A DNA stretch of 64,000 bases from an uncultured cyanobacterium (lineage in GTDB: Bacteria; Cyanobacteriota; Cyanobacteriia; Cyanobacteriales; CAWUOF01), in assembly GCA_963744145.1 (NCBI GenBank), contig CAVUSO010000001.1, positions 4,032,001 through 4,096,000 on the forward strand, written 5' to 3'. How positions within the stretch are numbered: position 1 is the stretch's first letter; each line of letters opens with the position of its first letter. Both the position numbers and the translations under genes were made by a program. The notes beneath the pieces were generated by a model. It made no database searches, was not told where the DNA came from, and worked only from the letters and a program-made list of their open reading frames with translations. This document shows positions 1-64,000 of the stretch, in pieces.

Positions 1-48
1 CATCACATGGGAACGAATAATTGCTTCAGCTTCAGTGCGTTTGCTCAT
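1..48 (-). CDS. 5' end of a gene running off the window (MSKRTEAEAIIRSHVM...), possibly DUF697/YcjF-like
   Basis: Manual translation from the ATG at 48; only 16 codons visible. Confidence 0.4.
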   Translation of the reverse strand, partial: MSKRTEAEAIIRSHVM

Positions 49-176
49 TTTAAAAACTCTTTTGGCTATAAATTTTACAGGTGTTCTGCTCTTGCTGGAG
101 ATTTAATCGGGCTTACAGCTAGTGCACTAAAATTGATCGGAAGTTGCTAGATTTAACGCTAATTTATTGTTACATA

Positions 177-269
177 GCAATTCCTAATTGTCAATGATTA
201 TTTTTAGAGAGAAAATCAAGTCTCAATACTTGAGTTAATCTAAATTAACTGATCCGATCTAACCATTAG
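177..269 (+). repeat. ~90-bp direct repeat, copy 1 (copy 2 at 23260-23348)
   Basis: AAGTCTCAATACTTGAGTTAATCTAAATTAACTGATCCGATCTAACCATTAG is identical in both copies; upstream part near-identical. Confidence 0.9.
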
Positions 270-337
270 TAAGAATAGCGATCGAGCAATAGGGTTCAGT
301 TAATCGGGTTTAAGAGTAGCGATCGCGATCGAGCAAA

Positions 338-1102
338 TCAATTCTCAACCAAAACAGCATCAAGTAACTTCCAATTAGTATCAATCCAAAACGTACCATC
401 ACTAAGAATTAACACATCATTTGGAGTTATTCCAGAAAGCATAGGATTAGGTGTAGCTATAGCAGGTAAATCTTTCTTTTTACATATTAATAGCATTACC
501 TCTATTAATTCTTCGAGGGTATTTTTATTAGCTAATCTTCCGATTTTCTTCCAATTGATTCGATCAACTTCTCGATTTTCATCTTCTTCCATATACAAGG
601 GAATTGGTATTTGCGAAACTGTCATATTTTGATCAGGAATATTAAAAACAGGAGTAGGAGGTATGATAATTTTGGATAGAGGATCAAAACCTTTATTAAA
701 TTTATTGAAAATAGATGAAAGCGGTACTGTAAATATTGCTAGTTCTTGTTGGGCAATATACCAGTCAAAATCCATAATTTCCAAATTGACAGTTTCGTTA
801 TTCCCATGATTTTTATGATATTCATTAATCTCATTCATCAAATCTTTTAATTTTTGCTTCTCTAACAAATATTGGTATTTTTGGACATCAAAGTCAATAT
901 AAGAAATATCTATCTGTACTTTTATTGCCATATCTAGCGGACCATATCCATCTCCCACATGAATAGGTTCTGAGCTAATATAGGCTTTTTTCCCAAAATA
1001 TCGATGGTGACGATCGACAATGGTAATTTCGTCTCCAATATTCGGGATTTTTAAAGATATTTTGGTAATAGGTTTATTTTTTGATTTGCGATTTTTCCCC
1101 AT
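338..1102 (-). CDS. hypothetical protein
   Basis: 254-aa ORF, GGAG RBS-like sequence upstream, no recognised motif. Confidence 0.7.
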   Translation of the reverse strand: MGKNRKSKNKPITKISLKIPNIGDEITIVDRHHRYFGKKAYISSEPIHVGDGYGPLDMAIKVQIDISYIDFDVQKYQYLLEKQKLKDLMNEINEYHKNHGNNETVNLEIMDFDWYIAQQELAIFTVPLSSIFNKFNKGFDPLSKIIIPPTPVFNIPDQNMTVSQIPIPLYMEEDENREVDRINWKKIGRLANKNTLEELIEVMLLICKKKDLPAIATPNPMLSGITPNDVLILSDGTFWIDTNWKLLDAVLVEN

Positions 1103-1327
1103 TGTTTTGCTCCTATTTTTACACTCAATATTCTATTTTACCATAAGTTGAATAATTAGCGATCGCTTATAGTCACTGTAATTTTGGTAGGATTCGCTGT
1201 TTAGTGGTTGGGAGCGATCGCATTCAATTCGCAATTCTAGAATTCTAATGGAGTTGGAGAGTGGCGATCGCATTCAATCCGAAGTCTGCAATTAAAATCA
1301 TTTTAAAATCATCTAAAGATGTTTTCT

Positions 1328-1717
1328 TTAATTAATAGGTGAACATAATTCAATTAAGGTTCCATCGGGACATCTAATATAAGAAACAATTTGACCCCAA
1401 GGTTTTTCCAAAGGAGCATTAATCTCTAATGCACCTGCTGCGATCGCTTTTTGATGCGCTATTGCCACAGAGTTAGTAATAAGAGCAATTTCAATACCCA
1501 ATGGTTTAATTGAAGACTCAGCGGAAATATAACCATCAGGGAGATTTGACGATCCAAGAGAATGGGAAGCAAAAGATAAAATTGTTTCTCCAGTATCCAA
1601 CTCTCCATAATTTCCTGTGGGATCTAAAAACTTCCTCCTGAAACCAAAAGCTGTTTCAAAAAAAGTTAGTGATTTTAATACATCATTGACATAAATAATT
1701 GTATATCCGAATTTCAT
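1328..1717 (-). CDS. VOC/glyoxalase family protein
   Basis: YTIIYVNDV..FF..AFG N-terminus and KPWGQ..YIRCPDGTLIEL C-terminus. Confidence 0.9.
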   Translation of the reverse strand: MKFGYTIIYVNDVLKSLTFFETAFGFRRKFLDPTGNYGELDTGETILSFASHSLGSSNLPDGYISAESSIKPLGIEIALITNSVAIAHQKAIAAGALEINAPLEKPWGQIVSYIRCPDGTLIELCSPIN

Positions 1718-2132
1718 TTTTTTCCTTTTTTAGATTAATTAGCTTGATATTTGACAATTTCTAATATCAATTTATCATAAAATTAAATTTTTTAGAAGCT
1801 AAAGCTCAGATTTCCTAATGCTAACGTCTTAATTCTTGAGTCCAAATTAATATCGGTTGGCGTTACTGAGACAAAATGCAAGGCTTCAAGTGGCGATCGC
1901 ATCTCCAACCCAGATATTATTCTCTCCTAAAGGATTGAAAAGTACAGACTCAATAAACTTAGATTGTCTATTTGCATCCCCAGGTAGAGCCCGCTGATAA
2001 TTACTGGGGATAAATATTTCGTTAGTACCTTCATTTTGTCCTTCCTAATAATTTTGGTATTTTGCTATAGGCGATCGCTTAACGAGTACGGTTCACTAAA
2101 GAACGCGATCGCATCTTAATTATCAGATTAAA

Positions 2133-4925
2133 TTATGGCGATCGCAGAATCGGTTCAATAAACTCCATAATACCAGCATCATCAAAATTATCAGTAAATT
2201 CAATTAAACGAGCAACAAAAGGATTATATTCAGAATTTAACTGTTCTAATCGGTTAGCTTCATTTATCACCATATCCATATCCCCAATTCGACTAGCTTG
2301 ATAGATTTGCTCAAGTTCCGCTGCTGGTGGGAATATCATTTCTTGTTTGTTTACTATTTCTGCTTCTTCATAATTCCAAGTCATTTGCAAATGATGGGCT
2401 AAGAGATTAAATAAATCTGGGGCGTTCACTGGTTTAGCTAGAAAATCATCACCACCCGCGTCTAAGCTCATTTGCTGGTCTAGTTGTGCTACAGATGCAG
2501 ATGAAACTAATACTTTTAAATGTTTCAATTTTTCATCATTGCGTAATTGTTTAAGAAACTCAAATCCATCCATTACGGGCATTGATAAATCTGTAATTAC
2601 TAAGTCTGGATGATTTTCTCTGATTTTGTCTAAACCGACCTTTCCATTCTCAGCCTCACTAACTACAAAACCAATTGGTTCTAATAGATTGACAATTACT
2701 GCTCGATTTTCCCAACGGTCATCTATTATTAATATTTGTTTGCGATCGCCATTGTAACTGATAATATTACTTACCTGATTTTGTTGCTCTTGTACCCATT
2801 CTTCATTCAATGGTAATTCTATTTCAAAAAAGAATTTACTACCTACTCCCAATTCACTCTCTACTTTAATCTGTCCACCCATTAACTGGACAATTTGCTG
2901 ACTAATGGCTAATCCTAGTCCTGTCCCTTCAGCTTGACGAGAGCGATCGCCTACTTGTTGAAATGCTTGGAATAGTTTATTAATATTTTCTTGACTAATC
3001 CCAACTCCAGTATCTATAACAGAAAAACGTAGGTAAACAAAGGAATTTGGATCAATATTTGAGGTTAATCTCTCAACTTTCAAGGTAACATTATCTTTAT
3101 CAGTAAATTTAATCGCATTACCTAAGAGATTAATTAGCACCTGACGCAATCGTTTCTCATCAGCAATAACCCCATTAGGTAAGTTAGGATCTGGTGTATA
3201 GTAAAAATCAATACTTTTTTGTTGAGCCCGGATTTGGGAGATTTCTACTACACCTTGCACTAGGGAAGGTAAATGAACAGCACTAGGCACTAGTTCGAGT
3301 TTACGAGCCTCAATTTTAGAGATATCTAGAACGTCGTTAATTAGAGTTAGCAAATGAGAACCACACTGATGAATAATATTAGCACCATGACGCGCTTTTT
3401 GATGAAGCTCTTTCATGCGCCCTAAAATTTGAGCATAACCTAAAATACCGTTTAATGGTGTTCGTAGTTCATGACTCATATTAGCAAGAAATTCACTTTT
3501 AGCTTGATTAGCATTATCTGCTATTTGTTTAGCTTGTTTCAGTTCGGCGGTGCGTTCTTCTACTCGTCGTTCTAGTTCAGCATTAGTTTGGGATAAGGTA
3601 TAAAAAGATGCTTGCAATTGACTACTCATTTCATTAAATGTTTCTCCTAGTTGATTTAGTTCTTTAATATTTTCAGGTTGAATTTGTTGGTTAAGATTAC
3701 CTCTAGCGATTTCTTTAGATGCTTTGTTTAGACGATTAATTGGTTGTAGAATCCATCGGGATGTGTAGAAACCGGAGATAGTTGCTATAATTAAAGCCAA
3801 AATACATAGGAAAATTGTAGTACGAGTATTAACATTAATTTGTTCCATAAAATCTGATTCAGGCATTACTACAATTATCAGCCAATCTAATCCTAATTCA
3901 TCGTGCCAAGGAGTTACTTGGATAAATTGACGTTTACCATCAACAAACATATCTAAGCTTTGAATTTCTTTAATGTTGCTAAGATTATTAAATCTTTTAT
4001 TCAAATATTCAGACGTGGACTGAATAAGTGGGTCTTGGCTCTTATTACCTAGTAATCGTTTAGGTTTATTGTTAATAACTGTAAATGGCTCTTCATTACT
4101 AGAACTGGCAATCATTAATCCATTTCGTTCTAATATAAAAGTTTGTCCAGATGAACTAACTTTAGCTTGACGTAGAAATTCACTTATCTTCCAAAGGTGT
4201 TGTTCGATCGCGATCACTCCTTGTAAAACACCCTTATCATCATAAATAGCGCGAGAAGCAGCAATACATAAAGGAAAAGGAGGCGTTACAACCCAGTTAT
4301 AAATTGGACTCCATACTAAACGTCTTTCCTTAATAGCTGATTTATACCAGTCTTCATCACGAATATCGAATCCAGGAGTATCTCTGACTTGTGTAAGATT
4401 GTTACCCTGATCGTCAAACTTTAATACATGATAACGATCATCACCATATTTTTGACGATTAATTTCATCAACAGTAATTGAATTATCCCCTGGAAAAATC
4501 CCAGTAGCAATAAAGTCAACTGTATTAGTTCCATAGGTTAAATAAGTAATATTAAATAGTTTAACCTGTTGCCAAAAATAACGTGCTAGTTGTTCTGAAT
4601 TATTTCGATCTATTAGACCTCTATTAATTACGTCCCAGTTTGCTTGAGTCAGTTGGCGAGTAATTGCCATATAGTTATCTAGACGTTGATTAACACGACT
4701 TGTAACTTCGCCACGTAATTTAGTGGCTAGTTCATTTACAGCTTTTTCTCCATTTCTTAGTGAAATATATGCGGTTAATCCAACAGCTACAGAAATCTGT
4801 AATATAAACGGGGCAATTAAGATGAGTCTTAATGGTATTGAAGCAAATTTAGGCGATCGCTTAGTAGAATCCTGGGTTTTAACTAGCTCAGATACACTAG
4901 CTGGATCTGATTGTTTAGTTTCCAT
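2133..4925 (-). CDS. hybrid sensor histidine kinase (Cache-HAMP-HisKA-HATPase-REC)
   Basis: Two TM segments, [30 protein letters not shown], receiver DLSMPVMDG. Confidence 0.95.
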
Positions 4926-5137
4926 AGTAGTTTTGGTTAGGAGGTTTTATGGCTAGAATACACTAAGACTTGATTTTTAGCCTTGAATGCGATCACTCCC
5001 AATTTTCCAAATTAAACCCAAATTAATCAAAGCATTAACTAAGCTTAAATTCTCTAAAGTTCGGAAATATTTCAAAAGTCAGTAAAATTTAGGTATCGGA
5101 CTCTGGTATTTTAGGTTAACGCAACGATTTCCCAGAA

Positions 5138-5822
5138 ATGAGTACAGATATTCAAGCAACGTCCAAAAGCATAATTTTGCAAACCAGTCAGCTATTAGAC
5201 CTACTGCTGATCATTTTTCCCCAATATACACGCGAGAAAATCCGTGCATATCTCTATAAAAACTATCGGGAGTATAACAAATCCTTAGATATCAAAGGAA
5301 TGATCGTCACCTATGCGGGGCAACCTGGGGGGAATGGCAGACAGCACCATTGGAAAGTTGATGTCACTAACGCATCCCAGAGATTAAAGAAAATTTTCAG
5401 CGAGTATCAACGAAAGTCAGTCTCAATTGTTCCAGCACCCCCCCAAGACAACCAAGGCCGAAAATGCACCACTAGAATGGAATGGGTTATTTTTACGATC
5501 GCGAGCAGAGTTGAAAATTGCCGAAGCCTTGGATCAAGCCAATGTGTTATTTTTCCCCAATAGTCGCTGTAGAGTGAGCGATCGGGATAACCAGAGAAAC
5601 ACGATCGAGGTAGATTTTTTGATTATCCATCAGGGAAAAATCGGGATATTAGAGGTTGATGGGGCAACTTATCACAAGTCCGCTGCTACAGACCATAAAC
5701 GCGATCGGCTATTCATGCGCCAAGGAATTATGTGCAGTCGGTTTGATGCGGGTGAATGTATGGTAAATCCCCAGAATATTGTTGAAGAGTTTCTGGAGTT
5801 GTTGAGTAGAGGAAAATTATGA
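5138..5822 (+). pseudogene. frameshifted protein with C-terminal PD-(D/E)XK (DUF559/Vsr-like) nuclease domain
   Basis: ORFs 5138-5563 and 5427-5822 fuse in frame if the C7 run at 5438-5444 is C6 (VPAPP-KTTKAEN); RSRAE..IAEALD, EVDFLI..GILEVDG, DHKRDR motifs. Confidence 0.7.
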
Positions 5823-6409
5823 GAATAATAACTGTAATAGCCATATTTATTTTGAGTCTTTGTTTCATTCTTGGGTTTAGTTTTATTGGTCTTAGTAATC
5901 CATCTAATAGCTCAGTTAGTATTATAGATAAAATTAATCCAAGTGAGTCAAAAGCAGAATCACTTGGTATTCAAGATTATAATTTTGGTTATTGTCTTTC
6001 AGCACCTCCGCTATATAAAGAATCTGGTGAGGATTACGAAGTTGTAATTGATGATCTAGAAACTCTTAAAACTCTGATTAATAATTCGCCAAAATGTAAA
6101 GATTCTAAGATATCTTTAGATTTCTATTTAGTAGATTTTACAAAATGGACATTAATTGGTAAACAATTTACAATTGTTGGAGGATGCGGTGTAGGTACTA
6201 CTTTTATGGTCACTGTTACCCAAGATAAACAACAGCATATTTATAATCATACAATTGTAGTAGGGAGTGAAAGTGCAAAATGTGCAGGTAATTCAAGACA
6301 TCAATCATGGATATTAGTACCTAAGTTACCATTAGCTTATCATGTTGAGTTTAATAATTTAGTAAGATATGATTCTATTATTTATTGTGGTAATAAAATT
6401 GAATATTAA
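5819..6409 (+). CDS. hypothetical exported/membrane-anchored protein
   Basis: N-terminal hydrophobic helix, several Cys, very low GC, start overlaps upstream stop (ATGA). Confidence 0.75.
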   Translation: MRIITVIAIFILSLCFILGFSFIGLSNPSNSSVSIIDKINPSESKAESLGIQDYNFGYCLSAPPLYKESGEDYEVVIDDLETLKTLINNSPKCKDSKISLDFYLVDFTKWTLIGKQFTIVGGCGVGTTFMVTVTQDKQQHIYNHTIVVGSESAKCAGNSRHQSWILVPKLPLAYHVEFNNLVRYDSIIYCGNKIEY

Positions 6410-6426
6410 TTATGGCCAAATAATTC

Positions 6427-6500
6427 TGTGCAGTCGGTTTGATGCAGGTGAATGTACGGCAAATCCCCAGAATATTGTTGAAGAGTTTCTGGAGTTGTTG
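6427..6500 (+). repeat. 74-bp direct repeat of 5731-5804 (3 mismatches)
   Basis: Direct comparison of the two segments. Confidence 0.95.
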
Positions 6501-7200
6501 GGGAAAATTTGATATCTAACAAATAATAGTAATTTCTCCGCGACCAATACTATAAACTAATCTATTGATCACTCGTTCAGATTCTAAGTCTATATTTTGA
6601 TTAGCGATATCCATCAGAGTGTTGAATTGGGCAGAGTTCATGTTTCTTTTTCCTTTAACTTTATATTCCTATCATCCCGCTAAAATCTAGTCTAAGCGAT
6701 GATCCGTATCCATACTTAGAGTGATTGTTATTTTCGTTTTAGGCGATCGCATCCCAGTTCTCTTTGTGACCAATATCACCAAAATGAGGACAACCTTGTA
6801 TGGCGATCGCGAGCCAACGATTTCTTTTGGCCAGCTTGATAAACCGGACTAGGGTGCTGTCAACTGCTCGGCATTAGGCTGCTTACGAGTCCCGCAGCGG
6901 CCATTACAGCCAAAATCAATTTCTACTTTTCCCAGTAAAGGGGAAAGTCAACAATCGTTTCAACGATGGCTAAATAGTCGGGTTGCGACAGTCTAACAAG
7001 TCGCTGCACCGGAACGTAGTGGTGGGACAGGTTGCTTGGGGATTAGGGGCGATCGCGGCATACTCCTTGAATAAATTAAATATTATCGTCTCAATTTTGG
7101 TTCTAAAATTACCAGAAGTCTACAAAATATTAAGTTTTAGAAGCCTAGTTTTGTAATAAAATCTATTTAGGTAAATATTCAATCAATTTGAGGTAAATTT

Positions 7201-7815
7201 ATGGTTAATTATGTGTTACGCAACTCGCTTAAAAAAGAAGATATAACCTTACAAACACAAATACAATGGTTTTACCCCATCTTAATAGAAAAAGTTTACA
7301 ATGTATGGGCTTATGTGGGTATAGATAAAGATAGAACCATTCTTGTTGGTCGTAATTCTCTACCATATTTTATTCGTAAATTTCAAACTTTAGAACAAGC
7401 ATATATGGAAAAAATAATGCTGCAATCATTATATAATTGTCCTTTTAAAATTGGTGGATATGATGAGAATAAAGAAAAATTTGATGAATTATGTTCGTTT
7501 AATATTCCAGGGATTTTGGATTTTTGTAATAATTTAGAGTCTGGAATAAATTTATTAAAACAATCTGAGAATAACCTAGATATTCCAGACCACATATTTG
7601 AAGGGCTTCTAGCAATTAAAGAGACAAAGATGATAAATTTTTTTGATACAGATATGGTTAAGCATTACGCTATTGCTTTAAATTTTCCTGAAACAGCAGA
7701 ATGGATTTGTACTAATTTGAATATTTATTTAGAAGGCATTTTGAAAGGATTCAATGTCAAAAAAGTAAAGAAATCGAAAAGTAAGAAAATAAAAATGTCT
7801 CAGATGAAAGCTTGA
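7201..7815 (+). CDS. hypothetical protein, C-terminus resembles DUF5049
   Basis: IFEGLLAIKETKMINFFD...ETAEWI..N...YLEGILKGF pattern; GAGG RBS. Confidence 0.6.
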   Translation: MVNYVLRNSLKKEDITLQTQIQWFYPILIEKVYNVWAYVGIDKDRTILVGRNSLPYFIRKFQTLEQAYMEKIMLQSLYNCPFKIGGYDENKEKFDELCSFNIPGILDFCNNLESGINLLKQSENNLDIPDHIFEGLLAIKETKMINFFDTDMVKHYAIALNFPETAEWICTNLNIYLEGILKGFNVKKVKKSKSKKIKMSQMKA

Positions 7816-7864
7816 TGAAAAATATTTGATAATTAAGGGTAATAAAAATAGTTAATCTATTTCC

Positions 7865-7920
7865 TTGTGATTTGAAAACTTTTATAGTATAATGGTTTAG
7901 CTGTATGTAACTGTATGTAA
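7865..7920 (+). promoter_or_regulatory. sigma70-type promoter of the ssp operon plus a tandem 10-bp repeat
   Basis: TTGTGA(7865)-17 nt-TATAAT(7888); CTGTATGTAA x2 at 7901-7920. Confidence 0.6.
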
Positions 7921-7930
7921 ATAAATTTTA

Positions 7931-8854
7931 ATGACTAAACAACTTAGTTTTTATTTAGATGGTGCTGCAAGTCAAGTAAATGTGAATGCAGTATTTGCCC
8001 GCCATGAAACATTTCATCCTCGGTTTGGCTGGATTAAAAAAGGTTTTGATGCAGCGATGGAAGATCCAAGTATTTTTAATGTTGATAATGCTCCAGTGCG
8101 ATTAGGCGTTGGAAAAAATATGGTCAATGCAATTCGTTATTGGTGTAATACTTTTAAAGTTTTGGAGGATGATATGCCAACAAAGTTTGGTGAAAGTCTT
8201 TTGGCTACTAATGGTTGGGACCCGTTTTTAGAAGATCCAGCTTCATTATGGTTACTACATTGGAATCTTCTCAAACCACCATGTAATGCAACCACTTGGT
8301 ATTTTGCATTTAATATTTTCCACCAAGTTCAATTTTCTCAAGATGAATTTTTTAATGCTCTATGTAACTATAAAGACACAGTTGCTGCTCGAATAGTTGA
8401 ATCTTCGGTTAAAAAAGACGTTAGTTGTATTTTCAGAATGTATGTTAAACAAGTAGTTTCCAAAATAGGTGTTAGCGAAGATACTTTAGATTGTCCCTTT
8501 ACTGAATTAGGTATTATCCATACTGCTGGAGACTCTAGACATTATACTTTTCGAGTTGGCTCTAAGCCTACTTTACCACCAGCTCTAATTGTTGCTGCTT
8601 GTTTGGAGTATGCTAGTTGGGTAGCACGCGAACAAAGAACTATTTCTATTTCTCGTCTTCTCTATACTATTGGTAGTCCTGGAGTAATTTTTAAATTGAC
8701 AGAAAATGCTATTTGTGATGCTATTGAACGAGTAGCAAGACACTCAAACTTAATTGCGCTCTCAGAATCTGCTGGTTTAATTCAATTTTCCTACAATTCC
8801 GATCCAGAAGAGTTAGCAAATAGTATTCTAGATAGGTACTATCTTAGTAGATAA
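7931..8854 (+). CDS. sspB: DUF4007 protein, SspB-like (DNA phosphorothioation)
   Basis: FARHETFHPRFGWIKKG, LGVGKNMVNAIRYW, WDPFLED..SLWLLHW; precedes large ATPase and PAPS reductase genes. Confidence 0.85.
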   Translation: MTKQLSFYLDGAASQVNVNAVFARHETFHPRFGWIKKGFDAAMEDPSIFNVDNAPVRLGVGKNMVNAIRYWCNTFKVLEDDMPTKFGESLLATNGWDPFLEDPASLWLLHWNLLKPPCNATTWYFAFNIFHQVQFSQDEFFNALCNYKDTVAARIVESSVKKDVSCIFRMYVKQVVSKIGVSEDTLDCPFTELGIIHTAGDSRHYTFRVGSKPTLPPALIVAACLEYASWVAREQRTISISRLLYTIGSPGVIFKLTENAICDAIERVARHSNLIALSESAGLIQFSYNSDPEELANSILDRYYLSR

Positions 8855-8892
8855 AACCATTCAATCAACCAGTCAACCACAAGGAATCAATA

Positions 8893-11800
8893 ATGAATAA
8901 GCAGTTATCCCAATATTTTAGTCTTAAACGTCGTTATTTTCGTTCTATTAACTTAGAACGGGATTTAGATAAAGTGGATGCCTTAGAAGGCTATATTCCA
9001 ACAGAAAGGGCACTTGAAGTAATTAAGCGTATTGTAGCAGGATTAAATGGGACTTCTAATCATCTAGCATGGACAGTAACCGGAGTATATGGTACTGGTA
9101 AATCAGCCTTTGCTCATTTTCTGACTTCTTTGTGTGCCCCTAACAATAGTCAGATGCGACAAGAAGCATTGAAAATAGCTGCTACTGCATTTGAAATTGA
9201 TAGTCTAGAATATCAAACCCTAAATGAAACTATTCCAACCCAAGGGTTATTTCGAGCTGTGGCTACTGCCCAAAGAGAACCATTAAGTAACACAATTATT
9301 AGGGCAATTTATCGCGGAACTAATCTATTTTGGACGCCACAAGAATGTTCTAAGATGAGTATTTGTAGAGAACTTGTAGATTTAAATGCTGAGATAAACA
9401 ATGGTGCTATTATAGATAGTCGTCGCGTTTTAAAATTAGTACAAGAATTAGCTATCAAAGCTAAAACTGGTATCTTATTAATTGTTGATGAGTTAGGAAA
9501 AAACTTAGAATTTGCTGTCCAAAATCAAGGGTTTGAGGATTTATATTTGTTTCAGCAGTTGGCTGAACTGCCTAAAAACAAAAATTGTCAGATTTATATT
9601 CTTGGCTTATTACACCAATCTTTTGCTGATTATGGAGAGAGATTAGCATCTGTCCAGCGGAATGAATGGGCTAAAATTCAGGGAAGATTTGAGGATATTC
9701 CTTTTAAAGACTCAGATACACAAATGATGAGTTTAATCGGTCAAGCTATTGACTCATCAAAGGCTGAACCATTCTTTGATAAGATTCAAGATCAAGTATC
9801 AGACTGGTTTGAATATTTACCTAGTGAGATTACTAATGATATTGCTAAGTCAATTTTTACTAATGCTTATCCATTACATCCGATCGCAACGTTAGTTTTA
9901 CCCAAATTATGCACTCGTTATGCCCAAAATGATCGTTCTCTTTTTACCTTTCTTACCAGTGCTGAACCTTATTCGTTTCAAAACTATTTAGAGGAAGCTA
10001 CTGTAGAAGAAATTACTGTAGAGGAAATTAATGCACTTTCAGGAAGTATTTTACCAACTCTAAAACTAGATCGAGTTTATGATTACTTTATAGAAGCTGT
10101 AGGGTTAGGGTTAGCATCTAGACCTAATTTACAACGTTGGGTAGAAATTCAAACATTAATCAATGATGCTAAAAGTTTAGAGGAAGATAGTTTACGAGTA
10201 TTAAAGACAATTGGTATTTTAAACTTAGTTACTACCACAAGTCCTTTGAGAGCTACTCGAACTTTAGTTACACTAGCTATGTGTGATTTTGCTACAGATG
10301 ATAACAAGGCACTATGGGAGCAAGAGATTGATAATCTTTTACAAAAAGGTATTCTTACTTATCGGCGACAATTAGATGAGTTAAGAATTTGGCAAGGGTC
10401 TGATTTTAATGTTGATATTGAATTATCTAAATACCTTGAACAAGAGCGTTCACATTTAGTTAATCTTTTGTCTGATCTTCGTCCTTTAAGTCCTTTAGTT
10501 GTACAACGTCACAGTTATACAAAGGGAACATTGCGTTATTTTGAACGTAGGTATTTAGATGGAAGAGAAAAACTAAATGGGCTTCAATGTACTAATTCTG
10601 ATTGTGATGGTTTAGTAGGGTACTGGGTAGACAATAAACTACCTGATGCAGTTCCAAGTGAAACAGCAGATGGCAAACCGTTAATTATTTTAGCAGCGGT
10701 TAAACTAGATTTATTGCAGATTAGAGCAAAGGAATTTGCAGCCTTAAAAAAAATTCAAACAAATGCGATCGAATTACAAACCGATGGAGTAGCAAGGCAA
10801 GAAGTGCGTTATCGGCTGATCCAGGCTGAAGAATTATTGGATGAGATGCTGGCAATATCATTTGATGTAGCTACTTATAAAAATCCTTGTTGGGTGCTGG
10901 GAAAATCGGAAACGATTAGTCATATCAAAGATTTTAATGCTAAATTATCTGATGTTTGCGACCAGGTTTATAGTTTCAGTCTAACCCTGTGGAATGAGTT
11001 AATTAATCGTCGAGAGTTAACTTCCCAAGGGTCAAAAGCAAGAAGAGAATTAATTGAGGCTATGCTGGAACATCCTGAAGAAGAAATACTTGGACTTTCA
11101 GGGTATGGTCCGGAAGTAAGTATGTATTATTCAGTGTTAAATGAAACAGGTATTCATCGCCAACAAGATGATGTCTGGGGATTTTACCCACCCAATGAAA
11201 ATTCTGGTGTTAGTACAATTTGGCAAGTAATTGAGGAGTTTTGTTTTTCTGCTAAGGACAAACAAAAAACATTAGATCATCTCTACACCCAACTGGCAGC
11301 ACCACCCTATGGAATTAAACAAGGGGTTATTCCAGTATTACTCGCAGCAGTTTTGCTCTATCATGTTGATGATGTGGGAGTTTATAAAGAAGGTACATTT
11401 ATTCCTGTTTTGGGAATAGAACATTTTGAACTGCTGCTCAAAGACCATTCTCGTTTTAGTGTTAAATATTTTGAAATAGTGGGATTGCGATCGCAGGTTT
11501 TTAAGGAACTGGAGATGATCTTGCGATCGCCTAATGCCCAAAAGTTAGTAGGGATTAGAAATACTACCTTGTTAGCTGTAGTGCGGCCATTATTTCAGTT
11601 TGTGAAAAAACTACCTGCCTATACTAAGAAAACCAAACGTTTTAGTCCTGAAGGTTTAGCCGTATTGCAAACTTTACAGAAAGCCCAGGAACCAGATGAA
11701 TTGTTATTTAATTCCTTGCCAAAAGCCTGCGGCTTACCTCCAATCATGGTAAATGCTGAGGTAGATGAGGTAAATAATGAGGGTGATGGTACTATTGCCA

Positions 11801-12453
11801 AAACTTTACGCAAGAAATTAGTCACAGCACTACATGAAATTCAAACCGCCTATGATCGTTTATTAGCTGAGTGTCAATCTTTATTACATAGTGCCTTTGC
11901 GGTGAGGAGTGATGAGCATAGACTGCGGGAAGACTTACGGGTGAGAGCAAGCTATCTATCTGGCCAATGTATAGAACCTCGAATTAAGAGTTTTGTGAAC
12001 GCAGCAACCAATGAAACTTCAGTAGACTCAGAATGGTTAGAGGCTTTGGTCATGATTGTGGCTGATAGGCCAGCAGAGTCGTGGACTGATGAAGATGTTA
12101 CAAATTTTGAAGTTAAGCTTTCGGATTTGGCCAGACGGTTCAAAAATTTAGAGGCGATTCAGAAAGACGCGCAAACCCATACTAAAGAAGGATTTGAGGC
12201 AAGAAAAATCACGGTAACTCGTCCGGATGGACAGGAAACCCATTCTCTAGTTTGGTTTGATCATGAAAATAAAACTAAAATTCAAGATATAACTAAGAAA
12301 CTGTTGGGAATATTAAATGAGTATGAGCCACGGCTATGGCAAGCTGTGGTAACTGAGTTAACTGAACAAGTTATGAGGGTAACGCCCTCTGATGGTGTAG
12401 CCCAACAGCGGGAAAAACGTCAAAAAGGGAAGGATGAGCAAAAAACCAGTTAG
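8893..12453 (+). CDS. sspC: SspC-like large P-loop ATPase
   Basis: RSINLERD, Walker A GVYGTGKS, Walker B LIVDELGK, EWAKIQGRF, AQNDRSLFTFL. Confidence 0.85.
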   Translation: MNKQLSQYFSLKRRYFRSINLERDLDKVDALEGYIPTERALEVIKRIVAGLNGTSNHLAWTVTGVYGTGKSAFAHFLTSLCAPNNSQMRQEALKIAATAFEIDSLEYQTLNETIPTQGLFRAVATAQREPLSNTIIRAIYRGTNLFWTPQECSKMSICRELVDLNAEINNGAIIDSRRVLKLVQELAIKAKTGILLIVDELGKNLEFAVQNQGFEDLYLFQQLAELPKNKNCQIYILGLLHQSFADYGERLASVQRNEWAKIQGRFEDIPFKDSDTQMMSLIGQAIDSSKAEPFFDKIQDQVSDWFEYLPSEITNDIAKSIFTNAYPLHPIATLVLPKLCTRYAQNDRSLFTFLTSAEPYSFQNYLEEATVEEITVEEINALSGSILPTLKLDRVYDYFIEAVGLGLASRPNLQRWVEIQTLINDAKSLEEDSLRVLKTIGILNLVTTTSPLRATRTLVTLAMCDFATDDNKALWEQEIDNLLQKGILTYRRQLDELRIWQGSDFNVDIELSKYLEQERSHLVNLLSDLRPLSPLVVQRHSYTKGTLRYFERRYLDGREKLNGLQCTNSDCDGLVGYWVDNKLPDAVPSETADGKPLIILAAVKLDLLQIRAKEFAALKKIQTNAIELQTDGVARQEVRYRLIQAEELLDEMLAISFDVATYKNPCWVLGKSETISHIKDFNAKLSDVCDQVYSFSLTLWNELINRRELTSQGSKARRELIEAMLEHPEEEILGLSGYGPEVSMYYSVLNETGIHRQQDDVWGFYPPNENSGVSTIWQVIEEFCFSAKDKQKTLDHLYTQLAAPPYGIKQGVIPVLLAAVLLYHVDDVGVYKEGTFIPVLGIEHFELLLKDHSRFSVKYFEIVGLRSQVFKELEMILRSPNAQKLVGIRNTTLLAVVRPLFQFVKKLPAYTKKTKRFSPEGLAVLQTLQKAQEPDELLFNSLPKACGLPPIMVNAEVDEVNNEGDGTIAKTLRKKLVTALHEIQTAYDRLLAECQSLLHSAFAVRSDEHRLREDLRVRASYLSGQCIEPRIKSFVNAATNETSVDSEWLEALVMIVADRPAESWTDEDVTNFEVKLSDLARRFKNLEAIQKDAQTHTKEGFEARKITVTRPDGQETHSLVWFDHENKTKIQDITKKLLGILNEYEPRLWQAVVTELTEQVMRVTPSDGVAQQREKRQKGKDEQKTS

Positions 12454-13234
12454 GCATATTCTTGGGTTATCTGGTGGAAAAGACAGTACAGCCTTAGCAG
12501 TTTTGCTGTACAAGGAGATCCCGCAGATGGAATATTTTTTCTGTGACACTCATAAAGAATTGCCAGAAACTTACGAATATCTGGAGCGGATTAAAGCCCG
12601 TCTGGGTATTAAGATCCATTACTTAAGTGCTAATAGGGGGTTTGACCATTGGCTAGATATTCATGATGGATTGTTACCATCGCCCCAAATGCGCTGGTGT
12701 ACCGTCATGATGAAAATTAAACCTCTTGAGGATTTTGTCGGTAATGATGAAACCATTAGTTACATAGGTATTAGAGCAGATGAAAACCGCGAGGGGTATA
12801 TTTCTACTAAGCCAAATATTAAGCCTGTCTTTCCATTTAAAGAACGTGGATTAGTTAAAGCTGATATCTTCCGTATTCTTGAAGAAACTGGGATAGGACT
12901 GCCAGATTATTATCGTTGGCGTAGTCGTTCTGGTTGTTTTTTCTGCTTTTTCCAACGTAAGTATGAGTGGGTTATGTTAGCACAAGAACATCCAGAGCTA
13001 TTTGCTGAAGCGGTTAAATACGAGCAAGGACATAAAGATGGGCGAACTTATACATGGATTCAAGGTGAGACTTTGTTGAAATTGCTAGAGCGTAAAGATG
13101 TGATTATTGCTCAACATGAAAAGTCAATTGCTAAGGAGAAAAAGACAGATCTAAATCGTCCATTAGCTGAAGTACTAGCTTCAGCTTTAGATGATGAAGA
13201 TAATGCTTTGCCATGTTTAGCTTGTCATCTTTAG
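12434..13234 (+). CDS. sspD: SspD-like PAPS-reductase family protein
   Basis: PP-loop LSGGKDS, RWCT, RSGCFFCF, C-terminal CLACHL; overlaps the sspC stop. Confidence 0.88.
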   Translation: MSKKPVRHILGLSGGKDSTALAVLLYKEIPQMEYFFCDTHKELPETYEYLERIKARLGIKIHYLSANRGFDHWLDIHDGLLPSPQMRWCTVMMKIKPLEDFVGNDETISYIGIRADENREGYISTKPNIKPVFPFKERGLVKADIFRILEETGIGLPDYYRWRSRSGCFFCFFQRKYEWVMLAQEHPELFAEAVKYEQGHKDGRTYTWIQGETLLKLLERKDVIIAQHEKSIAKEKKTDLNRPLAEVLASALDDEDNALPCLACHL

Positions 13235-13278
13235 GTAGTAAATAGTAACAAAAAAAAGGTAAAATTTTTTGAGGTTAT

Positions 13279-15057
13279 TTGATAATGACTGAACAGAATA
13301 AGAATTCTTTAGTTGATGTTGACCTAGCTATAGATGCAAGTAGAGTATGTTTTGGATTGAGTCGGATTGGATACACTCCTGCCAGTGCTTTATGTGACAT
13401 AATAGATAACTCAGTTCAAGCTGGAGCTAGAATTATTAATATATTGATTAGAAAAAATAGAGATGATTTAGGTGATAATCGCAAGAACAATGTCAAAGAA
13501 TACATTGTTGTTGATGATGGTAAGGGAATGAGTAATGAAGGTATTCAAAATTCTCTAAAATTAGGGGCTTCTGCGGATAACTATGAATATAACTCTCTAT
13601 CAAAATTTGGTCTAGGCTTGAAGTCTGCTGCGTTTTCTCAAGGGGAAGAACTTCAGGTTATATCTTCAACAGGTGAAGGATTTAATAAATATATAATATC
13701 TCTTCCAGCAATTGCAGATAAACAAAAATATTTTGCTTCTCGATTAGATTTAGATGAATTTGATCAAGAATTGATCCATAAGTATCTATCATCAAAACAA
13801 GGAACAATCATTAGAGTGACACAAATTAGGATGATTAATCATCCTAGTGTAAAAAATACAATTGAAGAATTAAAAACCAAAGTAGGAACTATATATTACT
13901 ACTTTATGAAGGATGGTTTAGATATTAAAATTGACGATGAATCAATAGAGCCATTTGATGTACTTTGTGTTGAAGAAGCTAACTCTAATGGCAATTTAGA
14001 TGAAAACGAATGGGATGGCAAAACAGTTAAATGGATAGAAAAAGAAAAAGAAATAACTCTTGATGCCGATGCTAATGTTAAAGCAAAAATAGAAATAACT
14101 CAACTTCCTTATCCACCACTTTTTGAATTAGAAAAACCTGGAGAGCAAAAGAAAATCAGGGATAAATACAAGATTGATGCTGGTAATTATGGATTTTATG
14201 TTTACAGAAACAAACGCTTAATTTCGTGGGCAGAATCTTTTAACGGAATTATTCCTCCAGACCAAGAATTATACGCCTTTAGAGGTCGTATATTGATTGA
14301 TGAATCAGCCGACGATAGCTTTAATATCGATGTTAAAAAGTCAACCATAACTTTATCTGATGAAGCACTTAACGAAATTAGTGACCGTTCTGATGAATAT
14401 AAACGCAAAAGTAGAAAAGCTTGGAGACGAGCTAACTCCCTAAGAAAACAAATGTTAGGGAGAGATCCAAATTCTACCTCTAATAGTATTGCGTCTGAAT
14501 TTGAACCTCCAGATTTTCTTCCTGGGGAACAACTCCCTACTGTACAAATAGAGAATGAAAAAAATAAAAGAGAAAAAGAGATAGAGACTGAAATGCTCTC
14601 TAGAATCCGGAGAATTGCTGCGCGAGATAAAGGTGAATCTGAAGGACGGAAAATTACTGAGGATGAATTAGAGAAAAGCGATCTTGAAATAGCACTTAAA
14701 GGGAAGTCAAACCCAGAAGCCAGCAAAATTTATAGAGTAGAATCAGTTGAAGATAATGCTCTTTGGGAGCCTTACTATGATACCGATCATGGAGGTTGTG
14801 TAAGAATTAACAAAGGTCATAGGTTTGCCAGATTAGTTTTTGAAGATAATATTGACAATACTGATTTACAGGTGATTTTTGATTTATTGTTATTGCAATT
14901 AGCAACAGCAGAAACTTATATTCAAAAATCAATTACTTCTTCTCCACGCTCTGAAATTGAGAAATTAACTTCTGAATATAGGCGTATTACTTCAGAATAT
15001 TTGGCAGCTTTGTGTCGAAATCGCGAAGGAAAACTTCCTCCTATTAGAGAATCATAG
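13279..15057 (+). CDS. GHKL/MORC-type ATPase (HATPase_c_3), candidate SspF-like effector
   Basis: ALCDIIDNS, DDGKGM, SKFGLGLKSA, GFYVYRNKRLI; likely start ATG 13285. Confidence 0.85.
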   Translation: MIMTEQNKNSLVDVDLAIDASRVCFGLSRIGYTPASALCDIIDNSVQAGARIINILIRKNRDDLGDNRKNNVKEYIVVDDGKGMSNEGIQNSLKLGASADNYEYNSLSKFGLGLKSAAFSQGEELQVISSTGEGFNKYIISLPAIADKQKYFASRLDLDEFDQELIHKYLSSKQGTIIRVTQIRMINHPSVKNTIEELKTKVGTIYYYFMKDGLDIKIDDESIEPFDVLCVEEANSNGNLDENEWDGKTVKWIEKEKEITLDADANVKAKIEITQLPYPPLFELEKPGEQKKIRDKYKIDAGNYGFYVYRNKRLISWAESFNGIIPPDQELYAFRGRILIDESADDSFNIDVKKSTITLSDEALNEISDRSDEYKRKSRKAWRRANSLRKQMLGRDPNSTSNSIASEFEPPDFLPGEQLPTVQIENEKNKREKEIETEMLSRIRRIAARDKGESEGRKITEDELEKSDLEIALKGKSNPEASKIYRVESVEDNALWEPYYDTDHGGCVRINKGHRFARLVFEDNIDNTDLQVIFDLLLLQLATAETYIQKSITSSPRSEIEKLTSEYRRITSEYLAALCRNREGKLPPIRES

Positions 15058-15059
15058 AT

Positions 15060-15570
15060 ATGAATATTTTAGGACAGCCTATTTGGAGCTTAATATCTAC
15101 TTGCTTTAATGGTTCTGATATAGCTTACATATATTTATGGATATCAAAAAAATATAAAGTTATATATGTAGGTCAGACAAACGGAAAACGAGGCTCTTTT
15201 GGTAGAGCTTTTAGTCACATCCAAGATGGCGGTACTCTTCGATTACAGTTTGAAGAAAAAGTTGGTATCAAGCTAGAAGAAGCAGATGATTTAGTTCTTG
15301 TATCTTATCCTCTTCCTCAGCAGCAAGAATATATGAGCATAGAATCCTCATATCGTGAGGCTATCGAATATCTAGTTCAGATAAAACTAAGAGATATTCG
15401 AGGAAAATTAGAATCCTAAATTTAATTTAATTTCTAATATTAGGTCTTCAGATAGAGTCCCAAATTGTACTCTAGAAAAGTACGCAGACGAAATTGTTAA
15501 AAATTTTCAAGACAATTATTCTAAGATAGGCATAAAAACACAAATAACTCAGGATAAAATTAATTTTTAA
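15060..15570 (+). pseudogene. small GIY-YIG-like protein (candidate SspG-like) with +1 frameshift near 15411
   Basis: YIYLW...VIYVGQT..R motif; ORF stops at 15419 but the +1 frame stays open to TAA 15570 (NPKFNLISNIRSSDRV...). Confidence 0.6.
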
Positions 15571-15601
15571 TTAGACTTAAGAATATATAAGAGTAGCCTA
15601 A

Positions 15602-17230
15602 TTGAGATTCGACGACCTACTATCACGAGCAGACGACAAGACGCTACAAAGCTTACTTGGTAGCGCCGCAGTACGCCTAATCAGACTTCTCGACCCTAGT
15701 CTTGCTACCCCAACTCGCCTGCGAGAAATTTTACTCAGCCTGCACTCACGCGAGAGTTTATTGCTATCCAAAAACTCTCGTTTGTGTCTTTTTGAACTTT
15801 TACGACCACAAGAAGCTAAAATCCTTGCTTTAATTCTAGATGCTCCAAATCATCAAGATATCTACCAATCTTTAAAAAAAGTCAAAATTCGTCGTGGTTC
15901 CGATCGGGAACGCGCTCTTTTTGACTTCTTTGAACTGAGTGTACCCGAAATTGAAGTAGCTATAGAAGCCGCATCAGTAGAGTTAACAACACCTAAATAC
16001 CCATTATTCGCACATCAACGCCGCGCCGCACAGCAGGTCAAACAGTACCTTACCCAAGACCCCCGGCGCGTTCTACTACATTTACCTACTGGAGCGGGAA
16101 AGACGCGCACCGCTATGAATGTTATTGCAGATCACCTACGATCGCATGAACCGACCATTGTAATCTGGTTAGCCTATAGTGAAGAACTCTGCGAACAAGC
16201 TGTGGCAGAATTTAAACGCGCATGGGAATATCTTGGCGATCGCCAACTCGTAGTCTACCGTTTCTGGGGAACTCACGAAATAAACTTAGAGCAAGTGCGT
16301 GATGGTATTGTCGTCGCTGGACTTTCTAAAGTCTATAACGCAGTCAGACGTAGCATTAGATTTATTAACCAACTTGGTGCGCGTGCTTCCTTAGTTATTA
16401 TTGATGAAGCACACCAAGCGATCGCCGAAACTTATCAATTAATTCTCGATGCTTTAGTGATTCCCTATAAAAACACAGCACTGCTAGGATTAACAGCAAC
16501 CCCAGGGCGCACCTGGGCTGATATTAGTACAGATGCTAAATTAGCTCAATTTTTTGCCAACCATAAAGTTACTTTGGAAATTCCTGGTTATGAAAATCCT
16601 ATAGAGTATTTGGTGGCAGAGAAATATTTAGCAAAAGCACAGTATCGCTCCCTATTTTATGAAAGCGGCTTAAAGTTAACTGAAAGAGACTTAGCGCAGA
16701 TTGAAACAGATTTAGAAATTCCATCATATATTCTTAATCAATTAGCTGAAGATGAACAACGCAACCTAAGAATTATTTTAGAAATTGAAAAACTCACTTA
16801 TCGACATCAGCGAATTTTAGTGTTTGCTATTTCTGTAGAACACGCTCGACTCTTAGCCTGTGTACTCCAAATCAGGGGTCTAAAAGCAAGTGCTATAACA
16901 GCTAATACGCCTCCCCAACAGCGAGAGCATTTAATCACTAGCTTTAAAGATAATTCAACAGATCCCAAAATACTTTGTAACTTTGGTGTCCTCACTACAG
17001 GATTTGACGCACCACGCACCAGCGCCGCTGTAATTACCCGTCCTATAAAATCTCTGGTTCTTTATAGTCAAATGGTAGGGCGTGCGATTCGAGGACTGAA
17101 GGCAGGAGGCAATGAAACCGCAGAAATAATCACTGTTGTTGACAGTAACTTGCCAGGATTTGGTTCGGTAGCAGAAGCTTTTAGTAACTGGGAAGATGTG
17201 TGGAATTTAACCAAAAATAAAACTGAATGA
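15602..17230 (+). CDS. SF2 DEAH-box helicase (ResIII-like), candidate SspH-like
   Basis: LPTGAGKT, DEAH, GLTATPGR, LTTGFDAP, QMVGRAIR. Confidence 0.92.
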   Translation: MRFDDLLSRADDKTLQSLLGSAAVRLIRLLDPSLATPTRLREILLSLHSRESLLLSKNSRLCLFELLRPQEAKILALILDAPNHQDIYQSLKKVKIRRGSDRERALFDFFELSVPEIEVAIEAASVELTTPKYPLFAHQRRAAQQVKQYLTQDPRRVLLHLPTGAGKTRTAMNVIADHLRSHEPTIVIWLAYSEELCEQAVAEFKRAWEYLGDRQLVVYRFWGTHEINLEQVRDGIVVAGLSKVYNAVRRSIRFINQLGARASLVIIDEAHQAIAETYQLILDALVIPYKNTALLGLTATPGRTWADISTDAKLAQFFANHKVTLEIPGYENPIEYLVAEKYLAKAQYRSLFYESGLKLTERDLAQIETDLEIPSYILNQLAEDEQRNLRIILEIEKLTYRHQRILVFAISVEHARLLACVLQIRGLKASAITANTPPQQREHLITSFKDNSTDPKILCNFGVLTTGFDAPRTSAAVITRPIKSLVLYSQMVGRAIRGLKAGGNETAEIITVVDSNLPGFGSVAEAFSNWEDVWNLTKNKTE

Positions 17231-17341
17231 TTTGTCTAAATTATTAGAAATTTTCTCATTTAGCTACAATTGTTATTTTAGTTAAATTTTGGGTAAATAT
17301 AAAATAGAGCGTTTTTAGATTATGTTGGACACTTCACACAA

Positions 17342-19174
17342 ATGACAGCAAATCCTCATGACATCGTTCCAGCCCATCTAGCAGTACAAGCAATGCGTGA
17401 TAATGGCTACAGGAATGCCGCTTACGCGATCGCTGAACTGATGGACAACTCAATCCAAGCAGGTGCTACTCATGTCGAGTTACTCTGTGCAGAGAAAAAA
17501 GAATTAGTCAATTCTAGACAACGCTCGCGCATCCATCAAGTCGCTGTCTTGGACAACGGTTGTGGTATGGATGCTAGCGTATTGCGGATGGCATTGCAGT
17601 TTGGAAACGGTACTCATCTTAACGAAGCTGATGAAAATCGTGGAATTGGACGTTTTGGGATGGGACTACCTTCTTCATCAATTTCTCAATGCCAGCGTGT
17701 CGAAGTTTGGTCTTGGCAAGAAAGCCCAGAAAATGCCCTTTATAGTTACCTTGACCTCAATGAAATTCGTCAAAGGCGGATGACTGAAGTACCTGAACCA
17801 CAGCTAAAAGCAGTTCCTCATCTCTGGTTGAAAGTAGGTAAATATTTTGAGAGCAGTGGCACCCTAGTCGTTTGGTCGAATATTGATCGTTGTATTTGGA
17901 AAACAAGTAACTCAATTATTGATAATTCTGAACTGCTTATTGGCAGGATGTACCGAAAATTCTTAAATAGCGGTCAAGTTGAGATTCGGATGTTTGCATT
18001 TGAGATAGATGATCTAATCCCCATCGTTAATGAGAAAAAAGCTCGACCCAATGACCCTGGTTATCTGATGGCAAAAACCTCTTGCCCTAAACCCTTTAAC
18101 GAAATCTCAATGTTCCAACCTTGGGGAGATGAGGATCAGTATGAAGCCATCGTCACAATTGATTTTCGGGGTAAGTCCCATGAAGTCAAAGTTCGCTACT
18201 CCTATGCTAAAGAAGAAGCTAGACTAACTGGTAAGCGTGGTAGTAATCCAGGTGAACAACCGCACGGCAAACACGCTGCTAAAAACATTGGTATTTCCCT
18301 TGTACGAGCAGATCGAGAATTAGAACTAGATCAAGAGTTAGTCATTAAATATGATCCAGTAGAACGCTGGTGGGGAGTCGAAATTGAGTTTCCACCAGGA
18401 CTAGACGATTTGTTCGGCGTAACTAATAACAAACAAACAGCACGGAACTTCACTGAAATTGCTAAGTTAGATATAGAATCCCTTTTAGGAAATGATAAAA
18501 CTATCATTGAACTTAAAGACGAACTAAAAGAAGACGAAGATCCAAAAGGTCCTCTACTAGAACTTGTAATGAAAGTAGATGCACAACTTAAAATTATCCG
18601 TCGTTTACTGAAAGCACAGACTAAAGGTACTCGCGGCACTGATGAGAAGCGCTATAAAGAAGTTTCTGAAGAAAAAGGAACTTATAAAACAGGAACTCGC
18701 AAACAAGAAGGCCATAAAGGCGGAAGCGATAAAGATGAATCACTACCCAAAGAAAAGCGTGAAGAAGTCATTAAGGATGCTTTAGTCAAGCAGGGCGTAG
18801 CTGAAATTAGAGCTAAGGAACTCGCGGCAACTACTGTCGATAATGGACTCAAGTACACTTTTGCTGAAACTGACATAGAAACTGCTGCTTTCTTTTCCGT
18901 CACACCAAGAGGTGGTAGTATTATTATCATGCTTAATACTAACCATCCAGCTTACAAAAATCTTATGGAAATTTTAGCAGAAGAGGTAGAAGGAGTTGAC
19001 GTAGAAATCTTACGCGGGCGTTTAACTAACTCCCTGGAAGGATTGAAATTACTTTTGATGGCATGGGCGCGTTATGAAGACGAACAACCAGATGGAAAAA
19101 GAAAACAAGCCGCTCAAGATGCCCGAGTTGACTGGGGAAGAATCGCGCGACAATTCCTAGAAACTGAAGAATAG
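17342..19174 (+). CDS. second GHKL/MORC-type ATPase
   Basis: AIAELMDNS, DNGCGM, GRFGMGL. Confidence 0.88.
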   Translation: MTANPHDIVPAHLAVQAMRDNGYRNAAYAIAELMDNSIQAGATHVELLCAEKKELVNSRQRSRIHQVAVLDNGCGMDASVLRMALQFGNGTHLNEADENRGIGRFGMGLPSSSISQCQRVEVWSWQESPENALYSYLDLNEIRQRRMTEVPEPQLKAVPHLWLKVGKYFESSGTLVVWSNIDRCIWKTSNSIIDNSELLIGRMYRKFLNSGQVEIRMFAFEIDDLIPIVNEKKARPNDPGYLMAKTSCPKPFNEISMFQPWGDEDQYEAIVTIDFRGKSHEVKVRYSYAKEEARLTGKRGSNPGEQPHGKHAAKNIGISLVRADRELELDQELVIKYDPVERWWGVEIEFPPGLDDLFGVTNNKQTARNFTEIAKLDIESLLGNDKTIIELKDELKEDEDPKGPLLELVMKVDAQLKIIRRLLKAQTKGTRGTDEKRYKEVSEEKGTYKTGTRKQEGHKGGSDKDESLPKEKREEVIKDALVKQGVAEIRAKELAATTVDNGLKYTFAETDIETAAFFSVTPRGGSIIIMLNTNHPAYKNLMEILAEEVEGVDVEILRGRLTNSLEGLKLLLMAWARYEDEQPDGKRKQAAQDARVDWGRIARQFLETEE

Positions 19175-20102
19175 CCAAAAAAATTGTGATTATACCGGGA
19201 ATTCAATTAGAAAAGATTTGTACAGAAGCCTATAAGGAAATTCTTCTTGTTGCTCCTTTTATTAAGGCTTCTGTTCTTAAAAAATTACTTACACAAATAT
19301 CTTCTGAAGTCACCATAAAATGTGTTACCCGCTGGCAACCTGAAGAGATTATTGCAGGTGTGAGCGATTTAGAGGTATGGTCTTTGCTTAAACAACGTCC
19401 TCAATCTTTTCTTTGGTTAAGACCCAACTTACACGCTAAATATTACCGTGCTGATGAACAATGCTTAGTGGGTTCAGCTAATTTAACAGCGAAAGCTTTG
19501 GGTTGGTCAAAGCTATCTAATCTTGAACTAATGATTCAATTACCTGCTACTCAAGGAAATTTCCAGACTTTTGAAACCGAACTTTTCCAAGGTTGTATTC
19601 AGGTTGATGAGAATTTGTTTGAGCAAATGTCAACAACAGTGCAGCTATTAACTGCACAATTTCTCAAAAATTTGTCTATTATTAGTATCATTTCTGATAG
19701 TTTAGCAGAAGATTCAGATATTACAGAAATTTGGCTCCCTAGTTTGCGAAATCCAGAAAATTTGTATTTAGCCTATTCGGGACAAGAGGATAGATTGACT
19801 TTAATATCACGGGATGCAGCTGCTCAAGATTTGCGATCGCTATCTATTCTTCCTAATCTAACGAAAATAGCTTTTATATCTTATGTAGGAGTTATTTTAC
19901 TCCAAAAACCTATCATTCAAAAAATAGATTCCTTTGTTATAACACCGCAGACATTTGGTGCTGTAAGAGATTTATTAGCATCTCTTTCTTGTGCAAAGTT
20001 ACCAAATTTTCAAGCTGATCGCGCTTGGCAAACATTAATGCGTTGGTTACTATATTTTCACCCTAATCAAAACACTTAATCAATGCACAGTATTCAGGCA
20101 TT

Positions 20103-20125
20103 AAAAAACCACCTAGGTAGGTGGT
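20103..20125 (-). terminator. intrinsic terminator after the IS110 recombinase
   Basis: ACCACCT-N4-AGGTGGT stem followed by a T6 run on the minus strand. Confidence 0.75.
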
Positions 20126-20139
20126 GCCAAACAATACAG

Positions 20140-21420
20140 TTACATTCTACACAAAATCCTAAACAGCAATCGCATGGCGTAATTAATTAGTTGTGATCGA
20201 GCTAATCTTATTGGTGTTTTGTTAATTTTCATCTCATCAAATTTCTTATGCAATGCAATGTTCAGAGGTAACGTCTCCATCACTGTAATCCACTTACCAT
20301 CAGGTTTACCGTTCTCCCTGAACTGATAACCTTTCTCTACTTGGATATTGCAGTGCTTTACCCTAGCGTGCTTGATTTCAATCCTAGTGAAGCACCATTG
20401 AAACAACGCGGTTTTACAAATATCAGAACCACCGCTACTCACTTTATTTTCTAAATCTCCTGAGCTTTCTTCTCTAGGAGCGCAGCCTAAGCCTTTCAGG
20501 AAACGTGCCAAAGACAGATGGCGCTTAGTATTTCTCTTTTCTCCTGGGTAGAACTTAACATCTGGTTTACCGTCTACCAAATAGTTCTCGATCGGAAAAA
20601 CCTGACTGATCAAGATTGACTGAATCCTCAAGCCAAAGCCAAATTCTTTAAAAACTTTCCGATATTTGTCAAACCTGACATCTTCCAGTAGCAGCGATCG
20701 CAGTTCTCGTTCGATTACAATCTCCTCTTCCTGAATCCCGCAGATCCGTTCAGCGTGCCGTCGCACATCGTCTTTCAATCCAGATCCACCAGTTGCAGCG
20801 TAAAGGCGATCATATTTGGCTGATTTCTTCTTGCCTGCTATCCACGCCCAAAGCAAAGGTAAATTTTCTCCTTCTGGTAATCGGCGTGAATTGATCAATG
20901 CTGCTTCAGGAAATTGCCATGCTAGCTTTTGTCTAGCGTAATTGATAATTGGACTTTGCACCCTATTGAGGTGTGCAAGTTGCAGCACTAGCTCTCGAAT
21001 TCGCACAATTGTGAAATCTCTAACTTGCAAGAATTCTCGATTATTATCTCCGTACTGCATCCCGTAAAGTGCTAATGCAAGAGCGTCGTTAGTATCTTTC
21101 TTATCAGGAAGTCTTAAAGCTTTCCGGTGTTCTTTTAACTTCTTGTGATCAACTAACCTAAGTTCTATCCCAGCACGAGCAAGATGAGTTGACCAAAGCT
21201 TTAGGTAGTTCACCCCCGTTGGTTCTGCTACGGCGATAACATCAGAGCGATCACCAATAAATTCCAACAACAGTTTCAGTCCATGTGAATCTGCATGGAA
21301 AATTTCAAAGTGCTTCTTAGACCTAGCGTATGCTATAATGTCAGCAGGTTTTTCTAACAATAAGCACACGGTCACAGTTGCCTTTGATACGTCCAATCCA
21401 AGGTAACGTTTATTATTCAT
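20140..21420 (-). CDS. IS110 DEDD recombinase/transposase
   Basis: YLGLDVSK, EPTG, KKDTNDA (DEDD RuvC-like) and PREESSG (catalytic-Ser motif); ATG at 21420 preferred over TTG at 21444. Confidence 0.92.
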   Translation of the reverse strand: MNNKRYLGLDVSKATVTVCLLLEKPADIIAYARSKKHFEIFHADSHGLKLLLEFIGDRSDVIAVAEPTGVNYLKLWSTHLARAGIELRLVDHKKLKEHRKALRLPDKKDTNDALALALYGMQYGDNNREFLQVRDFTIVRIRELVLQLAHLNRVQSPIINYARQKLAWQFPEAALINSRRLPEGENLPLLWAWIAGKKKSAKYDRLYAATGGSGLKDDVRRHAERICGIQEEEIVIERELRSLLLEDVRFDKYRKVFKEFGFGLRIQSILISQVFPIENYLVDGKPDVKFYPGEKRNTKRHLSLARFLKGLGCAPREESSGDLENKVSSGGSDICKTALFQWCFTRIEIKHARVKHCNIQVEKGYQFRENGKPDGKWITVMETLPLNIALHKKFDEMKINKTPIRLARSQLINYAMRLLFRILCRM

Positions 21421-21444
21421 TTTTCGCTTAGGTGATATTGCCAA

Positions 21445-21652
21445 AATCTCATCTCTGCGGTTTACGAATCACCCAAAAACCCAATGTTAAACACGAGTTT
21501 GATTCACCCTTAAAACCATTAATTAGAGAGAGATTAAGTTGAGTTATGAGTAGCCGAGTTTATGAAAATAGAAAAACCCTAAAGAGTTTGTTTCTTCCTT
21601 AAAACCCTAAGTTACTCTTATCCAACTGCAAGAAGGTTTGGAAGCTTCCTGC
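21445..21652 (-). ncRNA. putative bridge RNA (5' hairpin, target-binding loop, donor-binding loop)
   Basis: Two copies of scaffold GAGTTTG-N9-TAAAACC (plus strand) with N9 = TTTCTTCCT (21591-21599, target match) and ATTCACCCT (21502-21510, donor match); opposite-side guides GAAAATA (21564-21570) and ATCACCC (21468-21474); closing stems visible. Confidence 0.8.
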
Positions 21653-21706
21653 TACCTCCCCAGGGGAGAGGTTTCGTCTAGTGGCTAACTAGACTCATCA
21701 GGAAGG
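21645..21706 (-). ncRNA. type I hammerhead ribozyme
   Basis: Minus strand: CUGAUGA, stem II GUCUAGU/ACUAGAC, GAAA, stem III ACCUCUCC/GGGGAGGU, GUA triplet, short stem I with one U-C mismatch. Confidence 0.8.
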
Positions 21707-21971
21707 TCTAAAACTCAGCGTTCATTTCTATGGGGTGAGGTAAATCATCAGGTTAGTCCTCATCATCATCAGGGTGATCCTGGTCTACGACGGTATAACC
21801 TTCTAGAGTTATGTCCTCGACTTCAAATAAGTTACTAGGTATCTCGTCATAATGCTCATCTGGGTGATCATTTTCTTCCTAATCGTTATGCTTTATCAGT
21901 TCCTAATTACTCTGAAGTATTTTACCGACTCAAAACTAACAAGTAGTTTATTTAAGTAACATAGGCAAAGT

Positions 21972-23141
21972 ATGAATATTCAAACCTCTCAAACTCGTGC
22001 AATATATCTTGACTACCACTCTACAACACCTGTCGATCCAAGAGTGGCAGAGATAATGCTGTATCACCTAACAGTAAATTTTGGCAACGCTAGCAGTACA
22101 GATCATACTTATGGCGATGAAGCAGCAGAAGCAATATTACAAACTTGTCGTAACGTTGCTGAATTAATAGGAGCTAAACCGCGAGAAGTTATATTTACTT
22201 CAGGAGCAACTGAAAGCATTAATTTAGTAATCCAAGGGAGTTTAGTTAATTCTGAAAAACCTCAAAAGATTGGTTTACTATCAGTTGAACATAAAGCAGT
22301 TTTAGATACCTGTTATACTTTAGCGAAAAAGAGACTTGTTCAACTAATTGAACTCCAAGTTGATTCAATGGGTAGACTTGACCTCGAATATCTAGAGCAA
22401 ATTTGTAGATCAGGTTTATCTCTGCTTTGTATAATGGCAGCTAATAATGAGGTAGGTAATATTTACCCGATTAAAGAAATTGGCAAAATTGCTCAGAATT
22501 ATGATATTCCTTTCTTGTGTGATGCTTCCCAAGCAGTTGGAAAAATTCCGATTAACTTTGAAGACTGGGGAATTACATATTTAGCAATTTCAGCTCATAA
22601 ACTTTATGGACCAAAAGGCTCAGGGGCTTTAATTGTAAGAAAAGGTCATAACTTAACCCCTCTGATATTTGGAGGAGGACATCAAAGAGGGATGAGGTCT
22701 GGAACTCTTAATGTCCCTGGTATAGTTGGATTAGGAGAAGCTTGTCACCTTCGTTTAGAGGAAATGGATACAGATGAAAAAGCGATCGCAAATCTTAGAG
22801 ATAGATTGCAAAACTTACTAATAGATAAAATTCCTGGTTTAGTAATTAACGGAGATAGATCAAATCGTCTACCGGGCAATCTTCATATTTCAATCCCAGA
22901 TGTTCCTAATAGCGCCATTATTGCTAGAGTACGCTCTAAATTAGCTATTTCAACTGGTTCAGCTTGTTCATCAGGTGTTGAAGCTCCTTCTCATGTACTT
23001 CGAGCTATGGGTCTTCCTTCTCATATAATTGAAGGTGCATTACGGATTGGGATTGGTAAATTTACGACATCTGAAGATATAGAACAAGCTGCTGATATTC
23101 TTTCAACTGCCGTTGGTCGTACTCGTCAAGTTTTGTCTTAA
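21972..23141 (+). CDS. sspA: cysteine desulfurase (SspA/DndA/IscS-like)
   Basis: YLDYHSTTP, SAHKLYGPKG, STGSACSS; last gene of the ssp cluster. Confidence 0.88.
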   Translation: MNIQTSQTRAIYLDYHSTTPVDPRVAEIMLYHLTVNFGNASSTDHTYGDEAAEAILQTCRNVAELIGAKPREVIFTSGATESINLVIQGSLVNSEKPQKIGLLSVEHKAVLDTCYTLAKKRLVQLIELQVDSMGRLDLEYLEQICRSGLSLLCIMAANNEVGNIYPIKEIGKIAQNYDIPFLCDASQAVGKIPINFEDWGITYLAISAHKLYGPKGSGALIVRKGHNLTPLIFGGGHQRGMRSGTLNVPGIVGLGEACHLRLEEMDTDEKAIANLRDRLQNLLIDKIPGLVINGDRSNRLPGNLHISIPDVPNSAIIARVRSKLAISTGSACSSGVEAPSHVLRAMGLPSHIIEGALRIGIGKFTTSEDIEQAADILSTAVGRTRQVLS

Positions 23142-23259
23142 GTTGATGACTATAGCGATCACTCCCAACCCAACCCAAAACTACTGCTCACAACCAAAAC
23201 TATCCTGATCTCGATCGAACTTATGTGGATCAGGTGGTAAAACCCAAGTCTGACTTTTG

Positions 23260-23348
23260 GCAATTCCTAATAATGATTATTTTTAGATAGAAAATAAAGT
23301 CTCAATACTTGAGTTAATCTAAATTAACTGATCCGATCTAACCATTAG
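23260..23348 (+). repeat. ~90-bp direct repeat, copy 2 of 177-269
   Basis: Direct comparison. Confidence 0.9.
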
Positions 23349-23380
23349 CTATAGTTAATCTGTTTGATTCATAAATAGCC

Positions 23381-23830
23381 GAGGGCAAAGCATTCCGGTC
23401 ATAGTTTTCTTCATTTAGGCAATCACTGATCTGCCGGAATGCTTTGCCCCTACAGACCCGGACAAAATTCTGTTCATGTTTTATTTAGGTTCGCTATAGA
23501 GCAATACGGTTCAGTTATCTGTAGGGGCGAAGCATTCGGGCGATCATTTATTGCTCAAGTTCGTTAATATTATATCCGAATGCTTCGCCCTTCTGCGCCG
23601 ATATCTGTAGGGGCATAGCATTCGGGCGATCATTTATTGCTCAAGTTTTACCCTGAGCGAAGTCGAAGGGCCGTTAATATTATATCCGAATGCTTCGCCC
23701 AGTTCTGCTGCGCCGATATCTGTAGGGGCGAAGCATTCGGGCGATCATTTATTGCTCAAGTTTTACCCTGAGCGAAGTCGAAGGGCCGTTAATATTATAT
23801 CCGAATGCTTCGCCCTTCTGCGCCGATATC
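23381..23830. repeat. GTAG-type REP-like palindromes, including three tandem units at ~23520-23830
   Basis: GTAGGGGCGAAGCATTCGG...CCGAATGCTTCGCCC inverted repeats. Confidence 0.9.
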
Positions 23831-23897
23831 TAAGAAATCGCGCCGATGCTCATATTTAATTAATCAAATTTCGCCGATCGCGATGGGAGTCAACTTG

Positions 23898-24491
23898 ATG
23901 AGTAATTATTTGTCATTCTTCCCAGAAGTATTGTTTATGCTGATTAGTTATGGAATTGGTGCTATCCCCATCACTTACTGGGTAGTAAAATTACTCACAG
24001 GTCAAGATTTAACCCAAGTGGGTACTGGAAATATTAGTGTAACTGCGGCTTTTCGTTATGGAGGAAAAATTAGTGGGATTATCTCGGTCATCGGTGAAGT
24101 TACTAAAGGAATGATTCCCGTTTATATAGCACAAATTTGGTTTCCAGCAACACCAGCTTGGCAAATTGTGGGCTTATGTTTTTTAGTGATGGGTAGATAT
24201 GCGATCGCTAAAGGTGGAGGAGTTACCAATGCTACTTGGGGAGTTCTCTTGTATTCACCTGTAGTAGCATTATCATCAGGAATAATAGGGTTATTAGTAT
24301 TAATTGTGGGACGAAAGTTTTTTCCCTCCCAACCGCACCAAGTTAGATTAAGAAGTGCCCGATGGGGATGTCTGAGTGGACCAATTTGGGTATTAATTTG
24401 GCGTCAATCTGTTTTAGAATTCTTAGTAGCAGTAGGATTAGCTTTATTGCTAGTAAGCATAAATATTCGTCAAAGTGATGATTTTTCCTAA
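23898..24491 (+). CDS. PlsY-like glycerol-3-phosphate acyltransferase domain (probably the N-terminal part of a frameshifted fusion)
   Basis: YGIGAIP...DL..VGTGNISVTAAF, EVTKG, KGGGV; ATG 23898 lies outside the REP cluster. Confidence 0.8.
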   Translation: MSNYLSFFPEVLFMLISYGIGAIPITYWVVKLLTGQDLTQVGTGNISVTAAFRYGGKISGIISVIGEVTKGMIPVYIAQIWFPATPAWQIVGLCFLVMGRYAIAKGGGVTNATWGVLLYSPVVALSSGIIGLLVLIVGRKFFPSQPHQVRLRSARWGCLSGPIWVLIWRQSVLEFLVAVGLALLLVSINIRQSDDFS

Positions 24492-26730
24492 AATAACACG
24501 ATTATTAACATTGACTGATCAATTAGATCCCCAAGTTTGCGGTGAAAAAGCAACTCGTTTAGCCCAATTAAAACAAGCTGGTTTTCCTGTTCCCGTTGGT
24601 TGGATTTTATTACCTGCTAATAAAATCGAAAGTCTCGACCAGATTCCTGTTAACTCTTATCCATCCTGGATCGTGAGATCGTCAGCTCTAGGAGAAGATA
24701 GCGATCGCCATTCAGGAGCGGGACAATATTTAAGTATTGGACCAGTAACTACAGTAACAGAATTAACTGAAGCGGTCAATCGTTGTCGTCAGTCCTATTG
24801 GGAAGAAAGAGCGATCGCGTACCGTCGTCACCGAACTTTACCTGATCAAAATATCGCTATATTAATTCAACCTTATATTCCTGGTCAAGTTGCAGGAGTA
24901 ATGTTTACCCGTCATCCTTTAGATGGGGGTTCCCAAGTAATTATTGAAGCATTACCGGGAGGTGCAGAAGGGGTAGTGAAAGGACAATCTACTCCCTTAC
25001 ATTTAGAAATAGATTTTAGTACAACTACTCGCTTAGAACAAAGTTTACAGTTAGCTCAAACACAACTTGATATCATCCGTGAACTGGTGAAACAAGCTCA
25101 AGCAATTGAAGCATTTTTTCATGGTTTACCTCAAGATATTGAATGGAGTTGGGATGGTGAAAAAGTTTGGATTTTGCAAAGTCGCTCAATTACTAATTTA
25201 GATCCGATTTGGACTAGAACTATTGCTGCTGAAGTAATTCCTGGAGTCATCCATCCTTTAACTTGGTCAATTAATCGTCCTTTAACTTGTGGAGTGTGGG
25301 GAGAAATATTTCAGATGATTTTGGGTGAAAAATCAGCGGGATTAGACTTTAATCAAACTGCAACTTTGCTCGGTTCCCATGCTTATTTTAATGCGACTCT
25401 CTTGGGAGAAATATTTAGAATGATGGGATTACCCGAACAAGGGTTGGAATTTCTATTACGAGGACAAAAAATTAGCAAACCACCCTTAAGAAAAGTTTTA
25501 TCTGGTTTACCAGGTTGGTGGAGATTGCTCCAAAAAGAACGAATTTTAGATCAGGAATTTCACCGCGATCTCCAGCAAATCTTTTTACCAGCTCTCCAAA
25601 GTTTAGCTCAAATTCCTGCGGCTGATTTATCTTTGACTGGGTTACTAGCTAGAGCTATAAAAATTCAGGTTTGGTTAAAAAAAATCACCTATTATAATAT
25701 CTTAGGACCGATTGGATTAGCAATCAGGCGATCGCTATTTAAAATTCCCCAAGAATGGTTAAATAGTCCTACTGCTCCCGAAATAGCTTCCCTGAGACAA
25801 TTACAACAACTAGCAACCAAATTAAAATCAGCAGATTTGCCAAAATTTCCCACGGGAGTAGAAATTGAATTTCAACGTTGGATTAATACCTATGGATATT
25901 TAAGCGAAGTTGGTACGGATATTGCGGTATCTACCTGGTGTGAAAATCCCGATCATTTGCGTCAGATCTTAATCAATATGGCTCAAAATCCAGTTACTGC
26001 TAAACCAGAGCTATTATCATCACAATTAAACTGGTGGCAAAATTGGCGATTAGCTCAATGCGATCGCAGAAATCTAGTTAAAAGTCAAATTAGTGAAATT
26101 TATGCACGTTTCTTAGCTCATTTACGTTGGACTTTTTTAGCCATAGAAGCTCACGGATTAACCAGACAAGAATTAGCAGAACCTGGAGATATTTTTTATT
26201 TAGAGTTTCGCGAAATTAAAGCATGGATTGAAAGAACAGAAAAGATAATTTTAACAGAGCGGATTAAACCCAGAAGAGAACAAGTAAAACGCGATCGCGA
26301 TCGGGTAGTACCGGAAGTAGTTTATGGAAATTTATTACCAGAAGTGTCGCAACTACCAGAAAATCAGCTAGGGAGCAAAGATCATTTTTTCCAAGGAATC
26401 CCTGCTAGTGCTGGTTGTGTAGAAGGATATATTAAAATCTATCGCAATTTCACCCTGGATTTAACCGATGGGGAAAAACCAGTCATGTTAGTACCCTATA
26501 CCGATGCGGGTTGGGCACCATTATTATTAGGAGCAAAAGCAATTATCGCTGAAGTTGGGGGACAATTATCTCACGGAGCTATAATTGCGCGTGAATATGG
26601 TATCCCCGCAGTGATGAATATTCCTCATGTAACTACACTTTTACAAGATGGTCAAAAAGTCAGAGTAGATGGATATCGGGGAACTGTAGAAATATTAGAT
26701 GAGGATATACCCCAAAATAGCCTGAACTGA
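24475..26730 (+). CDS. PEP-utilising enzyme (PPDK/PEP-synthase-like ATP-grasp plus phospho-His domain)
   Basis: VRSSALGED..SGAGQY, PQDIEW, GGQLSHGAIIAREYGIPAV. Confidence 0.88.
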   Translation: MMIFPKITRLLTLTDQLDPQVCGEKATRLAQLKQAGFPVPVGWILLPANKIESLDQIPVNSYPSWIVRSSALGEDSDRHSGAGQYLSIGPVTTVTELTEAVNRCRQSYWEERAIAYRRHRTLPDQNIAILIQPYIPGQVAGVMFTRHPLDGGSQVIIEALPGGAEGVVKGQSTPLHLEIDFSTTTRLEQSLQLAQTQLDIIRELVKQAQAIEAFFHGLPQDIEWSWDGEKVWILQSRSITNLDPIWTRTIAAEVIPGVIHPLTWSINRPLTCGVWGEIFQMILGEKSAGLDFNQTATLLGSHAYFNATLLGEIFRMMGLPEQGLEFLLRGQKISKPPLRKVLSGLPGWWRLLQKERILDQEFHRDLQQIFLPALQSLAQIPAADLSLTGLLARAIKIQVWLKKITYYNILGPIGLAIRRSLFKIPQEWLNSPTAPEIASLRQLQQLATKLKSADLPKFPTGVEIEFQRWINTYGYLSEVGTDIAVSTWCENPDHLRQILINMAQNPVTAKPELLSSQLNWWQNWRLAQCDRRNLVKSQISEIYARFLAHLRWTFLAIEAHGLTRQELAEPGDIFYLEFREIKAWIERTEKIILTERIKPRREQVKRDRDRVVPEVVYGNLLPEVSQLPENQLGSKDHFFQGIPASAGCVEGYIKIYRNFTLDLTDGEKPVMLVPYTDAGWAPLLLGAKAIIAEVGGQLSHGAIIAREYGIPAVMNIPHVTTLLQDGQKVRVDGYRGTVEILDEDIPQNSLN

Positions 26731-26753
26731 ACCTAATTGTATTTTATTTTCCC

Positions 26754-27010
26754 GTAGGGGCAAAGCATTTCGGCGCATAAATAAATAATTAAACGTTTAC
26801 CCTGAGCGTAGTCGAAGGGAAGAATAATAAGACCGAAATGCTTTGCCCCCATATTTAAGCAACCAACAGATCAACTACATACTATATATATTGCAATATG
26901 GTTCAGTTAAGGATATTTTTGAGCATCTCGGCGCAGAAGAGGGTGAAGCATTCGGGTATAATATTACTGCTTTGATTGTTCAATTATCGCCCGAATGCTT
27001 CACCCCTACA
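26754..27010. repeat. two REP-like palindromic elements between convergent genes
   Basis: GTAGGGGCAAAGCATTTCGG..CCGAAATGCTTTGCCCC and GGGTGAAGCATTCGGG..CCCGAATGCTTCACCCCTAC. Confidence 0.85.
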
Positions 27011-27028
27011 CTTATCAACTTAAGGGAA

Positions 27029-29158
27029 TCACAATATAAATTTATCAGTTCCTGCTACGATAGAATCATGATCATGCCGATCGCGATAATGGGCTGGTAA
27101 AGTAATCGTAAAAATTGAACCTTTTCCTAACTCACTTGCAACCTGAATATTTCCGCTCATCATTTGGCAAAATTTCCTAGTAATTGTCAGTCCTAACCCC
27201 GTACCCCCATATTTACGAGTAAAAGATTCATCTGCTTGAGTAAAAGCTTGAAACAGTTTTTCTTGTTGTTCCAAATTCATCCCAATCCCTGTATCCTGAA
27301 CCGAAAAACTAACCCACTCTTGCTCATGCTCCCAAAACCTGACCACATTGAGAGAAATTGTGCCATTTTGGGTAAATTTATTAGCATTACTTAACAAATT
27401 AAATAAACCCTGACGTAATTTTACTATATCTCCATACATTGTCCCAATATCTTCAGGACAGTTAACGTTTAAAGTATTAGAATTTTTGTCTAATAAAGGT
27501 GCAAAAATCATCTCTACTTCTTTGAGAATTGAAATAATCTCAAAAGTTTCTAAATAGAGATTCATTTTCCCAGCTTCAATTTTTGATAAGTCTAAAATAT
27601 CGTTAATAATCTCTAACAGATGTTTCCCAGCACTATTAATTCTTTGTAAGTCGGCAATTATCTCTTCCGGGTCAACTTCTCCAATTTCTTCTTGTAAAAT
27701 TTCACTATAACCGATAATTGCATTTAAGGGAGTACGCAGCTCATGACTCATATTCGCAAGAAATAAACTTTTAGCTTGGGAAGCTTCTTCTGCTTCAGCA
27801 CGACATTTTTGTGCTTCTTGACTTCTGGTTTCTAAATCAGCAAAAGATTTTTGTAATTCGCTACTCATGCGATTAAAAGCATTCCCTAAAGTTCCTAGTT
27901 CATCGTTTCGCTCAATATTTACTTGCTGATGAAAATCACCCTGAGAAATATTTTTTGCTGCTAAAGTCAAACGGGAAATTGGTTTCATCATTCTTCCAGT
28001 TAATAACCAGGTTAAAGTGCCAATGATGATCACCGTAAGTAGAGCTAAAAAAAATGCTATTTGGACAAAAAATACTTCCTTTTCTAAAACTTCTGTTTCT
28101 TGTTGTAAAATCACTACTCCCCAGTCATTTTTAAGTTTATTTCCCTGCGCTAACCATTTAATTCCTTGTTGATCAATAAAAGAAAATAAACCTGTTTTTC
28201 CAGCTAAGATGGCTTTTACTGGTTCATAGTCTTGCCAATTTGTAAGTTTGTTTCCTGAAATTAAACTACGGTCAGGATGAGCTAAAAGCTGTCCTTTTTC
28301 ATCTACTAAAAAAGCAAATCCGGTTTTTTCTACCCGAACTGCTCCCACTATTTCTACTAAATCAGTTAAAATGGTAGAACATAAAAAAATGCCTTTCATG
28401 GGTTGATTTTTATTACTTATATCGGGCATATATCGGGCATTTTTATACTGTTGATATGCTAAATTAATCAATCGGTAAGTAGTCGGTTCTGCTTGTCCCG
28501 TAACTGATAAACCAGGATAGTTTTTTTGAAATAATGATACTGCCTCAGTGGTAGCATGATCATAAACTCCACTAAAATTACCTTGGTAATAGTTAAGTTG
28601 GCTTAATTTTTGCTGTAGGGCTTTGACTAAATTACCATGATCACCTACTTTTAAACTAATTAATTCGTGAATTGGTGCGGCAAAAATAACTGCTGGTTTG
28701 CCACTAACCCGAGAAATTAATGTTTCTGTACTATATTCCTTACCGTTAATGATATCTTGAAACCACTGGCGATCGCCTCGATAGATATGGTCTGGTAATC
28801 TCCCATTGCTACGCACAGTATTATATCCATTTAAGTTATAAATATCTGCCGTATATAGATAGGGATAAGTCTGTTTAACTATAGTCATAATCGCTAACTG
28901 TTTTTTTTCATCCATGCTTGCTATCTCAGGAATTTCACTGACACTTTTTAAAATCAAAACATTATTTTCTTCCCATTTAGACACATTTTCTGTTAAGGTA
29001 TTTACCTTTAATTCTAGATTCTTTTTAGTTTGATTACTAATAATTCTAACTGCATAAAAACTAGCCAAAAATATCGCCCCAATAATTGGGGGCACAATGC
29101 CTAATAATACTACCACAGTAATGCGAAATCGTAAACTAAGAAAAAGTTTCTTTACCAT
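27029..29158 (-). CDS. sensor histidine kinase with a peptidoglycan-binding domain inside the Cache sensor region
   Basis: TM-Cache-TM-HAMP-HisKA (SHELRTPLN)-HATPase; PGBD-like [30 protein letters not shown]; likely start 29158. Confidence 0.9.
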
Positions 29159-29259
29159 AGAAATATTCTGGTATTGACAAAGATGCTTTGGCACAGATAA
29201 ATTGATCTTAACAAGATTTTGCTCGATAATTTTATCGATGCGATCGGATCATTAACTTT

Positions 29260-29697
29260 ATGAACTTACCTTCTTTTCTTTGGTTATGGAAAATAGCTGC
29301 TTGGTCAATGGGTTTTACCTTGATTGCGTATTTATTACTAGCAATAACGGGTACTTCGCTATTTTACCTTCGTTATAGCAAACACCAAAGACCTCGGTGG
29401 TTGCGACCTCTTCACTATATCACTGGTGGAGTAATGATTGGATTAGTGCTGATCTTGCTGGGGGTCGGTTTAGTCGGTACGATCGGTTATTATGGTAACT
29501 TGGGTCATTCCATTCACCTAGCTGCTGGTTTAACAGTAGTAATATTAGTAATTATCTCCGCGTGGAGTTCTACCCAGATTAGCATTAAAAAAACCTGGGC
29601 TCGTCCTGTTCATATCGGTACTAATCTCCTGCTCTTAGGAGGATTACTTTGGGTGACGTTAACTGGATGGACAGTAGTGCAAAAATATTTACCTTAA
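29260..29697 (+). CDS. DUF4079 membrane protein
   Basis: [19 protein letters not shown]-terminus, 4 TM helices with His residues. Confidence 0.8.
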
Positions 29698-31085
29698 AAA
29701 TCGATATTCAGAGGAGCGCGAGGAAAAGGAATCACATCTCGAATATTAGCCATTCCCGTCATAAACTGGACTAAACGCTCAAATCCTAAACCAAATCCAG
29801 CATGAGGAACTGTACCATAACGACGCAAATCTAAATACCACCAATAATCTTTTACATTTAAACCCTGATTGGTGATTCTTTTTTCCAAGACTTCCAAACG
29901 CTCTTCCCGTTGAGATCCACCAATAATTTCTCCAATTTTCGGTGCTAAAATATCCATCGCAGCTACAGTTTTTTCGTCATCATTCAACCGCATATAAAAA
30001 GCTTTAATTTCTACTGGATAATCAGTCAGAATAACTGGCTTTTTAAATACTTCTTCAGCGAGATAACGTTCATGTTCTGATTGCAAATCTAATCCCCAAT
30101 TGACGGGATATTCAAATTGTTTATCGGCTTTTTCTAAAATTGCAATTGCTTCTGTATAAGTTAATCGAGCGAATTCATTATTAATAATATTCTCCGCTGT
30201 AGCTAGAACTGAGTTATCAATCCTTTGATTAAAAAATTCCAGATCATCAGCACATTTTTCCAACACTGATTTAAAAATATGCTTTAAAAAAGCTTCAGCT
30301 AAATCCATATCCCCTTTTAAGTCACAAAAAGCCATTTCTGGTTCGATCATCCAAAATTCTGCTAAATGTCGAGAGGTATGAGAATTTTCAGCTCGAAATG
30401 TTGGTCCAAAAGTATAAACATTACTAAAGGACATAGCCATAATTTCCGCTTCGAGCTGTCCACTCACGGTCAGAAAAGCTGGTTTACCAAAAAAATCCTT
30501 ACTGTAATCTACCTCTTGAGCTGCTGTACGCGGCAAATTCTGCAAGTTTAAACTGGTAACTGCAAACATTTCCCCTGCACCTTCACAATCACTAGCTGTG
30601 ATAATGGGGGTATGCACCCACAAAAAACCCCGTTCTTGAAAAAATTGGTGAATCGCACTAGCACAAGCATTGCGAACTCGAAATACCGCACCTAAAGTAT
30701 TAGTCCGCGATCGCAAATGTCCAATTTCCCGTAAAAATTCAAAACTATGACGTTTTTTCTGTAAGGGATAACTTTCTGGATCAGCTTCACCATAAACGAT
30801 TAATTCTGAAACCTTTAATTCAATCCTTTGTCCTTTAGCTGGAGATGTCACTAAAACACCATGAATTTCGACAGAAGCCCCAGTATTTAATCGTTTCAGG
30901 ATATTCTCGTAATCGGGCAAATCCACATTAACTACAGCTTGAATATTGGCCATTGATGAGCCATCGTTAACTTCTAAAAAAGTAAATTCTTTTAATTCGC
31001 GCTTAGTCCTGATCCATCCTTGGATCGAAACTAACTCACCAGGTTGGCCATTTTTTAATAAATCAGCAATCCGTCTTGTTGTCAT
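29694..31085 (-). CDS. asnS: asparagine--tRNA ligase
   Basis: [34 protein letters not shown]; start MTTRR at 31085. Confidence 0.97.
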
Positions 31086-31175
31086 TTCTTTATCCTTTTT
31101 ACCAAGTGTATTAGACCAGAAAGCAAAAGTAACTAGGACAGTCAAGATGACTGTCCCACAAGAGTCCTTAAACAT

Positions 31176-31550
31176 CTAACCTGTACAAGATTTTAAGATC
31201 CAGCCAATCACAATCCCTAATCCACCAAAACGAATTGCTTGCCAAAAAGGTTCTCTTAAGCTTCTCCAATTCAACAGATTACTTTCGAGATTGAGTTCTA
31301 AAGCTTCTAATTCTGCCTTAATCTGTTTTAACTCTTGCTTTAATTCTGGCAATAAATTTTGACGCGATTGCTGGTGGATTTCCTCCCGTCGATGACCAAG
31401 TTCCTGCTGTCGTAAGCGATCGCGTTTTACTTGTTCATAACGGGCTTTAATTTGGGCCAAAGACTCCTCAGTAGTTTGTAATTCTTGCTCAAACTCTGGC
31501 TCATTGACCCCATTAGTCGAATTCGGAGATGGTTCTTCTGGCGAATTCAT
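31176..31550 (-). CDS. conserved cyanobacterial coiled-coil protein with C-terminal TM helix
   Basis: FWQAIRFGGLGIVIGWILK tail. Confidence 0.75.
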   Translation of the reverse strand: MNSPEEPSPNSTNGVNEPEFEQELQTTEESLAQIKARYEQVKRDRLRQQELGHRREEIHQQSRQNLLPELKQELKQIKAELEALELNLESNLLNWRSLREPFWQAIRFGGLGIVIGWILKSCTG

Positions 31551-31611
31551 CGCAAAATTTTTAAAATAAATAAAGTTAAGATCGGTGCAAATCATTTTAT
31601 TGAATTAGACC

Positions 31612-31929
31612 ATGACCAATCTTACTCCAATTAACACCACCAATCAGACCGGATTACTTAGTCCGCTCCAGGAAAAGTTAACCCAATTCAGTACCCTAGA
31701 ATTAGCCCAAGCTTTAGCCGAACGAATGGCCATTAATGATCAAGATTGGCATCGTTTAAAATCTAATCGTCCAGCCCGGGCTGGTGAACAAGTCACTGCT
31801 GCGTTAATTTTGTTAATTCAAGATCAACCCGCAGAAGCTTTAATTAGATTACAACAGGCATCTGGTTGGCTAGATCGTTCTGTCAGCGCACCTCCCTGTC
31901 CTACCCACGGACATCGGGACGCCAAATAG
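31612..31929 (+). CDS. DUF6439-like cyanobacterial protein
   Basis: ELAQALAERM..DWHRLK.NR..RA.EQ, PPCPTHG. Confidence 0.75.
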   Translation: MTNLTPINTTNQTGLLSPLQEKLTQFSTLELAQALAERMAINDQDWHRLKSNRPARAGEQVTAALILLIQDQPAEALIRLQQASGWLDRSVSAPPCPTHGHRDAK

Positions 31930-32065
31930 GCCCCATCCTGGTGATGATAGAGAATTAATCAGATTGTTGATTGTCCCGATCGCACAATTTTGGTAAAAAA
32001 AATTGACATTAGACAACCGACAATCTACAATATCTATTTTCAATGCTTAAACTATACTTACCTGG

Positions 32066-32515
32066 TTATCTAACCAGGGGGAAGCGCCGGGAATTTTTGA
32101 CCCGTTTACAGAGTCTCAATTCCGTCCCCTGAGAATTCCAATCAACTTGATCGAAGATTTGGTAGAGAATAAATACTCCTCGACCACATTCCCCATCTAG
32201 ATCAGGAATTTGGTTAGAATCATCATCATCACAACAAGAAGGAGGACTAAACCCACCTCCTTGATCGGAAATTACCCACCAATATTCGTTTTGGACTACA
32301 GAGAACTGAACCAAAACTTTTTTACTGGGATCTAGTTTATTGCCATGTTTGGCTGCATTGACTAGAGCTTCCTGTAAACCTAACCTTAGCTCTGCTTGCC
32401 ATTGGTGAGGGATATCTGCCAATAGCAAATCCAAGATTGGACAAAGATAGAGCGTAGAGGCGAAGCTAATTGTACTCCAATTACGTCCACTTGGACAAAG
32501 TGAGATAGCAATCAC
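32066..32515 (-). CDS. pmgA: PmgA-like anti-sigma factor/kinase (HATPase_c_2)
   Basis: SFASTLYLCPILDLLL, LQEALVNAAKHGN, ECGRG; GTG start at 32515. Confidence 0.85.
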   Translation of the reverse strand: MIAISLCPSGRNWSTISFASTLYLCPILDLLLADIPHQWQAELRLGLQEALVNAAKHGNKLDPSKKVLVQFSVVQNEYWWVISDQGGGFSPPSCCDDDDSNQIPDLDGECGRGVFILYQIFDQVDWNSQGTELRLCKRVKNSRRFPLVR

Positions 32516-32670
32516 AGAAAAAAACCCCTTAGCTTTCGGGTAGATAGACATCAGTTGGAGCGGGTTAAGCACCCTGATCGCTGAACCACCAAGGTTGCAC
32601 CCAAACTTAAGTCAGTCAACAACTTTTTTCATAACGCTAGGGATGACTTATTATCTTCTTTAGCTATAAA
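32500..32670 (-). ncRNA. ssrS: probable 6S RNA (ends approximate)
   Basis: Long irregular hairpin closed by CCCUAGC/GCUAAGGG with an A-rich internal region; resembles cyanobacterial 6S from memory. Confidence 0.55.
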
Positions 32671-32790
32671 AGTTACATAAGTTAAGACCTATGATTTCTT
32701 TTCCCAATTTGATTCTAGCACGTTTAAGCCGATTAATATCTTCTGAAAACCGAAGAATTTACAAGATTATTTAAGACCTAAATAGGGGTA

Positions 32791-32928
32791 ATACCAATTT
32801 AATGTGAAGTTGCATAGAGCTAGATCCCCCTCGCATCCCCCTTAACAAGGGGGACTTTAAATTCATGCTCCCCCTTTTTAAGGGGGTTGGGGGGATCGGA
32901 TTATATGTAGCTTCATAAAAAATTGATA
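32791..32928. repeat. MITE/REP-like element
   Basis: Ends ATACCAATT / AATTGATAT; internal CCCCCTT..AAGGGGG palindromes. Confidence 0.7.
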
Positions 32929-32969
32929 TAAGGCAGTTGAGGGGTGTGACCAGACAGGGAGCAGAGGTT

Positions 32970-33599
32970 TTAATGCTCAAAAATCCCCTGAAATTGCAGT
33001 AAATCAAGAGAAACTAGCACTGATAAGGTCTGGAAGCATTGTTGCGCCAATTCCCAGCGGTTTTCGCGTTTTAGCATGATAGTTAATTGGTGATGGAGAC
33101 TAATCAAATAACGGACATCATTAGCTGCATAGCGTAGTTGTTCCTCAGATAGATTCGTGGGATTACCCCAATCGGAGCTCTGAGCGGTTTTATCAAGTTC
33201 TACCTGCTCTAGTTCTTGGACTAATTCCTTCAGTCCATGTTTATTCGTGTAAGTACGAGCTAATTTACTAGCGATTTTGGTACAAAAAACTGGGGCAACA
33301 TGAATGTCCAGATAATAGCGTAAAGTCGCCAAATCAAACCGAGCAAAATGAAATACCTTATTTATAGTTGGCGTTTCCATCAGTTGTTTTAAATTGGGGG
33401 CTTCAGTCTGTCCCTGAGCAATCCGGACTACTGTAACTCGACCATGGGGATCGCACAATTGCACTAAACACAAGCGATCGCGCAGCGGTAATAAGCCCAT
33501 TGTTTCAGTATCCACCGCGATCGCCGACTGAGCTAAATAATTGACCAATTGCTGCGGATCAAGATCGCGATCGCAGACCTGAAAGTCATCAAATACCAT
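32970..33599 (-). CDS. rnd: ribonuclease D-like 3'-5' exonuclease
   Basis: AVDTETMGL, KVFHFARFD, SSDW, YAANDV. Confidence 0.9.
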   Translation of the reverse strand: MVFDDFQVCDRDLDPQQLVNYLAQSAIAVDTETMGLLPLRDRLCLVQLCDPHGRVTVVRIAQGQTEAPNLKQLMETPTINKVFHFARFDLATLRYYLDIHVAPVFCTKIASKLARTYTNKHGLKELVQELEQVELDKTAQSSDWGNPTNLSEEQLRYAANDVRYLISLHHQLTIMLKRENRWELAQQCFQTLSVLVSLDLLQFQGIFEH

Positions 33600-33688
33600 A
33601 ATCTTGAGTAGAGATAGCAAAACACTAATTACCCCCCCTTCCCTAGTAGGGAAGGGGGTTGGGGGGTTAGGTCCGACGCCCCTAAATC

Positions 33689-34957
33689 TTAAATTTGGGC
33701 AGAGCCATTAATATTGAGAAACTTAGCGACTGTTTGCACATCCTTATCTCCCCGTCCGGAACAATTAATCACAATCCGCAGATTACCACTAACTTGAGGA
33801 CAAAGAGTTTCTAAATAGGCGATCGCGTGAGCTGTTTCCAGAGCTGGAATAATTCCTTCCAACTTAGACAAACGTTCAAACGCTTTCAAAGCTTCCTGAT
33901 CCGTGACACTATAATATTCAGCCCGACTGCTATCTTTCAAATAGCTATGTTCCGGACCAACACCAGGATAATCTAAACCAGCACTAATCGAATGGGGTTC
34001 AATCACCTGACCATCTTCATCTTGCAGCAAATAACTCATGGCACCATGCAAAACACCAATCCTTCCTTCAGTTAAAGTTGCAGCGTGCTTATTAGTATTA
34101 ACTCCTTCTCCTGCGGCTTCAACCCCAATCAGTCTGACACAGGGATCATCAACAAATTCGTGAAATAAACCCATCGCGTTCGATCCACCACCAACACAAG
34201 CAAGCAAAATATCCGGTGTTCCTCCCCATTTTTCTAGACATTGATCTCGAGTTTCCCGACCAATAATTGCCTGAAAATCGCGTACTATCATGGGATAAGG
34301 ATGAGGACCAGCAACCGATCCCAAAATATAATGGGTATTCTCCACATTAGTTACCCAATCACGAATTGCTTCTGAAGTCGCATCCTTTAATGTCCCTGTG
34401 CCCGCTGCTACTGGACGCACTTGGGCTCCCATTAACCGCATCCGAAATACATTTAAAGCTTGACGTTCCATATCATGAACGTCCATATAAATTACACAAT
34501 CAATCCCAAACCGAGCGCATACAGTAGCTGTAGCGACACCATGTTGACCCGCACCAGTTTCAGCAATAATCCGCTTTTTGCCCATCCGTTTGGCTAACAG
34601 TGCTTGAGCCAGGGCATTATTAATTTTATGTGCCCCAGTATGATTTAAGTCTTCTCTTTTTAAATATATTTGTGGACTAGTACCATCGCTACTGGTATAA
34701 TGGCTTGTCAGACGTTCTGCAAAATAAAGAGGACTAGGACGTCCCACATAATCCCGTAATAATTGCTGAAGTTCTGTTTGAAATGCTGCATCAGTACGAC
34801 ATTCCTGATAAGCTGCTTCTAGCTCAAATAGTGCGGGCATTAAAGTTTCTGGGACATATTTGCCCCCAAATTGACCAAAGCGCCCGAACGCATCTGGTCG
34901 CTGCACAGAACTATGGTTAGGTAATTGAGAAATAGATGAGAGGGGTATAGCAGTCAC
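33689..34957 (-). CDS. trpB: tryptophan synthase beta chain
   Basis: [36 protein letters not shown]; start uncertain (GTG 34957). Confidence 0.97.
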
Positions 34958-35103
34958 AGTAGAAAAATAAAATTTAGAGAACAAATCTTATTATAGGTAA
35001 TTTAGGAACTCTTTAAAAAACTTGCCAATTGCCGCTAAGACCCAGAAATGGTTCAATTTGCTCAAAAACTGAACCATATTGGTTTATAGTTAATATCTTT
35101 TTT

Positions 35104-35437
35104 TCAAAGAAACTCTATATGATTCTGCATATCTGACGGTTCAAGAACTTCCCAAATCAAAATTAAGCCACGCACAACTTCACCAAGTGAACGACTATTT
35201 TGATGACAGTAAGCAATACCATAATGTTCTAATCCGCGTTGATGAAGTGCTAAAAAATCATCATCCTTGGTAAAAAATTACTCGCTTTTGAGAAATCGCA
35301 AAAACTAATTGTTCTTCATCTGTTGCACCTAAAAGTTGTGCTTCTGATGTAGTCGTGACATCAATATTCCGTCTTCTTAAAGCTTCGGCGATCGCCAATT
35401 CAACTTGTTCATCCAAATGAAACCGGATCTTTTCCAA
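35104..35437 (-). pseudogene. DUF5615 PIN-like toxin, frameshifted in the homopolymer at 35272-35277
   Basis: Manual translation: KIRFHLDEQV...GATDEEQL...RVIF / TKDDDFL...HYGIAY...HIEFL*; one extra T; absent from the ORF track. Confidence 0.8.
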
Positions 35438-35744
35438 GCTTCTGCCCTCTTAATTTCTGCTGCACCTTGGAAGGAATTTTTGTTTGCAATTCCTGCACAA
35501 AAGCTTCACTCTCTCGTATTTGTTGGCGAATTTCCTCAAGATGGTCGTGATAATAGGCCAAAGCTGTATACACATCTGCTAAAGTGATGGTGGGATAGCG
35601 CGACACAATTTCATCAGGAGACATTCCCATCTGTTCATGCCATAAGACAATATCTTGAACTCTAATCCGATGTCCAGCAATGCGCGGTTTACCACCGCAT
35701 ACTCCGGGCGTAATTTCAATATGTTCTGCAATAACTGCTGTCAT
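35409..35744 (-). CDS. DUF433 antitoxin
   Basis: PGVCGGKPRIAGHRIRV, YPTITLADVYTALAYY; overlaps the DUF5615 gene start. Confidence 0.92.
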   Translation of the reverse strand: MTAVIAEHIEITPGVCGGKPRIAGHRIRVQDIVLWHEQMGMSPDEIVSRYPTITLADVYTALAYYHDHLEEIRQQIRESEAFVQELQTKIPSKVQQKLRGQKLGKDPVSFG

Positions 35745-35887
35745 TGGATTTCCTCAAATTTTCAGCTAGCATTTATATTAGTTTATCCCAATCGAAAAGT
35801 ACCAATGATCCTAATGGTGAATCTGCAAGTTTATAGTTGGGATTAAGTCTAAACATAACCAGGCTTTGCTCCCAACTACATTCTAGC

Positions 35888-36478
35888 TCAAATCTGGATT
35901 TCATCAGCAAAGCTAACTTTACGCACAAAATGAAATGGTCCAGCTACCGCTCCCCAAATATGTTCGTGGCTTTCCACATCTCTGCCTCGATCGTGACTGA
36001 TAAATAATTTATCGTCAATTTCAAAGGTACTATCTAGATAAGTAGTATGACCGTTACGCACGACTATACAACCTTTACCTGCTTCTACTTCTCCGTGAAA
36101 ACTATGTCCTGTCCATTTGACAATAAAATTGCAATGTGGTAGTTTTTGCAACTGCTCCACTTTCAATCCTTGCAGAAGTTTTAGATCACGCGCAGCTCCG
36201 TAAAAAAGATGTTCATCCTTCACCGCATAATTTTCAATTTCAATGCGATCGCTATAGGGAACTAACTTCAATACTCGGATGCGATAGGGTTGACTCAGCA
36301 GATAATCATAAGCTTGCTCTACATACAAACTTACCCCTGATAAAAATTCTCCTGGTAAGGGACGCATACAAACACGAATATGGGCAAAAAATGGAGGATT
36401 TTCAAAAGCTTGCTCTTGATTACTAAAATCCGCTGCCATCCATCTAGCTAGGGTGGCAATATCCTGAGAATGAGTCAT
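35888..36478 (-). CDS. cpcT: CpcT/CpeT phycobiliprotein lyase
   Basis: LARWMAADFSNQEQAFENPPFFAHI, PYRIRV, SHDRGRD, WGA..GPF. Confidence 0.92.
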   Translation of the reverse strand: MTHSQDIATLARWMAADFSNQEQAFENPPFFAHIRVCMRPLPGEFLSGVSLYVEQAYDYLLSQPYRIRVLKLVPYSDRIEIENYAVKDEHLFYGAARDLKLLQGLKVEQLQKLPHCNFIVKWTGHSFHGEVEAGKGCIVVRNGHTTYLDSTFEIDDKLFISHDRGRDVESHEHIWGAVAGPFHFVRKVSFADEIQI

Positions 36479-36543
36479 TGGTTCGGCTAAATCCAAAAAA
36501 GTAATGGTTTTGAGTATGTTTAAAATTACCATACATTATTGAA

Positions 36544-38010
36544 TTGAGCTGGGAAAAAAACCATCCTGAAATCTGCATCCTGATCATCTACCAGGTAGGG
36601 ACAATTTATAAATTGTCCATTATTCCTGTTTTTCCTGGCGATCGAGTGTATGCTGATCACAGATTAGTATCAACAGGAATGATAATGATCCCGAAGGATG
36701 ATCGCTTATATTCTCTCCCCATCATTCAGTGCTTTAGCTTGATTGTAGCTAGTGCTATTGTTTTGATGGGTGGGAATGGAATGACATCCCCAGGTCCGAG
36801 TGCCGAGCGATCGCGCTGGCAACATCATGTGGATGCTTTAGGAGGTGAAGAAAATCCAGCGACCGATTTAGTACCGATTAATCCCCTTGGACCAGATGAG
36901 TTTCCCGCTAATCCTTTAGAAATTAATGTCCCTGATCCCTTATTACCCGATCCAAAACAACCTCTGAGTCAAGCCGATCGCGATCAATTGGTAAGTGATT
37001 TAGACCGATTAAATCTTGAGGCAAATCATAACCTGCAATTAGGTAATGGGATTCAAGCTTTTGATATTTGGAATCGTGTGATTCGTTTAAACAGAGCTTT
37101 AGGTCCTCAAGCAGAAATAGCAGAGTTGGGAAAAGTTGGGTCGATCGCTTGGGAAAAAAATCAGCCTACCGAAGTTAGATATATTACTGAAAGATTAGAA
37201 ACACTTCACAAACAGGTTGAGAGTAACCCCCAAGATCCCGATCGCACGGTTTTGTTGACAGCATTAGGCACATCATTTAAACTAGTTAGAGATCGGGATG
37301 CTGCCTTAATGGTATATGGAGAAATTCTTACTGACGCTCGGGCACAGCAAGATGCCAAAACAGAAGAAGATACATTAAATACTATTGCCGAAATTGATTT
37401 GAATTGGTTTGATTATCCTCAAGCCGTTGATACCTATCAGCAGTTATTAGCTTTAGCACAAAAAAATGGCGATCAGTTAAAACAGATAAATTATTTAAAA
37501 CAACTTGCTTATATTCACACCCAAGCTCGACAACCACAGCAAGCTTTAGAAGCTAATCTTGCCCTAGCAAGTATATATTTAGACCAAAAACAGTTTCAGC
37601 TAATTCCAGCCTTACAATTAGAGATCGCTGGTGAATATGAAACTCTCAACCAACTCAATCAATCCGCAAAAACCTATCAAGATGCCTATTCTTTAGCTTG
37701 GTCAACGCAACAGTTTAACTATGCTGGAGAAGCTTTATTAAAATTAGCTATTTTATACCGATCGCATAATCAAATTAATGCTGCTTTACAAGTATATCGA
37801 GTGCTTTTAGATGTAGACCAACGAGCTTATGATGTTTATGGCTTAATGAATACCTACGATCAAATTGGACAAATATATCAAGCTCGTCAAGCATACCCCC
37901 AAGCAAGAGCAGCTTTTGAAAATGGCTTAAAATTAGCTAAACAGTTAGGCTATCGCGAAGATTACTTTTCCAAACAAATTCAACAAGTAGATCAAGCTCC
38001 AACTCCCTAG
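36544..38010 (+). CDS. TPR-repeat exported protein (true start probably ~36678)
   Basis: Helical TPR-like repeats; hydrophobic signal-like segment. Confidence 0.75.
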   Translation: MSWEKNHPEICILIIYQVGTIYKLSIIPVFPGDRVYADHRLVSTGMIMIPKDDRLYSLPIIQCFSLIVASAIVLMGGNGMTSPGPSAERSRWQHHVDALGGEENPATDLVPINPLGPDEFPANPLEINVPDPLLPDPKQPLSQADRDQLVSDLDRLNLEANHNLQLGNGIQAFDIWNRVIRLNRALGPQAEIAELGKVGSIAWEKNQPTEVRYITERLETLHKQVESNPQDPDRTVLLTALGTSFKLVRDRDAALMVYGEILTDARAQQDAKTEEDTLNTIAEIDLNWFDYPQAVDTYQQLLALAQKNGDQLKQINYLKQLAYIHTQARQPQQALEANLALASIYLDQKQFQLIPALQLEIAGEYETLNQLNQSAKTYQDAYSLAWSTQQFNYAGEALLKLAILYRSHNQINAALQVYRVLLDVDQRAYDVYGLMNTYDQIGQIYQARQAYPQARAAFENGLKLAKQLGYREDYFSKQIQQVDQAPTP

Positions 38011-38202
38011 GTTATCAATAACTTAACCTTTTGATTACCAGATCCTCACCTATTCCTAGATTTGAGCCAATAATATGGATGAGGGAGGATCGGAGGTTAT
38101 TGGCTTTTTTGGCGAAAGTTGTTATTTATACCCCAACTTAGCCGGTAAACAAAACCCGATGGCCTTGCCGAATTGGTCCCAACTTTAGTAGATAAAAATT
38201 TT

Positions 38203-38814
38203 ATGACGATCGCTACTTTTGACTTACCACCACAAATCCGTCATCTGGAAGAGCAAATCTTAGCAAATCGGGGCGAACTTTTGGCTTCTGAATCTGCACA
38301 AAAATTCAGTCGTCGTGAAGTCATCCCACTGTGGCATGGGATATTATGGAAAATTGACAAAGGAATGGTGCGGACTTTAACTTGGAGTGAAGAAGGAACC
38401 ATTATTACCTTGGGGATTTGGGGTCCGGGGGATATTGTGGGGAAAGCTCTATCGGGAATCGATCCTTATCAAATCGAATGTTTAGGTAACACTGAGGTCA
38501 CGATCATCCCCTCCCATTTAACTAACGAAACATCAGGAGCAATGCTCAAACATATTCAGCAAGCACAAGAACTATTGGGAATTATTCGTCGAGAACGGGT
38601 TTATTTTTGCTTACTGCAATTATTGTTATGGTTAGGAGAAAAATTTGGTAGCAAAATGGAACAGGGCTGGTCGTTGGATTTACCTCTAACACATCAAGAT
38701 ATGGCTGATGTAATTGGGACAACAAGAGTAACTGTGACCCGCTTACTCAAACAGTTTCAGGATGAAGGAATCATCAAACGACAACGACGTCGATTAATAA
38801 TTGTTCGACCCTAA
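38203..38814 (+). CDS. Crp/Fnr family transcriptional regulator
   Basis: LTHQDMADVIGTTRVTVTRLL HTH. Confidence 0.92.
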   Translation: MTIATFDLPPQIRHLEEQILANRGELLASESAQKFSRREVIPLWHGILWKIDKGMVRTLTWSEEGTIITLGIWGPGDIVGKALSGIDPYQIECLGNTEVTIIPSHLTNETSGAMLKHIQQAQELLGIIRRERVYFCLLQLLLWLGEKFGSKMEQGWSLDLPLTHQDMADVIGTTRVTVTRLLKQFQDEGIIKRQRRRLIIVRP

Positions 38815-39087
38815 AAAACTCAGATCAAAAAACAAATCTGCACTAATTTCATTTGCCTAACTTATTGCCTGGTTTAATGACTAAAAAATGCAGTACTGGG
38901 AAATATTTTGGTAATTTGGCACCAAAAGTGGAATAATTGGACTAATAAATATATATAATCAGTATCTGGTAATCTATACTACATTAAAATCAAAAAAAAA
39001 TTAACAAAACCGTAAAAAGTAACAATAAAATATTATATAATCGGCAGGATGTTAAGAATAGTTGATTTAGGTGTGAGGTATAGGGTG

Positions 39088-40848
39088 ATGTTAAAAATAG
39101 GTTCGGACACTCTTTTAAATAGCTCCTTAATCGTAGCGACCAGCTTATTAGTAGCTAATAGCGCGATCGCCGCCGAGACCAGTGAATCTGGTGTCTTGGG
39201 TGAGGGAAATTCTCTAGAGCAAACCCAACAATATGGCCAAGCCTCCGAAGGAATGGACCAAATAACTTCCGTTTCCCAACTGCGGGACGTACAGCCGACC
39301 GACTGGGCATTCCAAGCATTGCAAAGCTTGGTAGAGCGTTATGGATGTATCGCGGGATATCCAGATGGCACATTTCGGGGTAATAAACCCATGACCCGAT
39401 TTGAATTTGCCGCAGGGTTAAATGCTTGTATGGAGAAAGTGACTCAGCTCATTAGTGGTTCTAGTGGTGGTAGTGTCACTAAAAGCGATTTAGCCGTCCT
39501 GCAAAAACTGCAAGAGCAATTTTCGGCTGAGTTAGCCACCCTGCGGGGCAGGGTAGATTCTTTAGAAGCTCGTACTGCTGAGTTAGAAGCAAAGCAGTTT
39601 TCCACCACCACCAAACTCAGAGGTGAAGCAATTTTCGCCGTAGAAGATTTGGTTGGTAATAATGGTCGTCTAGCGGTATCTTCCCGACAGAAAAAAGCAG
39701 CTCTAAACTCATTACAAGACAATGCAGTTTTAGCAGATCGGGTCCGGCTCAACTTTGATACCAGTTTTACCGGTCAGGACTTATTGAGAACTCGTCTGCA
39801 AGCGAGAAATGACATTCAGTATGATAGCACTCGCTCAGGCACTCGGATGACCCGGTTAGGTTTTGACGGAGATAATCAAAACCAATTTACTCTAGATAAA
39901 CTCTTCTATCGTTTCCCACTGGGGAAAGCGACCACAATCCAGGTTGATGCTACTAATGCTGAGTTTAACGATAACGTAAATAACTTCAACCCATTATTTC
40001 AAGCTAGTGGGACTGGTTCCATCTCCCGTTTTGGTCGATTTAACCCCATTTACCGTCAAGTTGGTGCTTCTAGCACGAGTGGAGTCAGCACAGGTGGAGC
40101 TGCCTTAACCATCAGACAATATTTCAGCAAACAAGCTGAGCTATCTTTAGGTTATCAAGCCTTTAGCTCCAACGATCCTAGCCAAAAAGCTGGTCTATTT
40201 AATGGTGCTTATGCTGCACTTGCTCAGTTAGCGTTCAAACCTAACGACGCAGTGAATTTGGGTTTAACCTACGTTCATAACTACTTTCCTGGTGCTTCGG
40301 TGAATATGACCGGAAGTACCGGAAGTACCTACGCTTCAGCTCCCTTTGGCTCGATCGCTACTTCGGGAGATAACTTTGGGATTGAAGGAAGTTTACGTCC
40401 TAGTTCAGCCTTTGTGATTTCCGCTTGGGGTGGTTATACCATATCGACTGCGGAAGTGAATCAGAGTATCACCAAGAATGGTCTCACGACCAGAACGATC
40501 AAAAAAGGAGACACAGCCGATAGTATTAACTGGGCTGTAACTTTAGGCTTGCCCAATTTTGGTGGTAAAGGTAATCTGCTCGGTTTTGTATTTGGAATGC
40601 CACCGAAAATTACAGATACTACTCTCCGCGGTCAAAATGTCTTCGCTTCTAACGGTGTTCTCGTAGGTCAAAAGCCTTTCCGTAATGATAGTAAGGCTAC
40701 TTCTTACCATCTAGAGGCTTTCTATCGTTATCAAGTGACAGATAATATCTCCATTACTCCTGGTGCATTTGTCATTCTCGATCCAGAAGATAATAATGTC
40801 AACGGCAATATCTGGGTAGGAACTTTGCGGACTACCTTCACCTTCTAA
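39088..40848 (+). CDS. SLH-domain OprB-type outer-membrane porin
   Basis: SQLRDVQPTDWAFQALQSLVERYGC, FSTTTKL, terminal RTTFTF. Confidence 0.95.
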   Translation: MLKIGSDTLLNSSLIVATSLLVANSAIAAETSESGVLGEGNSLEQTQQYGQASEGMDQITSVSQLRDVQPTDWAFQALQSLVERYGCIAGYPDGTFRGNKPMTRFEFAAGLNACMEKVTQLISGSSGGSVTKSDLAVLQKLQEQFSAELATLRGRVDSLEARTAELEAKQFSTTTKLRGEAIFAVEDLVGNNGRLAVSSRQKKAALNSLQDNAVLADRVRLNFDTSFTGQDLLRTRLQARNDIQYDSTRSGTRMTRLGFDGDNQNQFTLDKLFYRFPLGKATTIQVDATNAEFNDNVNNFNPLFQASGTGSISRFGRFNPIYRQVGASSTSGVSTGGAALTIRQYFSKQAELSLGYQAFSSNDPSQKAGLFNGAYAALAQLAFKPNDAVNLGLTYVHNYFPGASVNMTGSTGSTYASAPFGSIATSGDNFGIEGSLRPSSAFVISAWGGYTISTAEVNQSITKNGLTTRTIKKGDTADSINWAVTLGLPNFGGKGNLLGFVFGMPPKITDTTLRGQNVFASNGVLVGQKPFRNDSKATSYHLEAFYRYQVTDNISITPGAFVILDPEDNNVNGNIWVGTLRTTFTF

Positions 40849-40877
40849 TCGGTGATTAATGTAGTTTCTCACTAAAT

Positions 40878-40906
40878 AAAACCTGCCAGATTTGGCAGGT
40901 TTTTTT
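40878..40906 (+). terminator. intrinsic terminator
   Basis: AAAACCTGCCA-GATT-TGGCAGGTTTT followed by more T. Confidence 0.85.
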
Positions 40907-40928
40907 ATAATTAATTTAATCAAAAATT

Positions 40929-42083
40929 ATGTCCTATACTTGGTTAAAAAAATCTTTAGATACTATTCATCGAGCTGATTGGTATCGTTCCGTGCAAACT
41001 ATTGAGGGAATGACTGGTGCGATCGTCAGCTTAGATGGAAAACCAGTGATTAATTTTGCTAGTAATGATTATCTTGGTTTAGCAGAGGATGCGCGTTTGA
41101 TTCAAGCTGCGATCGATGCTATCAGGGAATTTGGTACAGGTAGTACAGGTTCACGGTTATTGAGTGGACATAGACAACTTCATCAAGACTTAGAAAGCGC
41201 GATCGCTAGTTTAAAACAGACAGAAGATGCTTTAGTTTTTAGTTCTGGATATTTAGCTAATTTAGGTACAATTACGGCTATAGTTGGGAAACGAGATTTA
41301 ATTTTATCAGATCAATATAATCATTCTAGCTTAAAAAACGGCGCGATTATGAGTGGTGCTACTGTGTTAGAATTCCCTCATCAACAGATAGAAGCTTTAA
41401 AGAATCAATTAGAAATAGTACGCGATCGCTATCGTCGCTGTCTGATTATTACTGATAGTATTTTTAGCATGGATGGAGACTTATGTCAACTCCCAGAACT
41501 ATTAGATGTAGCGACTAAGTTTAGTTGTATGCTTTTAATTGATGAAGCACATGCAACTGGAGTTTTAGGAAAAAATGGTGCAGGAGCAGTAGAACATTTT
41601 CACTGTACTGGGAGGGAAATGATCCAAATTGGCACCTTAAGTAAAGCGATCGGGAGTTTAGGGGGATATGTAGCTGGATCAGCGGAATTAATCGACTATC
41701 TGCGTAACCGGGCTCCTACCTGGATTTATAGTACCAGTTTGACTCCAGCAGATACCGCAGCAGCGATCGCTGGAATTAAAATTATCCAACAGGAACCAGA
41801 AAGACGCGATCGCTTGTGGCAAAATGTAACTAATCTTAAACAAAACCTTTCTCTCCCCACATCACAAATTTTACCTTCTGGATCGCCAATTATTTGTATT
41901 CAGCTTAAAAATGCTGCTACTGCGCTTCAAGTGGGAACGGAACTCAAACAATCTGGAATATTTGTCCCAGCAATCCGACCTCCTACCGTACCTACTAGTA
42001 GAATTAGAATATCTCTCATGACCACCCATCAACCTGAACAAATTCAATACTTAGCTCAAAAGTTAAATATGATAGAAGTATAG
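40929..42083 (+). CDS. bioF: 8-amino-7-oxononanoate synthase
   Basis: [38 protein letters not shown]. Confidence 0.93.
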
Positions 42084-42106
42084 ATCAGACCTCTTGCAAA
42101 AATAAA

Positions 42107-42172
42107 TAGGACAGGCAAGATGCCTGTCCCACCAGAATCAATAACTTTTGTGGGACAGGCATCTTGCCTGTC
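42107..42172. repeat. REP-like doublet
   Basis: GACAGGCAAGATGCCTGTCCCAC and its inverted copy GTGGGACAGGCATCTTGCCTGTC. Confidence 0.85.
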
Positions 42173-42234
42173 AATAACATAGATCAATAAGGACTTTTGC
42201 TTTCTTGTCTATCAAACAAAAAATCGAGTCGATT

Positions 42235-43719
42235 ATGAACTATATTTACTGGCGAATTATTATACTTGTTTTAGCGGGAATTATTTTTGGACAACAAATT
42301 AGCACTGCACAACCAAAATTAATCAGTGACAATTCTGAAAGTGAAACCACACAGGACTTTTGGAATCAAGCTCAACAATTAATCCAGGATCGGATGACGA
42401 TCGTTGATCAAATTGAAAAAGTGATTACTGGTGCTGATTCCCATGCTCTACTCGTCGCTGATGGACAATTAACCTTACATCTCTTAGCAACCGATCGCTT
42501 TCTCAAACAATACTCTAACCGTCCTCAGCAGGTCTGTCAATCCTCAACCCCCTTCGACTCCGCTCAGGGTAAACTTTCCCAATTTTCCCCCCAACAACAA
42601 CAAGTTTACTGTAGTCTAGAAACATCCAATCAGGATTTAACTAAACTTAAACCATTATTAAGTAAACAATTACAACGACTTGCATCGATCGCACAAGTTT
42701 CCCAAAGTTCGGCTCAATCTACCTCGAATCATCCGGTAATTGGGAGAATTGCTAAAACACCTCGATCTAATGATCAACCTGTAATTCAACCAGCAATTGC
42801 TCCTCCTAAAACCGTCGCTCCGATCTTGCAAACAGTGAAACAAACGATCGCGCAAACTATCCCAGCTTTTCCGACTACTGCTAAATTTATTTATCCCGAA
42901 GAAATCGAGCAGTTAAATTATCGACAAAACTATGGACTATTGAGTAATGAACCTAATCTTTATGCTAAATTTTTACAAATTCCCAATACTGGGATCGTGC
43001 GGATTTTACCCGCAGAAATTTACCAGACCCCTACGGATACTGTCCCTAATCGCTTATCCCCTACTGTCGCACAACGCTTTCCCTTTGCACCATTATTAAC
43101 TTCAACATCAACTACATCTTCTACTTCAGAATTTATTCCCCGTCTTGCTCTCCAAATCACCGATCAGCAATTCCAAATGGTGCCCAATAATATCGACTAT
43201 GGTTTTATGATTGATTTGGGTGATGTACCATTAGAAAATTTTCAAACTCAAGGAGCGTCAGGAAAAAGTCCAACCTCGATCTTTGGAATTTTACCAGATC
43301 ATTTCCAAAAAGTTACCAAAATTTCCTCTTCTACCTTAGAATTTTTTTTAAATTATCAACCTCCTCAACAACTATATGCACTAGAAGAAGACCGGAATCG
43401 GTTTATAACTGGAAAACAACAATTTTTACCCCAGGGAGAAATCTTATTAAATCAAGTACCCGCATTTCTCAATCATACCTATTTAATGCGAACTCTGCAA
43501 TTTAAGCTTCCTGATTTTATTGTCACTGGTCAACCTTTATTAAGTGCCGATCGTCGCTATTTAAGTGTCTTACTCACCACTCCAAGTAGTGATCTGCTCC
43601 TGGCCTTTCGACCTGTTAACCAACGTGTCGATGGGAGTTATACTGTAATTTGGCGGATTTTGGGTAAATTCCCTGATCCCCAGATCCAAGATTTATATAA
43701 ATATGTCAAGTTTTACTAA
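42235..43719 (+). CDS. hypothetical exported protein
   Basis: Signal-peptide-like N-terminus; long ORF. Confidence 0.75.
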   Translation: MNYIYWRIIILVLAGIIFGQQISTAQPKLISDNSESETTQDFWNQAQQLIQDRMTIVDQIEKVITGADSHALLVADGQLTLHLLATDRFLKQYSNRPQQVCQSSTPFDSAQGKLSQFSPQQQQVYCSLETSNQDLTKLKPLLSKQLQRLASIAQVSQSSAQSTSNHPVIGRIAKTPRSNDQPVIQPAIAPPKTVAPILQTVKQTIAQTIPAFPTTAKFIYPEEIEQLNYRQNYGLLSNEPNLYAKFLQIPNTGIVRILPAEIYQTPTDTVPNRLSPTVAQRFPFAPLLTSTSTTSSTSEFIPRLALQITDQQFQMVPNNIDYGFMIDLGDVPLENFQTQGASGKSPTSIFGILPDHFQKVTKISSSTLEFFLNYQPPQQLYALEEDRNRFITGKQQFLPQGEILLNQVPAFLNHTYLMRTLQFKLPDFIVTGQPLLSADRRYLSVLLTTPSSDLLLAFRPVNQRVDGSYTVIWRILGKFPDPQIQDLYKYVKFY

Positions 43720-43725
43720 AAAAAT

Positions 43726-45123
43726 ATGAAAAAGCCAAATTTTGTGGTAGGAATTAGTTTAACGGTTGGGTTGGTAGTTACCCTAACTGGATGTGCAAAT
43801 ACACCGATCGGGAAATCGTTGGAGCAATCTTTAGCAGCAGATCCGCGATTAAAAGAAGAGAATAATCCAGTAGCTGCGAAAAAACCAGTTGACGATCCAG
43901 CAAATGTGAAAGTTACTCCCACAGAAGTAGCAGTAAAAATACCAGAAGATTTTCCCACTGAAATCCCCCAGTATGCTAATGCTAAATTATTAGAAAGCCG
44001 TGCTAATTTACCCAAAGGTGGTTATACTCGTTGGAGCAGTGATGATCCGAGCAATTTAATCGAGAATTTTTTTGAAAAACAGTTCCAAGATAATAATTGG
44101 AATATCGTCAGTAAGTCAAGTAAGCAACAGGTAGTAAATTTAATAGCTCATCGGGATAATTTAGAAGTGAAAGTAGAGATCGAACCGCGATCGCAGACGA
44201 ATAACTCAAGTCCAAGTTCAGTAACAACAGAATTCAGTCTGGAATATAGTCGAGATCAAAATCAAACAACAACTACTCAGTCTTTAGCTAAACCAGAGGT
44301 AAAAACATCTTCTAGTGGAACACCAGCACCAATCATCAAAGAATCACCAAATCCTAGTAAATCAATCAATAGCAATAAAATCCCCCAAGAATTGGCTAAG
44401 TATATCGAAGATTTAGAACAATTGGGAGTTTTTAGTACCACTTCAGCTGAATCAAAAAGTCAAGAAAGTGACCAGAGTAGATTAACCGAACCAAATAAAA
44501 ATATTACTCATCAAGAATATGCAAGATGGTTAATTACTGCTAATAATTTAATCTATGCTAATCGTCCATCCCAACAAATTCGGTTGGGTGGAGAAAATTC
44601 AGAACCAGTATTTAAAGATGTACCGCGATCGCACCCAGATTTTCCAGTAATTCAAGGTTTAGCAGAAGCAGGAATTATTCCTAGTGCTTTAAGTGGTGAC
44701 TCAACTATAGTTAATTTTTCTCCCGATGCTAATTTAACGAGGGAAGAATTAATTACATGGAAAATACCTCTAGATAATCGTAAATCCTTACCTAGTGCAA
44801 CAGTAGATGCGGTCCAACAAACCTGGGGTTTTCAAGACACCGCAAAAATTAGCCCGAAAGCATTACGAAGTATATTAGCAGATTATCAAAATGGAGACTT
44901 AGCCAATATCCGTCGTGCTTTTGGGTTTACAGCACTGTTTCAACCCAAAAAATTCGTCAGTCGAGCAGAAGCGGCAGCTACTTTATGGTATTTTGGAATG
45001 CAGGGTGACGGACTATCTGCTCAAGATGCTTTACAAGCAAAGCGTCAATCTAGTCAACCCTCAGCAACACCAACACCAACACCAACACCAACAACAACAC
45101 CAACACCTTCGGTCAGTCCTTAA
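43726..45123 (+). CDS. S-layer homology (SLH) domain lipoprotein
   Basis: Lipobox LTGC; FKDVPRSHPDFPVIQGLAEAGII SLH; PT-repeat tail. Confidence 0.88.
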   Translation: MKKPNFVVGISLTVGLVVTLTGCANTPIGKSLEQSLAADPRLKEENNPVAAKKPVDDPANVKVTPTEVAVKIPEDFPTEIPQYANAKLLESRANLPKGGYTRWSSDDPSNLIENFFEKQFQDNNWNIVSKSSKQQVVNLIAHRDNLEVKVEIEPRSQTNNSSPSSVTTEFSLEYSRDQNQTTTTQSLAKPEVKTSSSGTPAPIIKESPNPSKSINSNKIPQELAKYIEDLEQLGVFSTTSAESKSQESDQSRLTEPNKNITHQEYARWLITANNLIYANRPSQQIRLGGENSEPVFKDVPRSHPDFPVIQGLAEAGIIPSALSGDSTIVNFSPDANLTREELITWKIPLDNRKSLPSATVDAVQQTWGFQDTAKISPKALRSILADYQNGDLANIRRAFGFTALFQPKKFVSRAEAAATLWYFGMQGDGLSAQDALQAKRQSSQPSATPTPTPTPTTTPTPSVSP

Positions 45124-46191
45124 ATGTCTTTATTAGATTTTGACCATCTTTTTGCAACGATTGAAGAATTAGTGCTACACCATTCTCCTAGTGGTGTGGA
45201 AACAGAGATTGATCAACTATTGATCACTAAATTTACAGCATTAGGAGTTAAAGTTTGGCTGGATGGAGCTGGAAATGCGATCGCGAAAATTCCTGGAAAA
45301 GATCCAAATCGAGCGATCGCGATTACTGGACATAAAGATGAAATTGGTGGAATTGTCAAAACCATCGGTAGTCACGGAAAGGTTCAAGTGCGGAAGTTAG
45401 GGGGTTCCTTTCCTTGGGTATATGGAGAAGGAGTAGTTGATTTATTAGGAGATCACCAGACTATTTCGGGAATACTCAGTTTTGGTTCTCGTCACGTTTC
45501 CCATGAATCTCCCCAAAAAGTGCAACAGGAAGATGCTCCCTTAACCTGGGAAAATGTCTGGGTCGAAACTAAATTAACCCAGAAAGAACTAGAGGAAGCA
45601 GGGATTCGTCCAGGAACAAGGATGGTAGTCGGTAAACATCGCAAGCGACCCCTGCGCTTAAAAGATTTTATTGCCAGCTATACTTTAGATAATAAAGCTG
45701 CTGTGGCAATTTTGCTGGCTTTAGCCCAAATGGTCAAAGCACCAGAAGTTGATATTTATTTAGTCGCTTCTGCTAAAGAAGAAGTAGGTGCGATTGGCGC
45801 TCTCTATTTTACCGCCAGACAGCAACTTGAAGCCTTAATTGCTTTAGAAATTTCTCCCTTAGCACCCGAGTACCCGATTCAAGATGGCTCAATTCCAGTT
45901 TTACTCTCCCAGGATGGTTATGGAATCTATGATGAGGGATTAAATCAGGAATTACAACAAGCAGCCCAGCAAGCTAACGTTCCAATCCAAATGGCTGTAA
46001 TTAGTAGTTTTGGGAGTGATGGGTCGCTCGCGATGAAATTTGGTCATGTAGCTCGAGCTGCTTGTTTGGGTTTTCCGACTCAAAATACCCATGGTTATGA
46101 AATTGCCCATTTAGGAGCGATCGCGAACTGTGCCCGGATTCTCTCTGCTTATTGTCAATCCTTGACCCCAGATCCAGCTAAAAAATTTTGA
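45124..46191 (+). CDS. M42 family metallopeptidase
   Basis: HSPSG.E, GHKDEIG, LDNK, EEVG, NTHGYE. Confidence 0.9.
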   Translation: MSLLDFDHLFATIEELVLHHSPSGVETEIDQLLITKFTALGVKVWLDGAGNAIAKIPGKDPNRAIAITGHKDEIGGIVKTIGSHGKVQVRKLGGSFPWVYGEGVVDLLGDHQTISGILSFGSRHVSHESPQKVQQEDAPLTWENVWVETKLTQKELEEAGIRPGTRMVVGKHRKRPLRLKDFIASYTLDNKAAVAILLALAQMVKAPEVDIYLVASAKEEVGAIGALYFTARQQLEALIALEISPLAPEYPIQDGSIPVLLSQDGYGIYDEGLNQELQQAAQQANVPIQMAVISSFGSDGSLAMKFGHVARAACLGFPTQNTHGYEIAHLGAIANCARILSAYCQSLTPDPAKKF

Positions 46192-46210
46192 AATTTTTTT
46201 GATTTAAGTA

Positions 46211-46239
46211 TTGACAACTCAGAATAGATTAGTTACATT
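46211..46239 (+). promoter_or_regulatory. tRNA promoter
   Basis: TTGACA-17 nt-TACATT. Confidence 0.75.
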
Positions 46240-46260
46240 AATAAAGTTGCAAATAACTAA

Positions 46261-46333
46261 GCCCCCATCGTCTAGAGGCCTAGGACACCTCCCTTTCACG
46301 GAGGCGACGGGGATTCGAATTCCCCTGGGGGTA
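46261..46333 (+). tRNA. trnE: tRNA-Glu (UUC)
   Basis: Cloverleaf: acceptor GCCCCCA/TGGGGGT, anticodon stem CCTCC-CTTTCAC-GGAGG, TTCGAAT T-loop. Confidence 0.97.
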
Positions 46334-46392
46334 TTATTAAAAATATGTTGTTGGCTTTTAGAGATCTAAAAATCAACAACATGTTTTTGCAT

Positions 46393-46775
46393 GTAGGGGT
46401 GAAGCATTCGGGCGACAATTGAACAATCCAGGTTTACCCTGAGTTTACCCTGAGCGTAGTCGAAGGGCAGCAATATTAGATCCGAATGCTTCACCCTGCT
46501 TTTGCGCCGAGCTCCCCAAAAATATTCTTAACTGAATGGATTTTAATATTATAGTTGATCTGTTGGTTGCATAGATGGTGAGGGCAAAGCATTTCGGTAA
46601 TATTATTCTTCCCTTCGACTTCGCCCCCTTCGACTTCGCCCTTCGACTACGCTCAGGGTAAACTCAGGGCAAGCTTCGACTTCGCCCTTCGACTTCGCTC
46701 AGGGTAAACTCAGGGAACACTCAGGGTAAACATTTAAGCCATCATTTATTTGCCGAAATGCGAAAGCCCCTACAG
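46393..46775. repeat. REP-like elements carrying nested copies of a ~24-nt mini-element
   Basis: GTAGGGGTGAAGCATTCGG..CCGAATGCTTCACCC; repeated CCCTTCGACTWCGC and CTCAGGGTAAAC pieces. Confidence 0.9.
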
Positions 46776-46874
46776 TTAATTTTCACCAAAAATACCATCT
46801 AAATGAGAATGGGCGTATCCATATACGCCCAGACTGATATACCAGTAATTGAGCAATCCTACCGAAACATCCCA

Positions 46875-47534
46875 TTACACACTTAATGAACCCTTGGTTT
46901 GGAGATAAGCAAAAACTGATTTATCTCCAATATCAAGTGGAATTGCCATAAAAACTTTCCGCAGAGCAAAAACTAAAAACAAAATTGCCCATAGTGCTAA
47001 AAGAATCTGTTCCATTTCTGCTGACAAAAATCCGGTTAAATGACCCAGTAGTAAAATTGGCACTAAGGGAGTGAGAATTTTTGTTTCTAAGTGATTGAAG
47101 CAAAAAGCTTCTTTAAAATAAATTCCCGTCAAAGCAACAAAAGTAAACCCAATCCCAAATAGGGTCATCGGGTGCTGATAAACCTCTAATATTAGGGGGT
47201 CACTACTGACCCCAACTAGAGCGATCGCTGCGATTCCCCCAATGATCCAAAAAACTTGGAGTAGTCGGTGTAAAATAGCCAAATAAATATGGATGGTGAG
47301 CAAACTTACCCCAATGGACAACCAAAAACTAGCATACAGAGGCGTCAGCAGAGATAAAATTGTTTGATTATCACCATCCCAAAATACTAAAATTGTACCG
47401 ATGGCAAAGCTAAATGCCGCTATGATCAAACTAGCCCGGTAAATTATTACACCAGTGCGATCGCTTGTCGTAATGGTAAATTCACCAAACTGACCTTGGT
47501 AAACCTCTGGTTCCAAATGCTGCGATTGCGTCAT
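46875..47534 (-). CDS. DUF2301 membrane protein
   Basis: YQGQFGEFTI, IHIY, FKEAFCF, DIGDKSVF. Confidence 0.85.
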   Translation of the reverse strand: MTQSQHLEPEVYQGQFGEFTITTSDRTGVIIYRASLIIAAFSFAIGTILVFWDGDNQTILSLLTPLYASFWLSIGVSLLTIHIYLAILHRLLQVFWIIGGIAAIALVGVSSDPLILEVYQHPMTLFGIGFTFVALTGIYFKEAFCFNHLETKILTPLVPILLLGHLTGFLSAEMEQILLALWAILFLVFALRKVFMAIPLDIGDKSVFAYLQTKGSLSV

Positions 47535-47611
47535 ATTCTGTTTTCATCCCTAAACGAATACTACTTTCACAATATACTTTAGCCCATAATTTTGGACAAG
47601 AGAGGAATTTT

Positions 47612-48226
47612 ATGTCTAAATCCGATCAACGCTCAAAAAATAACAAGGTAATCCCTAAGACCGAACAAGTAATGATTATTGATGAAATTGTCGAAGGACG
47701 AGTAGAAAGAACAGGAAATAGAAATTTAAAACTTCATTTAATCGATTGGTTAGAAAAGATTCAATTTCTAGAAGAAGATGATGAAGATGAACAAGAAATG
47801 GATGAGGAAGAGTTAAAAGAACTAGAAGCTCAAGAAAATAGAATCCAAACTATTATTGGTTCTGAAGATTTGGAAGTTACTGAAGACACTCTGAAAACTT
47901 ATCTCAATTATCTCCACCAAAAAATTCACCATCCTTGTTACTTAACGGGTATTGATGAGTTTGAATGGGAAGAATATTATATCTTTGGTTCTGGGACTAA
48001 AAAAGAATATGAAAAACTGAAGAAAAATCGTCCATCTTACACAGATATTTTTAAACTGCTCATCTTGAAAGCGGGAAATATAGATGAAGGAATTATGATT
48101 GAAGTTGAACGAGAATCAGATCAGAAAAAATTTACCATTCCTTTAGCACCTCTGGAAGTAACAGACGAAAATTCAGCCAATTATGAATTAATTGATGATT
48201 ATTCAGTTTGGTTTTTCAATTACTGA
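47612..48226 (+). CDS. acidic protein, possibly CcbP-like calcium-binding protein
   Basis: D/E-rich; IPLAPLEV..NYELIDDYSVWF C-terminus. Confidence 0.6.
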   Translation: MSKSDQRSKNNKVIPKTEQVMIIDEIVEGRVERTGNRNLKLHLIDWLEKIQFLEEDDEDEQEMDEEELKELEAQENRIQTIIGSEDLEVTEDTLKTYLNYLHQKIHHPCYLTGIDEFEWEEYYIFGSGTKKEYEKLKKNRPSYTDIFKLLILKAGNIDEGIMIEVERESDQKKFTIPLAPLEVTDENSANYELIDDYSVWFFNY

Positions 48227-49011
48227 GCAATGATTACTTGCACTGACATTCCTAACTCTAATTTTAGTTGTAATTGAGCATTACCTCCATTGACAGCTAT
48301 TTCTACCCAACCATGACTACCAATTAAAGCTAAAAGATGTCCTTGGGGATGATCGCTATAGGTATCAGCTCTTGGGATAGTTATTCCTGCGATCACCACC
48401 CACCAGGTTTGTGGTTGAACTAGATCCCCAGGAATGTTAGTAACTAAGTTACCAAAATGATCGATATACTGAATCGAACCCTCAATCAAGTTTTCGGTTT
48501 GACTATATTCAGGAATCGGTAATTTTACTAAAGTTTGGTCATCGATCGCTGTTCCTAATTCTGTTAACAAAATACCACTAGCTAAATGTGCTGCGATCGG
48601 AGCAAAAATATCTCTTCCGTGAAAAGTTGCACTCGGTTGAGCCGATCGCCAATAATTAGAATTAGTTAGTTCTACTGCTGTAATGATTGGTACTGTTGTT
48701 AATATCCCACTAAATAAACCATTATCCGGTCCAACTAGAAAACCAGTATTTGTCTGAATTGCGATCGCTCTTCTCTGACTACCAACTCCGGGATCAACTA
48801 CTGCTAAATGTACAGTTCCTGCTGGAAAATAAGGATAGCTATTCATCAAATTAAACCTAGCTGCTGCCATATTCTGGGCAGGAATTTGATGAGTTAAATC
48901 AATTACTTTTAAGGTGGGATTAATTTGAGCAATGACACCTTTCATTATCCCCACATAGCTATCACTCAACCCAAAATCACTTAAAAAAGTAATTAGCCGA
49001 TTATTAGCCAT
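48220..49011 (-). CDS. SAM hydroxide adenosyltransferase (chlorinase/fluorinase, DUF62) family
   Basis: LSDFG..D.YVG.MKG, VVDPGVGS, TFHGRDIF, IDHFGN. Confidence 0.92.
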   Translation of the reverse strand: MANNRLITFLSDFGLSDSYVGIMKGVIAQINPTLKVIDLTHQIPAQNMAAARFNLMNSYPYFPAGTVHLAVVDPGVGSQRRAIAIQTNTGFLVGPDNGLFSGILTTVPIITAVELTNSNYWRSAQPSATFHGRDIFAPIAAHLASGILLTELGTAIDDQTLVKLPIPEYSQTENLIEGSIQYIDHFGNLVTNIPGDLVQPQTWWVVIAGITIPRADTYSDHPQGHLLALIGSHGWVEIAVNGGNAQLQLKLELGMSVQVIIAQ

Positions 49012-49052
49012 TAAAAACTACCATTATCTCTGATTAATGGGTTCAATTAAAT

Positions 49053-50789
49053 TCAATTGGAGCTGTTAATTGCTTGTTTCAATTGAGTAGAAGTCAGCGA
49101 TCGGATTAAGGTGACTGGTAGGGGTTCGCGACTGACAGTTTTCACATAAGATTCTTGTAAGTAACGTTGGTATTCCGGGCGATCGGCAATATATTTTTCA
49201 AAAAAAGGTACAGCCAAAACATCCATATAGTAACGCGCTAATTCTGGTGATTCACCAAGGGCAGAATCAGGGACGGGCCAACTCCCGGATGCTGATGCTG
49301 GTTCATTCGGATCAGATTCAATCAGAGTAGAAAAATGCGTACCATTTTTCATGATCAAGAGATACTTTTCTGGTGTCGTTATCGTGGTGAAAGGTTCAAT
49401 TTGTTCTAGTAAAGCTGGTGCGATCGTATCGGCTCCTCCTGCAATCATCATCACTGGAATATTAATTTTTCCCAGTTGCTCTGGTCAAAATAGGCTCCCA
49501 TTCATGGGATTAATCACAAATATCGCTTTAACTCTTTCATCTTGCAAATTATATTGTTCTGGTGGTAACTCCAGAGCGCGACATTGAAGTAATAACGATA
49601 AATTCCAAGATTGGTCTTCGAGCAAACATACTTTTTGTAAGTAATCAAAATTTAGTTTTGCTCCTGCTAAAGCTAAGGCTGTATAGCCACCGAATGACTG
49701 ACCAATTACCCCAATTTTATCTAAATTCAACTTATTTTGAAATAAGGGATTAGATTGATTCCAACGAGTTAATTCATCAATTAAATATTTAATATCTAAA
49801 GGTCGATCAATAAATTCTGACGGTTGGGTAAGTTCGCTCGCCCGACCTGCTGCTAATGCTTCAATTTGTTTAGCATCGCTTCCAGGATGTTGAGGTACAG
49901 CTACCGCAAACCCATAGGAAGCTAAATGTTGGGCTAAATAGCTAAAAGTAATGCGACTGGAACCTAACCCATGGGAAATTACCAAGATCGGGGCTGTTTC
50001 CTGGGCATTTAATTGGGGCATATAAATATCAACCGGAAAAACTCTGGCTCCTGATGACGTCCCAGGCATCTGGCGATTATGATCAGTAAGAGTCAGAGTT
50101 TCTTTTTTCCATAGATAAGGACCATTTTCACCTGGATCGGGCAAATTAGCTAATCCTGGAGCAAGAGCAACTTCAGTTGCAGCAATTTTTTCCAATCCAG
50201 CGATCGCCCGATTGGTTTGATTGATCAGATTACTAAGGTCTCCTACTAAAGCTAACGCTTTTCCCACATCAATCCTCATCCCCTGGGTCGGAAATTTGCG
50301 GAGAGTATTGAGAGGAGTTAGACCTTCGGGAGAAGCAGCTGCTAAAATCAAAGCTGCACGAATTGCATGGGAACCAGGTTGACGAGCTTGGGACTGAATT
50401 ACTTGACCCAATCTTTTGAGTAAAATTTCTCCCTGTGCGGTATAAAGGAACTGAGATATAGCTACCGCATTTAGATCGGCACGAGATACTAAAATCTGGC
50501 GGACCTGTTGGAGTTGGGCTGGGGTTAAATAGGGAGCATAAGCAGCCAAATTTTCATCCATCTCTCCAGTTTTGGCATATTTTTCTAAAGCCTCCACAGA
50601 AATGGAACGTTCAAAAGCTGAATAATTAATATATATCCGTTCCGCAGCGATCGCTGGGCTTATTAAAGAAATTGGTAATAGAAAAAAACACCAAGAAAGA
50701 AGATTTTTTCTAACTTGGTTGTGATGATTAATGGCTGGCTTTGGCTGAGGTTTAACAGAGCCATTTTTGGTCGAACTCAGACAGTTCAT
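49053..50789 (-). pseudogene. DUF1400 alpha/beta hydrolase with one in-frame TGA at 49485-49487
   Basis: SHGLGS, GQSFGG; the frame continues after TGA (GSLF*PEQLGKINIPVMMIAGG..GTHFS). Confidence 0.85.
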
Positions 50790-50862
50790 TCCTAATATTC
50801 TCCGAGAAATCTAATAGGTAGCTAATGGCTAATGACCATTAACCATTAGCCATCAACTTTAA

Positions 50863-51174
50863 TTAGTCTGGATTAGATTCGGGGAAATGGTTGCGAATTT
50901 GTTCAGCTTCGGGACAATCATCAGAAACTAAGGGTTCAATATTACCTCTGGTCACAGAAGCAAGTTTCTGACTTACTGCACCAATGCTTTCTAAGCGAAC
51001 CAATTCTTCCCACGAAGCGATTTCGTCTTCTTCGTCTGTTTCATACCGTAAGGTTACTAAATCTCCCTCAATATCAATGATCCGAGCTTGTTCGATCCAG
51101 CGTTGCTGGTCCCGCAAGAAAATACATACCTCACGACCCTCACAACAGAGTTGATAAATCTTGCGGTGTAGCAT
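50863..51174 (-). CDS. DUF6679-like conserved cyanobacterial protein
   Basis: MLHRKIYQLCCEGREVCIFLRDQQRWIE. Confidence 0.8.
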   Translation of the reverse strand: MLHRKIYQLCCEGREVCIFLRDQQRWIEQARIIDIEGDLVTLRYETDEEDEIASWEELVRLESIGAVSQKLASVTRGNIEPLVSDDCPEAEQIRNHFPESNPD

Positions 51175-51612
51175 GGGTTGCTTCTCCTGAGCAGATAAAT
51201 TTATCAATTGCTTTATTTAATGTCTCATTAGCCGACGGGGTGAACAGCAGTTCTTCCTAGTCCCAGATACATGATCCGGTGTTGCGGACATAGCTGGGTT
51301 TGAGCTGGGATGTTAATGTATAGCTCAATTATCCCATGCCACAGTTGCCATTTCACGGTTATTTTGAACAATTGAGGTGAAAAATGGGCAATGTGATCAT
51401 AAATGCTTACTGCCCGCAGATAGTTTGATGCTGCTACTTTAATTTGACAGTTTAACTGGAAATGCCACCATTAGTTATTTTATTTTTGTTACTGATTTGT
51501 TTTGGCATATGATTCGGTAGGTAGTCGGTGTCCCGGCAAGACTGCATAGTCTTAATTATATCATAACTTTAAAATCAGAAAATTTCTGAGAACCTTGACC
51601 AAAGGTCTAAGG

Positions 51613-51755
51613 AAAAAGTCCGCCCATGATGGACGGACTTTCTACCTAATTGATGTTTCCCACGGATAGCTAAGTTTGCCAACGACAGCAATGGTTTTCA
51701 CTTTTTTGTCTCCAAAATTTTTCAGGTTTTGGATGGGAATGGGATGGAGTTGACG
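51613..51755 (-). ncRNA. PsrR1(SyR1)-like sRNA
   Basis: GGCAAAC.UAG.UAU..GGAAAC core and GUCCGUCCAU-C-AUGGGCGGAC-UUUUU terminator; TACACT -10 at 51762-51767; similarity recalled from memory. Confidence 0.5.
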
Positions 51756-51962
51756 TGGCAGAGTGTAGATGCACCCCTGTTTAGGGGTTAAGGATGCGTT
51801 ACAGTAACAAAGCTATCTAGTTCAGGGCTTTTGACAGCAGTGCGATCGGGGAAAAAATAGCAACTCTCAAAACCAATAGGGTAAATTTTAATTTAGTAAT
51901 ACTGAGAGTAAGTTGAGATCGACCAACTTGGGGCAAAAAATCACCGATGGATTGGCCTAAAT

Positions 51963-52169
51963 TTAGGTAAGTTCCGCAACGATCATGTTAATGGTTCCAT
52001 GAGCTTCGCGTTCAATTTCACCTGTATTCACAGCTTGAAAGAGATGGGCTAGGGCATCTAGATCACAGGACTGACAGACTTTCATCGCCAAGACTTGACG
52101 AATCAGACCTTCAGATTCCACACTAAGACACCCAGTTTGAAAAGCAGATTGTACCAGTGTGCGAATCAT
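51963..52169 (-). CDS. small conserved cyanobacterial protein
   Basis: MIRTLVQSAFQTGCLSVESEGLIRQVL. Confidence 0.7.
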   Translation of the reverse strand: MIRTLVQSAFQTGCLSVESEGLIRQVLAMKVCQSCDLDALAHLFQAVNTGEIEREAHGTINMIVAELT

Positions 52170-52473
52170 AACAATTTCAGCATCCTTAACGCATTAATTG
52201 TTATTTTCTATCTTAAACGCTTATTTCTTTTCGTAATTGATAAAGATCTGAACAATCCTGTGATTCTGATCAGGTCAATAAAGTGATGAAAATCACTGAC
52301 AATGAAGATCAGGTAATATAAGTACAGATTGATCGGTGATCTACCCAGCTCAGATGACCAAGGCCAATCAATAGATAAAAAAGCGCACGCCCATGAGAAA
52401 ATAGGCACAGGATCATCTGAGCTGGGATAACTTTATGTCGATTGGTTGTTGTTGATGGTGAGGAAAGAAGAGA

Positions 52474-54156
52474 ATGACCACTTTTAGCGTAGAGCGACTA
52501 TCTATAATTGAACTGGCAAGGCAAGGGAACTTTCGAGCGATCGCTGATTGGATTAATAGCTATCTACTCCCCCAGGGAATTGAAGTAAAAATAGAATCTC
52601 GGCGAGCTAAATGTCTAAAAATTACAGTAGAGTTTGAACGTATCCCCCCCCGTGAACATCTGGTGCGCTTTATCTGTCACTGTCTGTGGAAATTAAATTC
52701 AGACATGATCGAAGGTGCCAGAATTATTGGTCAACTGGCGGGTGAGTCGAAAATTGTCTGGGAACAGTCAGTCCGAATTCTCACTCCAGCTTATCGACAA
52801 AAACGTAGTCGGAGTCGGAGTCGCACTCACCATCTTCGGCAAAAATCGGAACTGCAATTTAGGATTATCCGTTCTCTGTTAGTTAGCGGTGTCGCGATCG
52901 CCGCATTTATATTTGGCTGTTGGTTTAGTTACACAGAAATTCAGCGATCGCGCAGTCGGAAAGCCACTGTTTCCCTCAACCACCCGCAATTTGTTTCTCC
53001 CACATCTCATTTTTCGGCCAAAATTACCCCACCCTTAGCTGCTAATCGTCCCAAAACCGTCCAAGCAGCATTAGAAACTGTTCCAGTGGTGAGTCAACCA
53101 GTGCTTAATCCCAAAGATCCCTCAGTCACCATGATGTTTGGTGGAGATGTTTCTTTGGCTTATGCTTTTGAAGATGCTCTGGTTAAAGATTATAGTAAAG
53201 CTTTTTCCCAGATGGAAGAATACCGCAATGCTGATGTCGCGATGGTGAATTTGGAACATCCACTCACTAAAGCTACTACCATGCAGCCTAATCAAGAATT
53301 TAATTTTAAAGCACCACCAGAATCAGTCAAAATCTTAAAAGAAGGTGGTGTGGGGATGGTTACCCTGGCTAATAACCATATGATGGACTATGAAGTACCA
53401 GGACTTGATGAAACGATCAAAACTCTAGAACAAGCAGGAATTCACCATATTGGTGCAGGTCGTGATCAGAAAGAAACCGAACGTCCAGAAATTCTTGAGG
53501 TTAAAGGTCAAAGGATCGCTTATTTAGGTTATTACTGTGCGGATATCCAAGCCGCAGATCAGCAAACAACGGGTACTAATTATGGCTATAATGAGCGCAT
53601 TGAAGCCGATATTAAAGCCCTTCGCAATCAAGTTGATTGGATTGTGGTCAATTTCCATTGGGGTAATGACCTAGCGAACCATCCAGAACAATGGCAAATT
53701 GATCTAGCTCGTTTTGCAGTTGATCAAGGAGCAGATGTAGTGATTGGACATCATGCTCAGGTCTTACAAGGAGCAGAAATTTACAAAGGACGTCCGATCG
53801 CGTATTCTTTAGGGAATTTTATTTTTGGTGGTAAGTCTTACCAAAATTATGACACGGCAGTCTTGAAGGTAGCGGTAAAAGATCAGCAGATGAAAGTTGA
53901 ATTTATCCCCGTGGAGGTGAGAAATAATCAGCCCAAAGTGATCACAGGCGATCGCGGTAATGCCATACTGAAAAATATTGAACGAATGTCGAGTATGTTT
54001 GACGAACCAATGAAGTCTCCCATGATTATTGATGCGGTGACCAAGAAAGTTTTACCAACTGGTCAAGGTCTTAGTAATCCGGGGGTCTCTCCCAAAGTCA
54101 ATAACATTAGTGGACCGTTTAATCCCCATCCATTTATTGCTACTCCCTCACCATAA
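52474..54156 (+). CDS. CapA/PgsA family metallophosphoesterase
   Basis: GGDV, VNLE, LANNHMMDY, FHWG, GHHAQV, YSLGNFIF. Confidence 0.9.
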   Translation: MTTFSVERLSIIELARQGNFRAIADWINSYLLPQGIEVKIESRRAKCLKITVEFERIPPREHLVRFICHCLWKLNSDMIEGARIIGQLAGESKIVWEQSVRILTPAYRQKRSRSRSRTHHLRQKSELQFRIIRSLLVSGVAIAAFIFGCWFSYTEIQRSRSRKATVSLNHPQFVSPTSHFSAKITPPLAANRPKTVQAALETVPVVSQPVLNPKDPSVTMMFGGDVSLAYAFEDALVKDYSKAFSQMEEYRNADVAMVNLEHPLTKATTMQPNQEFNFKAPPESVKILKEGGVGMVTLANNHMMDYEVPGLDETIKTLEQAGIHHIGAGRDQKETERPEILEVKGQRIAYLGYYCADIQAADQQTTGTNYGYNERIEADIKALRNQVDWIVVNFHWGNDLANHPEQWQIDLARFAVDQGADVVIGHHAQVLQGAEIYKGRPIAYSLGNFIFGGKSYQNYDTAVLKVAVKDQQMKVEFIPVEVRNNQPKVITGDRGNAILKNIERMSSMFDEPMKSPMIIDAVTKKVLPTGQGLSNPGVSPKVNNISGPFNPHPFIATPSP

Positions 54157-54193
54157 ACAGCTAATCTTTTAAAACTTTACCCCCCGAAAAACT

Positions 54194-55063
54194 ATGTTTG
54201 CGATCGCTGTCGAAAATAAACAATACCAAACCTATATTCTTTCCGACCAAACCGCTAATTCTCAAGTCGAAGTAGTACCAGAACGAGGAGGGATTGTCAC
54301 TAGCTGGAAAGTTGCAGGTAAAGAGATCTTCTATCTCGATACAGAACGATTTACTCATCCAGATTTAAGTGTCCGGGGCGGAATTCCGATTTTATTTCCA
54401 ATCTGTGGCAATTTAATTGATAATATTTACAGTCACAATGGTCAAACATACAACTTAAAACAACACGGTTTTGCTCGCGATTTACCTTGGCAAGTTAGTC
54501 ATCAAAGTACGACAAATGGTGCTAGTATTACCGTGGTTTTAACTAGCAATGATCAAACTCGTGTAGGTTATCCCTTTGATTTTGAAGTCGCTTTTACCTA
54601 TCAACTCCAAGGGAATACTTTAAAAATTAGTCAGAAATATAGCAATAAGTCTCAGGAAAAAATGCCTTTTTCTACAGGACTACATCCTTATTTTGCAGCA
54701 CCAGATAAAAGTCAACTCGAAATAAAGATTCCATCTCTTGAATACTGGGATCAAAAAAATTTAGTTACTGAGACTTTTGAGGGTAAGTTTGATTTTAATC
54801 TTGAGGAAATTGATGCTGCATTTAAAGATTTAACCGGTAGTGAAGCAACTGTAGCTGATCGGAGTCGGAAATTAAAATTAACCATGAGCTGGGATAAATC
54901 TTATTCTACTTTTGTGTTTTGGACGGTTAAGGGTAAAGATTTCTACTGTATCGAACCTTGGACTGCTGGTCGGAATGCTTTAAATACAAAAGAACGTTTA
55001 ATTTACCTTGAACCTGGAGCAGATCTAGAAACAGTGGTGCAATTAACAGTTAGTGAAATCTAA
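54194..55063 (+). CDS. aldose 1-epimerase family protein
   Basis: RGGIPILFP, QHGFAR, GLHPYF, CIEPW. Confidence 0.92.
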   Translation: MFAIAVENKQYQTYILSDQTANSQVEVVPERGGIVTSWKVAGKEIFYLDTERFTHPDLSVRGGIPILFPICGNLIDNIYSHNGQTYNLKQHGFARDLPWQVSHQSTTNGASITVVLTSNDQTRVGYPFDFEVAFTYQLQGNTLKISQKYSNKSQEKMPFSTGLHPYFAAPDKSQLEIKIPSLEYWDQKNLVTETFEGKFDFNLEEIDAAFKDLTGSEATVADRSRKLKLTMSWDKSYSTFVFWTVKGKDFYCIEPWTAGRNALNTKERLIYLEPGADLETVVQLTVSEI

Positions 55064-55247
55064 AGTTTAGCCAAATTTGGGCGATCGCGATTAAATCCCC
55101 ACGATAATTGATCGCTCAAGTTTTACCATGAGGGTCGTCGAAGGGATGATCACTGACAGATCAGTTGAATATAAACAAACTGGTTGGTCGCTGTCAGAAG
55201 AGAGAAAAAAGATCACATTCACGGATGGGTTTAAAGTGGGGTAATTT

Positions 55248-58065
55248 ATGAATCTTTTTAAAGCGAAAGATTTAGCCAATATTGGTGTGATTGTTTTTAG
55301 TAGCAATCTCATTATTGCCCCTCTAGGATGGGGACAAATCATTCCCGATCGTACTCTACCGAACAATACGATTGTCAATGTGAATAATAATATTAATTAT
55401 ATTTCCGCTGGAACCAGAGTCGGTGCTAATTTATTTCACAGTTTCCAAAACTTTTCGCTCCCGACGGGCAATGTGGCTGTTTTTGATAATCCAGTCGATA
55501 TTCAAAATATCATCAGCCGCGTTACTGGTAATAATATTTCTAATATAGATGGATTAATTAAAGCCAACGGTAATGCTAATTTATTTCTGATTAATCCGAA
55601 GGGGATTATCTTCGGACCAAACGCCCAGTTAGGAATTGGCGGTTCCTTGATTGGAACTACTGCGAATAGTATCAAATTTGCCGATGGGAGCGAATTTAGT
55701 GCAGTTAATCCTAATCCACCATCCCTATTAGCAATTAATGTACCCGTAGGATTACAATTTGGCACCAATCCTCAAAGTATTACGAATCAATCTCAAGTCA
55801 CCAGTTTATTACCACTACCATCTGTAGATCCGAGTATTCCCTTACCCAAAAATGTCGGGTTAGAAGTGATTCCTGGTCAAACTTTAGCGCTCATCGGTGG
55901 GGATATTATTTTAAACAATGGTAATTTGACGGTATCATCAGGAGAAATACATCTAGGTAGTGTGGCTAATGCCGGATTAGTCAACTTGCAAACCACTCCA
56001 GTCGGCCTAAGTTTTGATTATAGCAACATTCTCAATTTTGGGAATATAACAGCTAATAATTCCACTATCAATACTAGCGGAATCGGAGGAGGAAAAGTAG
56101 ATATAAAGGGGGGAAATATTCTCCTAAATGGGAGTAAAATATATGCGTTAAATCTAGGAAATGCCGATGGTAGAGGTATCGATATTAACGGTAACAATTT
56201 TCAGGCAGAAGCAGGAACACAAATACATAGTTTAACCCTGGGAGCAGGACAGGGAGGTGATATCAATATCAGCACTAATAACGCAGTAGAATTGAGTGGA
56301 ATTGGAGCTAATAAATATCAACAAACCCTGGCTACTTATCTATTAGAAGGAATTGCTAATCCTTTTGACTCAACATTTGTTGTATTTAGTGGGACTACTG
56401 GCAGTGGACATGCAGGAGAAATTAAGATTGATACTGGGAATTTACTTGTAAAAAATGGCGGTGGTATATCTAGCTCGACTGGGCGGAGCAGGAAATTCTG
56501 GAAATATCACTATTCAGGCTAAAATTGCTACTCTGGATGGTTCTTTCATTCAGAGTGGTACTGATCAGCTTAGTACGGCAACTACAGCGGGAAATATTAC
56601 GTTTGAAGTAGAAAAATTAATCCTACAAAATAACGCATTTGTCGCTAGCACTACCTTTAGTAATACGACATCAGGTAAGATTAATATCCAAGCTTCCGAA
56701 TCCGTAGAAATTCGAGGTTTTACTGATGGAAGTTTTGTGCAAACTTTTATTGCTAATACTAGCCTGGGGGTAGGGGGAAAAGCTGATGATATTAATATCA
56801 ATACTAAGCAATTAACTATCTCTGATGGTGGTACGATTGAGTCTGGAAGTGGTTATGTTTTAGATCAACAAATAATCGGTCAAAAAGCTGGACCCGGAGG
56901 GAATATAATCATCAATGCGACTAAGTCTATAGATATCATAGGCAATTCCGGACTTTTAGTAGATGGTACTCGCCGATATAGTAGTATTAATGCGGAAACA
57001 AATAGCCAAAACTCCGGAGGTGATATCCGGATTTTCACACCTGTACTAACTCTGCAAAATGGAGGAGGGATTTCTACTTCATCTTTAGGCTCAGGAGATG
57101 CAGGAAATATTTTTATCAATGCACAACAGCTCAAACTTATAGCTACGACAGATCCGCATCAATTTAACAGTCAAATTTCAGCTAGTAATGGGATTTTGGA
57201 TAACCAAATTAATCTCAACGCTACAGGAAATGCAGGTTCCTTGAATTTAACTGTTAATCAATTGTTACTCCAGGATGGGACAAGTCTGAATGTGCAAACA
57301 TTAGGAACAGGAAAAGCTGGTAATATTAATGTTGTTGGTAATTTAACTTCCCTGGATAATCAAAGCAGTATTAATGCAGATACAGCCTCTGGATTAGGCG
57401 GTAGTATTAATCTCCAAATCCAGAATTTACAACTGCGTCATAATAGTCGAATTAACACTGATGCCGGTGCTGCTAATGGGGGTAATATTACCATCCAAAC
57501 TAATAATTTAGTCGCTTTAGAAAATAGTGATATTACGGCGAATGCTCAAATCGGTTTTGGTGGGAGTATCAGCATCTATAGTCAAGGGATTTTTGGCACA
57601 GAATATCGACCATATTTAACTCCCCTTAGTGATATTACAGCCACTTCCAGTTTAGGCGCAAAATTTAGCGGTATCGTCACAATTAATACACCTGATATTA
57701 ATCCGGCTACTGGGTTAGATCATTTACCAGTAAATTTTGCTGATTTGAGTAATCAAATTAATAATACTTGTGCCCGAGTGAAAGATAATAATTTTATTCT
57801 CACAGGTAGAGGTGGGGAACCTTCAGCACCCTACGATTTATTATTTCATCGTTCAGTTCTGTCTGATTTAGGAACGAACGAAAAAATACATATACAATCT
57901 GGTAATATTAATAAAAATGCTCCGGAGATATTGACAAAAAAATCTGCTCCTATTGTGGAAGCAAATAGTTGGAGATTTAATCAAAATGGTCAGATACAAT
58001 TAGTAGCAAATTATCAAGAAAATATCCAAAACTTTTGGCATAGAACCTGTCAGCAATCTTGGTGA
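55248..58065 (+). pseudogene. filamentous haemagglutinin/TpsA-like exoprotein, frameshifted near 56478
   Basis: NLFHSFQNFS, NLFLINPKGIIFG TPS motif; C-terminal SDITA..G.V.INTP; ORFs 55248-56522 and 56455-58065 join as GGGISSST-LGGAGNSG. Confidence 0.85.
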
Positions 58066-58237
58066 TTTGGTCTGTGCTTAGTGCTGATTGGGAGTTGGTT
58101 GGAGGAATGGCGATCGCATCAACCAATTTTGAGGGACATAGATTATTGGTGTCTCTTTTTGATTGGTTAGTGAAGGCGCGATCGCATTATCAGTCCCAGC
58201 CAAGTTTTGAGCTAAACTAGTGCAGTTAAATCTTGTC

Positions 58238-60301
58238 TTACAACCCAAATACCGATGTAATTAATGGGAGTAATTCTTGACAAGCTTTAGCAGAGGCTGC
58301 AATAACGGGCAGTCCCGTAACTATGCCTTTGAGCATGGTGATTGCTGTATCGGCCAAGTCTTTTTTATCTTCATCCTTCGGATTTTGACCAGCTTCAGCT
58401 AGGGCTTGTACTTGTTTTAATGCTTTGGTCTTGTCCTTGTCTGATAAATGAGTGTCAGATGCGATCGCTGATTGTAATTGTTTCAATAACTCTGCCAGTT
58501 TAGGAGCTTCTAGAGCTTCAGACTTGGCAAGTTGACTAATAGTAGCGGTTACAGTCCCACTAATATCATCTTCAGCTACAGCAGTTATGTTTTGACTAGC
58601 AACGCCGCCCAGATCACCATCAATGCTTTGTAAAATATTTATATAAGAATCAGACGTTTTATGTTTCGGATCTATCAATCCACTAAGTAACCTAATAATT
58701 GGCTCTCTTTCTGTCAGTAATTTTCTAATATTTTCTAATGTTAAAGATTGAAAGTAAACTAAACTCTCTGAATATTTAGCATTTAATACTGCGTGATCAG
58801 ATTCGCGGGTAGTTTCAGCACGGAGTAATATTTTATCTTTATCTTTACCTTTTCTTTCAAATGAAACTAATTCAATATTTGCCTCTGGATTATTTTCAAC
58901 TAGCTGCTCAAAAGCTAGGACTATTAATCCAAGGTCAGTCGATTTCTTATGATAAAGATTAAGTGGATGTTTCATCGGAGCGATAAAATCAGCGAAGTCT
59001 CCCTTTTTAAAATAGTCATTCCGGTTAGCAGGTTGGCGACAGGGGTTGCAATCCCGAGTTTCTTCAGGCGGTAAAGCGATACAGCTAGGACGCTTATCAG
59101 GAGGCAAGCACATAAACACAAAATTACATTTTACATCATTCAATATTGTTTTAGAAGTAATATTCCATCCTTCAATATAAGCACCTGTTAAATTTGCACC
59201 TGTTAAATCTGTTCGGTCTAGTAAAGTATATACTAATTTACTATTAGAAAGATTAGCATTTTGTAAGCAAGCTTCTTGTAGATTTGTTTCAATAAAACTG
59301 GTTTCAATTAAATTAGCTTCTTTTAAATAGACTCCTTTTAAATTCTGGCGATCAAAGTTCTTATTCTGTCCCTGTCCTGTTTGAACTAGCTCTTGTATTT
59401 GTCTGGTTTTCAAATAGGTATCGCCCGGACGAGCTAAATCTAGTTGTTTAGTTTTTCTAAAGCAAGTCCGAATTAAAGTAGCTTTTCGGAAATCTGTATT
59501 TTTAAGCGTAGTATTGGTAAAATCAGCATCAGTTAGAGTTGCATTGTAAAAAGTAGTTCCGCCTGTAGCAGCAAAAGCAACTGCAATTGTGCGAATCCAG
59601 ATATATTTAGAATCTCCATTAATAGTACACCTGCTGATATAAGTGTAAAATAATATTAATAGAATAGAGGCGACGATAATAACGACGTTTGGTTCATCTC
59701 CAATGAATGCCATACTGATCGCGACGGCGAGGGCGACGGCGAGGACAAATGCACCACCGATGGCTCCAACTAGGACAAAAACTACAGTAACAGTTCCAGG
59801 GAAGACAGCAAGGGTAAGGGCAACAACAGCTAGAGCAAGGGTGAAGGCAGGATTGAAAGCCCCAGCGATGCCAAAAGCAAAAGCCCCAGCGACAATAGCA
59901 GCCATCGCTGCATAAAACCCTCGGCAAATAAGCATAAAATTAAAACCAAAAATTACAAATACACCAGCCCATGCTTCAATAATTTCTTGATTGGCAAGAT
60001 TATCACTAAATCTAGGTATAGCGGAATAACTCAAAAGGGTGATCAGAAATCCTGAAAATACAGACAACAAAAAACAAATAATTAACAAACCAATTATCCA
60101 CTGGTTCTGTAATCCAGCTTTAGCTCCTACAAACTTAGTTCTGGTAAGATTAGCGCGACTAAAGTTAGTTCCTCTAATATCAGCTTTAGAGAAATCTGCA
60201 TCTGATAAGTCTTTACCTTTAAAAGATAAACCTCGGAGGTTTTCACCGCGAAAGTTCCTCCTGCCTTCTGTGTAAAGTTTTAGTAACTCTTGAGCTTTCA
60301 T
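58238..60301 (-). CDS. pentapeptide-repeat membrane protein
   Basis: A(D/N)LxxA repeats flanking a TM block; start MKAQELL at 60301. Confidence 0.9.
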   Translation of the reverse strand: MKAQELLKLYTEGRRNFRGENLRGLSFKGKDLSDADFSKADIRGTNFSRANLTRTKFVGAKAGLQNQWIIGLLIICFLLSVFSGFLITLLSYSAIPRFSDNLANQEIIEAWAGVFVIFGFNFMLICRGFYAAMAAIVAGAFAFGIAGAFNPAFTLALAVVALTLAVFPGTVTVVFVLVGAIGGAFVLAVALAVAISMAFIGDEPNVVIIVASILLILFYTYISRCTINGDSKYIWIRTIAVAFAATGGTTFYNATLTDADFTNTTLKNTDFRKATLIRTCFRKTKQLDLARPGDTYLKTRQIQELVQTGQGQNKNFDRQNLKGVYLKEANLIETSFIETNLQEACLQNANLSNSKLVYTLLDRTDLTGANLTGAYIEGWNITSKTILNDVKCNFVFMCLPPDKRPSCIALPPEETRDCNPCRQPANRNDYFKKGDFADFIAPMKHPLNLYHKKSTDLGLIVLAFEQLVENNPEANIELVSFERKGKDKDKILLRAETTRESDHAVLNAKYSESLVYFQSLTLENIRKLLTEREPIIRLLSGLIDPKHKTSDSYINILQSIDGDLGGVASQNITAVAEDDISGTVTATISQLAKSEALEAPKLAELLKQLQSAIASDTHLSDKDKTKALKQVQALAEAGQNPKDEDKKDLADTAITMLKGIVTGLPVIAASAKACQELLPLITSVFGL

Positions 60302-60648
60302 ATAAATGAGTAACCAGTTAGTATTTGCATCAAAATAACCCACAATTAACCAGATGTCAGTATTGCTGAAAACTTCAACATCATTAACTTTTGTTGCAAG
60401 CAGCTATTCCCCAATACCTGGTAACTGTAATGATTTCAGAGATTGAGAGCGATCGCCAATTAACCGAGTTGCTAGTCAGACCCACAGAAAAAATCCCCCT
60501 GGTGAGTGCAGCGGTGGTGACTGCTGCTTGGAAGTTGGTTGGGGAAATAGCGATCGCTACTATAGACCAAGCAAACCAGTTAGTCATGTGATCTAATTCT
60601 CTCAATCTACCTAAAAACCAACAAACTTATGAAAATGCAATTAATAAA

Positions 60649-60717
60649 TTTCCCTGTACCGATCTTCGTACCATTGATCAGTTATGGGTAAAATATAGTA
60701 ATGGTCAATTGTCTTAG
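60649..60717 (+). pseudogene. GUN4-domain gene fragment
   Basis: Manual translation FPCTDLRTIDQLWVKYSNG, then early TAG. Confidence 0.7.
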
Positions 60718-60780
60718 CGTAAATTATGCTGGTATCGCAGGCTCGTTTTTTAGGCTTTTAATCTGATATCCGAATGCGAA

Positions 60781-61030
60781 GTCAACTACCCACGCTAATC
60801 GGAGTACCGATATAGCGTAGGCTTGCAAAAGCCTAGTTGACCAGTCTCCGTGGTGCTGTTAGCAGTGCCACTACGTTTAAGGCAAGCGTTAAAGAACCTA
60901 CCAGCGGATGCGTAGCTAGTCTTCTGCTCTAGAACTTGAAGGTTAAACAGGCCCCAAGGTTAAGCCAGTGCTTTCAGGATAGTACCGACCTTAAACATTG
61001 ACGAAGCTAACATTACCCAGCAATGGAGTT
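60781..61030 (+). ncRNA. omegaRNA (HEARO-like) scaffold
   Basis: GTCAACTAC..TAGTTGAC first stem, CTACGTT, GGATGC..CTAGTC..GCTCT, AACATTGACGAAG motifs directly upstream of iscB. Confidence 0.88.
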
Positions 61031-61035
61031 TTCAA

Positions 61036-62349
61036 ATGTCAAATTTCGCATTTGTTTTGGATACGAATAAACGACCGCTAGATCCGGTTCATCCGGCTAA
61101 AGCACGTTTATTACTCAGTCAAGGAAAAGCGGCTGTATTCAGACGTTATCCCTTCACGATTATCTTGAAAGAGGTTTCCACTGAGGCCATTCAAGAATTA
61201 GAAATTAAGATCGATCCAGGCTCAAAAACTACTGGAATTGCGATTGTTCAAGGTGAGAAAGTAATTTTTGGTGCAGAACTAATTCATCGGGGACAAATGA
61301 TTAAGGCTAGTCTAGAATCTCGGCGTTCACTACGTCGAAATCGAAGAAATCGCCATACTCGTTACCGTCAAGCAAGGTTCTCAAATAGAACCCGTCCTAA
61401 AGGATGGCTAGCACCTAGTTTACAACACCGAGTTGAAACGACTGTACGGGCGTATTGCAATACGCCCCTACGGGTAAAAAAATTAATCAAATTAGCACCA
61501 ATTAGCTCAATTGCGATGGAGTTGGTAAAGTTTGATTTACAGCAAGAAGAAAATCCAGAAATAACAGGAATAGAGTACCAGCAAGGAGAGCTACGAGGCT
61601 ACGAAGTGCGCGAATACCTACTAGAAAAATGGGAGAGAAAATGCGCCTATTGTGGAGCAGAAAATCTGCAACTACAAGTAGAACATATTCAACCCAAGGC
61701 TAAGGGCGGTAGCGACCGAATCTCAAACCTTTGTTTAGCTTGCGAAAAATGTAATCAAAAGAAAGGTACTCAATCGATTGAGAAGTTTCTGGCCAAGAAA
61801 CCAGAAATTTTAAAACGCATATTAGCTCAAGCCAAACGGCCATTAAAAGATGCAACGGCAGTTAATTCAACTCGATGGGCATTGTTCAATAGGCTTAAAG
61901 AAACTGGATTACCTGTTGTGACTGGTTCTGGTGGATTAACAGTAGGGGCGTATTGCAATACGCCCGTACATCGGATTCGGTTAAATTTCTCAAAAGCGCA
62001 TTGGATTGACGCTGCTTGTGTAGGCAAGATTGAATCACTGAAGTTACTAACAGCTAAACCATTGTTGATTAAAGCCACTGGTCACGGAACTAGACAAATG
62101 TGCCGGACTAATGAGTTTGGATTTCCGACTAAATACATCCCTAGATTCAAATTTGTTAAAGGGTTTCAAACAGGCGATATCGTCAAAGCAATTGTCACCA
62201 AAGGGAAAAAAATCGGCAAATATGTCGGTCGGGTAGCAATTAGGACAAGAGGTTCATTCAACATTTCAGCTTCCAAATTAGTGACTGATATTAATCATAA
62301 ATACTGCCAGATCGTCCACCATAAGGATGGGTACAATTATGGGTTTTAA
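61036..62349 (+). CDS. iscB: RNA-guided endonuclease IscB
   Basis: PLMP-like RPLDP, RuvC-I IDPGSK, RRxRR helix, ELVKFD, CAYC..EHI..SNL..C..CN HNH, HWIDA. Confidence 0.95.
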   Translation: MSNFAFVLDTNKRPLDPVHPAKARLLLSQGKAAVFRRYPFTIILKEVSTEAIQELEIKIDPGSKTTGIAIVQGEKVIFGAELIHRGQMIKASLESRRSLRRNRRNRHTRYRQARFSNRTRPKGWLAPSLQHRVETTVRAYCNTPLRVKKLIKLAPISSIAMELVKFDLQQEENPEITGIEYQQGELRGYEVREYLLEKWERKCAYCGAENLQLQVEHIQPKAKGGSDRISNLCLACEKCNQKKGTQSIEKFLAKKPEILKRILAQAKRPLKDATAVNSTRWALFNRLKETGLPVVTGSGGLTVGAYCNTPVHRIRLNFSKAHWIDAACVGKIESLKLLTAKPLLIKATGHGTRQMCRTNEFGFPTKYIPRFKFVKGFQTGDIVKAIVTKGKKIGKYVGRVAIRTRGSFNISASKLVTDINHKYCQIVHHKDGYNYGF

Positions 62350-62511
62350 TTTACAAATTGTTCAATCGTCTCCCGCTCTTGTTTCGACTACGCTCAACAC
62401 AAGGTTTTTGCTATGCAAAAATTTGTTTAGGAGACGTTTCATAATTTGCCTTCCATTCCTCCCGACACCAAACTGGGTACAGTTATGGTGCGGGTCTCCT
62501 GGGAGGCTTTG

Positions 62512-62982
62512 ATGGTAAATTTAATCTGGCACGATCCGGCGATTATTCGCCATACCCAATATCTCTTGAACAGTTTTCGTGATTGGACTGGTCAAACCTT
62601 GCTGGAAGAAGGAACGCCCCAAGTTCAAGCCCAGCAGCTTTTTGAGTCCCCTTTCGTGATTGTGTCTCATGGTGTAGAAACCGACCCCATTTTTAACTAT
62701 GGTAATCAAACAGCCTTAGATCTTTGGGAAATGACCTGGGAACGTTTTACCTCTTTACCCTCCCGTCACAGCGTCGCTCCTGATGAGCAAACCGATCGGG
62801 AAAAACTCTTGGCTCAAGCCCGCTCCTTGGGCTACATTACTAACTACACTGGAATTCGCATCTCCGCTACGGGTCGTCGCTTTTACATTCAAAATGTAAT
62901 TCTCTATGATGTACTAGATGAAAATCAACATCGCATCGGGCAGGCTGCTACCTTTCCTACATGGAAGTTTTTGGAAGATTGA
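62512..62982 (+). CDS. MEKHLA domain protein
   Basis: VSHG.ETDPIFNYGN..AL.LWE, LPSR, Y.GIRIS.TGRRF, GQAATF; start ATG 62512. Confidence 0.9.
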   Translation: MVNLIWHDPAIIRHTQYLLNSFRDWTGQTLLEEGTPQVQAQQLFESPFVIVSHGVETDPIFNYGNQTALDLWEMTWERFTSLPSRHSVAPDEQTDREKLLAQARSLGYITNYTGIRISATGRRFYIQNVILYDVLDENQHRIGQAATFPTWKFLED

Positions 62983-63060
62983 AATCGCAAAAAGTGGATA
63001 ATATTTGATTGCTGCATTTGTTGAGTAATAAATGGCTCAGGGCGAGAAAATTATGAAAAT

Positions 63061-63495
63061 TTACTCAGGAACTTGGACAAGATGAATAATTGGAGTTCCT
63101 AAACGAGTAAAGTGATTAGGATTGAGTGTCAGGATAACAGCAACCTCTGCTTTCAGTGCAGATTGGGCGATTAAAGCATCAAAAATACCGCCACCTGGAA
63201 TATTTAAGGTTGCCATTTGAGCGATCACTAATTGATAATCATTGGCTAGCAGTGGAATGGCTTCAATGTACTGTAAAACATCTACAATAATACTATGAGC
63301 TTGTGGGGAGGAAATACGTGGTTGAATTGGTAAGCGTGTGATGACAGAATAGGTTTCTGCTAGAGTGTGAGTTGAAATAAATCCTTGAATTTGTTTAGAT
63401 TCTGCTGCTTGAAGCATTGGGAAACAAACAGAATGCTTTGGATGATTGACAATTAATGCAGACACCAAAACAGAAGTATCAAATAAGACTTTCAT
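63061..63495 (-). CDS. PIN-domain (VapC-like) toxin
   Basis: VLFDTSVLVSAL, LAETYS, IFDALIA, LTLN..HF. Confidence 0.9.
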   Translation of the reverse strand: MKVLFDTSVLVSALIVNHPKHSVCFPMLQAAESKQIQGFISTHTLAETYSVITRLPIQPRISSPQAHSIIVDVLQYIEAIPLLANDYQLVIAQMATLNIPGGGIFDALIAQSALKAEVAVILTLNPNHFTRLGTPIIHLVQVPE

Positions 63496-63794
63496 AAAGC
63501 CATTATATCTTGAATACGTTCTTCTCTTAAATCATCTATGAAAGTATTCAAATTAAAACTTTCTGGTAATTGTGCATCTAACACTAAAACACCTTCTTTT
63601 CGATAGATTTTTGCTTGGTTAGATGCCAGGATATGGTGTAATTCTGAGGTTTGTTCAGGGTATTTTTTAGCCGCTTTCTGACTCAATGCTTCAATTTTTT
63701 CGGCAACAGCTTGACTGATTAGCTGTTCTGGTGAGATTCCCTGAATGGTTGCCCATTTTTCGATATTTTTTTGTAGTTCAGGAGGAAATTTCAT
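63492..63794 (-). CDS. putative antitoxin
   Basis: RHH-like N-terminus, KEGVLV and acidic LREERI tail; stop overlaps toxin start (ATGA). Confidence 0.7.
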   Translation of the reverse strand: MKFPPELQKNIEKWATIQGISPEQLISQAVAEKIEALSQKAAKKYPEQTSELHHILASNQAKIYRKEGVLVLDAQLPESFNLNTFIDDLREERIQDIMAL

Positions 63795-64000
63795 AGAAAT
63801 CAACGTTAAAATTAAGAAAATCAAAAAAGCGATCATCTGCAAGTATTTTAATTTTATCAGAGCCAGAGACAAACCGCAATATTTTTGCTATAGTAGTCAT
63901 AGCTGCCTGAGCTAAAAATACCTGAGTGCGATCATATTCTTCTATCAACAAGACAAAGCTGAATTAAATTTTCAGCTCTTTGCTCTAATTGTTGTCTGTA

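Follow-up and report, generated by a model that had tools for sequence, protein, structure and literature searches.

Bridge RNAs guide a new class of programmable recombinases, and the way in which they are produced in nature is only partly known. Among retrotransposons, the HDV-like ribozyme of R2 and the hammerhead ribozymes of Penelope-like elements and retrozymes free the 5′ ends of element RNAs from co-transcripts. Likewise, in engineered hammerhead-guide-HDV cassettes, a ribozyme gives a guide RNA a defined end whatever promoter drives its transcription. Hammerhead ribozymes cleave their RNA on the 3′ side of nucleotide H17.

For IS621, transcription of the bridge RNA has been described to start at a sigma-70 promoter that forms anew across the RE-LE junction when the element is circular (Durrant et al. 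2024, PMC11208160), and the only ribozyme mentioned in the parts of that paper considered here is an HDV ribozyme engineered to follow bridge RNAs. In integrated IS621 copies the bridge RNA has been reported to be weakly expressed, yet it is needed for excision (Hiraizumi et al. 2026, PMC13626964). A recent preprint on COMPASS (10.64898/2026.10.21.760802) handles hammerheads and bridge RNAs separately in the sections considered here, and its mining of bridge RNAs required the domain pair PF01548+PF02371. A full-text search of the main texts of openly available papers brought up no account in which a ribozyme is coupled to a bridge RNA. An earlier note on the DNA described below, which had been made from the sequence, also knew of no such coupling.

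The DNA analysed here is a stretch of 64,000 nucleotides, hereafter called the window. We consider it probable that the window holds one copy of a cyanobacterial IS110-type element of ~1.65 kb in which a type I hammerhead ribozyme at the left tip is fused to the 5′ end of the bridge RNA. The element belongs to the NCBIfam group transpos_IS110_2 and extends on the minus strand from about 21704/21706 to 20057. Its recombinase gene (20140 to 21420, minus strand, with the ATG at 21420) encodes 426 amino acids and was assigned by NCBIfam and Pfam profile matches. The protein scores 437.1 bits against NF051857 (transpos_IS110_2), for which the cut-off is 180, and it matches the Pfam family DEDD_Tnp_IS110 with an E value of 1.5e-8. 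The match to the C-terminal Transposase_20 domain is weak (14.9 bits, E = 0.035), the score against NF033542, the model for 'RNA-guided' IS110 recombinases, is 55.4 bits and thus under the 140-bit cut-off, and the PF01548+PF02371 pair is absent from the window recombinase at Pfam cut-offs. The reading frame is open in the window, and a terminator-like hairpin with a T run lies directly past the stop codon (20103 to 20125, minus strand). Homologues of the recombinase number in the hundreds at about 50% identity, and those with names come from filamentous cyanobacteria. No closer relatives of the window element were found, the nearest proteins being 51-55% identical, and PLSDB plasmids gave no DNA match to it.

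Upstream of the recombinase gene, the minus strand from 21706 to 21648 reads as a complete type I hammerhead sequence. The 5′ strand of stem I, CCUUC (21702 to 21706), coincides with the left tip of the element or falls immediately outside it. It is followed by core nucleotides C3-A9, CUGAUGA (21695 to 21701, identified by sequence reading and by the strict descriptor given below), and by the 7-bp stem II hairpin GUCUAGU-UAGCC-ACUAGAC (21676 to 21694), which opens on a G-C pair and has the loop UAGCC. Next come the core nucleotides G12, A13 and A14 (GAA, 21673 to 21675) and the stem III hairpin ACCUCUCC-CCU-GGGGAGGU (21654 to 21672), whose 8 bp include one G-U pair and whose closing pair, within these coordinates, is A15.1-U16.1; its loop is CCU. 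The GUA triplet occupies 21655-21653, and by the hammerhead rule self-cleavage is predicted between A17 (21653) and G1.1 (21652). All 11 conserved core bases are kept, with A as H17, and stem I comprises five positions with one U-C mismatch at 2.2/1.2. The 3′ strand of stem I, GCAGG (21652-21648), is also the first 5 nt of the predicted product, where it begins the 8-bp 5′ stem-loop GCAGGAAG/CUUCUUGC (21628 to 21652), whose loop carries a conserved UCCAAA word. The predicted cut lies 208 nt from the TTG of the listed open reading frame and 232 nt from the ATG at 21420, the point at which homology with the relatives sets in.

A strict descriptor, which demands CUGANGA, a stem II of at least 3 bp, GAAA, a stem III of at least 4 bp closed by A-U, and an H17 that is not G, finds exactly one site on the two strands of the window, and this site is the motif at 21706-21648. 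The core bases, stems, GUA triplet and coordinates reported in the earlier note all agree with our reading of the minus strand, and we confirm its observation that the motif is more than a chance occurrence. Taken alone, the window motif would nevertheless be doubtful, because Rfam hammerhead models are silent on it and because its minimum-energy fold has a shifted stem I. The search with Rfam models that had been suggested as a check was carried out with release 15 and returned no match in the window at gathering scores, nor any at E ≤ 10 on 21350-21850. It is the comparison with relatives, at the level of sequence, that supplies the decisive evidence for a hammerhead.

Relatives were collected by a recombinase-homologue scan with one genome per species, which yielded 80 cyanobacterial IS110-type loci. 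A simple descriptor recovers a hammerhead-like motif in 30 of these, one in each, always on the recombinase strand and upstream of the gene. We built a family covariance model from 25 relatives, which had been picked by a descriptor requiring some pairing, and left the window out. This model matches the window at 21645-21709 on the minus strand with 35.0 bits and an E value of about 1.2e-8 (filters off, rough calibration), and the next-best match in the window reaches 9.9 bits (E = 0.93). Matches at E ≤ 2.2e-6 are found in 71 of the 80 loci, all of them upstream of the recombinase and in the recombinase sense, and in the loci measured by the simple scan the core lies about 226-335 nt before the start codon. 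Thus, the conservation of the core in related IS110 elements, whose failure would have counted against the earlier reading, is observed, with the motif at the same place.

The nine loci without a match are of several kinds. Two have too little upstream sequence (31 and 120 nt), three belong to elements that have lost their 5′ end by truncation, and in one the 5′ half of the motif has been removed. The other three (two from Spirulina and one from Microcoleus) have bridge-RNA loops without a hammerhead, and since these loops look intact, the hammerhead does not seem to be indispensable. The Rfam hammerhead models are silent on relatives too (20 loci at gathering scores, 11 loci at E ≤ 10). Given that the family model is highly significant, we read this silence as low sensitivity to a very short stem I rather than as absence of the ribozyme.

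As judged from the alignment of the family, the pattern of variation is that of a hammerhead ribozyme. In the 72-row alignment, which was fitted by the model and hence to the structure, the complete core CUGANGA...GAAA...UH is present in 62 copies, with GAAA invariant in all 72. Position N7 is U in 45 copies, C in 19, A in 4 and G in 1. The cleavage triplet is GUC in 64 copies and GUA in 8, and never GUG, so that H17 is only C or A; the pairs A15.1-U16.1 and C15.2-G16.2 are invariant in the family. The core is changed or displaced in 10 of the 72 copies, for example by U4C in four and by C3U in two. Large insertions are confined to two places, stem II (46-81 nt) and the loop of stem III (47-64 nt).

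The stems themselves are maintained by paired changes. Among the 25 relatives, 95.3% of the stem cells are paired, against 79.0% in shuffles (none of 500 shuffles reached the observed value) and 27-49% in controls in which the strands were slid. Cells with changes on both sides number 59, compared with 13.3 in shuffles, and the covarying pairs comprise five of the seven modelled in stem III and four of the five modelled in stem II. In the 72-row alignment 95.4% of cells are paired, and double-change cells number 236 against 75.9. Over the two alignments, 9-10 of the 16 modelled pairs vary on both sides; as the sequences are related, none of these counts represents independent events. Stem I, which is 2-6 bp long in all family members, shows almost no covariation (one of four pairs in the 72-row alignment), and two of its four modelled pairs are often open, in 7 and 6 of the 25 relatives, respectively. 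The sequence of stem II in the window is wholly unlike the GCCGG/CCGGC of the relatives, with pairing preserved. Covariation across homologous ends, to which the earlier note had looked for a check, is therefore strong in stems II and III.

A further interaction joins the ribozyme to the sequence past the cut. In the family, GACUC in loop II pairs with GAGUC at nt 8-12 past the cut, and compensatory variants of this pseudoknot are seen. Pairing is found in 88.1% of its cells, against 81.2% in shuffles and 2-54% in slid controls, and there are 13 double-change cells against 1.8 (a number reached in none of 500 shuffles). The pseudoknot is not kept in the window, where, by eye and in the alignment row, one G-U of the five pairs remains in register. 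By eye, loop II and the 3′ tail of the window could form at best a shifted 3-bp AGC/GCU pairing. In natural hammerheads such pseudoknots are common, and rapid cleavage when Mg2+ is low has been reported to depend on them (Perreault et al. 2011, PMC3088659).

These patterns bear on the idea that the likeness to a hammerhead is incidental, and that the left end consists of DNA signals for the recombinase or the donor loop, without RNA catalysis. The motif does occupy the very left tip, the place required for the donor half-site, and the invariant 3′ guide of the donor loop, GGGUGA, can by our reading pair with the left-end sequence CCGCCU at five of six positions when G-U/G-T wobbles are allowed. 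The silence of the Rfam models also fits such a view. However, it leaves unexplained the compensatory changes in two hairpins and a pseudoknot, the restriction of free variation to N7, an H17 that is never G, and the confinement of large insertions to stem II and the stem III loop. We therefore regard an origin in DNA signals as very improbable.

Past the predicted cut, the 5′ hairpin of the product, which re-uses the 3′ strand of stem I, is followed by two similar loops. When the starts of the products are folded, at least three of the first 4 nt lie in the 5′ hairpin of the minimum-energy structure in 41 of 46 distinct sequences. The first loop of the window, at 21548 to 21618 on the minus strand, is the putative target-binding loop, with the 5′ guide AAGGAA+GAA (21600-21592) and the 3′ guide CUAUU+UUC (21571-21564). 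The second, the putative donor-binding loop, occupies 21459 to 21519 on the same strand and has the 5′ guide AGGGUGAA (21510-21503) and the 3′ guide GGGUGAUUC (21474-21466).

Both loops can be related to the ends of the element. The right-end tip of the window element, TTGATTAGGGTGAA (20057 to 20070, minus strand), was recognized by its homology to the tip of the relatives, (C/T)TAGAGTGAA, and contains GAA as the likely core. The donor-loop 5′ guide AGGGUGAA is identical to TTAGGGTGAA within this tip (20066-20057). The relatives carry AGAGUGAA in the donor loop and at the right-end tip (C/T)TAGAGTGAA alike, and compared with them the window has a matching A-to-G change in its donor guide and its right-end tip. 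Of the 72 copies, 62 have a donor guide of the form [AG]G[AG]GUGAA, which lies 127-206 nt past the cut in all loci but one, in which there is a second copy at +56.

The 3′ guide of the target loop is hypervariable and is followed by UUC. Taking the reverse complement of this guide gives a prediction for the 5 nt that adjoin the element on its right side. Agreement with the right flank is complete (5/5) in 21 of 39 loci, 4/5 in nine, and three or fewer in nine. By comparison, at most four loci were perfect in any of 2000 shuffle-control runs, and the mean identity was 1.52 rather than the 3.95 observed. The reverse complement of the window guide is GAA-AATAG, and the window has AATAT after GAA at its right flank, a match of 4/5. 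These matches fix the right end and the (G)AA core, and they also lead to the span of about 20057 to 21704/21706 for the window element. The 5′ guide of the target loop is equally variable and could not be matched to the sequence around either junction, with all offsets up to 60 nt tried in both orientations. Matches to it with one mismatch occur at 11 scattered positions among 70 loci, the window's included, and an element start at AGGAAGAA, 171 nt upstream of the window core, was rejected as a match at chance rate. Recombination on a 'half-match', as reported for IS621 (Xie et al. 2026 preprint), may bear on this unmatched left half.

Judging by the guide matches, the RNA past the cut behaves as a bridge RNA. 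The 3′ product of the cut had been predicted to consist of a 5′ hairpin followed by target and donor loops, and the agreement of the guides with the right end and the right flank bears this out. The central proposal of the earlier note, a hammerhead whose 3′ product is a bridge RNA, thus gains support from conservation, covariation and guide matches, and the predicted link between the two RNAs is well supported at the level of the family.

The left boundary was placed with the help of copies that reside in the same genome. Alignments of such copies (groups L041/L047, L066/L067 and L016/L026/L062) begin 2-3 nt before CUGAUGA, which puts the catalytic core at the extreme left tip. Stem I therefore draws part of its 5′ strand from the junction or the flank, where the sequence is often AACCGC, and by homology the window strand at 21702-21706 may likewise be partly flank or junction sequence. 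The family model has no match at an alternative left boundary between GAA and CGCTGAG (about 21721), nor at three TCACCC words (21872-21733) that were considered as candidate relic left ends.

The state of the window copy is less clear than that of its family. When a 76-nt stretch of the window is folded, the minimum-energy and centroid structures both adopt a shifted stem I register and not that of the hammerhead. The computed energies are -19.8 kcal/mol for the hammerhead-competent fold and -28.4 kcal/mol for the alternative register, which is more stable by 8.6 kcal/mol, and the active 2.1-1.1 pair of stem I has an ensemble probability of about 1e-6. The alternative pairing, CUUCCUG/CAGGAAG, buries C3-U4-G5. 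Of seven relatives that were folded, five have the hammerhead shape as their minimum-energy structure, and the remaining two, which are of a Microcoleus type with an extra U after A9, have another minimum-energy shape.

The CUUCCUG/CAGGAAG pairing had been put forward earlier as a possible switch. We find that the pairing does exist, whereas a role as a conserved switch was rejected, since the relatives, by eye and in their folds, have no equivalent shifted register. Because it has no counterpart in relatives and is predicted to dominate, the alternative pairing looks like a handicap of the window copy. It had also been suggested that the mismatch in stem I is the base needed for the product hairpin. 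This explanation does not hold, as C1.2 of the relatives pairs with G2.2 and also takes part in the product hairpin. The deviating base in the window is instead U2.2 (21703), at the variable junction of the element.

The mismatched stem I, the lack of the pseudoknot and the predicted preference for an inactive pairing together indicate that the window copy may cut slowly or not at all, and from the folding models the prospects that it cleaves efficiently seem about evenly balanced. One reading that deserves appreciable, if less than even, weight is that the hammerhead of the family is real and the window copy is an impaired or dead relic, its RNA forming a three-way junction with a shifted stem I and undergoing no maturation by self-cleavage. 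Apart from the features just named and the 8.6 kcal/mol in favour of the inactive register, this would suit an element whose genome cluster has a single copy of it (1 member, 1 contig), whose nearest relatives share only about 50% identity with it, and whose family-model score is near the bottom, exceeding only 4 of 72 matches. Decay is harder to reconcile with the retention of 11 core bases, closed stems and an allowed GUA triplet, which argues for selection on the window copy given that its stem II and stem III sequences are not shared with relatives. The recombinase also retains an open frame, a matching change is seen in donor guide and right-end tip, and nearest-neighbour energies omit the tertiary stabilisation of the hammerhead core.

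Possible starts for transcription of the bridge RNA were sought upstream of the motif and in the joined ends. A scan of the integrated copy found no sigma-70-like promoter on the minus strand upstream of the motif in the window, and by eye there is no -10 box at the right spacing in the joined ends. The sequence TTG(A)CT near the right-end tip was considered as part of a junction promoter and rejected by eye, because its -10 box would be GAGCCG inside the hammerhead, which is not promoter-like. For the motif to be maintained at the left tip, transcripts must come in from outside it. The proposal in the earlier note that any read-through transcript could give mature guide RNA is less well supported than its central reading.

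The conserved arrangement suggests that these elements trim their own guide RNA. We propose that transcription enters the element from beyond its left tip, coming either from flanking host DNA or, if the element is circular or repeated in tandem, from the right end, and that as little as 2-6 nt of upstream RNA would suffice as the 5′ strand of stem I. Stems II and III are encoded by the element. The hammerhead could fold once G1.1-G1.4 emerge, and in most relatives the 5-bp pseudoknot would join loop II to the 3′ tail. The RNA would then cut itself after H17 to give a 3′ product that begins with a 5′-OH G, and this cut would define the functional 5′ end. Thereafter, the first nucleotides of the product and the pseudoknot partner would exchange stem I for the 5′ stem-loop of the bridge RNA, and such refolding would make the cut effectively irreversible.

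Perhaps the ribozyme serves mainly to free element RNA from host transcripts, with the defined end of the bridge RNA as a by-product, but we consider this unlikely. The cut lies upstream of both the bridge RNA and the recombinase, with no predicted terminator between them in the window, and it would insulate host genes or control the stability or translation of the recombinase mRNA through its 5′-OH end. The processing of long transcripts into RNAs of gene length has been proposed as a function of bacterial hammerheads (PMC3088659), and the three bridge-RNA loci mentioned above manage without a ribozyme. A by-product would hardly be expected to have its cut fixed exactly at the first base of a conserved 5′ stem-loop, with the stem I 3′ strand and the pseudoknot partner made of bridge-RNA nucleotides. 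These shared nucleotides imply that ribozyme and bridge RNA evolved as one unit.

It is tempting to extend this proposal into a fuller scheme, which we offer tentatively, since all of its parts together seem to us possible but short of probable. A cyanobacterial branch of IS110 elements would have swapped the circle-junction promoter of the IS621 type for a built-in hammerhead, so that any transcript crossing the left tip, in the integrated state too, would yield a trimmed bridge RNA with a 5′-OH end. The dozen base pairs of the left tip would then be used twice, as the right-donor half-site in DNA and as stem I and the start of the core in RNA. Finally, cleavage would trigger the refolding of stem I and the pseudoknot into the 5′ stem-loop, and this would license the RNA for the recombinase.

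What is new here, as predicted from these data, is the task of the hammerhead and the route by which the bridge RNA obtains its 5′ end. If this is true, the problem of how an integrated copy is supplied with guide RNA for its own excision would be solved, and bacterial hammerheads, whose functions are mostly unknown so far, would acquire a new biological role. It would also be the first case found of a DNA transposon that matures its own guide RNA by self-cleavage, and it would offer a ready-made, promoter-independent cassette for the expression of bridge RNAs. Moreover, the family represents a large set of hammerheads (71 of 80 loci) that is missed by current Rfam models.

Compared with natural type I hammerheads as described by Perreault et al. 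(PMC3088659), the motif has the same core (CUGANGA/GAAA/UH), with stems II and III closed and stem I open, and the family has a similar Watson-Crick pseudoknot between loop II and sequence beside stem I. It is also like hammerheads of that study in being bacterial and in lying beside mobile DNA, although the bacterial examples described there are mostly near integrase or prophage genes and not IS110 elements. Unlike in natural hammerheads, stem I here has 2-6 bp with its 5′ strand at the boundary of a transposable element, and nucleotides of a guide RNA supply both the pseudoknot partner and the 3′ side of stem I.

With IS621 and IS110 elements as described by Durrant et al. (PMC11208160), the locus shares a non-coding left-end RNA upstream of a DEDD recombinase, the order of a 5′ stem-loop, a target-binding loop and a donor-binding loop, and guides that match the ends of the element and its flanks around a shared core. 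In contrast to IS621, the window recombinase falls into a separate NCBIfam group, NF051857, and under the cut-off of NF033542, the core appears to be (G)AA, and the left half of the target is unmatched.

By analogy, the element resembles R2, Penelope-like elements and retrozymes in that self-cleavage of the RNA at the element's 5′ edge would permit the use of outside transcription. Those are retroelements, and the product of cleavage is a transposition template or mRNA, whereas here the mobile element is a DNA transposon and the product would be the guide RNA of a recombinase. Ribozyme-flanked guide cassettes, for their part, are laboratory designs, and the element described here would be their natural counterpart at the 5′ end.

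The target-binding loops of 80 related cyanobacterial IS110-type loci (L001-L080) were compared with the sequences that flank each element. In most loci, the target-loop 3′ guide agrees with the right flank. The 5′ guide, which is as hypervariable as the 3′ guide, has no match within 60 nt of either junction. Judged from these sequence comparisons, natural target matching in this group looks one-sided.

The donor loop carries an invariant 3′ guide, GGGUGA, and perfect complements to it are found in the left flank of the insertion sequence in the window, where three TCACCC words occur (21733-21872, minus strand). Two of the three are followed by (T/A)GATGA, and both of these belong to a direct repeat of 31 nt (21756-21786 and 21846-21876, 74% identity). 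The same interval is also an open frame (encoding DHPD... repeats) that lacks a start codon. The stretch could represent relic left ends of the element or a gene remnant. A search of this stretch with the covariance model of the hammerhead, built from 25 relatives, returned no match.

Among the related loci, stem II of the hammerhead carries insertions of 46-81 nt in L023, L025, L028, L030, L037-L039, L042, L045, L046, L049, L051, and L056, and the stem III loop carries insertions of 47-64 nt in L060, L066, and L067. Many of the stem III helices in Nostoc are based on GCGATCGC, the cyanobacterial HIP1 palindrome. Microcoleus-type loci (e.g., L007, L008, L019, L021, L044, L048, L050, and L062) have an additional U after A9, just before stem II begins to pair (CUGAUGAU-GG...); an additional base at this position is tolerated by some viroid hammerheads. 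Minimum-energy folding gave no hammerhead shape for L008 or for L016, a related Microcoleus-type copy.

Three loci, L054 and L055 from Spirulina and L069 from Microcoleus, have recognizable target and donor loops upstream of the recombinase gene and no hammerhead. Their loops are preceded instead by a G+C-rich stretch of different sequence. Either the ribozyme has been lost from these loci or their lineage never had one.

The four copies of the element in one Nostoc genome (L002-L005) are homologous over about 860 nt upstream of the hammerhead, whereas homology begins at the hammerhead in three other genome groups. The Nostoc element may reside inside a larger repeat or may have an extended left part.

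Two adjacent plus-strand ORFs in the window are a possible defence pair. One (17342-19174) encodes an ATPase of the GHKL type (HATPase_c_3; its first 187 aa match PADLOC MzaB, E 1.6e-18), and the other (19186-20079) encodes a PLD-like protein (PLDc_2; PADLOC ZacB and DrmC). Because the final 23 nt of the PLD-like frame fall within the right end of the IS110-type element, the original C-terminus of this protein may have been replaced through the insertion.

Other RNAs in the window include a plus-strand tRNA gene (46261-46333; Rfam 57.1 bits) and a full-length HEARO RNA (60781-61016, plus strand; RF02033, 124.8 bits). IS605/IsrB-like elements use HEARO as their guide-type RNA, and the window therefore holds a second RNA-guided mobile element that is unrelated to the IS110-type one.

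Follow-up and report, generated by a model that had tools for sequence, protein, structure and literature searches.

The region analysed here is, with a probability of about 80%, the non-coding left end of a 1.8-kb element of the IS110 family, and it combines a hammerhead motif, a bridge RNA and the recombinase gene. All three lie on the minus strand of the stretch of DNA under study, which is 64,000 nucleotides long and is referred to as the window. The two-loop bridge RNA (21652-21445) stands directly upstream of the recombinase gene and is built from two stem / internal-loop / stem modules, with loop 1 as the target loop and loop 2 as the donor loop. A preliminary description of the sequence had already read this region as a bridge RNA, and the reading is borne out by the IS110-family open reading frame, by covarying stems, by a variable loop 1 next to a constant loop 2, and by flanks that follow the right target guide. 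The hammerhead motif had not been mentioned there and is an addition. By analogy, the recombinase would be programmable through the guides of the bridge RNA. The features are as follows, all on the minus strand.

20054..21869: insertion element, ~1.82 kb, ends set by the 6-bp direct repeat GAAAAT
21875-21870 and 20059-20054: direct repeat GAAAAT, flank side and element side, respectively
21880-21862: left junction, AGGAAGAAAAT followed by GATCACCC
21872..21880: left target half (LT) in the flank, AGGAAGAAA, identical to LTG 21599-21591
21862..21868: left-end start (RD), ATCACCC, complementary to GGGTGAT (21474-21468) of the RDG
21753..21875: open frame of 41 codons including the stop, ending in …DHPDEHYDEIPSNLFEVEDITLEGYTVVDQDHPDDDED, without ATG, GTG or TTG start
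21627..21707: type I hammerhead motif with 3' docking hairpin, immediately 5' of the bridge RNA
21701-21695, 21675-21673, 21672, 21654 and 21653: hammerhead core, CUGAUGA, GAA, A15.1, U16.1 and H17 (an A), respectively
21537..21627: target-binding domain with basal stem, internal loop and apical stem-loop, from the fold and alignment pair counts
21591..21599: left target guide (LTG), AGGAAGAAA, ending with the invariant GAA plus one base
21564..21571: right target guide (RTG), CTATTTTC, pairing part TATTTTC with the invariant TTC last
21445..21535: donor-binding domain, from fold and alignment
21502..21510: left donor guide (LDG), AGGGTGAAT
21466..21474: right donor guide (RDG), GGGTGATTC
21430..21436: box ATCACCT between bridge RNA and start codon, complementary to the RDG
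20140..21420: gene of the IS110-family (DEDD plus Ser) recombinase, 426 aa, intact
20108..20125: terminator-like hairpin and T-run, 3' of the recombinase gene
20050..20064 (read 20064-20050): right junction, AGGGTGAAAATATAG, with the right end AGGGT-GAA and then the flank AATATAG

All strings quoted in the preliminary description were located where it had placed them. On the plus strand they read GAGTTTG-TTTCTTCCT-TAAAACC around the guide at 21591-21599 and GAGTTTG-ATTCACCCT-TAAAACC around 21502-21510, and GTTTAY-GAA-var-AAAAACCC stands before each GAGTTTG string. Both target matches it had reported were recovered: the LTG agrees with the left flank at 9/9 positions, and TATTTTC of the RTG (21570-21564) is complementary to GAAAATA at the right junction (7/7), with a mismatch at RTG position 8. 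The same holds for the element ends, where AGGGTGAA of the LDG is found 8/8 at the right end (20064-20057), with a mismatch at position 9 (T vs A), and the RDG is complementary to ATCACCC at 7/7 positions. Three points had to be corrected. The donor match is not contiguous, as five bases (AATGA) separate the GAA core from TCACCC at the left end of the window element and are left unspecified by the donor loop; the RNA does not end at 21620, its 5' extent reaching ~21652; and the RDG, GGGTGATTC, occupies 21474-21466. The order of the loops, target first and donor second as in IS621, was described correctly. Loop 1 holds the insertion target (LTG AGGAA-GAA, RTG complement GAA-AATA), while loop 2 holds the joined element ends (LDG AGGGT-GAA, RDG complement ATCACCC). 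Since GAA or TTC is invariant in all four guide strands and at the right end (RE), we assign GAA as the strand-exchange core. The crossover point lies somewhere within the 6-bp GAAAAT repeat, and GAA is the core family-wide. The target string of the window element is AGGAAGAAAATA, also given as AGGAAGAAAATATAG, and its donor string is AGGGTGAA...TCACCC. The combination AGGAAGAAA-N0-8-ATCACCC occurs once in the 64-kb window and in 0 of 100 shuffles, and the exact 12-mer AGGGTGAAAATA likewise occurs once in the window.

Homologous RNAs are found upstream of ~70 related cyanobacterial recombinases with ~50% identity. The structure check on these homologues shows a conserved RNA with covarying stems: in an alignment of 67 sequences, 90.5% of cells are paired, compared to 80.7% for shuffled and at most 55% for slid alignments, and 38 of 48 bridge-RNA pairs carry changes on both sides (compensatory). 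The stems said to close both loops do pair in the window, and over the 67 homologues 97-99.5% of their cells are paired. Three G-U pairs had been taken to favour the minus strand. They correspond to columns 37-90, 58-67 and 181-196 and are kept in 66, 50 and 55 of the 67 sequences, and this conservation therefore fixes the strand. Folding energies are -52.2 kcal/mol for the minus strand vs -40.0 kcal/mol for the plus strand.

The two loops had further been suggested to be a duplication of one module. This suggestion is borne out in part: the architecture is present in all relatives, the likeness in sequence is not family-wide. The two modules of the window share 40 identical positions, compared to a shuffle mean of 30 and maximum of 35; in the relatives the median is 31 (range 25-37), and near-identity is therefore a feature of the lineage of the window. 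It arose via parallel GC-to-AU swaps in both modules, and in the window such swaps are found in all four loop-flanking helices.

The two loops differ in the guide columns of the 67 homologues, with an entropy of 1.6-2.0 bits in the target loop (GAA being invariant) but of just 0-0.2 bits in the donor loop. The RE motif ...TAGAGTGAA is common to 66 of the 68 relatives that were compared, or to 67 of 69 parsed loci when the window is counted. Among the 67 loci with this motif, the RTG agrees with the right flank at 5 or more of 6 positions in 45 (6/6 in 11, 5/6 in 34); the mean over unique pairs is 4.26, compared to 1.80 on average for shuffled pairings, of which the best of 2000 reached 2.31. 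This tracking of unrelated right flanks by the 3' strand of loop 1 is predicted by no protein-only model. It argues against a reading that is disfavoured and that we consider very improbable, in which the structured region is a mere 5' leader controlling recombinase translation and the flank matches are terminal repeats recognised by the protein. Such a leader would account for the GGGUG-complementary box by the ribosome-binding region (CACC[CT], ~30 nt past the RDG, in 59 of 65 distinct homologues vs 5.8% of background windows) and for the sequence GATTAGG..GAAAAT that left flank and right end of the window element have in common at 13/15 positions. Neither the variability of loop 1 beside a constant loop 2 nor the modelled fold of the protein, which is that of a bridge recombinase, is in line with it.

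For the donor side of the bridge RNA, LDG AGAGTGAA is accompanied by RE AGAGTGAA in the relatives. A blastn search of the plasmids collection with the element gave no match, tblastn a single plasmid, CP150887.1; in this plasmid, AGACTGAA is present in both LDG and RE, which is a covariation, and the RTG matches at 8/8 positions. The RDG is invariant in the family save for one sequence with GGGAGATTC. In the relatives, which have passenger genes upstream, no left end could be located within 2.5 kb, and for this reason the LTG-LT and RDG-RD pairings are drawn from the window and one candidate in CP150887.1. LTG and LT agree at 9/9 positions in the window and 8/9 in the plasmid candidate, and the pairing of the RDG with the left end is found in the window, at 7/7 positions with a 5-base offset, as well as in the same candidate. 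A search for the LTG upstream in each relative gave best matches of 7-8/9 that were scattered, as chance gives, and a search of the relatives for GAA-N0-6-TCACCC-like motifs behind the LTG recovered the window alone. Comparison of the copies L002, L003, L004 and L005 showed ragged limits of homology and no clean boundary. Two candidate ends were rejected: the enriched upstream motif GTAAAAAATATCACA is a leader of passenger ORFs, and a pre-CDS GAA-CCACCC box was discarded because the bases preceding it do not match the LTGs (0-4/6, two loci, by eye).

Immediately 5' of the bridge RNA, the hammerhead motif places its predicted cut between 21653 and 21652, which would make the 5' end of the bridge RNA. 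A covariance model built from 36 relatives, with the window excluded, gives a single match in the 64 kb (41 bits, E 3e-9), and in 73 of 81 loci the same model has one match ahead of the bridge RNA. The hammerhead alignment, which was fitted to the covariance model, has 86.8% of cells paired vs 70.0% shuffled, with both-side changes in 18 of 25 hammerhead pairs and in 3 of 5 pairs of the loop II pseudoknot. Family-wide, pairing amounts to 94.3% for stem II, 87.5% for stem III, 91.7% for stem I and 87.1% for the pseudoknot. In the window, stem I pairs at 4 of 5 positions (a U-C mismatch) and the pseudoknot is down to ~3 pairs. Alternative helices, CUUCCUG/CAGGAAG and GCAGGAAG/CUUCUUGC, are predicted to be ~10 kcal/mol more stable than the active fold. 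We rejected minimum-energy folding as a test of ribozyme competence; it is uninformative, as it misses the active shape even in canonical relatives. Rfam searches of 19500-22500 and 21400-21900 of the window returned no hammerhead at E up to 10 and just chance snoRNA or UTR matches with E of at least 0.3. For one relative (L041), RF00163 matches a 181-nt slice with E 0.0017 and 22.7 bits, under the gathering score of 34, and five relatives searched whole against Rfam gave no hammerhead at E up to 1 and miRNA-like chance matches elsewhere.

We tentatively propose that the hammerhead excises the bridge RNA from a long transcript, that the recombinase acts as an RNA-guided integrase of multi-kb passenger-gene elements, that the RDG box couples the guide to translation, and that the window carries a stripped-down copy. 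The hammerhead would cut the primary transcript and leave a bridge RNA with a defined 5'-OH end. By analogy with IS621, this RNA would align the excised circle with the target inside a recombinase tetramer, and recombination between circle and target would occur at GAA. The upstream RNA released by the cut would, in the relatives, be the mRNA of co-oriented passenger genes, and this would allow recombinase and RNA to be placed behind operon-like passenger genes, at their 3' end. Through the RDG-complementary box by the ribosome-binding site, translation of the recombinase would be tied to the availability of the guide. The elements would measure ~10 kb on plasmid CP150887.1 and exceed 3.7 kb in the majority of relatives. 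In the relatives, intact co-oriented ORFs with acidic tails end at the ribozyme. The start-less 41-codon frame of the window probably represents what is left of the 3' part of a passenger gene, and the window copy may be a minimal derivative that has lost its passenger genes.

The hammerhead could be real and serve another role. It might uncouple the recombinase mRNA from passenger transcription, set mRNA stability, or be a non-catalytic fossil. We consider this rather unlikely. It is suggested by the position of the motif exactly at the stop codons of the upstream ORFs in relatives, by the 9 of 74 hammerhead matches in which the core is non-canonical or unalignable (C3 or U4 changes or misalignment, the other 65 being canonical), and by the Spirulina relatives L054 and L055, which have the bridge RNA and lack the ribozyme, so that the ribozyme is dispensable for some. 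In contrast, the cut site keeps a fixed position relative to the bridge RNA, ~23-25 nt ahead of the basal stem in all aligned loci, and its structure shows strong covariation. Since any cut at this site also sets the 5' end of the bridge RNA, these roles and the proposed excision are not exclusive.

A further reading, possible though somewhat improbable, is that of a genuine bridge RNA whose copy in the window is an immobile relic, with passenger genes lost, an aberrant left end and a drifting ribozyme. We detect no second copy of the element within the 64-kb window, and the recombinase protein forms a cluster of 1 member on 1 contig; because the element is single-copy, there is no sign of recent mobility. 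Loss of function would also fit the start-less frame abutting the left end, the five unspecified left-end bases, the single mismatches in LDG and RTG, and the weak stem I with its competing helices. In addition, a simple scan for sigma-70-like promoters, from which cyanobacterial promoters may differ, found none in the left end, and an equally simple and weak scan found none spanning the simulated RE-LE circle junction, its sole match being the RE-internal TTGGCA-19-TTTAAT. However, the recombinase ORF is intact and retains every invariant residue, all four guides still fit their own junctions, compensatory swaps keep all scaffold helices, and the ribozyme core is intact. Such a relic is compatible with the bridge-RNA reading of the region.

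The recombinase matches NCBIfam NF051857 with 437 bits and PF01548 (RuvC-like DEDD) over residues 7-167 with E 1.4e-8 and 35.1 bits, the cut-off being 29. D10, E66, D106, D109 and S320-G321 are invariant in 23 sequences, and S320-G321, as an SG motif, contains the putative catalytic Ser. The Tnp domain PF02371 scores 13.7 bits (E 0.087) in the window protein, with a cut-off of 21.3, and matches all 23 members weakly (best E 2.5e-5). In an AlphaFold model (pLDDT 77.9), the predicted fold most resembles the bridge recombinases of ISCro4 and IS621 in their complexes with bridge RNA: the top 10 Foldseek matches are all ISCro4 (9t56) or IS621 (8wt9, 8wt6), with E 2e-9 to 2e-7, probability 1.00 and a target-normalised TM of 0.49-0.53. 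Searched with the family profile, the PDB sequences yielded no match at E up to 1. We conclude that the clade is divergent, with GAA instead of CT as core and a Tnp domain under the Pfam threshold.

This divergence bears on earlier surveys. Durrant et al. 2024 applied a PF02371 filter of E below 1e-3 in their analysis of conserved IS110 residues (PMC11208160), which the window protein fails and some relatives pass, and a 2026 preprint picked loci with PF01548 and then PF02371 (bioRxiv 10.64898/2026.10.21.760802). Because the surveys, as far as these sources describe them, required PF02371, members of the clade may have been missed. Bridge recombinases are under development as programmable tools for genome rearrangement, and the clade adds diversity to them with its 3-nt GAA core, its compact, internally repeated scaffold and 13-15% identity to IS621; its members appear to carry kilobases of cargo. 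How bridge RNA is produced in nature is termed a "chicken-and-egg problem" in the IS621 paper of Hiraizumi et al. 2026 (PMC13626964). If the excision proposed here is true, a built-in self-cleaving ribozyme would replace the junction promoter and represent a second natural solution. Natural processing of this kind would mirror the existing use of HDV ribozymes by engineers.

Compared to IS621 and ISCro4, the identity of the protein is just 13-15%, with no PDB match by sequence, while the DEDD motif and the putative Ser motif are shared and the predicted fold matches (Foldseek E 2e-9). The core is GAA in the clade of the window and CT in IS621. A CT core defines IS621 and not the whole IS110 family. 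The loops of the window share a near-identical, internally repeated scaffold, which sets them apart from those of IS621 and ISCro4. Unlike in these systems, a hammerhead precedes the RNA and a junction promoter was not found in the simple scan, and relatives of the window element hold passenger genes between left end and RNA. The arrangement is otherwise similar: as described for IS621 and ISCro4, the left end harbours the RNA, upstream of the recombinase gene, and this RNA has two internal loops with the target loop first (PMC11208160, PMC13626964), the 5' guide equals the top strand left of the core, the 3' guide complements the right side, and both span the core. Non-contiguous RDG-RD pairing is reported for IS621, too (PMC11208160).

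In the IS1111 group (ISEc11), a DEDD transposase from the same superfamily is likewise guided by an RNA, the seekRNA, and the segments complementary to the target are again found in a non-coding region; unlike in the window element, this RNA lies downstream of the transposase gene (PMC11187229). Siddiquee et al. 2024 mention ribozymes, but these are HDV ribozymes engineered into constructs and no natural components (PMC11187229). In the literature covered, which included few subscription journals and the 2026 preprint in part, we found no report of a natural ribozyme adjoining a bridge RNA; the literature, with the same few subscription journals, gave no description of cyanobacterial bridge RNAs.

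The hammerhead motif shares with RF00163 the CUGANGA, GAAA and GUH core, three helices with stem I at the open end, and a tertiary contact from loop II to an element on the stem I side. In contrast to RF00163, loop II makes this contact as a 5-bp pseudoknot with a hairpin loop located 3' of stem I, and the motif scores under the gathering score and is fused to a bridge RNA. The 2026 preprint describes cluster 1,533,398 as a divergent hammerhead candidate with 152 loci and a three-stem CUGA motif, for which six Rfam hammerhead models are all under threshold (best 26.4 bits, RF00163; bioRxiv 10.64898/2026.10.21.760802). It resembles the window family in its sub-threshold Rfam scores. Similar to the window family, IStrons, in which a group I intron is joined to an IS605-type element, fuse a natural ribozyme to an RNA-guided transposon (PMC13521648). 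They differ in ribozyme class, enzyme and purpose, as their ribozyme splices the element out of host mRNA.

Re-reading of the sequence places every string quoted in the preliminary description at its position, and conserved G–U pairs fix the strand of the feature as minus.

Parts of the insertion element in the window, in minus-strand order
Before the left end, minus: left flank, ending ...CGATTAGGAAGAAAAT
From 21869, minus: left end, GATCACCCAGATG...
21875-21753, minus: acidic 41-codon frame without start codon
21707-21627, minus: hammerhead-like motif (covariance-model match)
21627-21445, minus: structured RNA of two domains
21436-21430, minus: box ATCACCT
21420-20140, minus: intact ORF of 426 aa
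20125-20108, minus: terminator-like hairpin
To 20054, minus: right end, ...TGATTAGGGTGAAAAT
After the right end, minus: right flank, ATAGTAACC

The proposed correspondence between the guides and the insertion's own target and donor is found at all four strands. In loop 1, the target loop, the 5′ strand AGGAAGAAA (21599-21591) is identical to the left flank (9/9), and the 3′ strand TATTTTC (21570-21564) is complementary to GAAAATA at the right junction (7/7). In loop 2, the donor loop (DBL), the 5′ strand AGGGTGAA (21510-21503) is identical to the right end (8/8), and GGGTGAT on the 3′ strand (21474-21468) is complementary to ATCACCC of the left end (7/7). These matches are not due to chance; the 64-kb window contains the composite AGGAAGAAA-N0-8-ATCACCC a single time, and 0 of 100 shuffles contain it, and AGGGTGAAAATA has a single exact occurrence in the window. 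Three further window sites differ from the rebuilt 12-nt target by at most one mismatch, and all are unoccupied. GAAAAT is common to both junctions, which places the crossover somewhere inside it. The left end of the window element is unusual: the DBL specifies AGGGT-GAA-TCACCC for the joined ends, whereas these actually read AGGGT-GAA-AATGA-TCACCC. Discontiguous pairing of guide RDG with the donor half RD is described for IS621 by Durrant et al. (PMC11208160); the offset in the window element is larger. The sequence GATCACCC[A/T]GATGA is present twice in the left end (21862-21869 and 21773-21780, minus strand, 90 nt apart), both times within the start-less acidic frame (DHPDE and DHPDD), and its second copy is an additional RDG match.

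A 297-aa ORF (19186-20079, plus strand), weakly matching a PLD-like domain (E 1.6e-5), carries the insertion in its 3′ end. The interrupted frame stops 8 codons inside the element, and in the rebuilt empty site it would run 25 codons further. The right end resembles the target (ACCCTAATC versus TTCCTAATC), so the residues replaced first are similar. A promoter-like pair facing outward, TTGGCA-19 nt-TTTAAT (20095-20135, minus strand), overlaps the terminator-like hairpin that follows the recombinase gene; once the element is circular, the pair would face across the junction into the left end, and its spacer is overlong for a good sigma-70 site. Short dispersed and tandem repeat families of 44-111 nt (e.g. 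GTTTACCCTGAGCG.AGTCGAAGGG; 23516-23831, 26776-26970, 46388-46715, 55102-55145) lie near the element yet are unrelated to it, and a 77-nt stretch at 193-269 has a second copy at 23272-23348 with 97% identity.

The 426-aa ORF matches NCBIfam NF051857 (IS110 family transposase) with 437 bits and Pfam PF01548 with E 1.4e-8. PF02371 (Tnp domain) is sub-threshold in the window protein (13.7 bits) and matches weakly in all 23 aligned members (best E 2.5e-5), in which D10, E66, D106, D109 and S320-G321 are invariant. A sequence search of the family profile against PDB chains gave no match. With an AlphaFold model of the recombinase (pLDDT 77.9), the ten best Foldseek matches are ISCro4 and IS621 bridge-recombinase complexes (E 2e-9 to 2e-7, 13-15% identity). 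Next in the list come Nop56/58 of box C/D RNPs and TIGR-TasR, and the weak chance Rfam matches on the bridge RNA are box C/D snoRNA models. This pattern is consistent with the kinship reported among these RNA-guided systems. The cluster of the exact window protein has one member on one contig; its closest relatives share 51-55% identity, and the named ones are all cyanobacterial.

For comparison we took the best 80 of 260 related stretches from a scan of species-representative genomes, and additionally plasmid CP150887.1. The same RNA precedes the recombinase gene in nearly all relatives. When the window was aligned with 66 distinct homologues and the alignment evaluated on a structure that we specified, 90.5% of cells were paired, compared with 80.7 ± 0.4% when partners were shuffled and no more than 55% when they were slid; 38 of 48 pairs show changes on both sides. 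The stems described as closing both internal loops are borne out, the four helices being paired in 97-99.5% of cells, and the window retains them through GC-to-AU swaps. Guide columns vary strongly in loop 1 (entropy 1.6-2.0 bits) and hardly in loop 2 (0-0.2 bits); both GAA (5′ strands) and TTC (3′ strands) are invariant. Within each module the scaffold is a direct repeat (GCUUU-guide-AAGC ... GCUUU-guide-AAGC in relatives), so that each loop is pseudo-symmetric. The suggestion that the two loops are a duplication of one module holds in part: the window modules are the most alike, with 40 identical positions against 25-37 in relatives, and this likeness fits concerted change in the window lineage and is no proof of an ancestral duplication.

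Covariation between guide RTG and the right flank is the decisive test of the guide model. Loop 1 could be parsed in 69 of 81 rows (80 loci and the window); upstream sequence was too short in 4 rows, and the pattern failed or mis-parsed in the other 8. Downstream of the gene, 67 of these 69 have the right-end motif TA[GT]AGTGAA or TAGGGTGAA, and the six bases after it were scored against the complement of the same locus's RTG. Agreement is 6/6 in 11 loci, 5/6 in 34, 4/6 in 9, 3/6 in 1, 2/6 in 5, 1/6 in 4 and 0/6 in 3. The mean is 4.26 over 65 unique pairs, against 1.80 after shuffling (maximum 2.31 in 2000 shuffles). As the first five bases usually match, RTG corresponds to GAA + 5. LDG of the relatives (AGAGTGAA) is identical to their right end; in CP150887.1 both are AGACTGAA, and the RTG complement GAAGTTGT matches 8/8.

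Between bridge RNA and start codon, 59 of 65 distinct homologues contain a CACC[CT] box (5.8% of background windows), about 30 nt 3′ of RDG. Nostoc types have GAACCACCC here, and the window has ATCACCT (21430-21436, minus strand). The box is RDG-complementary and adjoins the ribosome-binding site. It looks like a second RD-like site, and its pairing in cis could couple guide availability to translation.

Upstream of the bridge RNA, 21701-21652 (minus strand) reads as a hammerhead motif with CUGAUGA, a 6-bp stem II, GAAA, an 8-bp stem III and GUA|G. Rfam did not report the motif in the window; in relative L041 RF00163 reaches 22.7 bits (E 0.0017, gathering score 34), on a short slice only. A covariance model built from 36 relatives, window excluded, gives a single match in the whole 64-kb window (21707-21627, 41 bits, E 3e-9) and one match per locus, at the same position, in 73 of 81 loci; 65 of 74 matches have a canonical core. 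Among the eight loci lacking a match, contig ends cut three (L058, L074, L077), the Spirulina loci L054 and L055 have the bridge RNA and no hammerhead by the model search, and in L069, L070 and L078 neither was found. L054 and L055 carry a C/G-rich hairpin (CCCCCTCACCGGGGGG) in its place, and the right flank of L054 matches its own guide 8/8. In the alignment, which is fitted to the model so that pair counts are biased toward the structure, 86.8% of cells pair (70.0% shuffled, at most 41% slid), with both-side changes in 18 of 25 pairs. A pseudoknot of loop II (GACUC) with the loop (GAGUC) of the hairpin directly 3′ of stem I is paired in 87% of cells, 3 of 5 pairs being compensatory. In a sub-group (L023, L025, L028, L030, L037-L039, L042, L046, L049, L051, L056, L059) a branched insert of about 45 nt, with two extra hairpins rich in GCGATCGC, replaces stem II; it scores 37-48 bits, the others 57-92.

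The predicted cut leaves nearly the entire ribozyme with the upstream fragment, and the downstream RNA begins with about 25 nt that precede the target-binding domain's basal stem. In the window copy, stem I has a U–C mismatch, the pseudoknot retains only about 3 pairs and other helices compete, which makes its activity doubtful. Minimum-energy folding was rejected as a guide to activity, as it also missed the active fold of canonical relatives.

The relatives' left ends are absent from the 2.5 kb fetched upstream, where own-LTG matches stay at chance level and no LTG-GAA-TCACCC junction occurs; this junction is present in the window only. The left ends seem to lie further out because the relatives carry cargo. 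In the 80 loci, co-oriented passenger ORFs precede the ribozyme and occupy the stretch from about 300 to over 2500 nt ahead of the recombinase gene (e.g. L041 30-2199, L002 59-2193), which makes these elements look far larger than a plain insertion sequence. One encodes a protein of about 390 aa that matches AAA_16 weakly, and two to three small ones match nothing in Pfam at E up to 0.01; a leader GTAAAAAATATCACA precedes many of them (18 loci), and the last often terminates within or at the ribozyme. In CP150887.1, whose right junction matches its own guides perfectly, 22 kb of upstream sequence holds a single left-junction candidate, TAAAAAGAA|TCCCCAG (LTG 8/9, then RD-like sequence), giving an element of about 10.1 kb if true (about 12970-23108; L082 12961-12975 and L081 10182-10194 in the handles for the plasmid sequence). 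After the candidate junction come TAAGTCAG, repeated three times, and some 13 annotated genes, which include those for an HTH regulator and a small site-specific integrase; this may be a cargo-carrying bridge-recombinase element of 10 kb.

Alongside the observed anatomy, homology, covariation and guide–flank correspondence, a mechanism is suggested by analogy with IS621, as described in PMC11208160 and PMC13626964. Loop 1 would pair with both target strands (AGGAA-GAA-AATA) and loop 2 with the joined element ends, after which a recombinase tetramer would exchange strands at GAA. From its position and conservation, the ribozyme probably makes the 5′ end of the bridge RNA, which could then be transcribed with whatever lies upstream, not needing a junction promoter; scans of the left end and a simulated junction found none. 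In the literature searched, largely outside subscription journals, hammerhead and IS110 or bridge recombinase meet in the relevant sense solely in one preprint (bioRxiv 10.64898/2026.10.21.760802). The passages covered there present a divergent hammerhead cluster and bridge RNAs as two separate examples and give that cluster no genomic context. We therefore rate the natural fusion of ribozyme and bridge RNA as new within that literature. Bridge RNAs of IS110 elements are already known, and the window system is one of them that has diverged in both core and scaffold.
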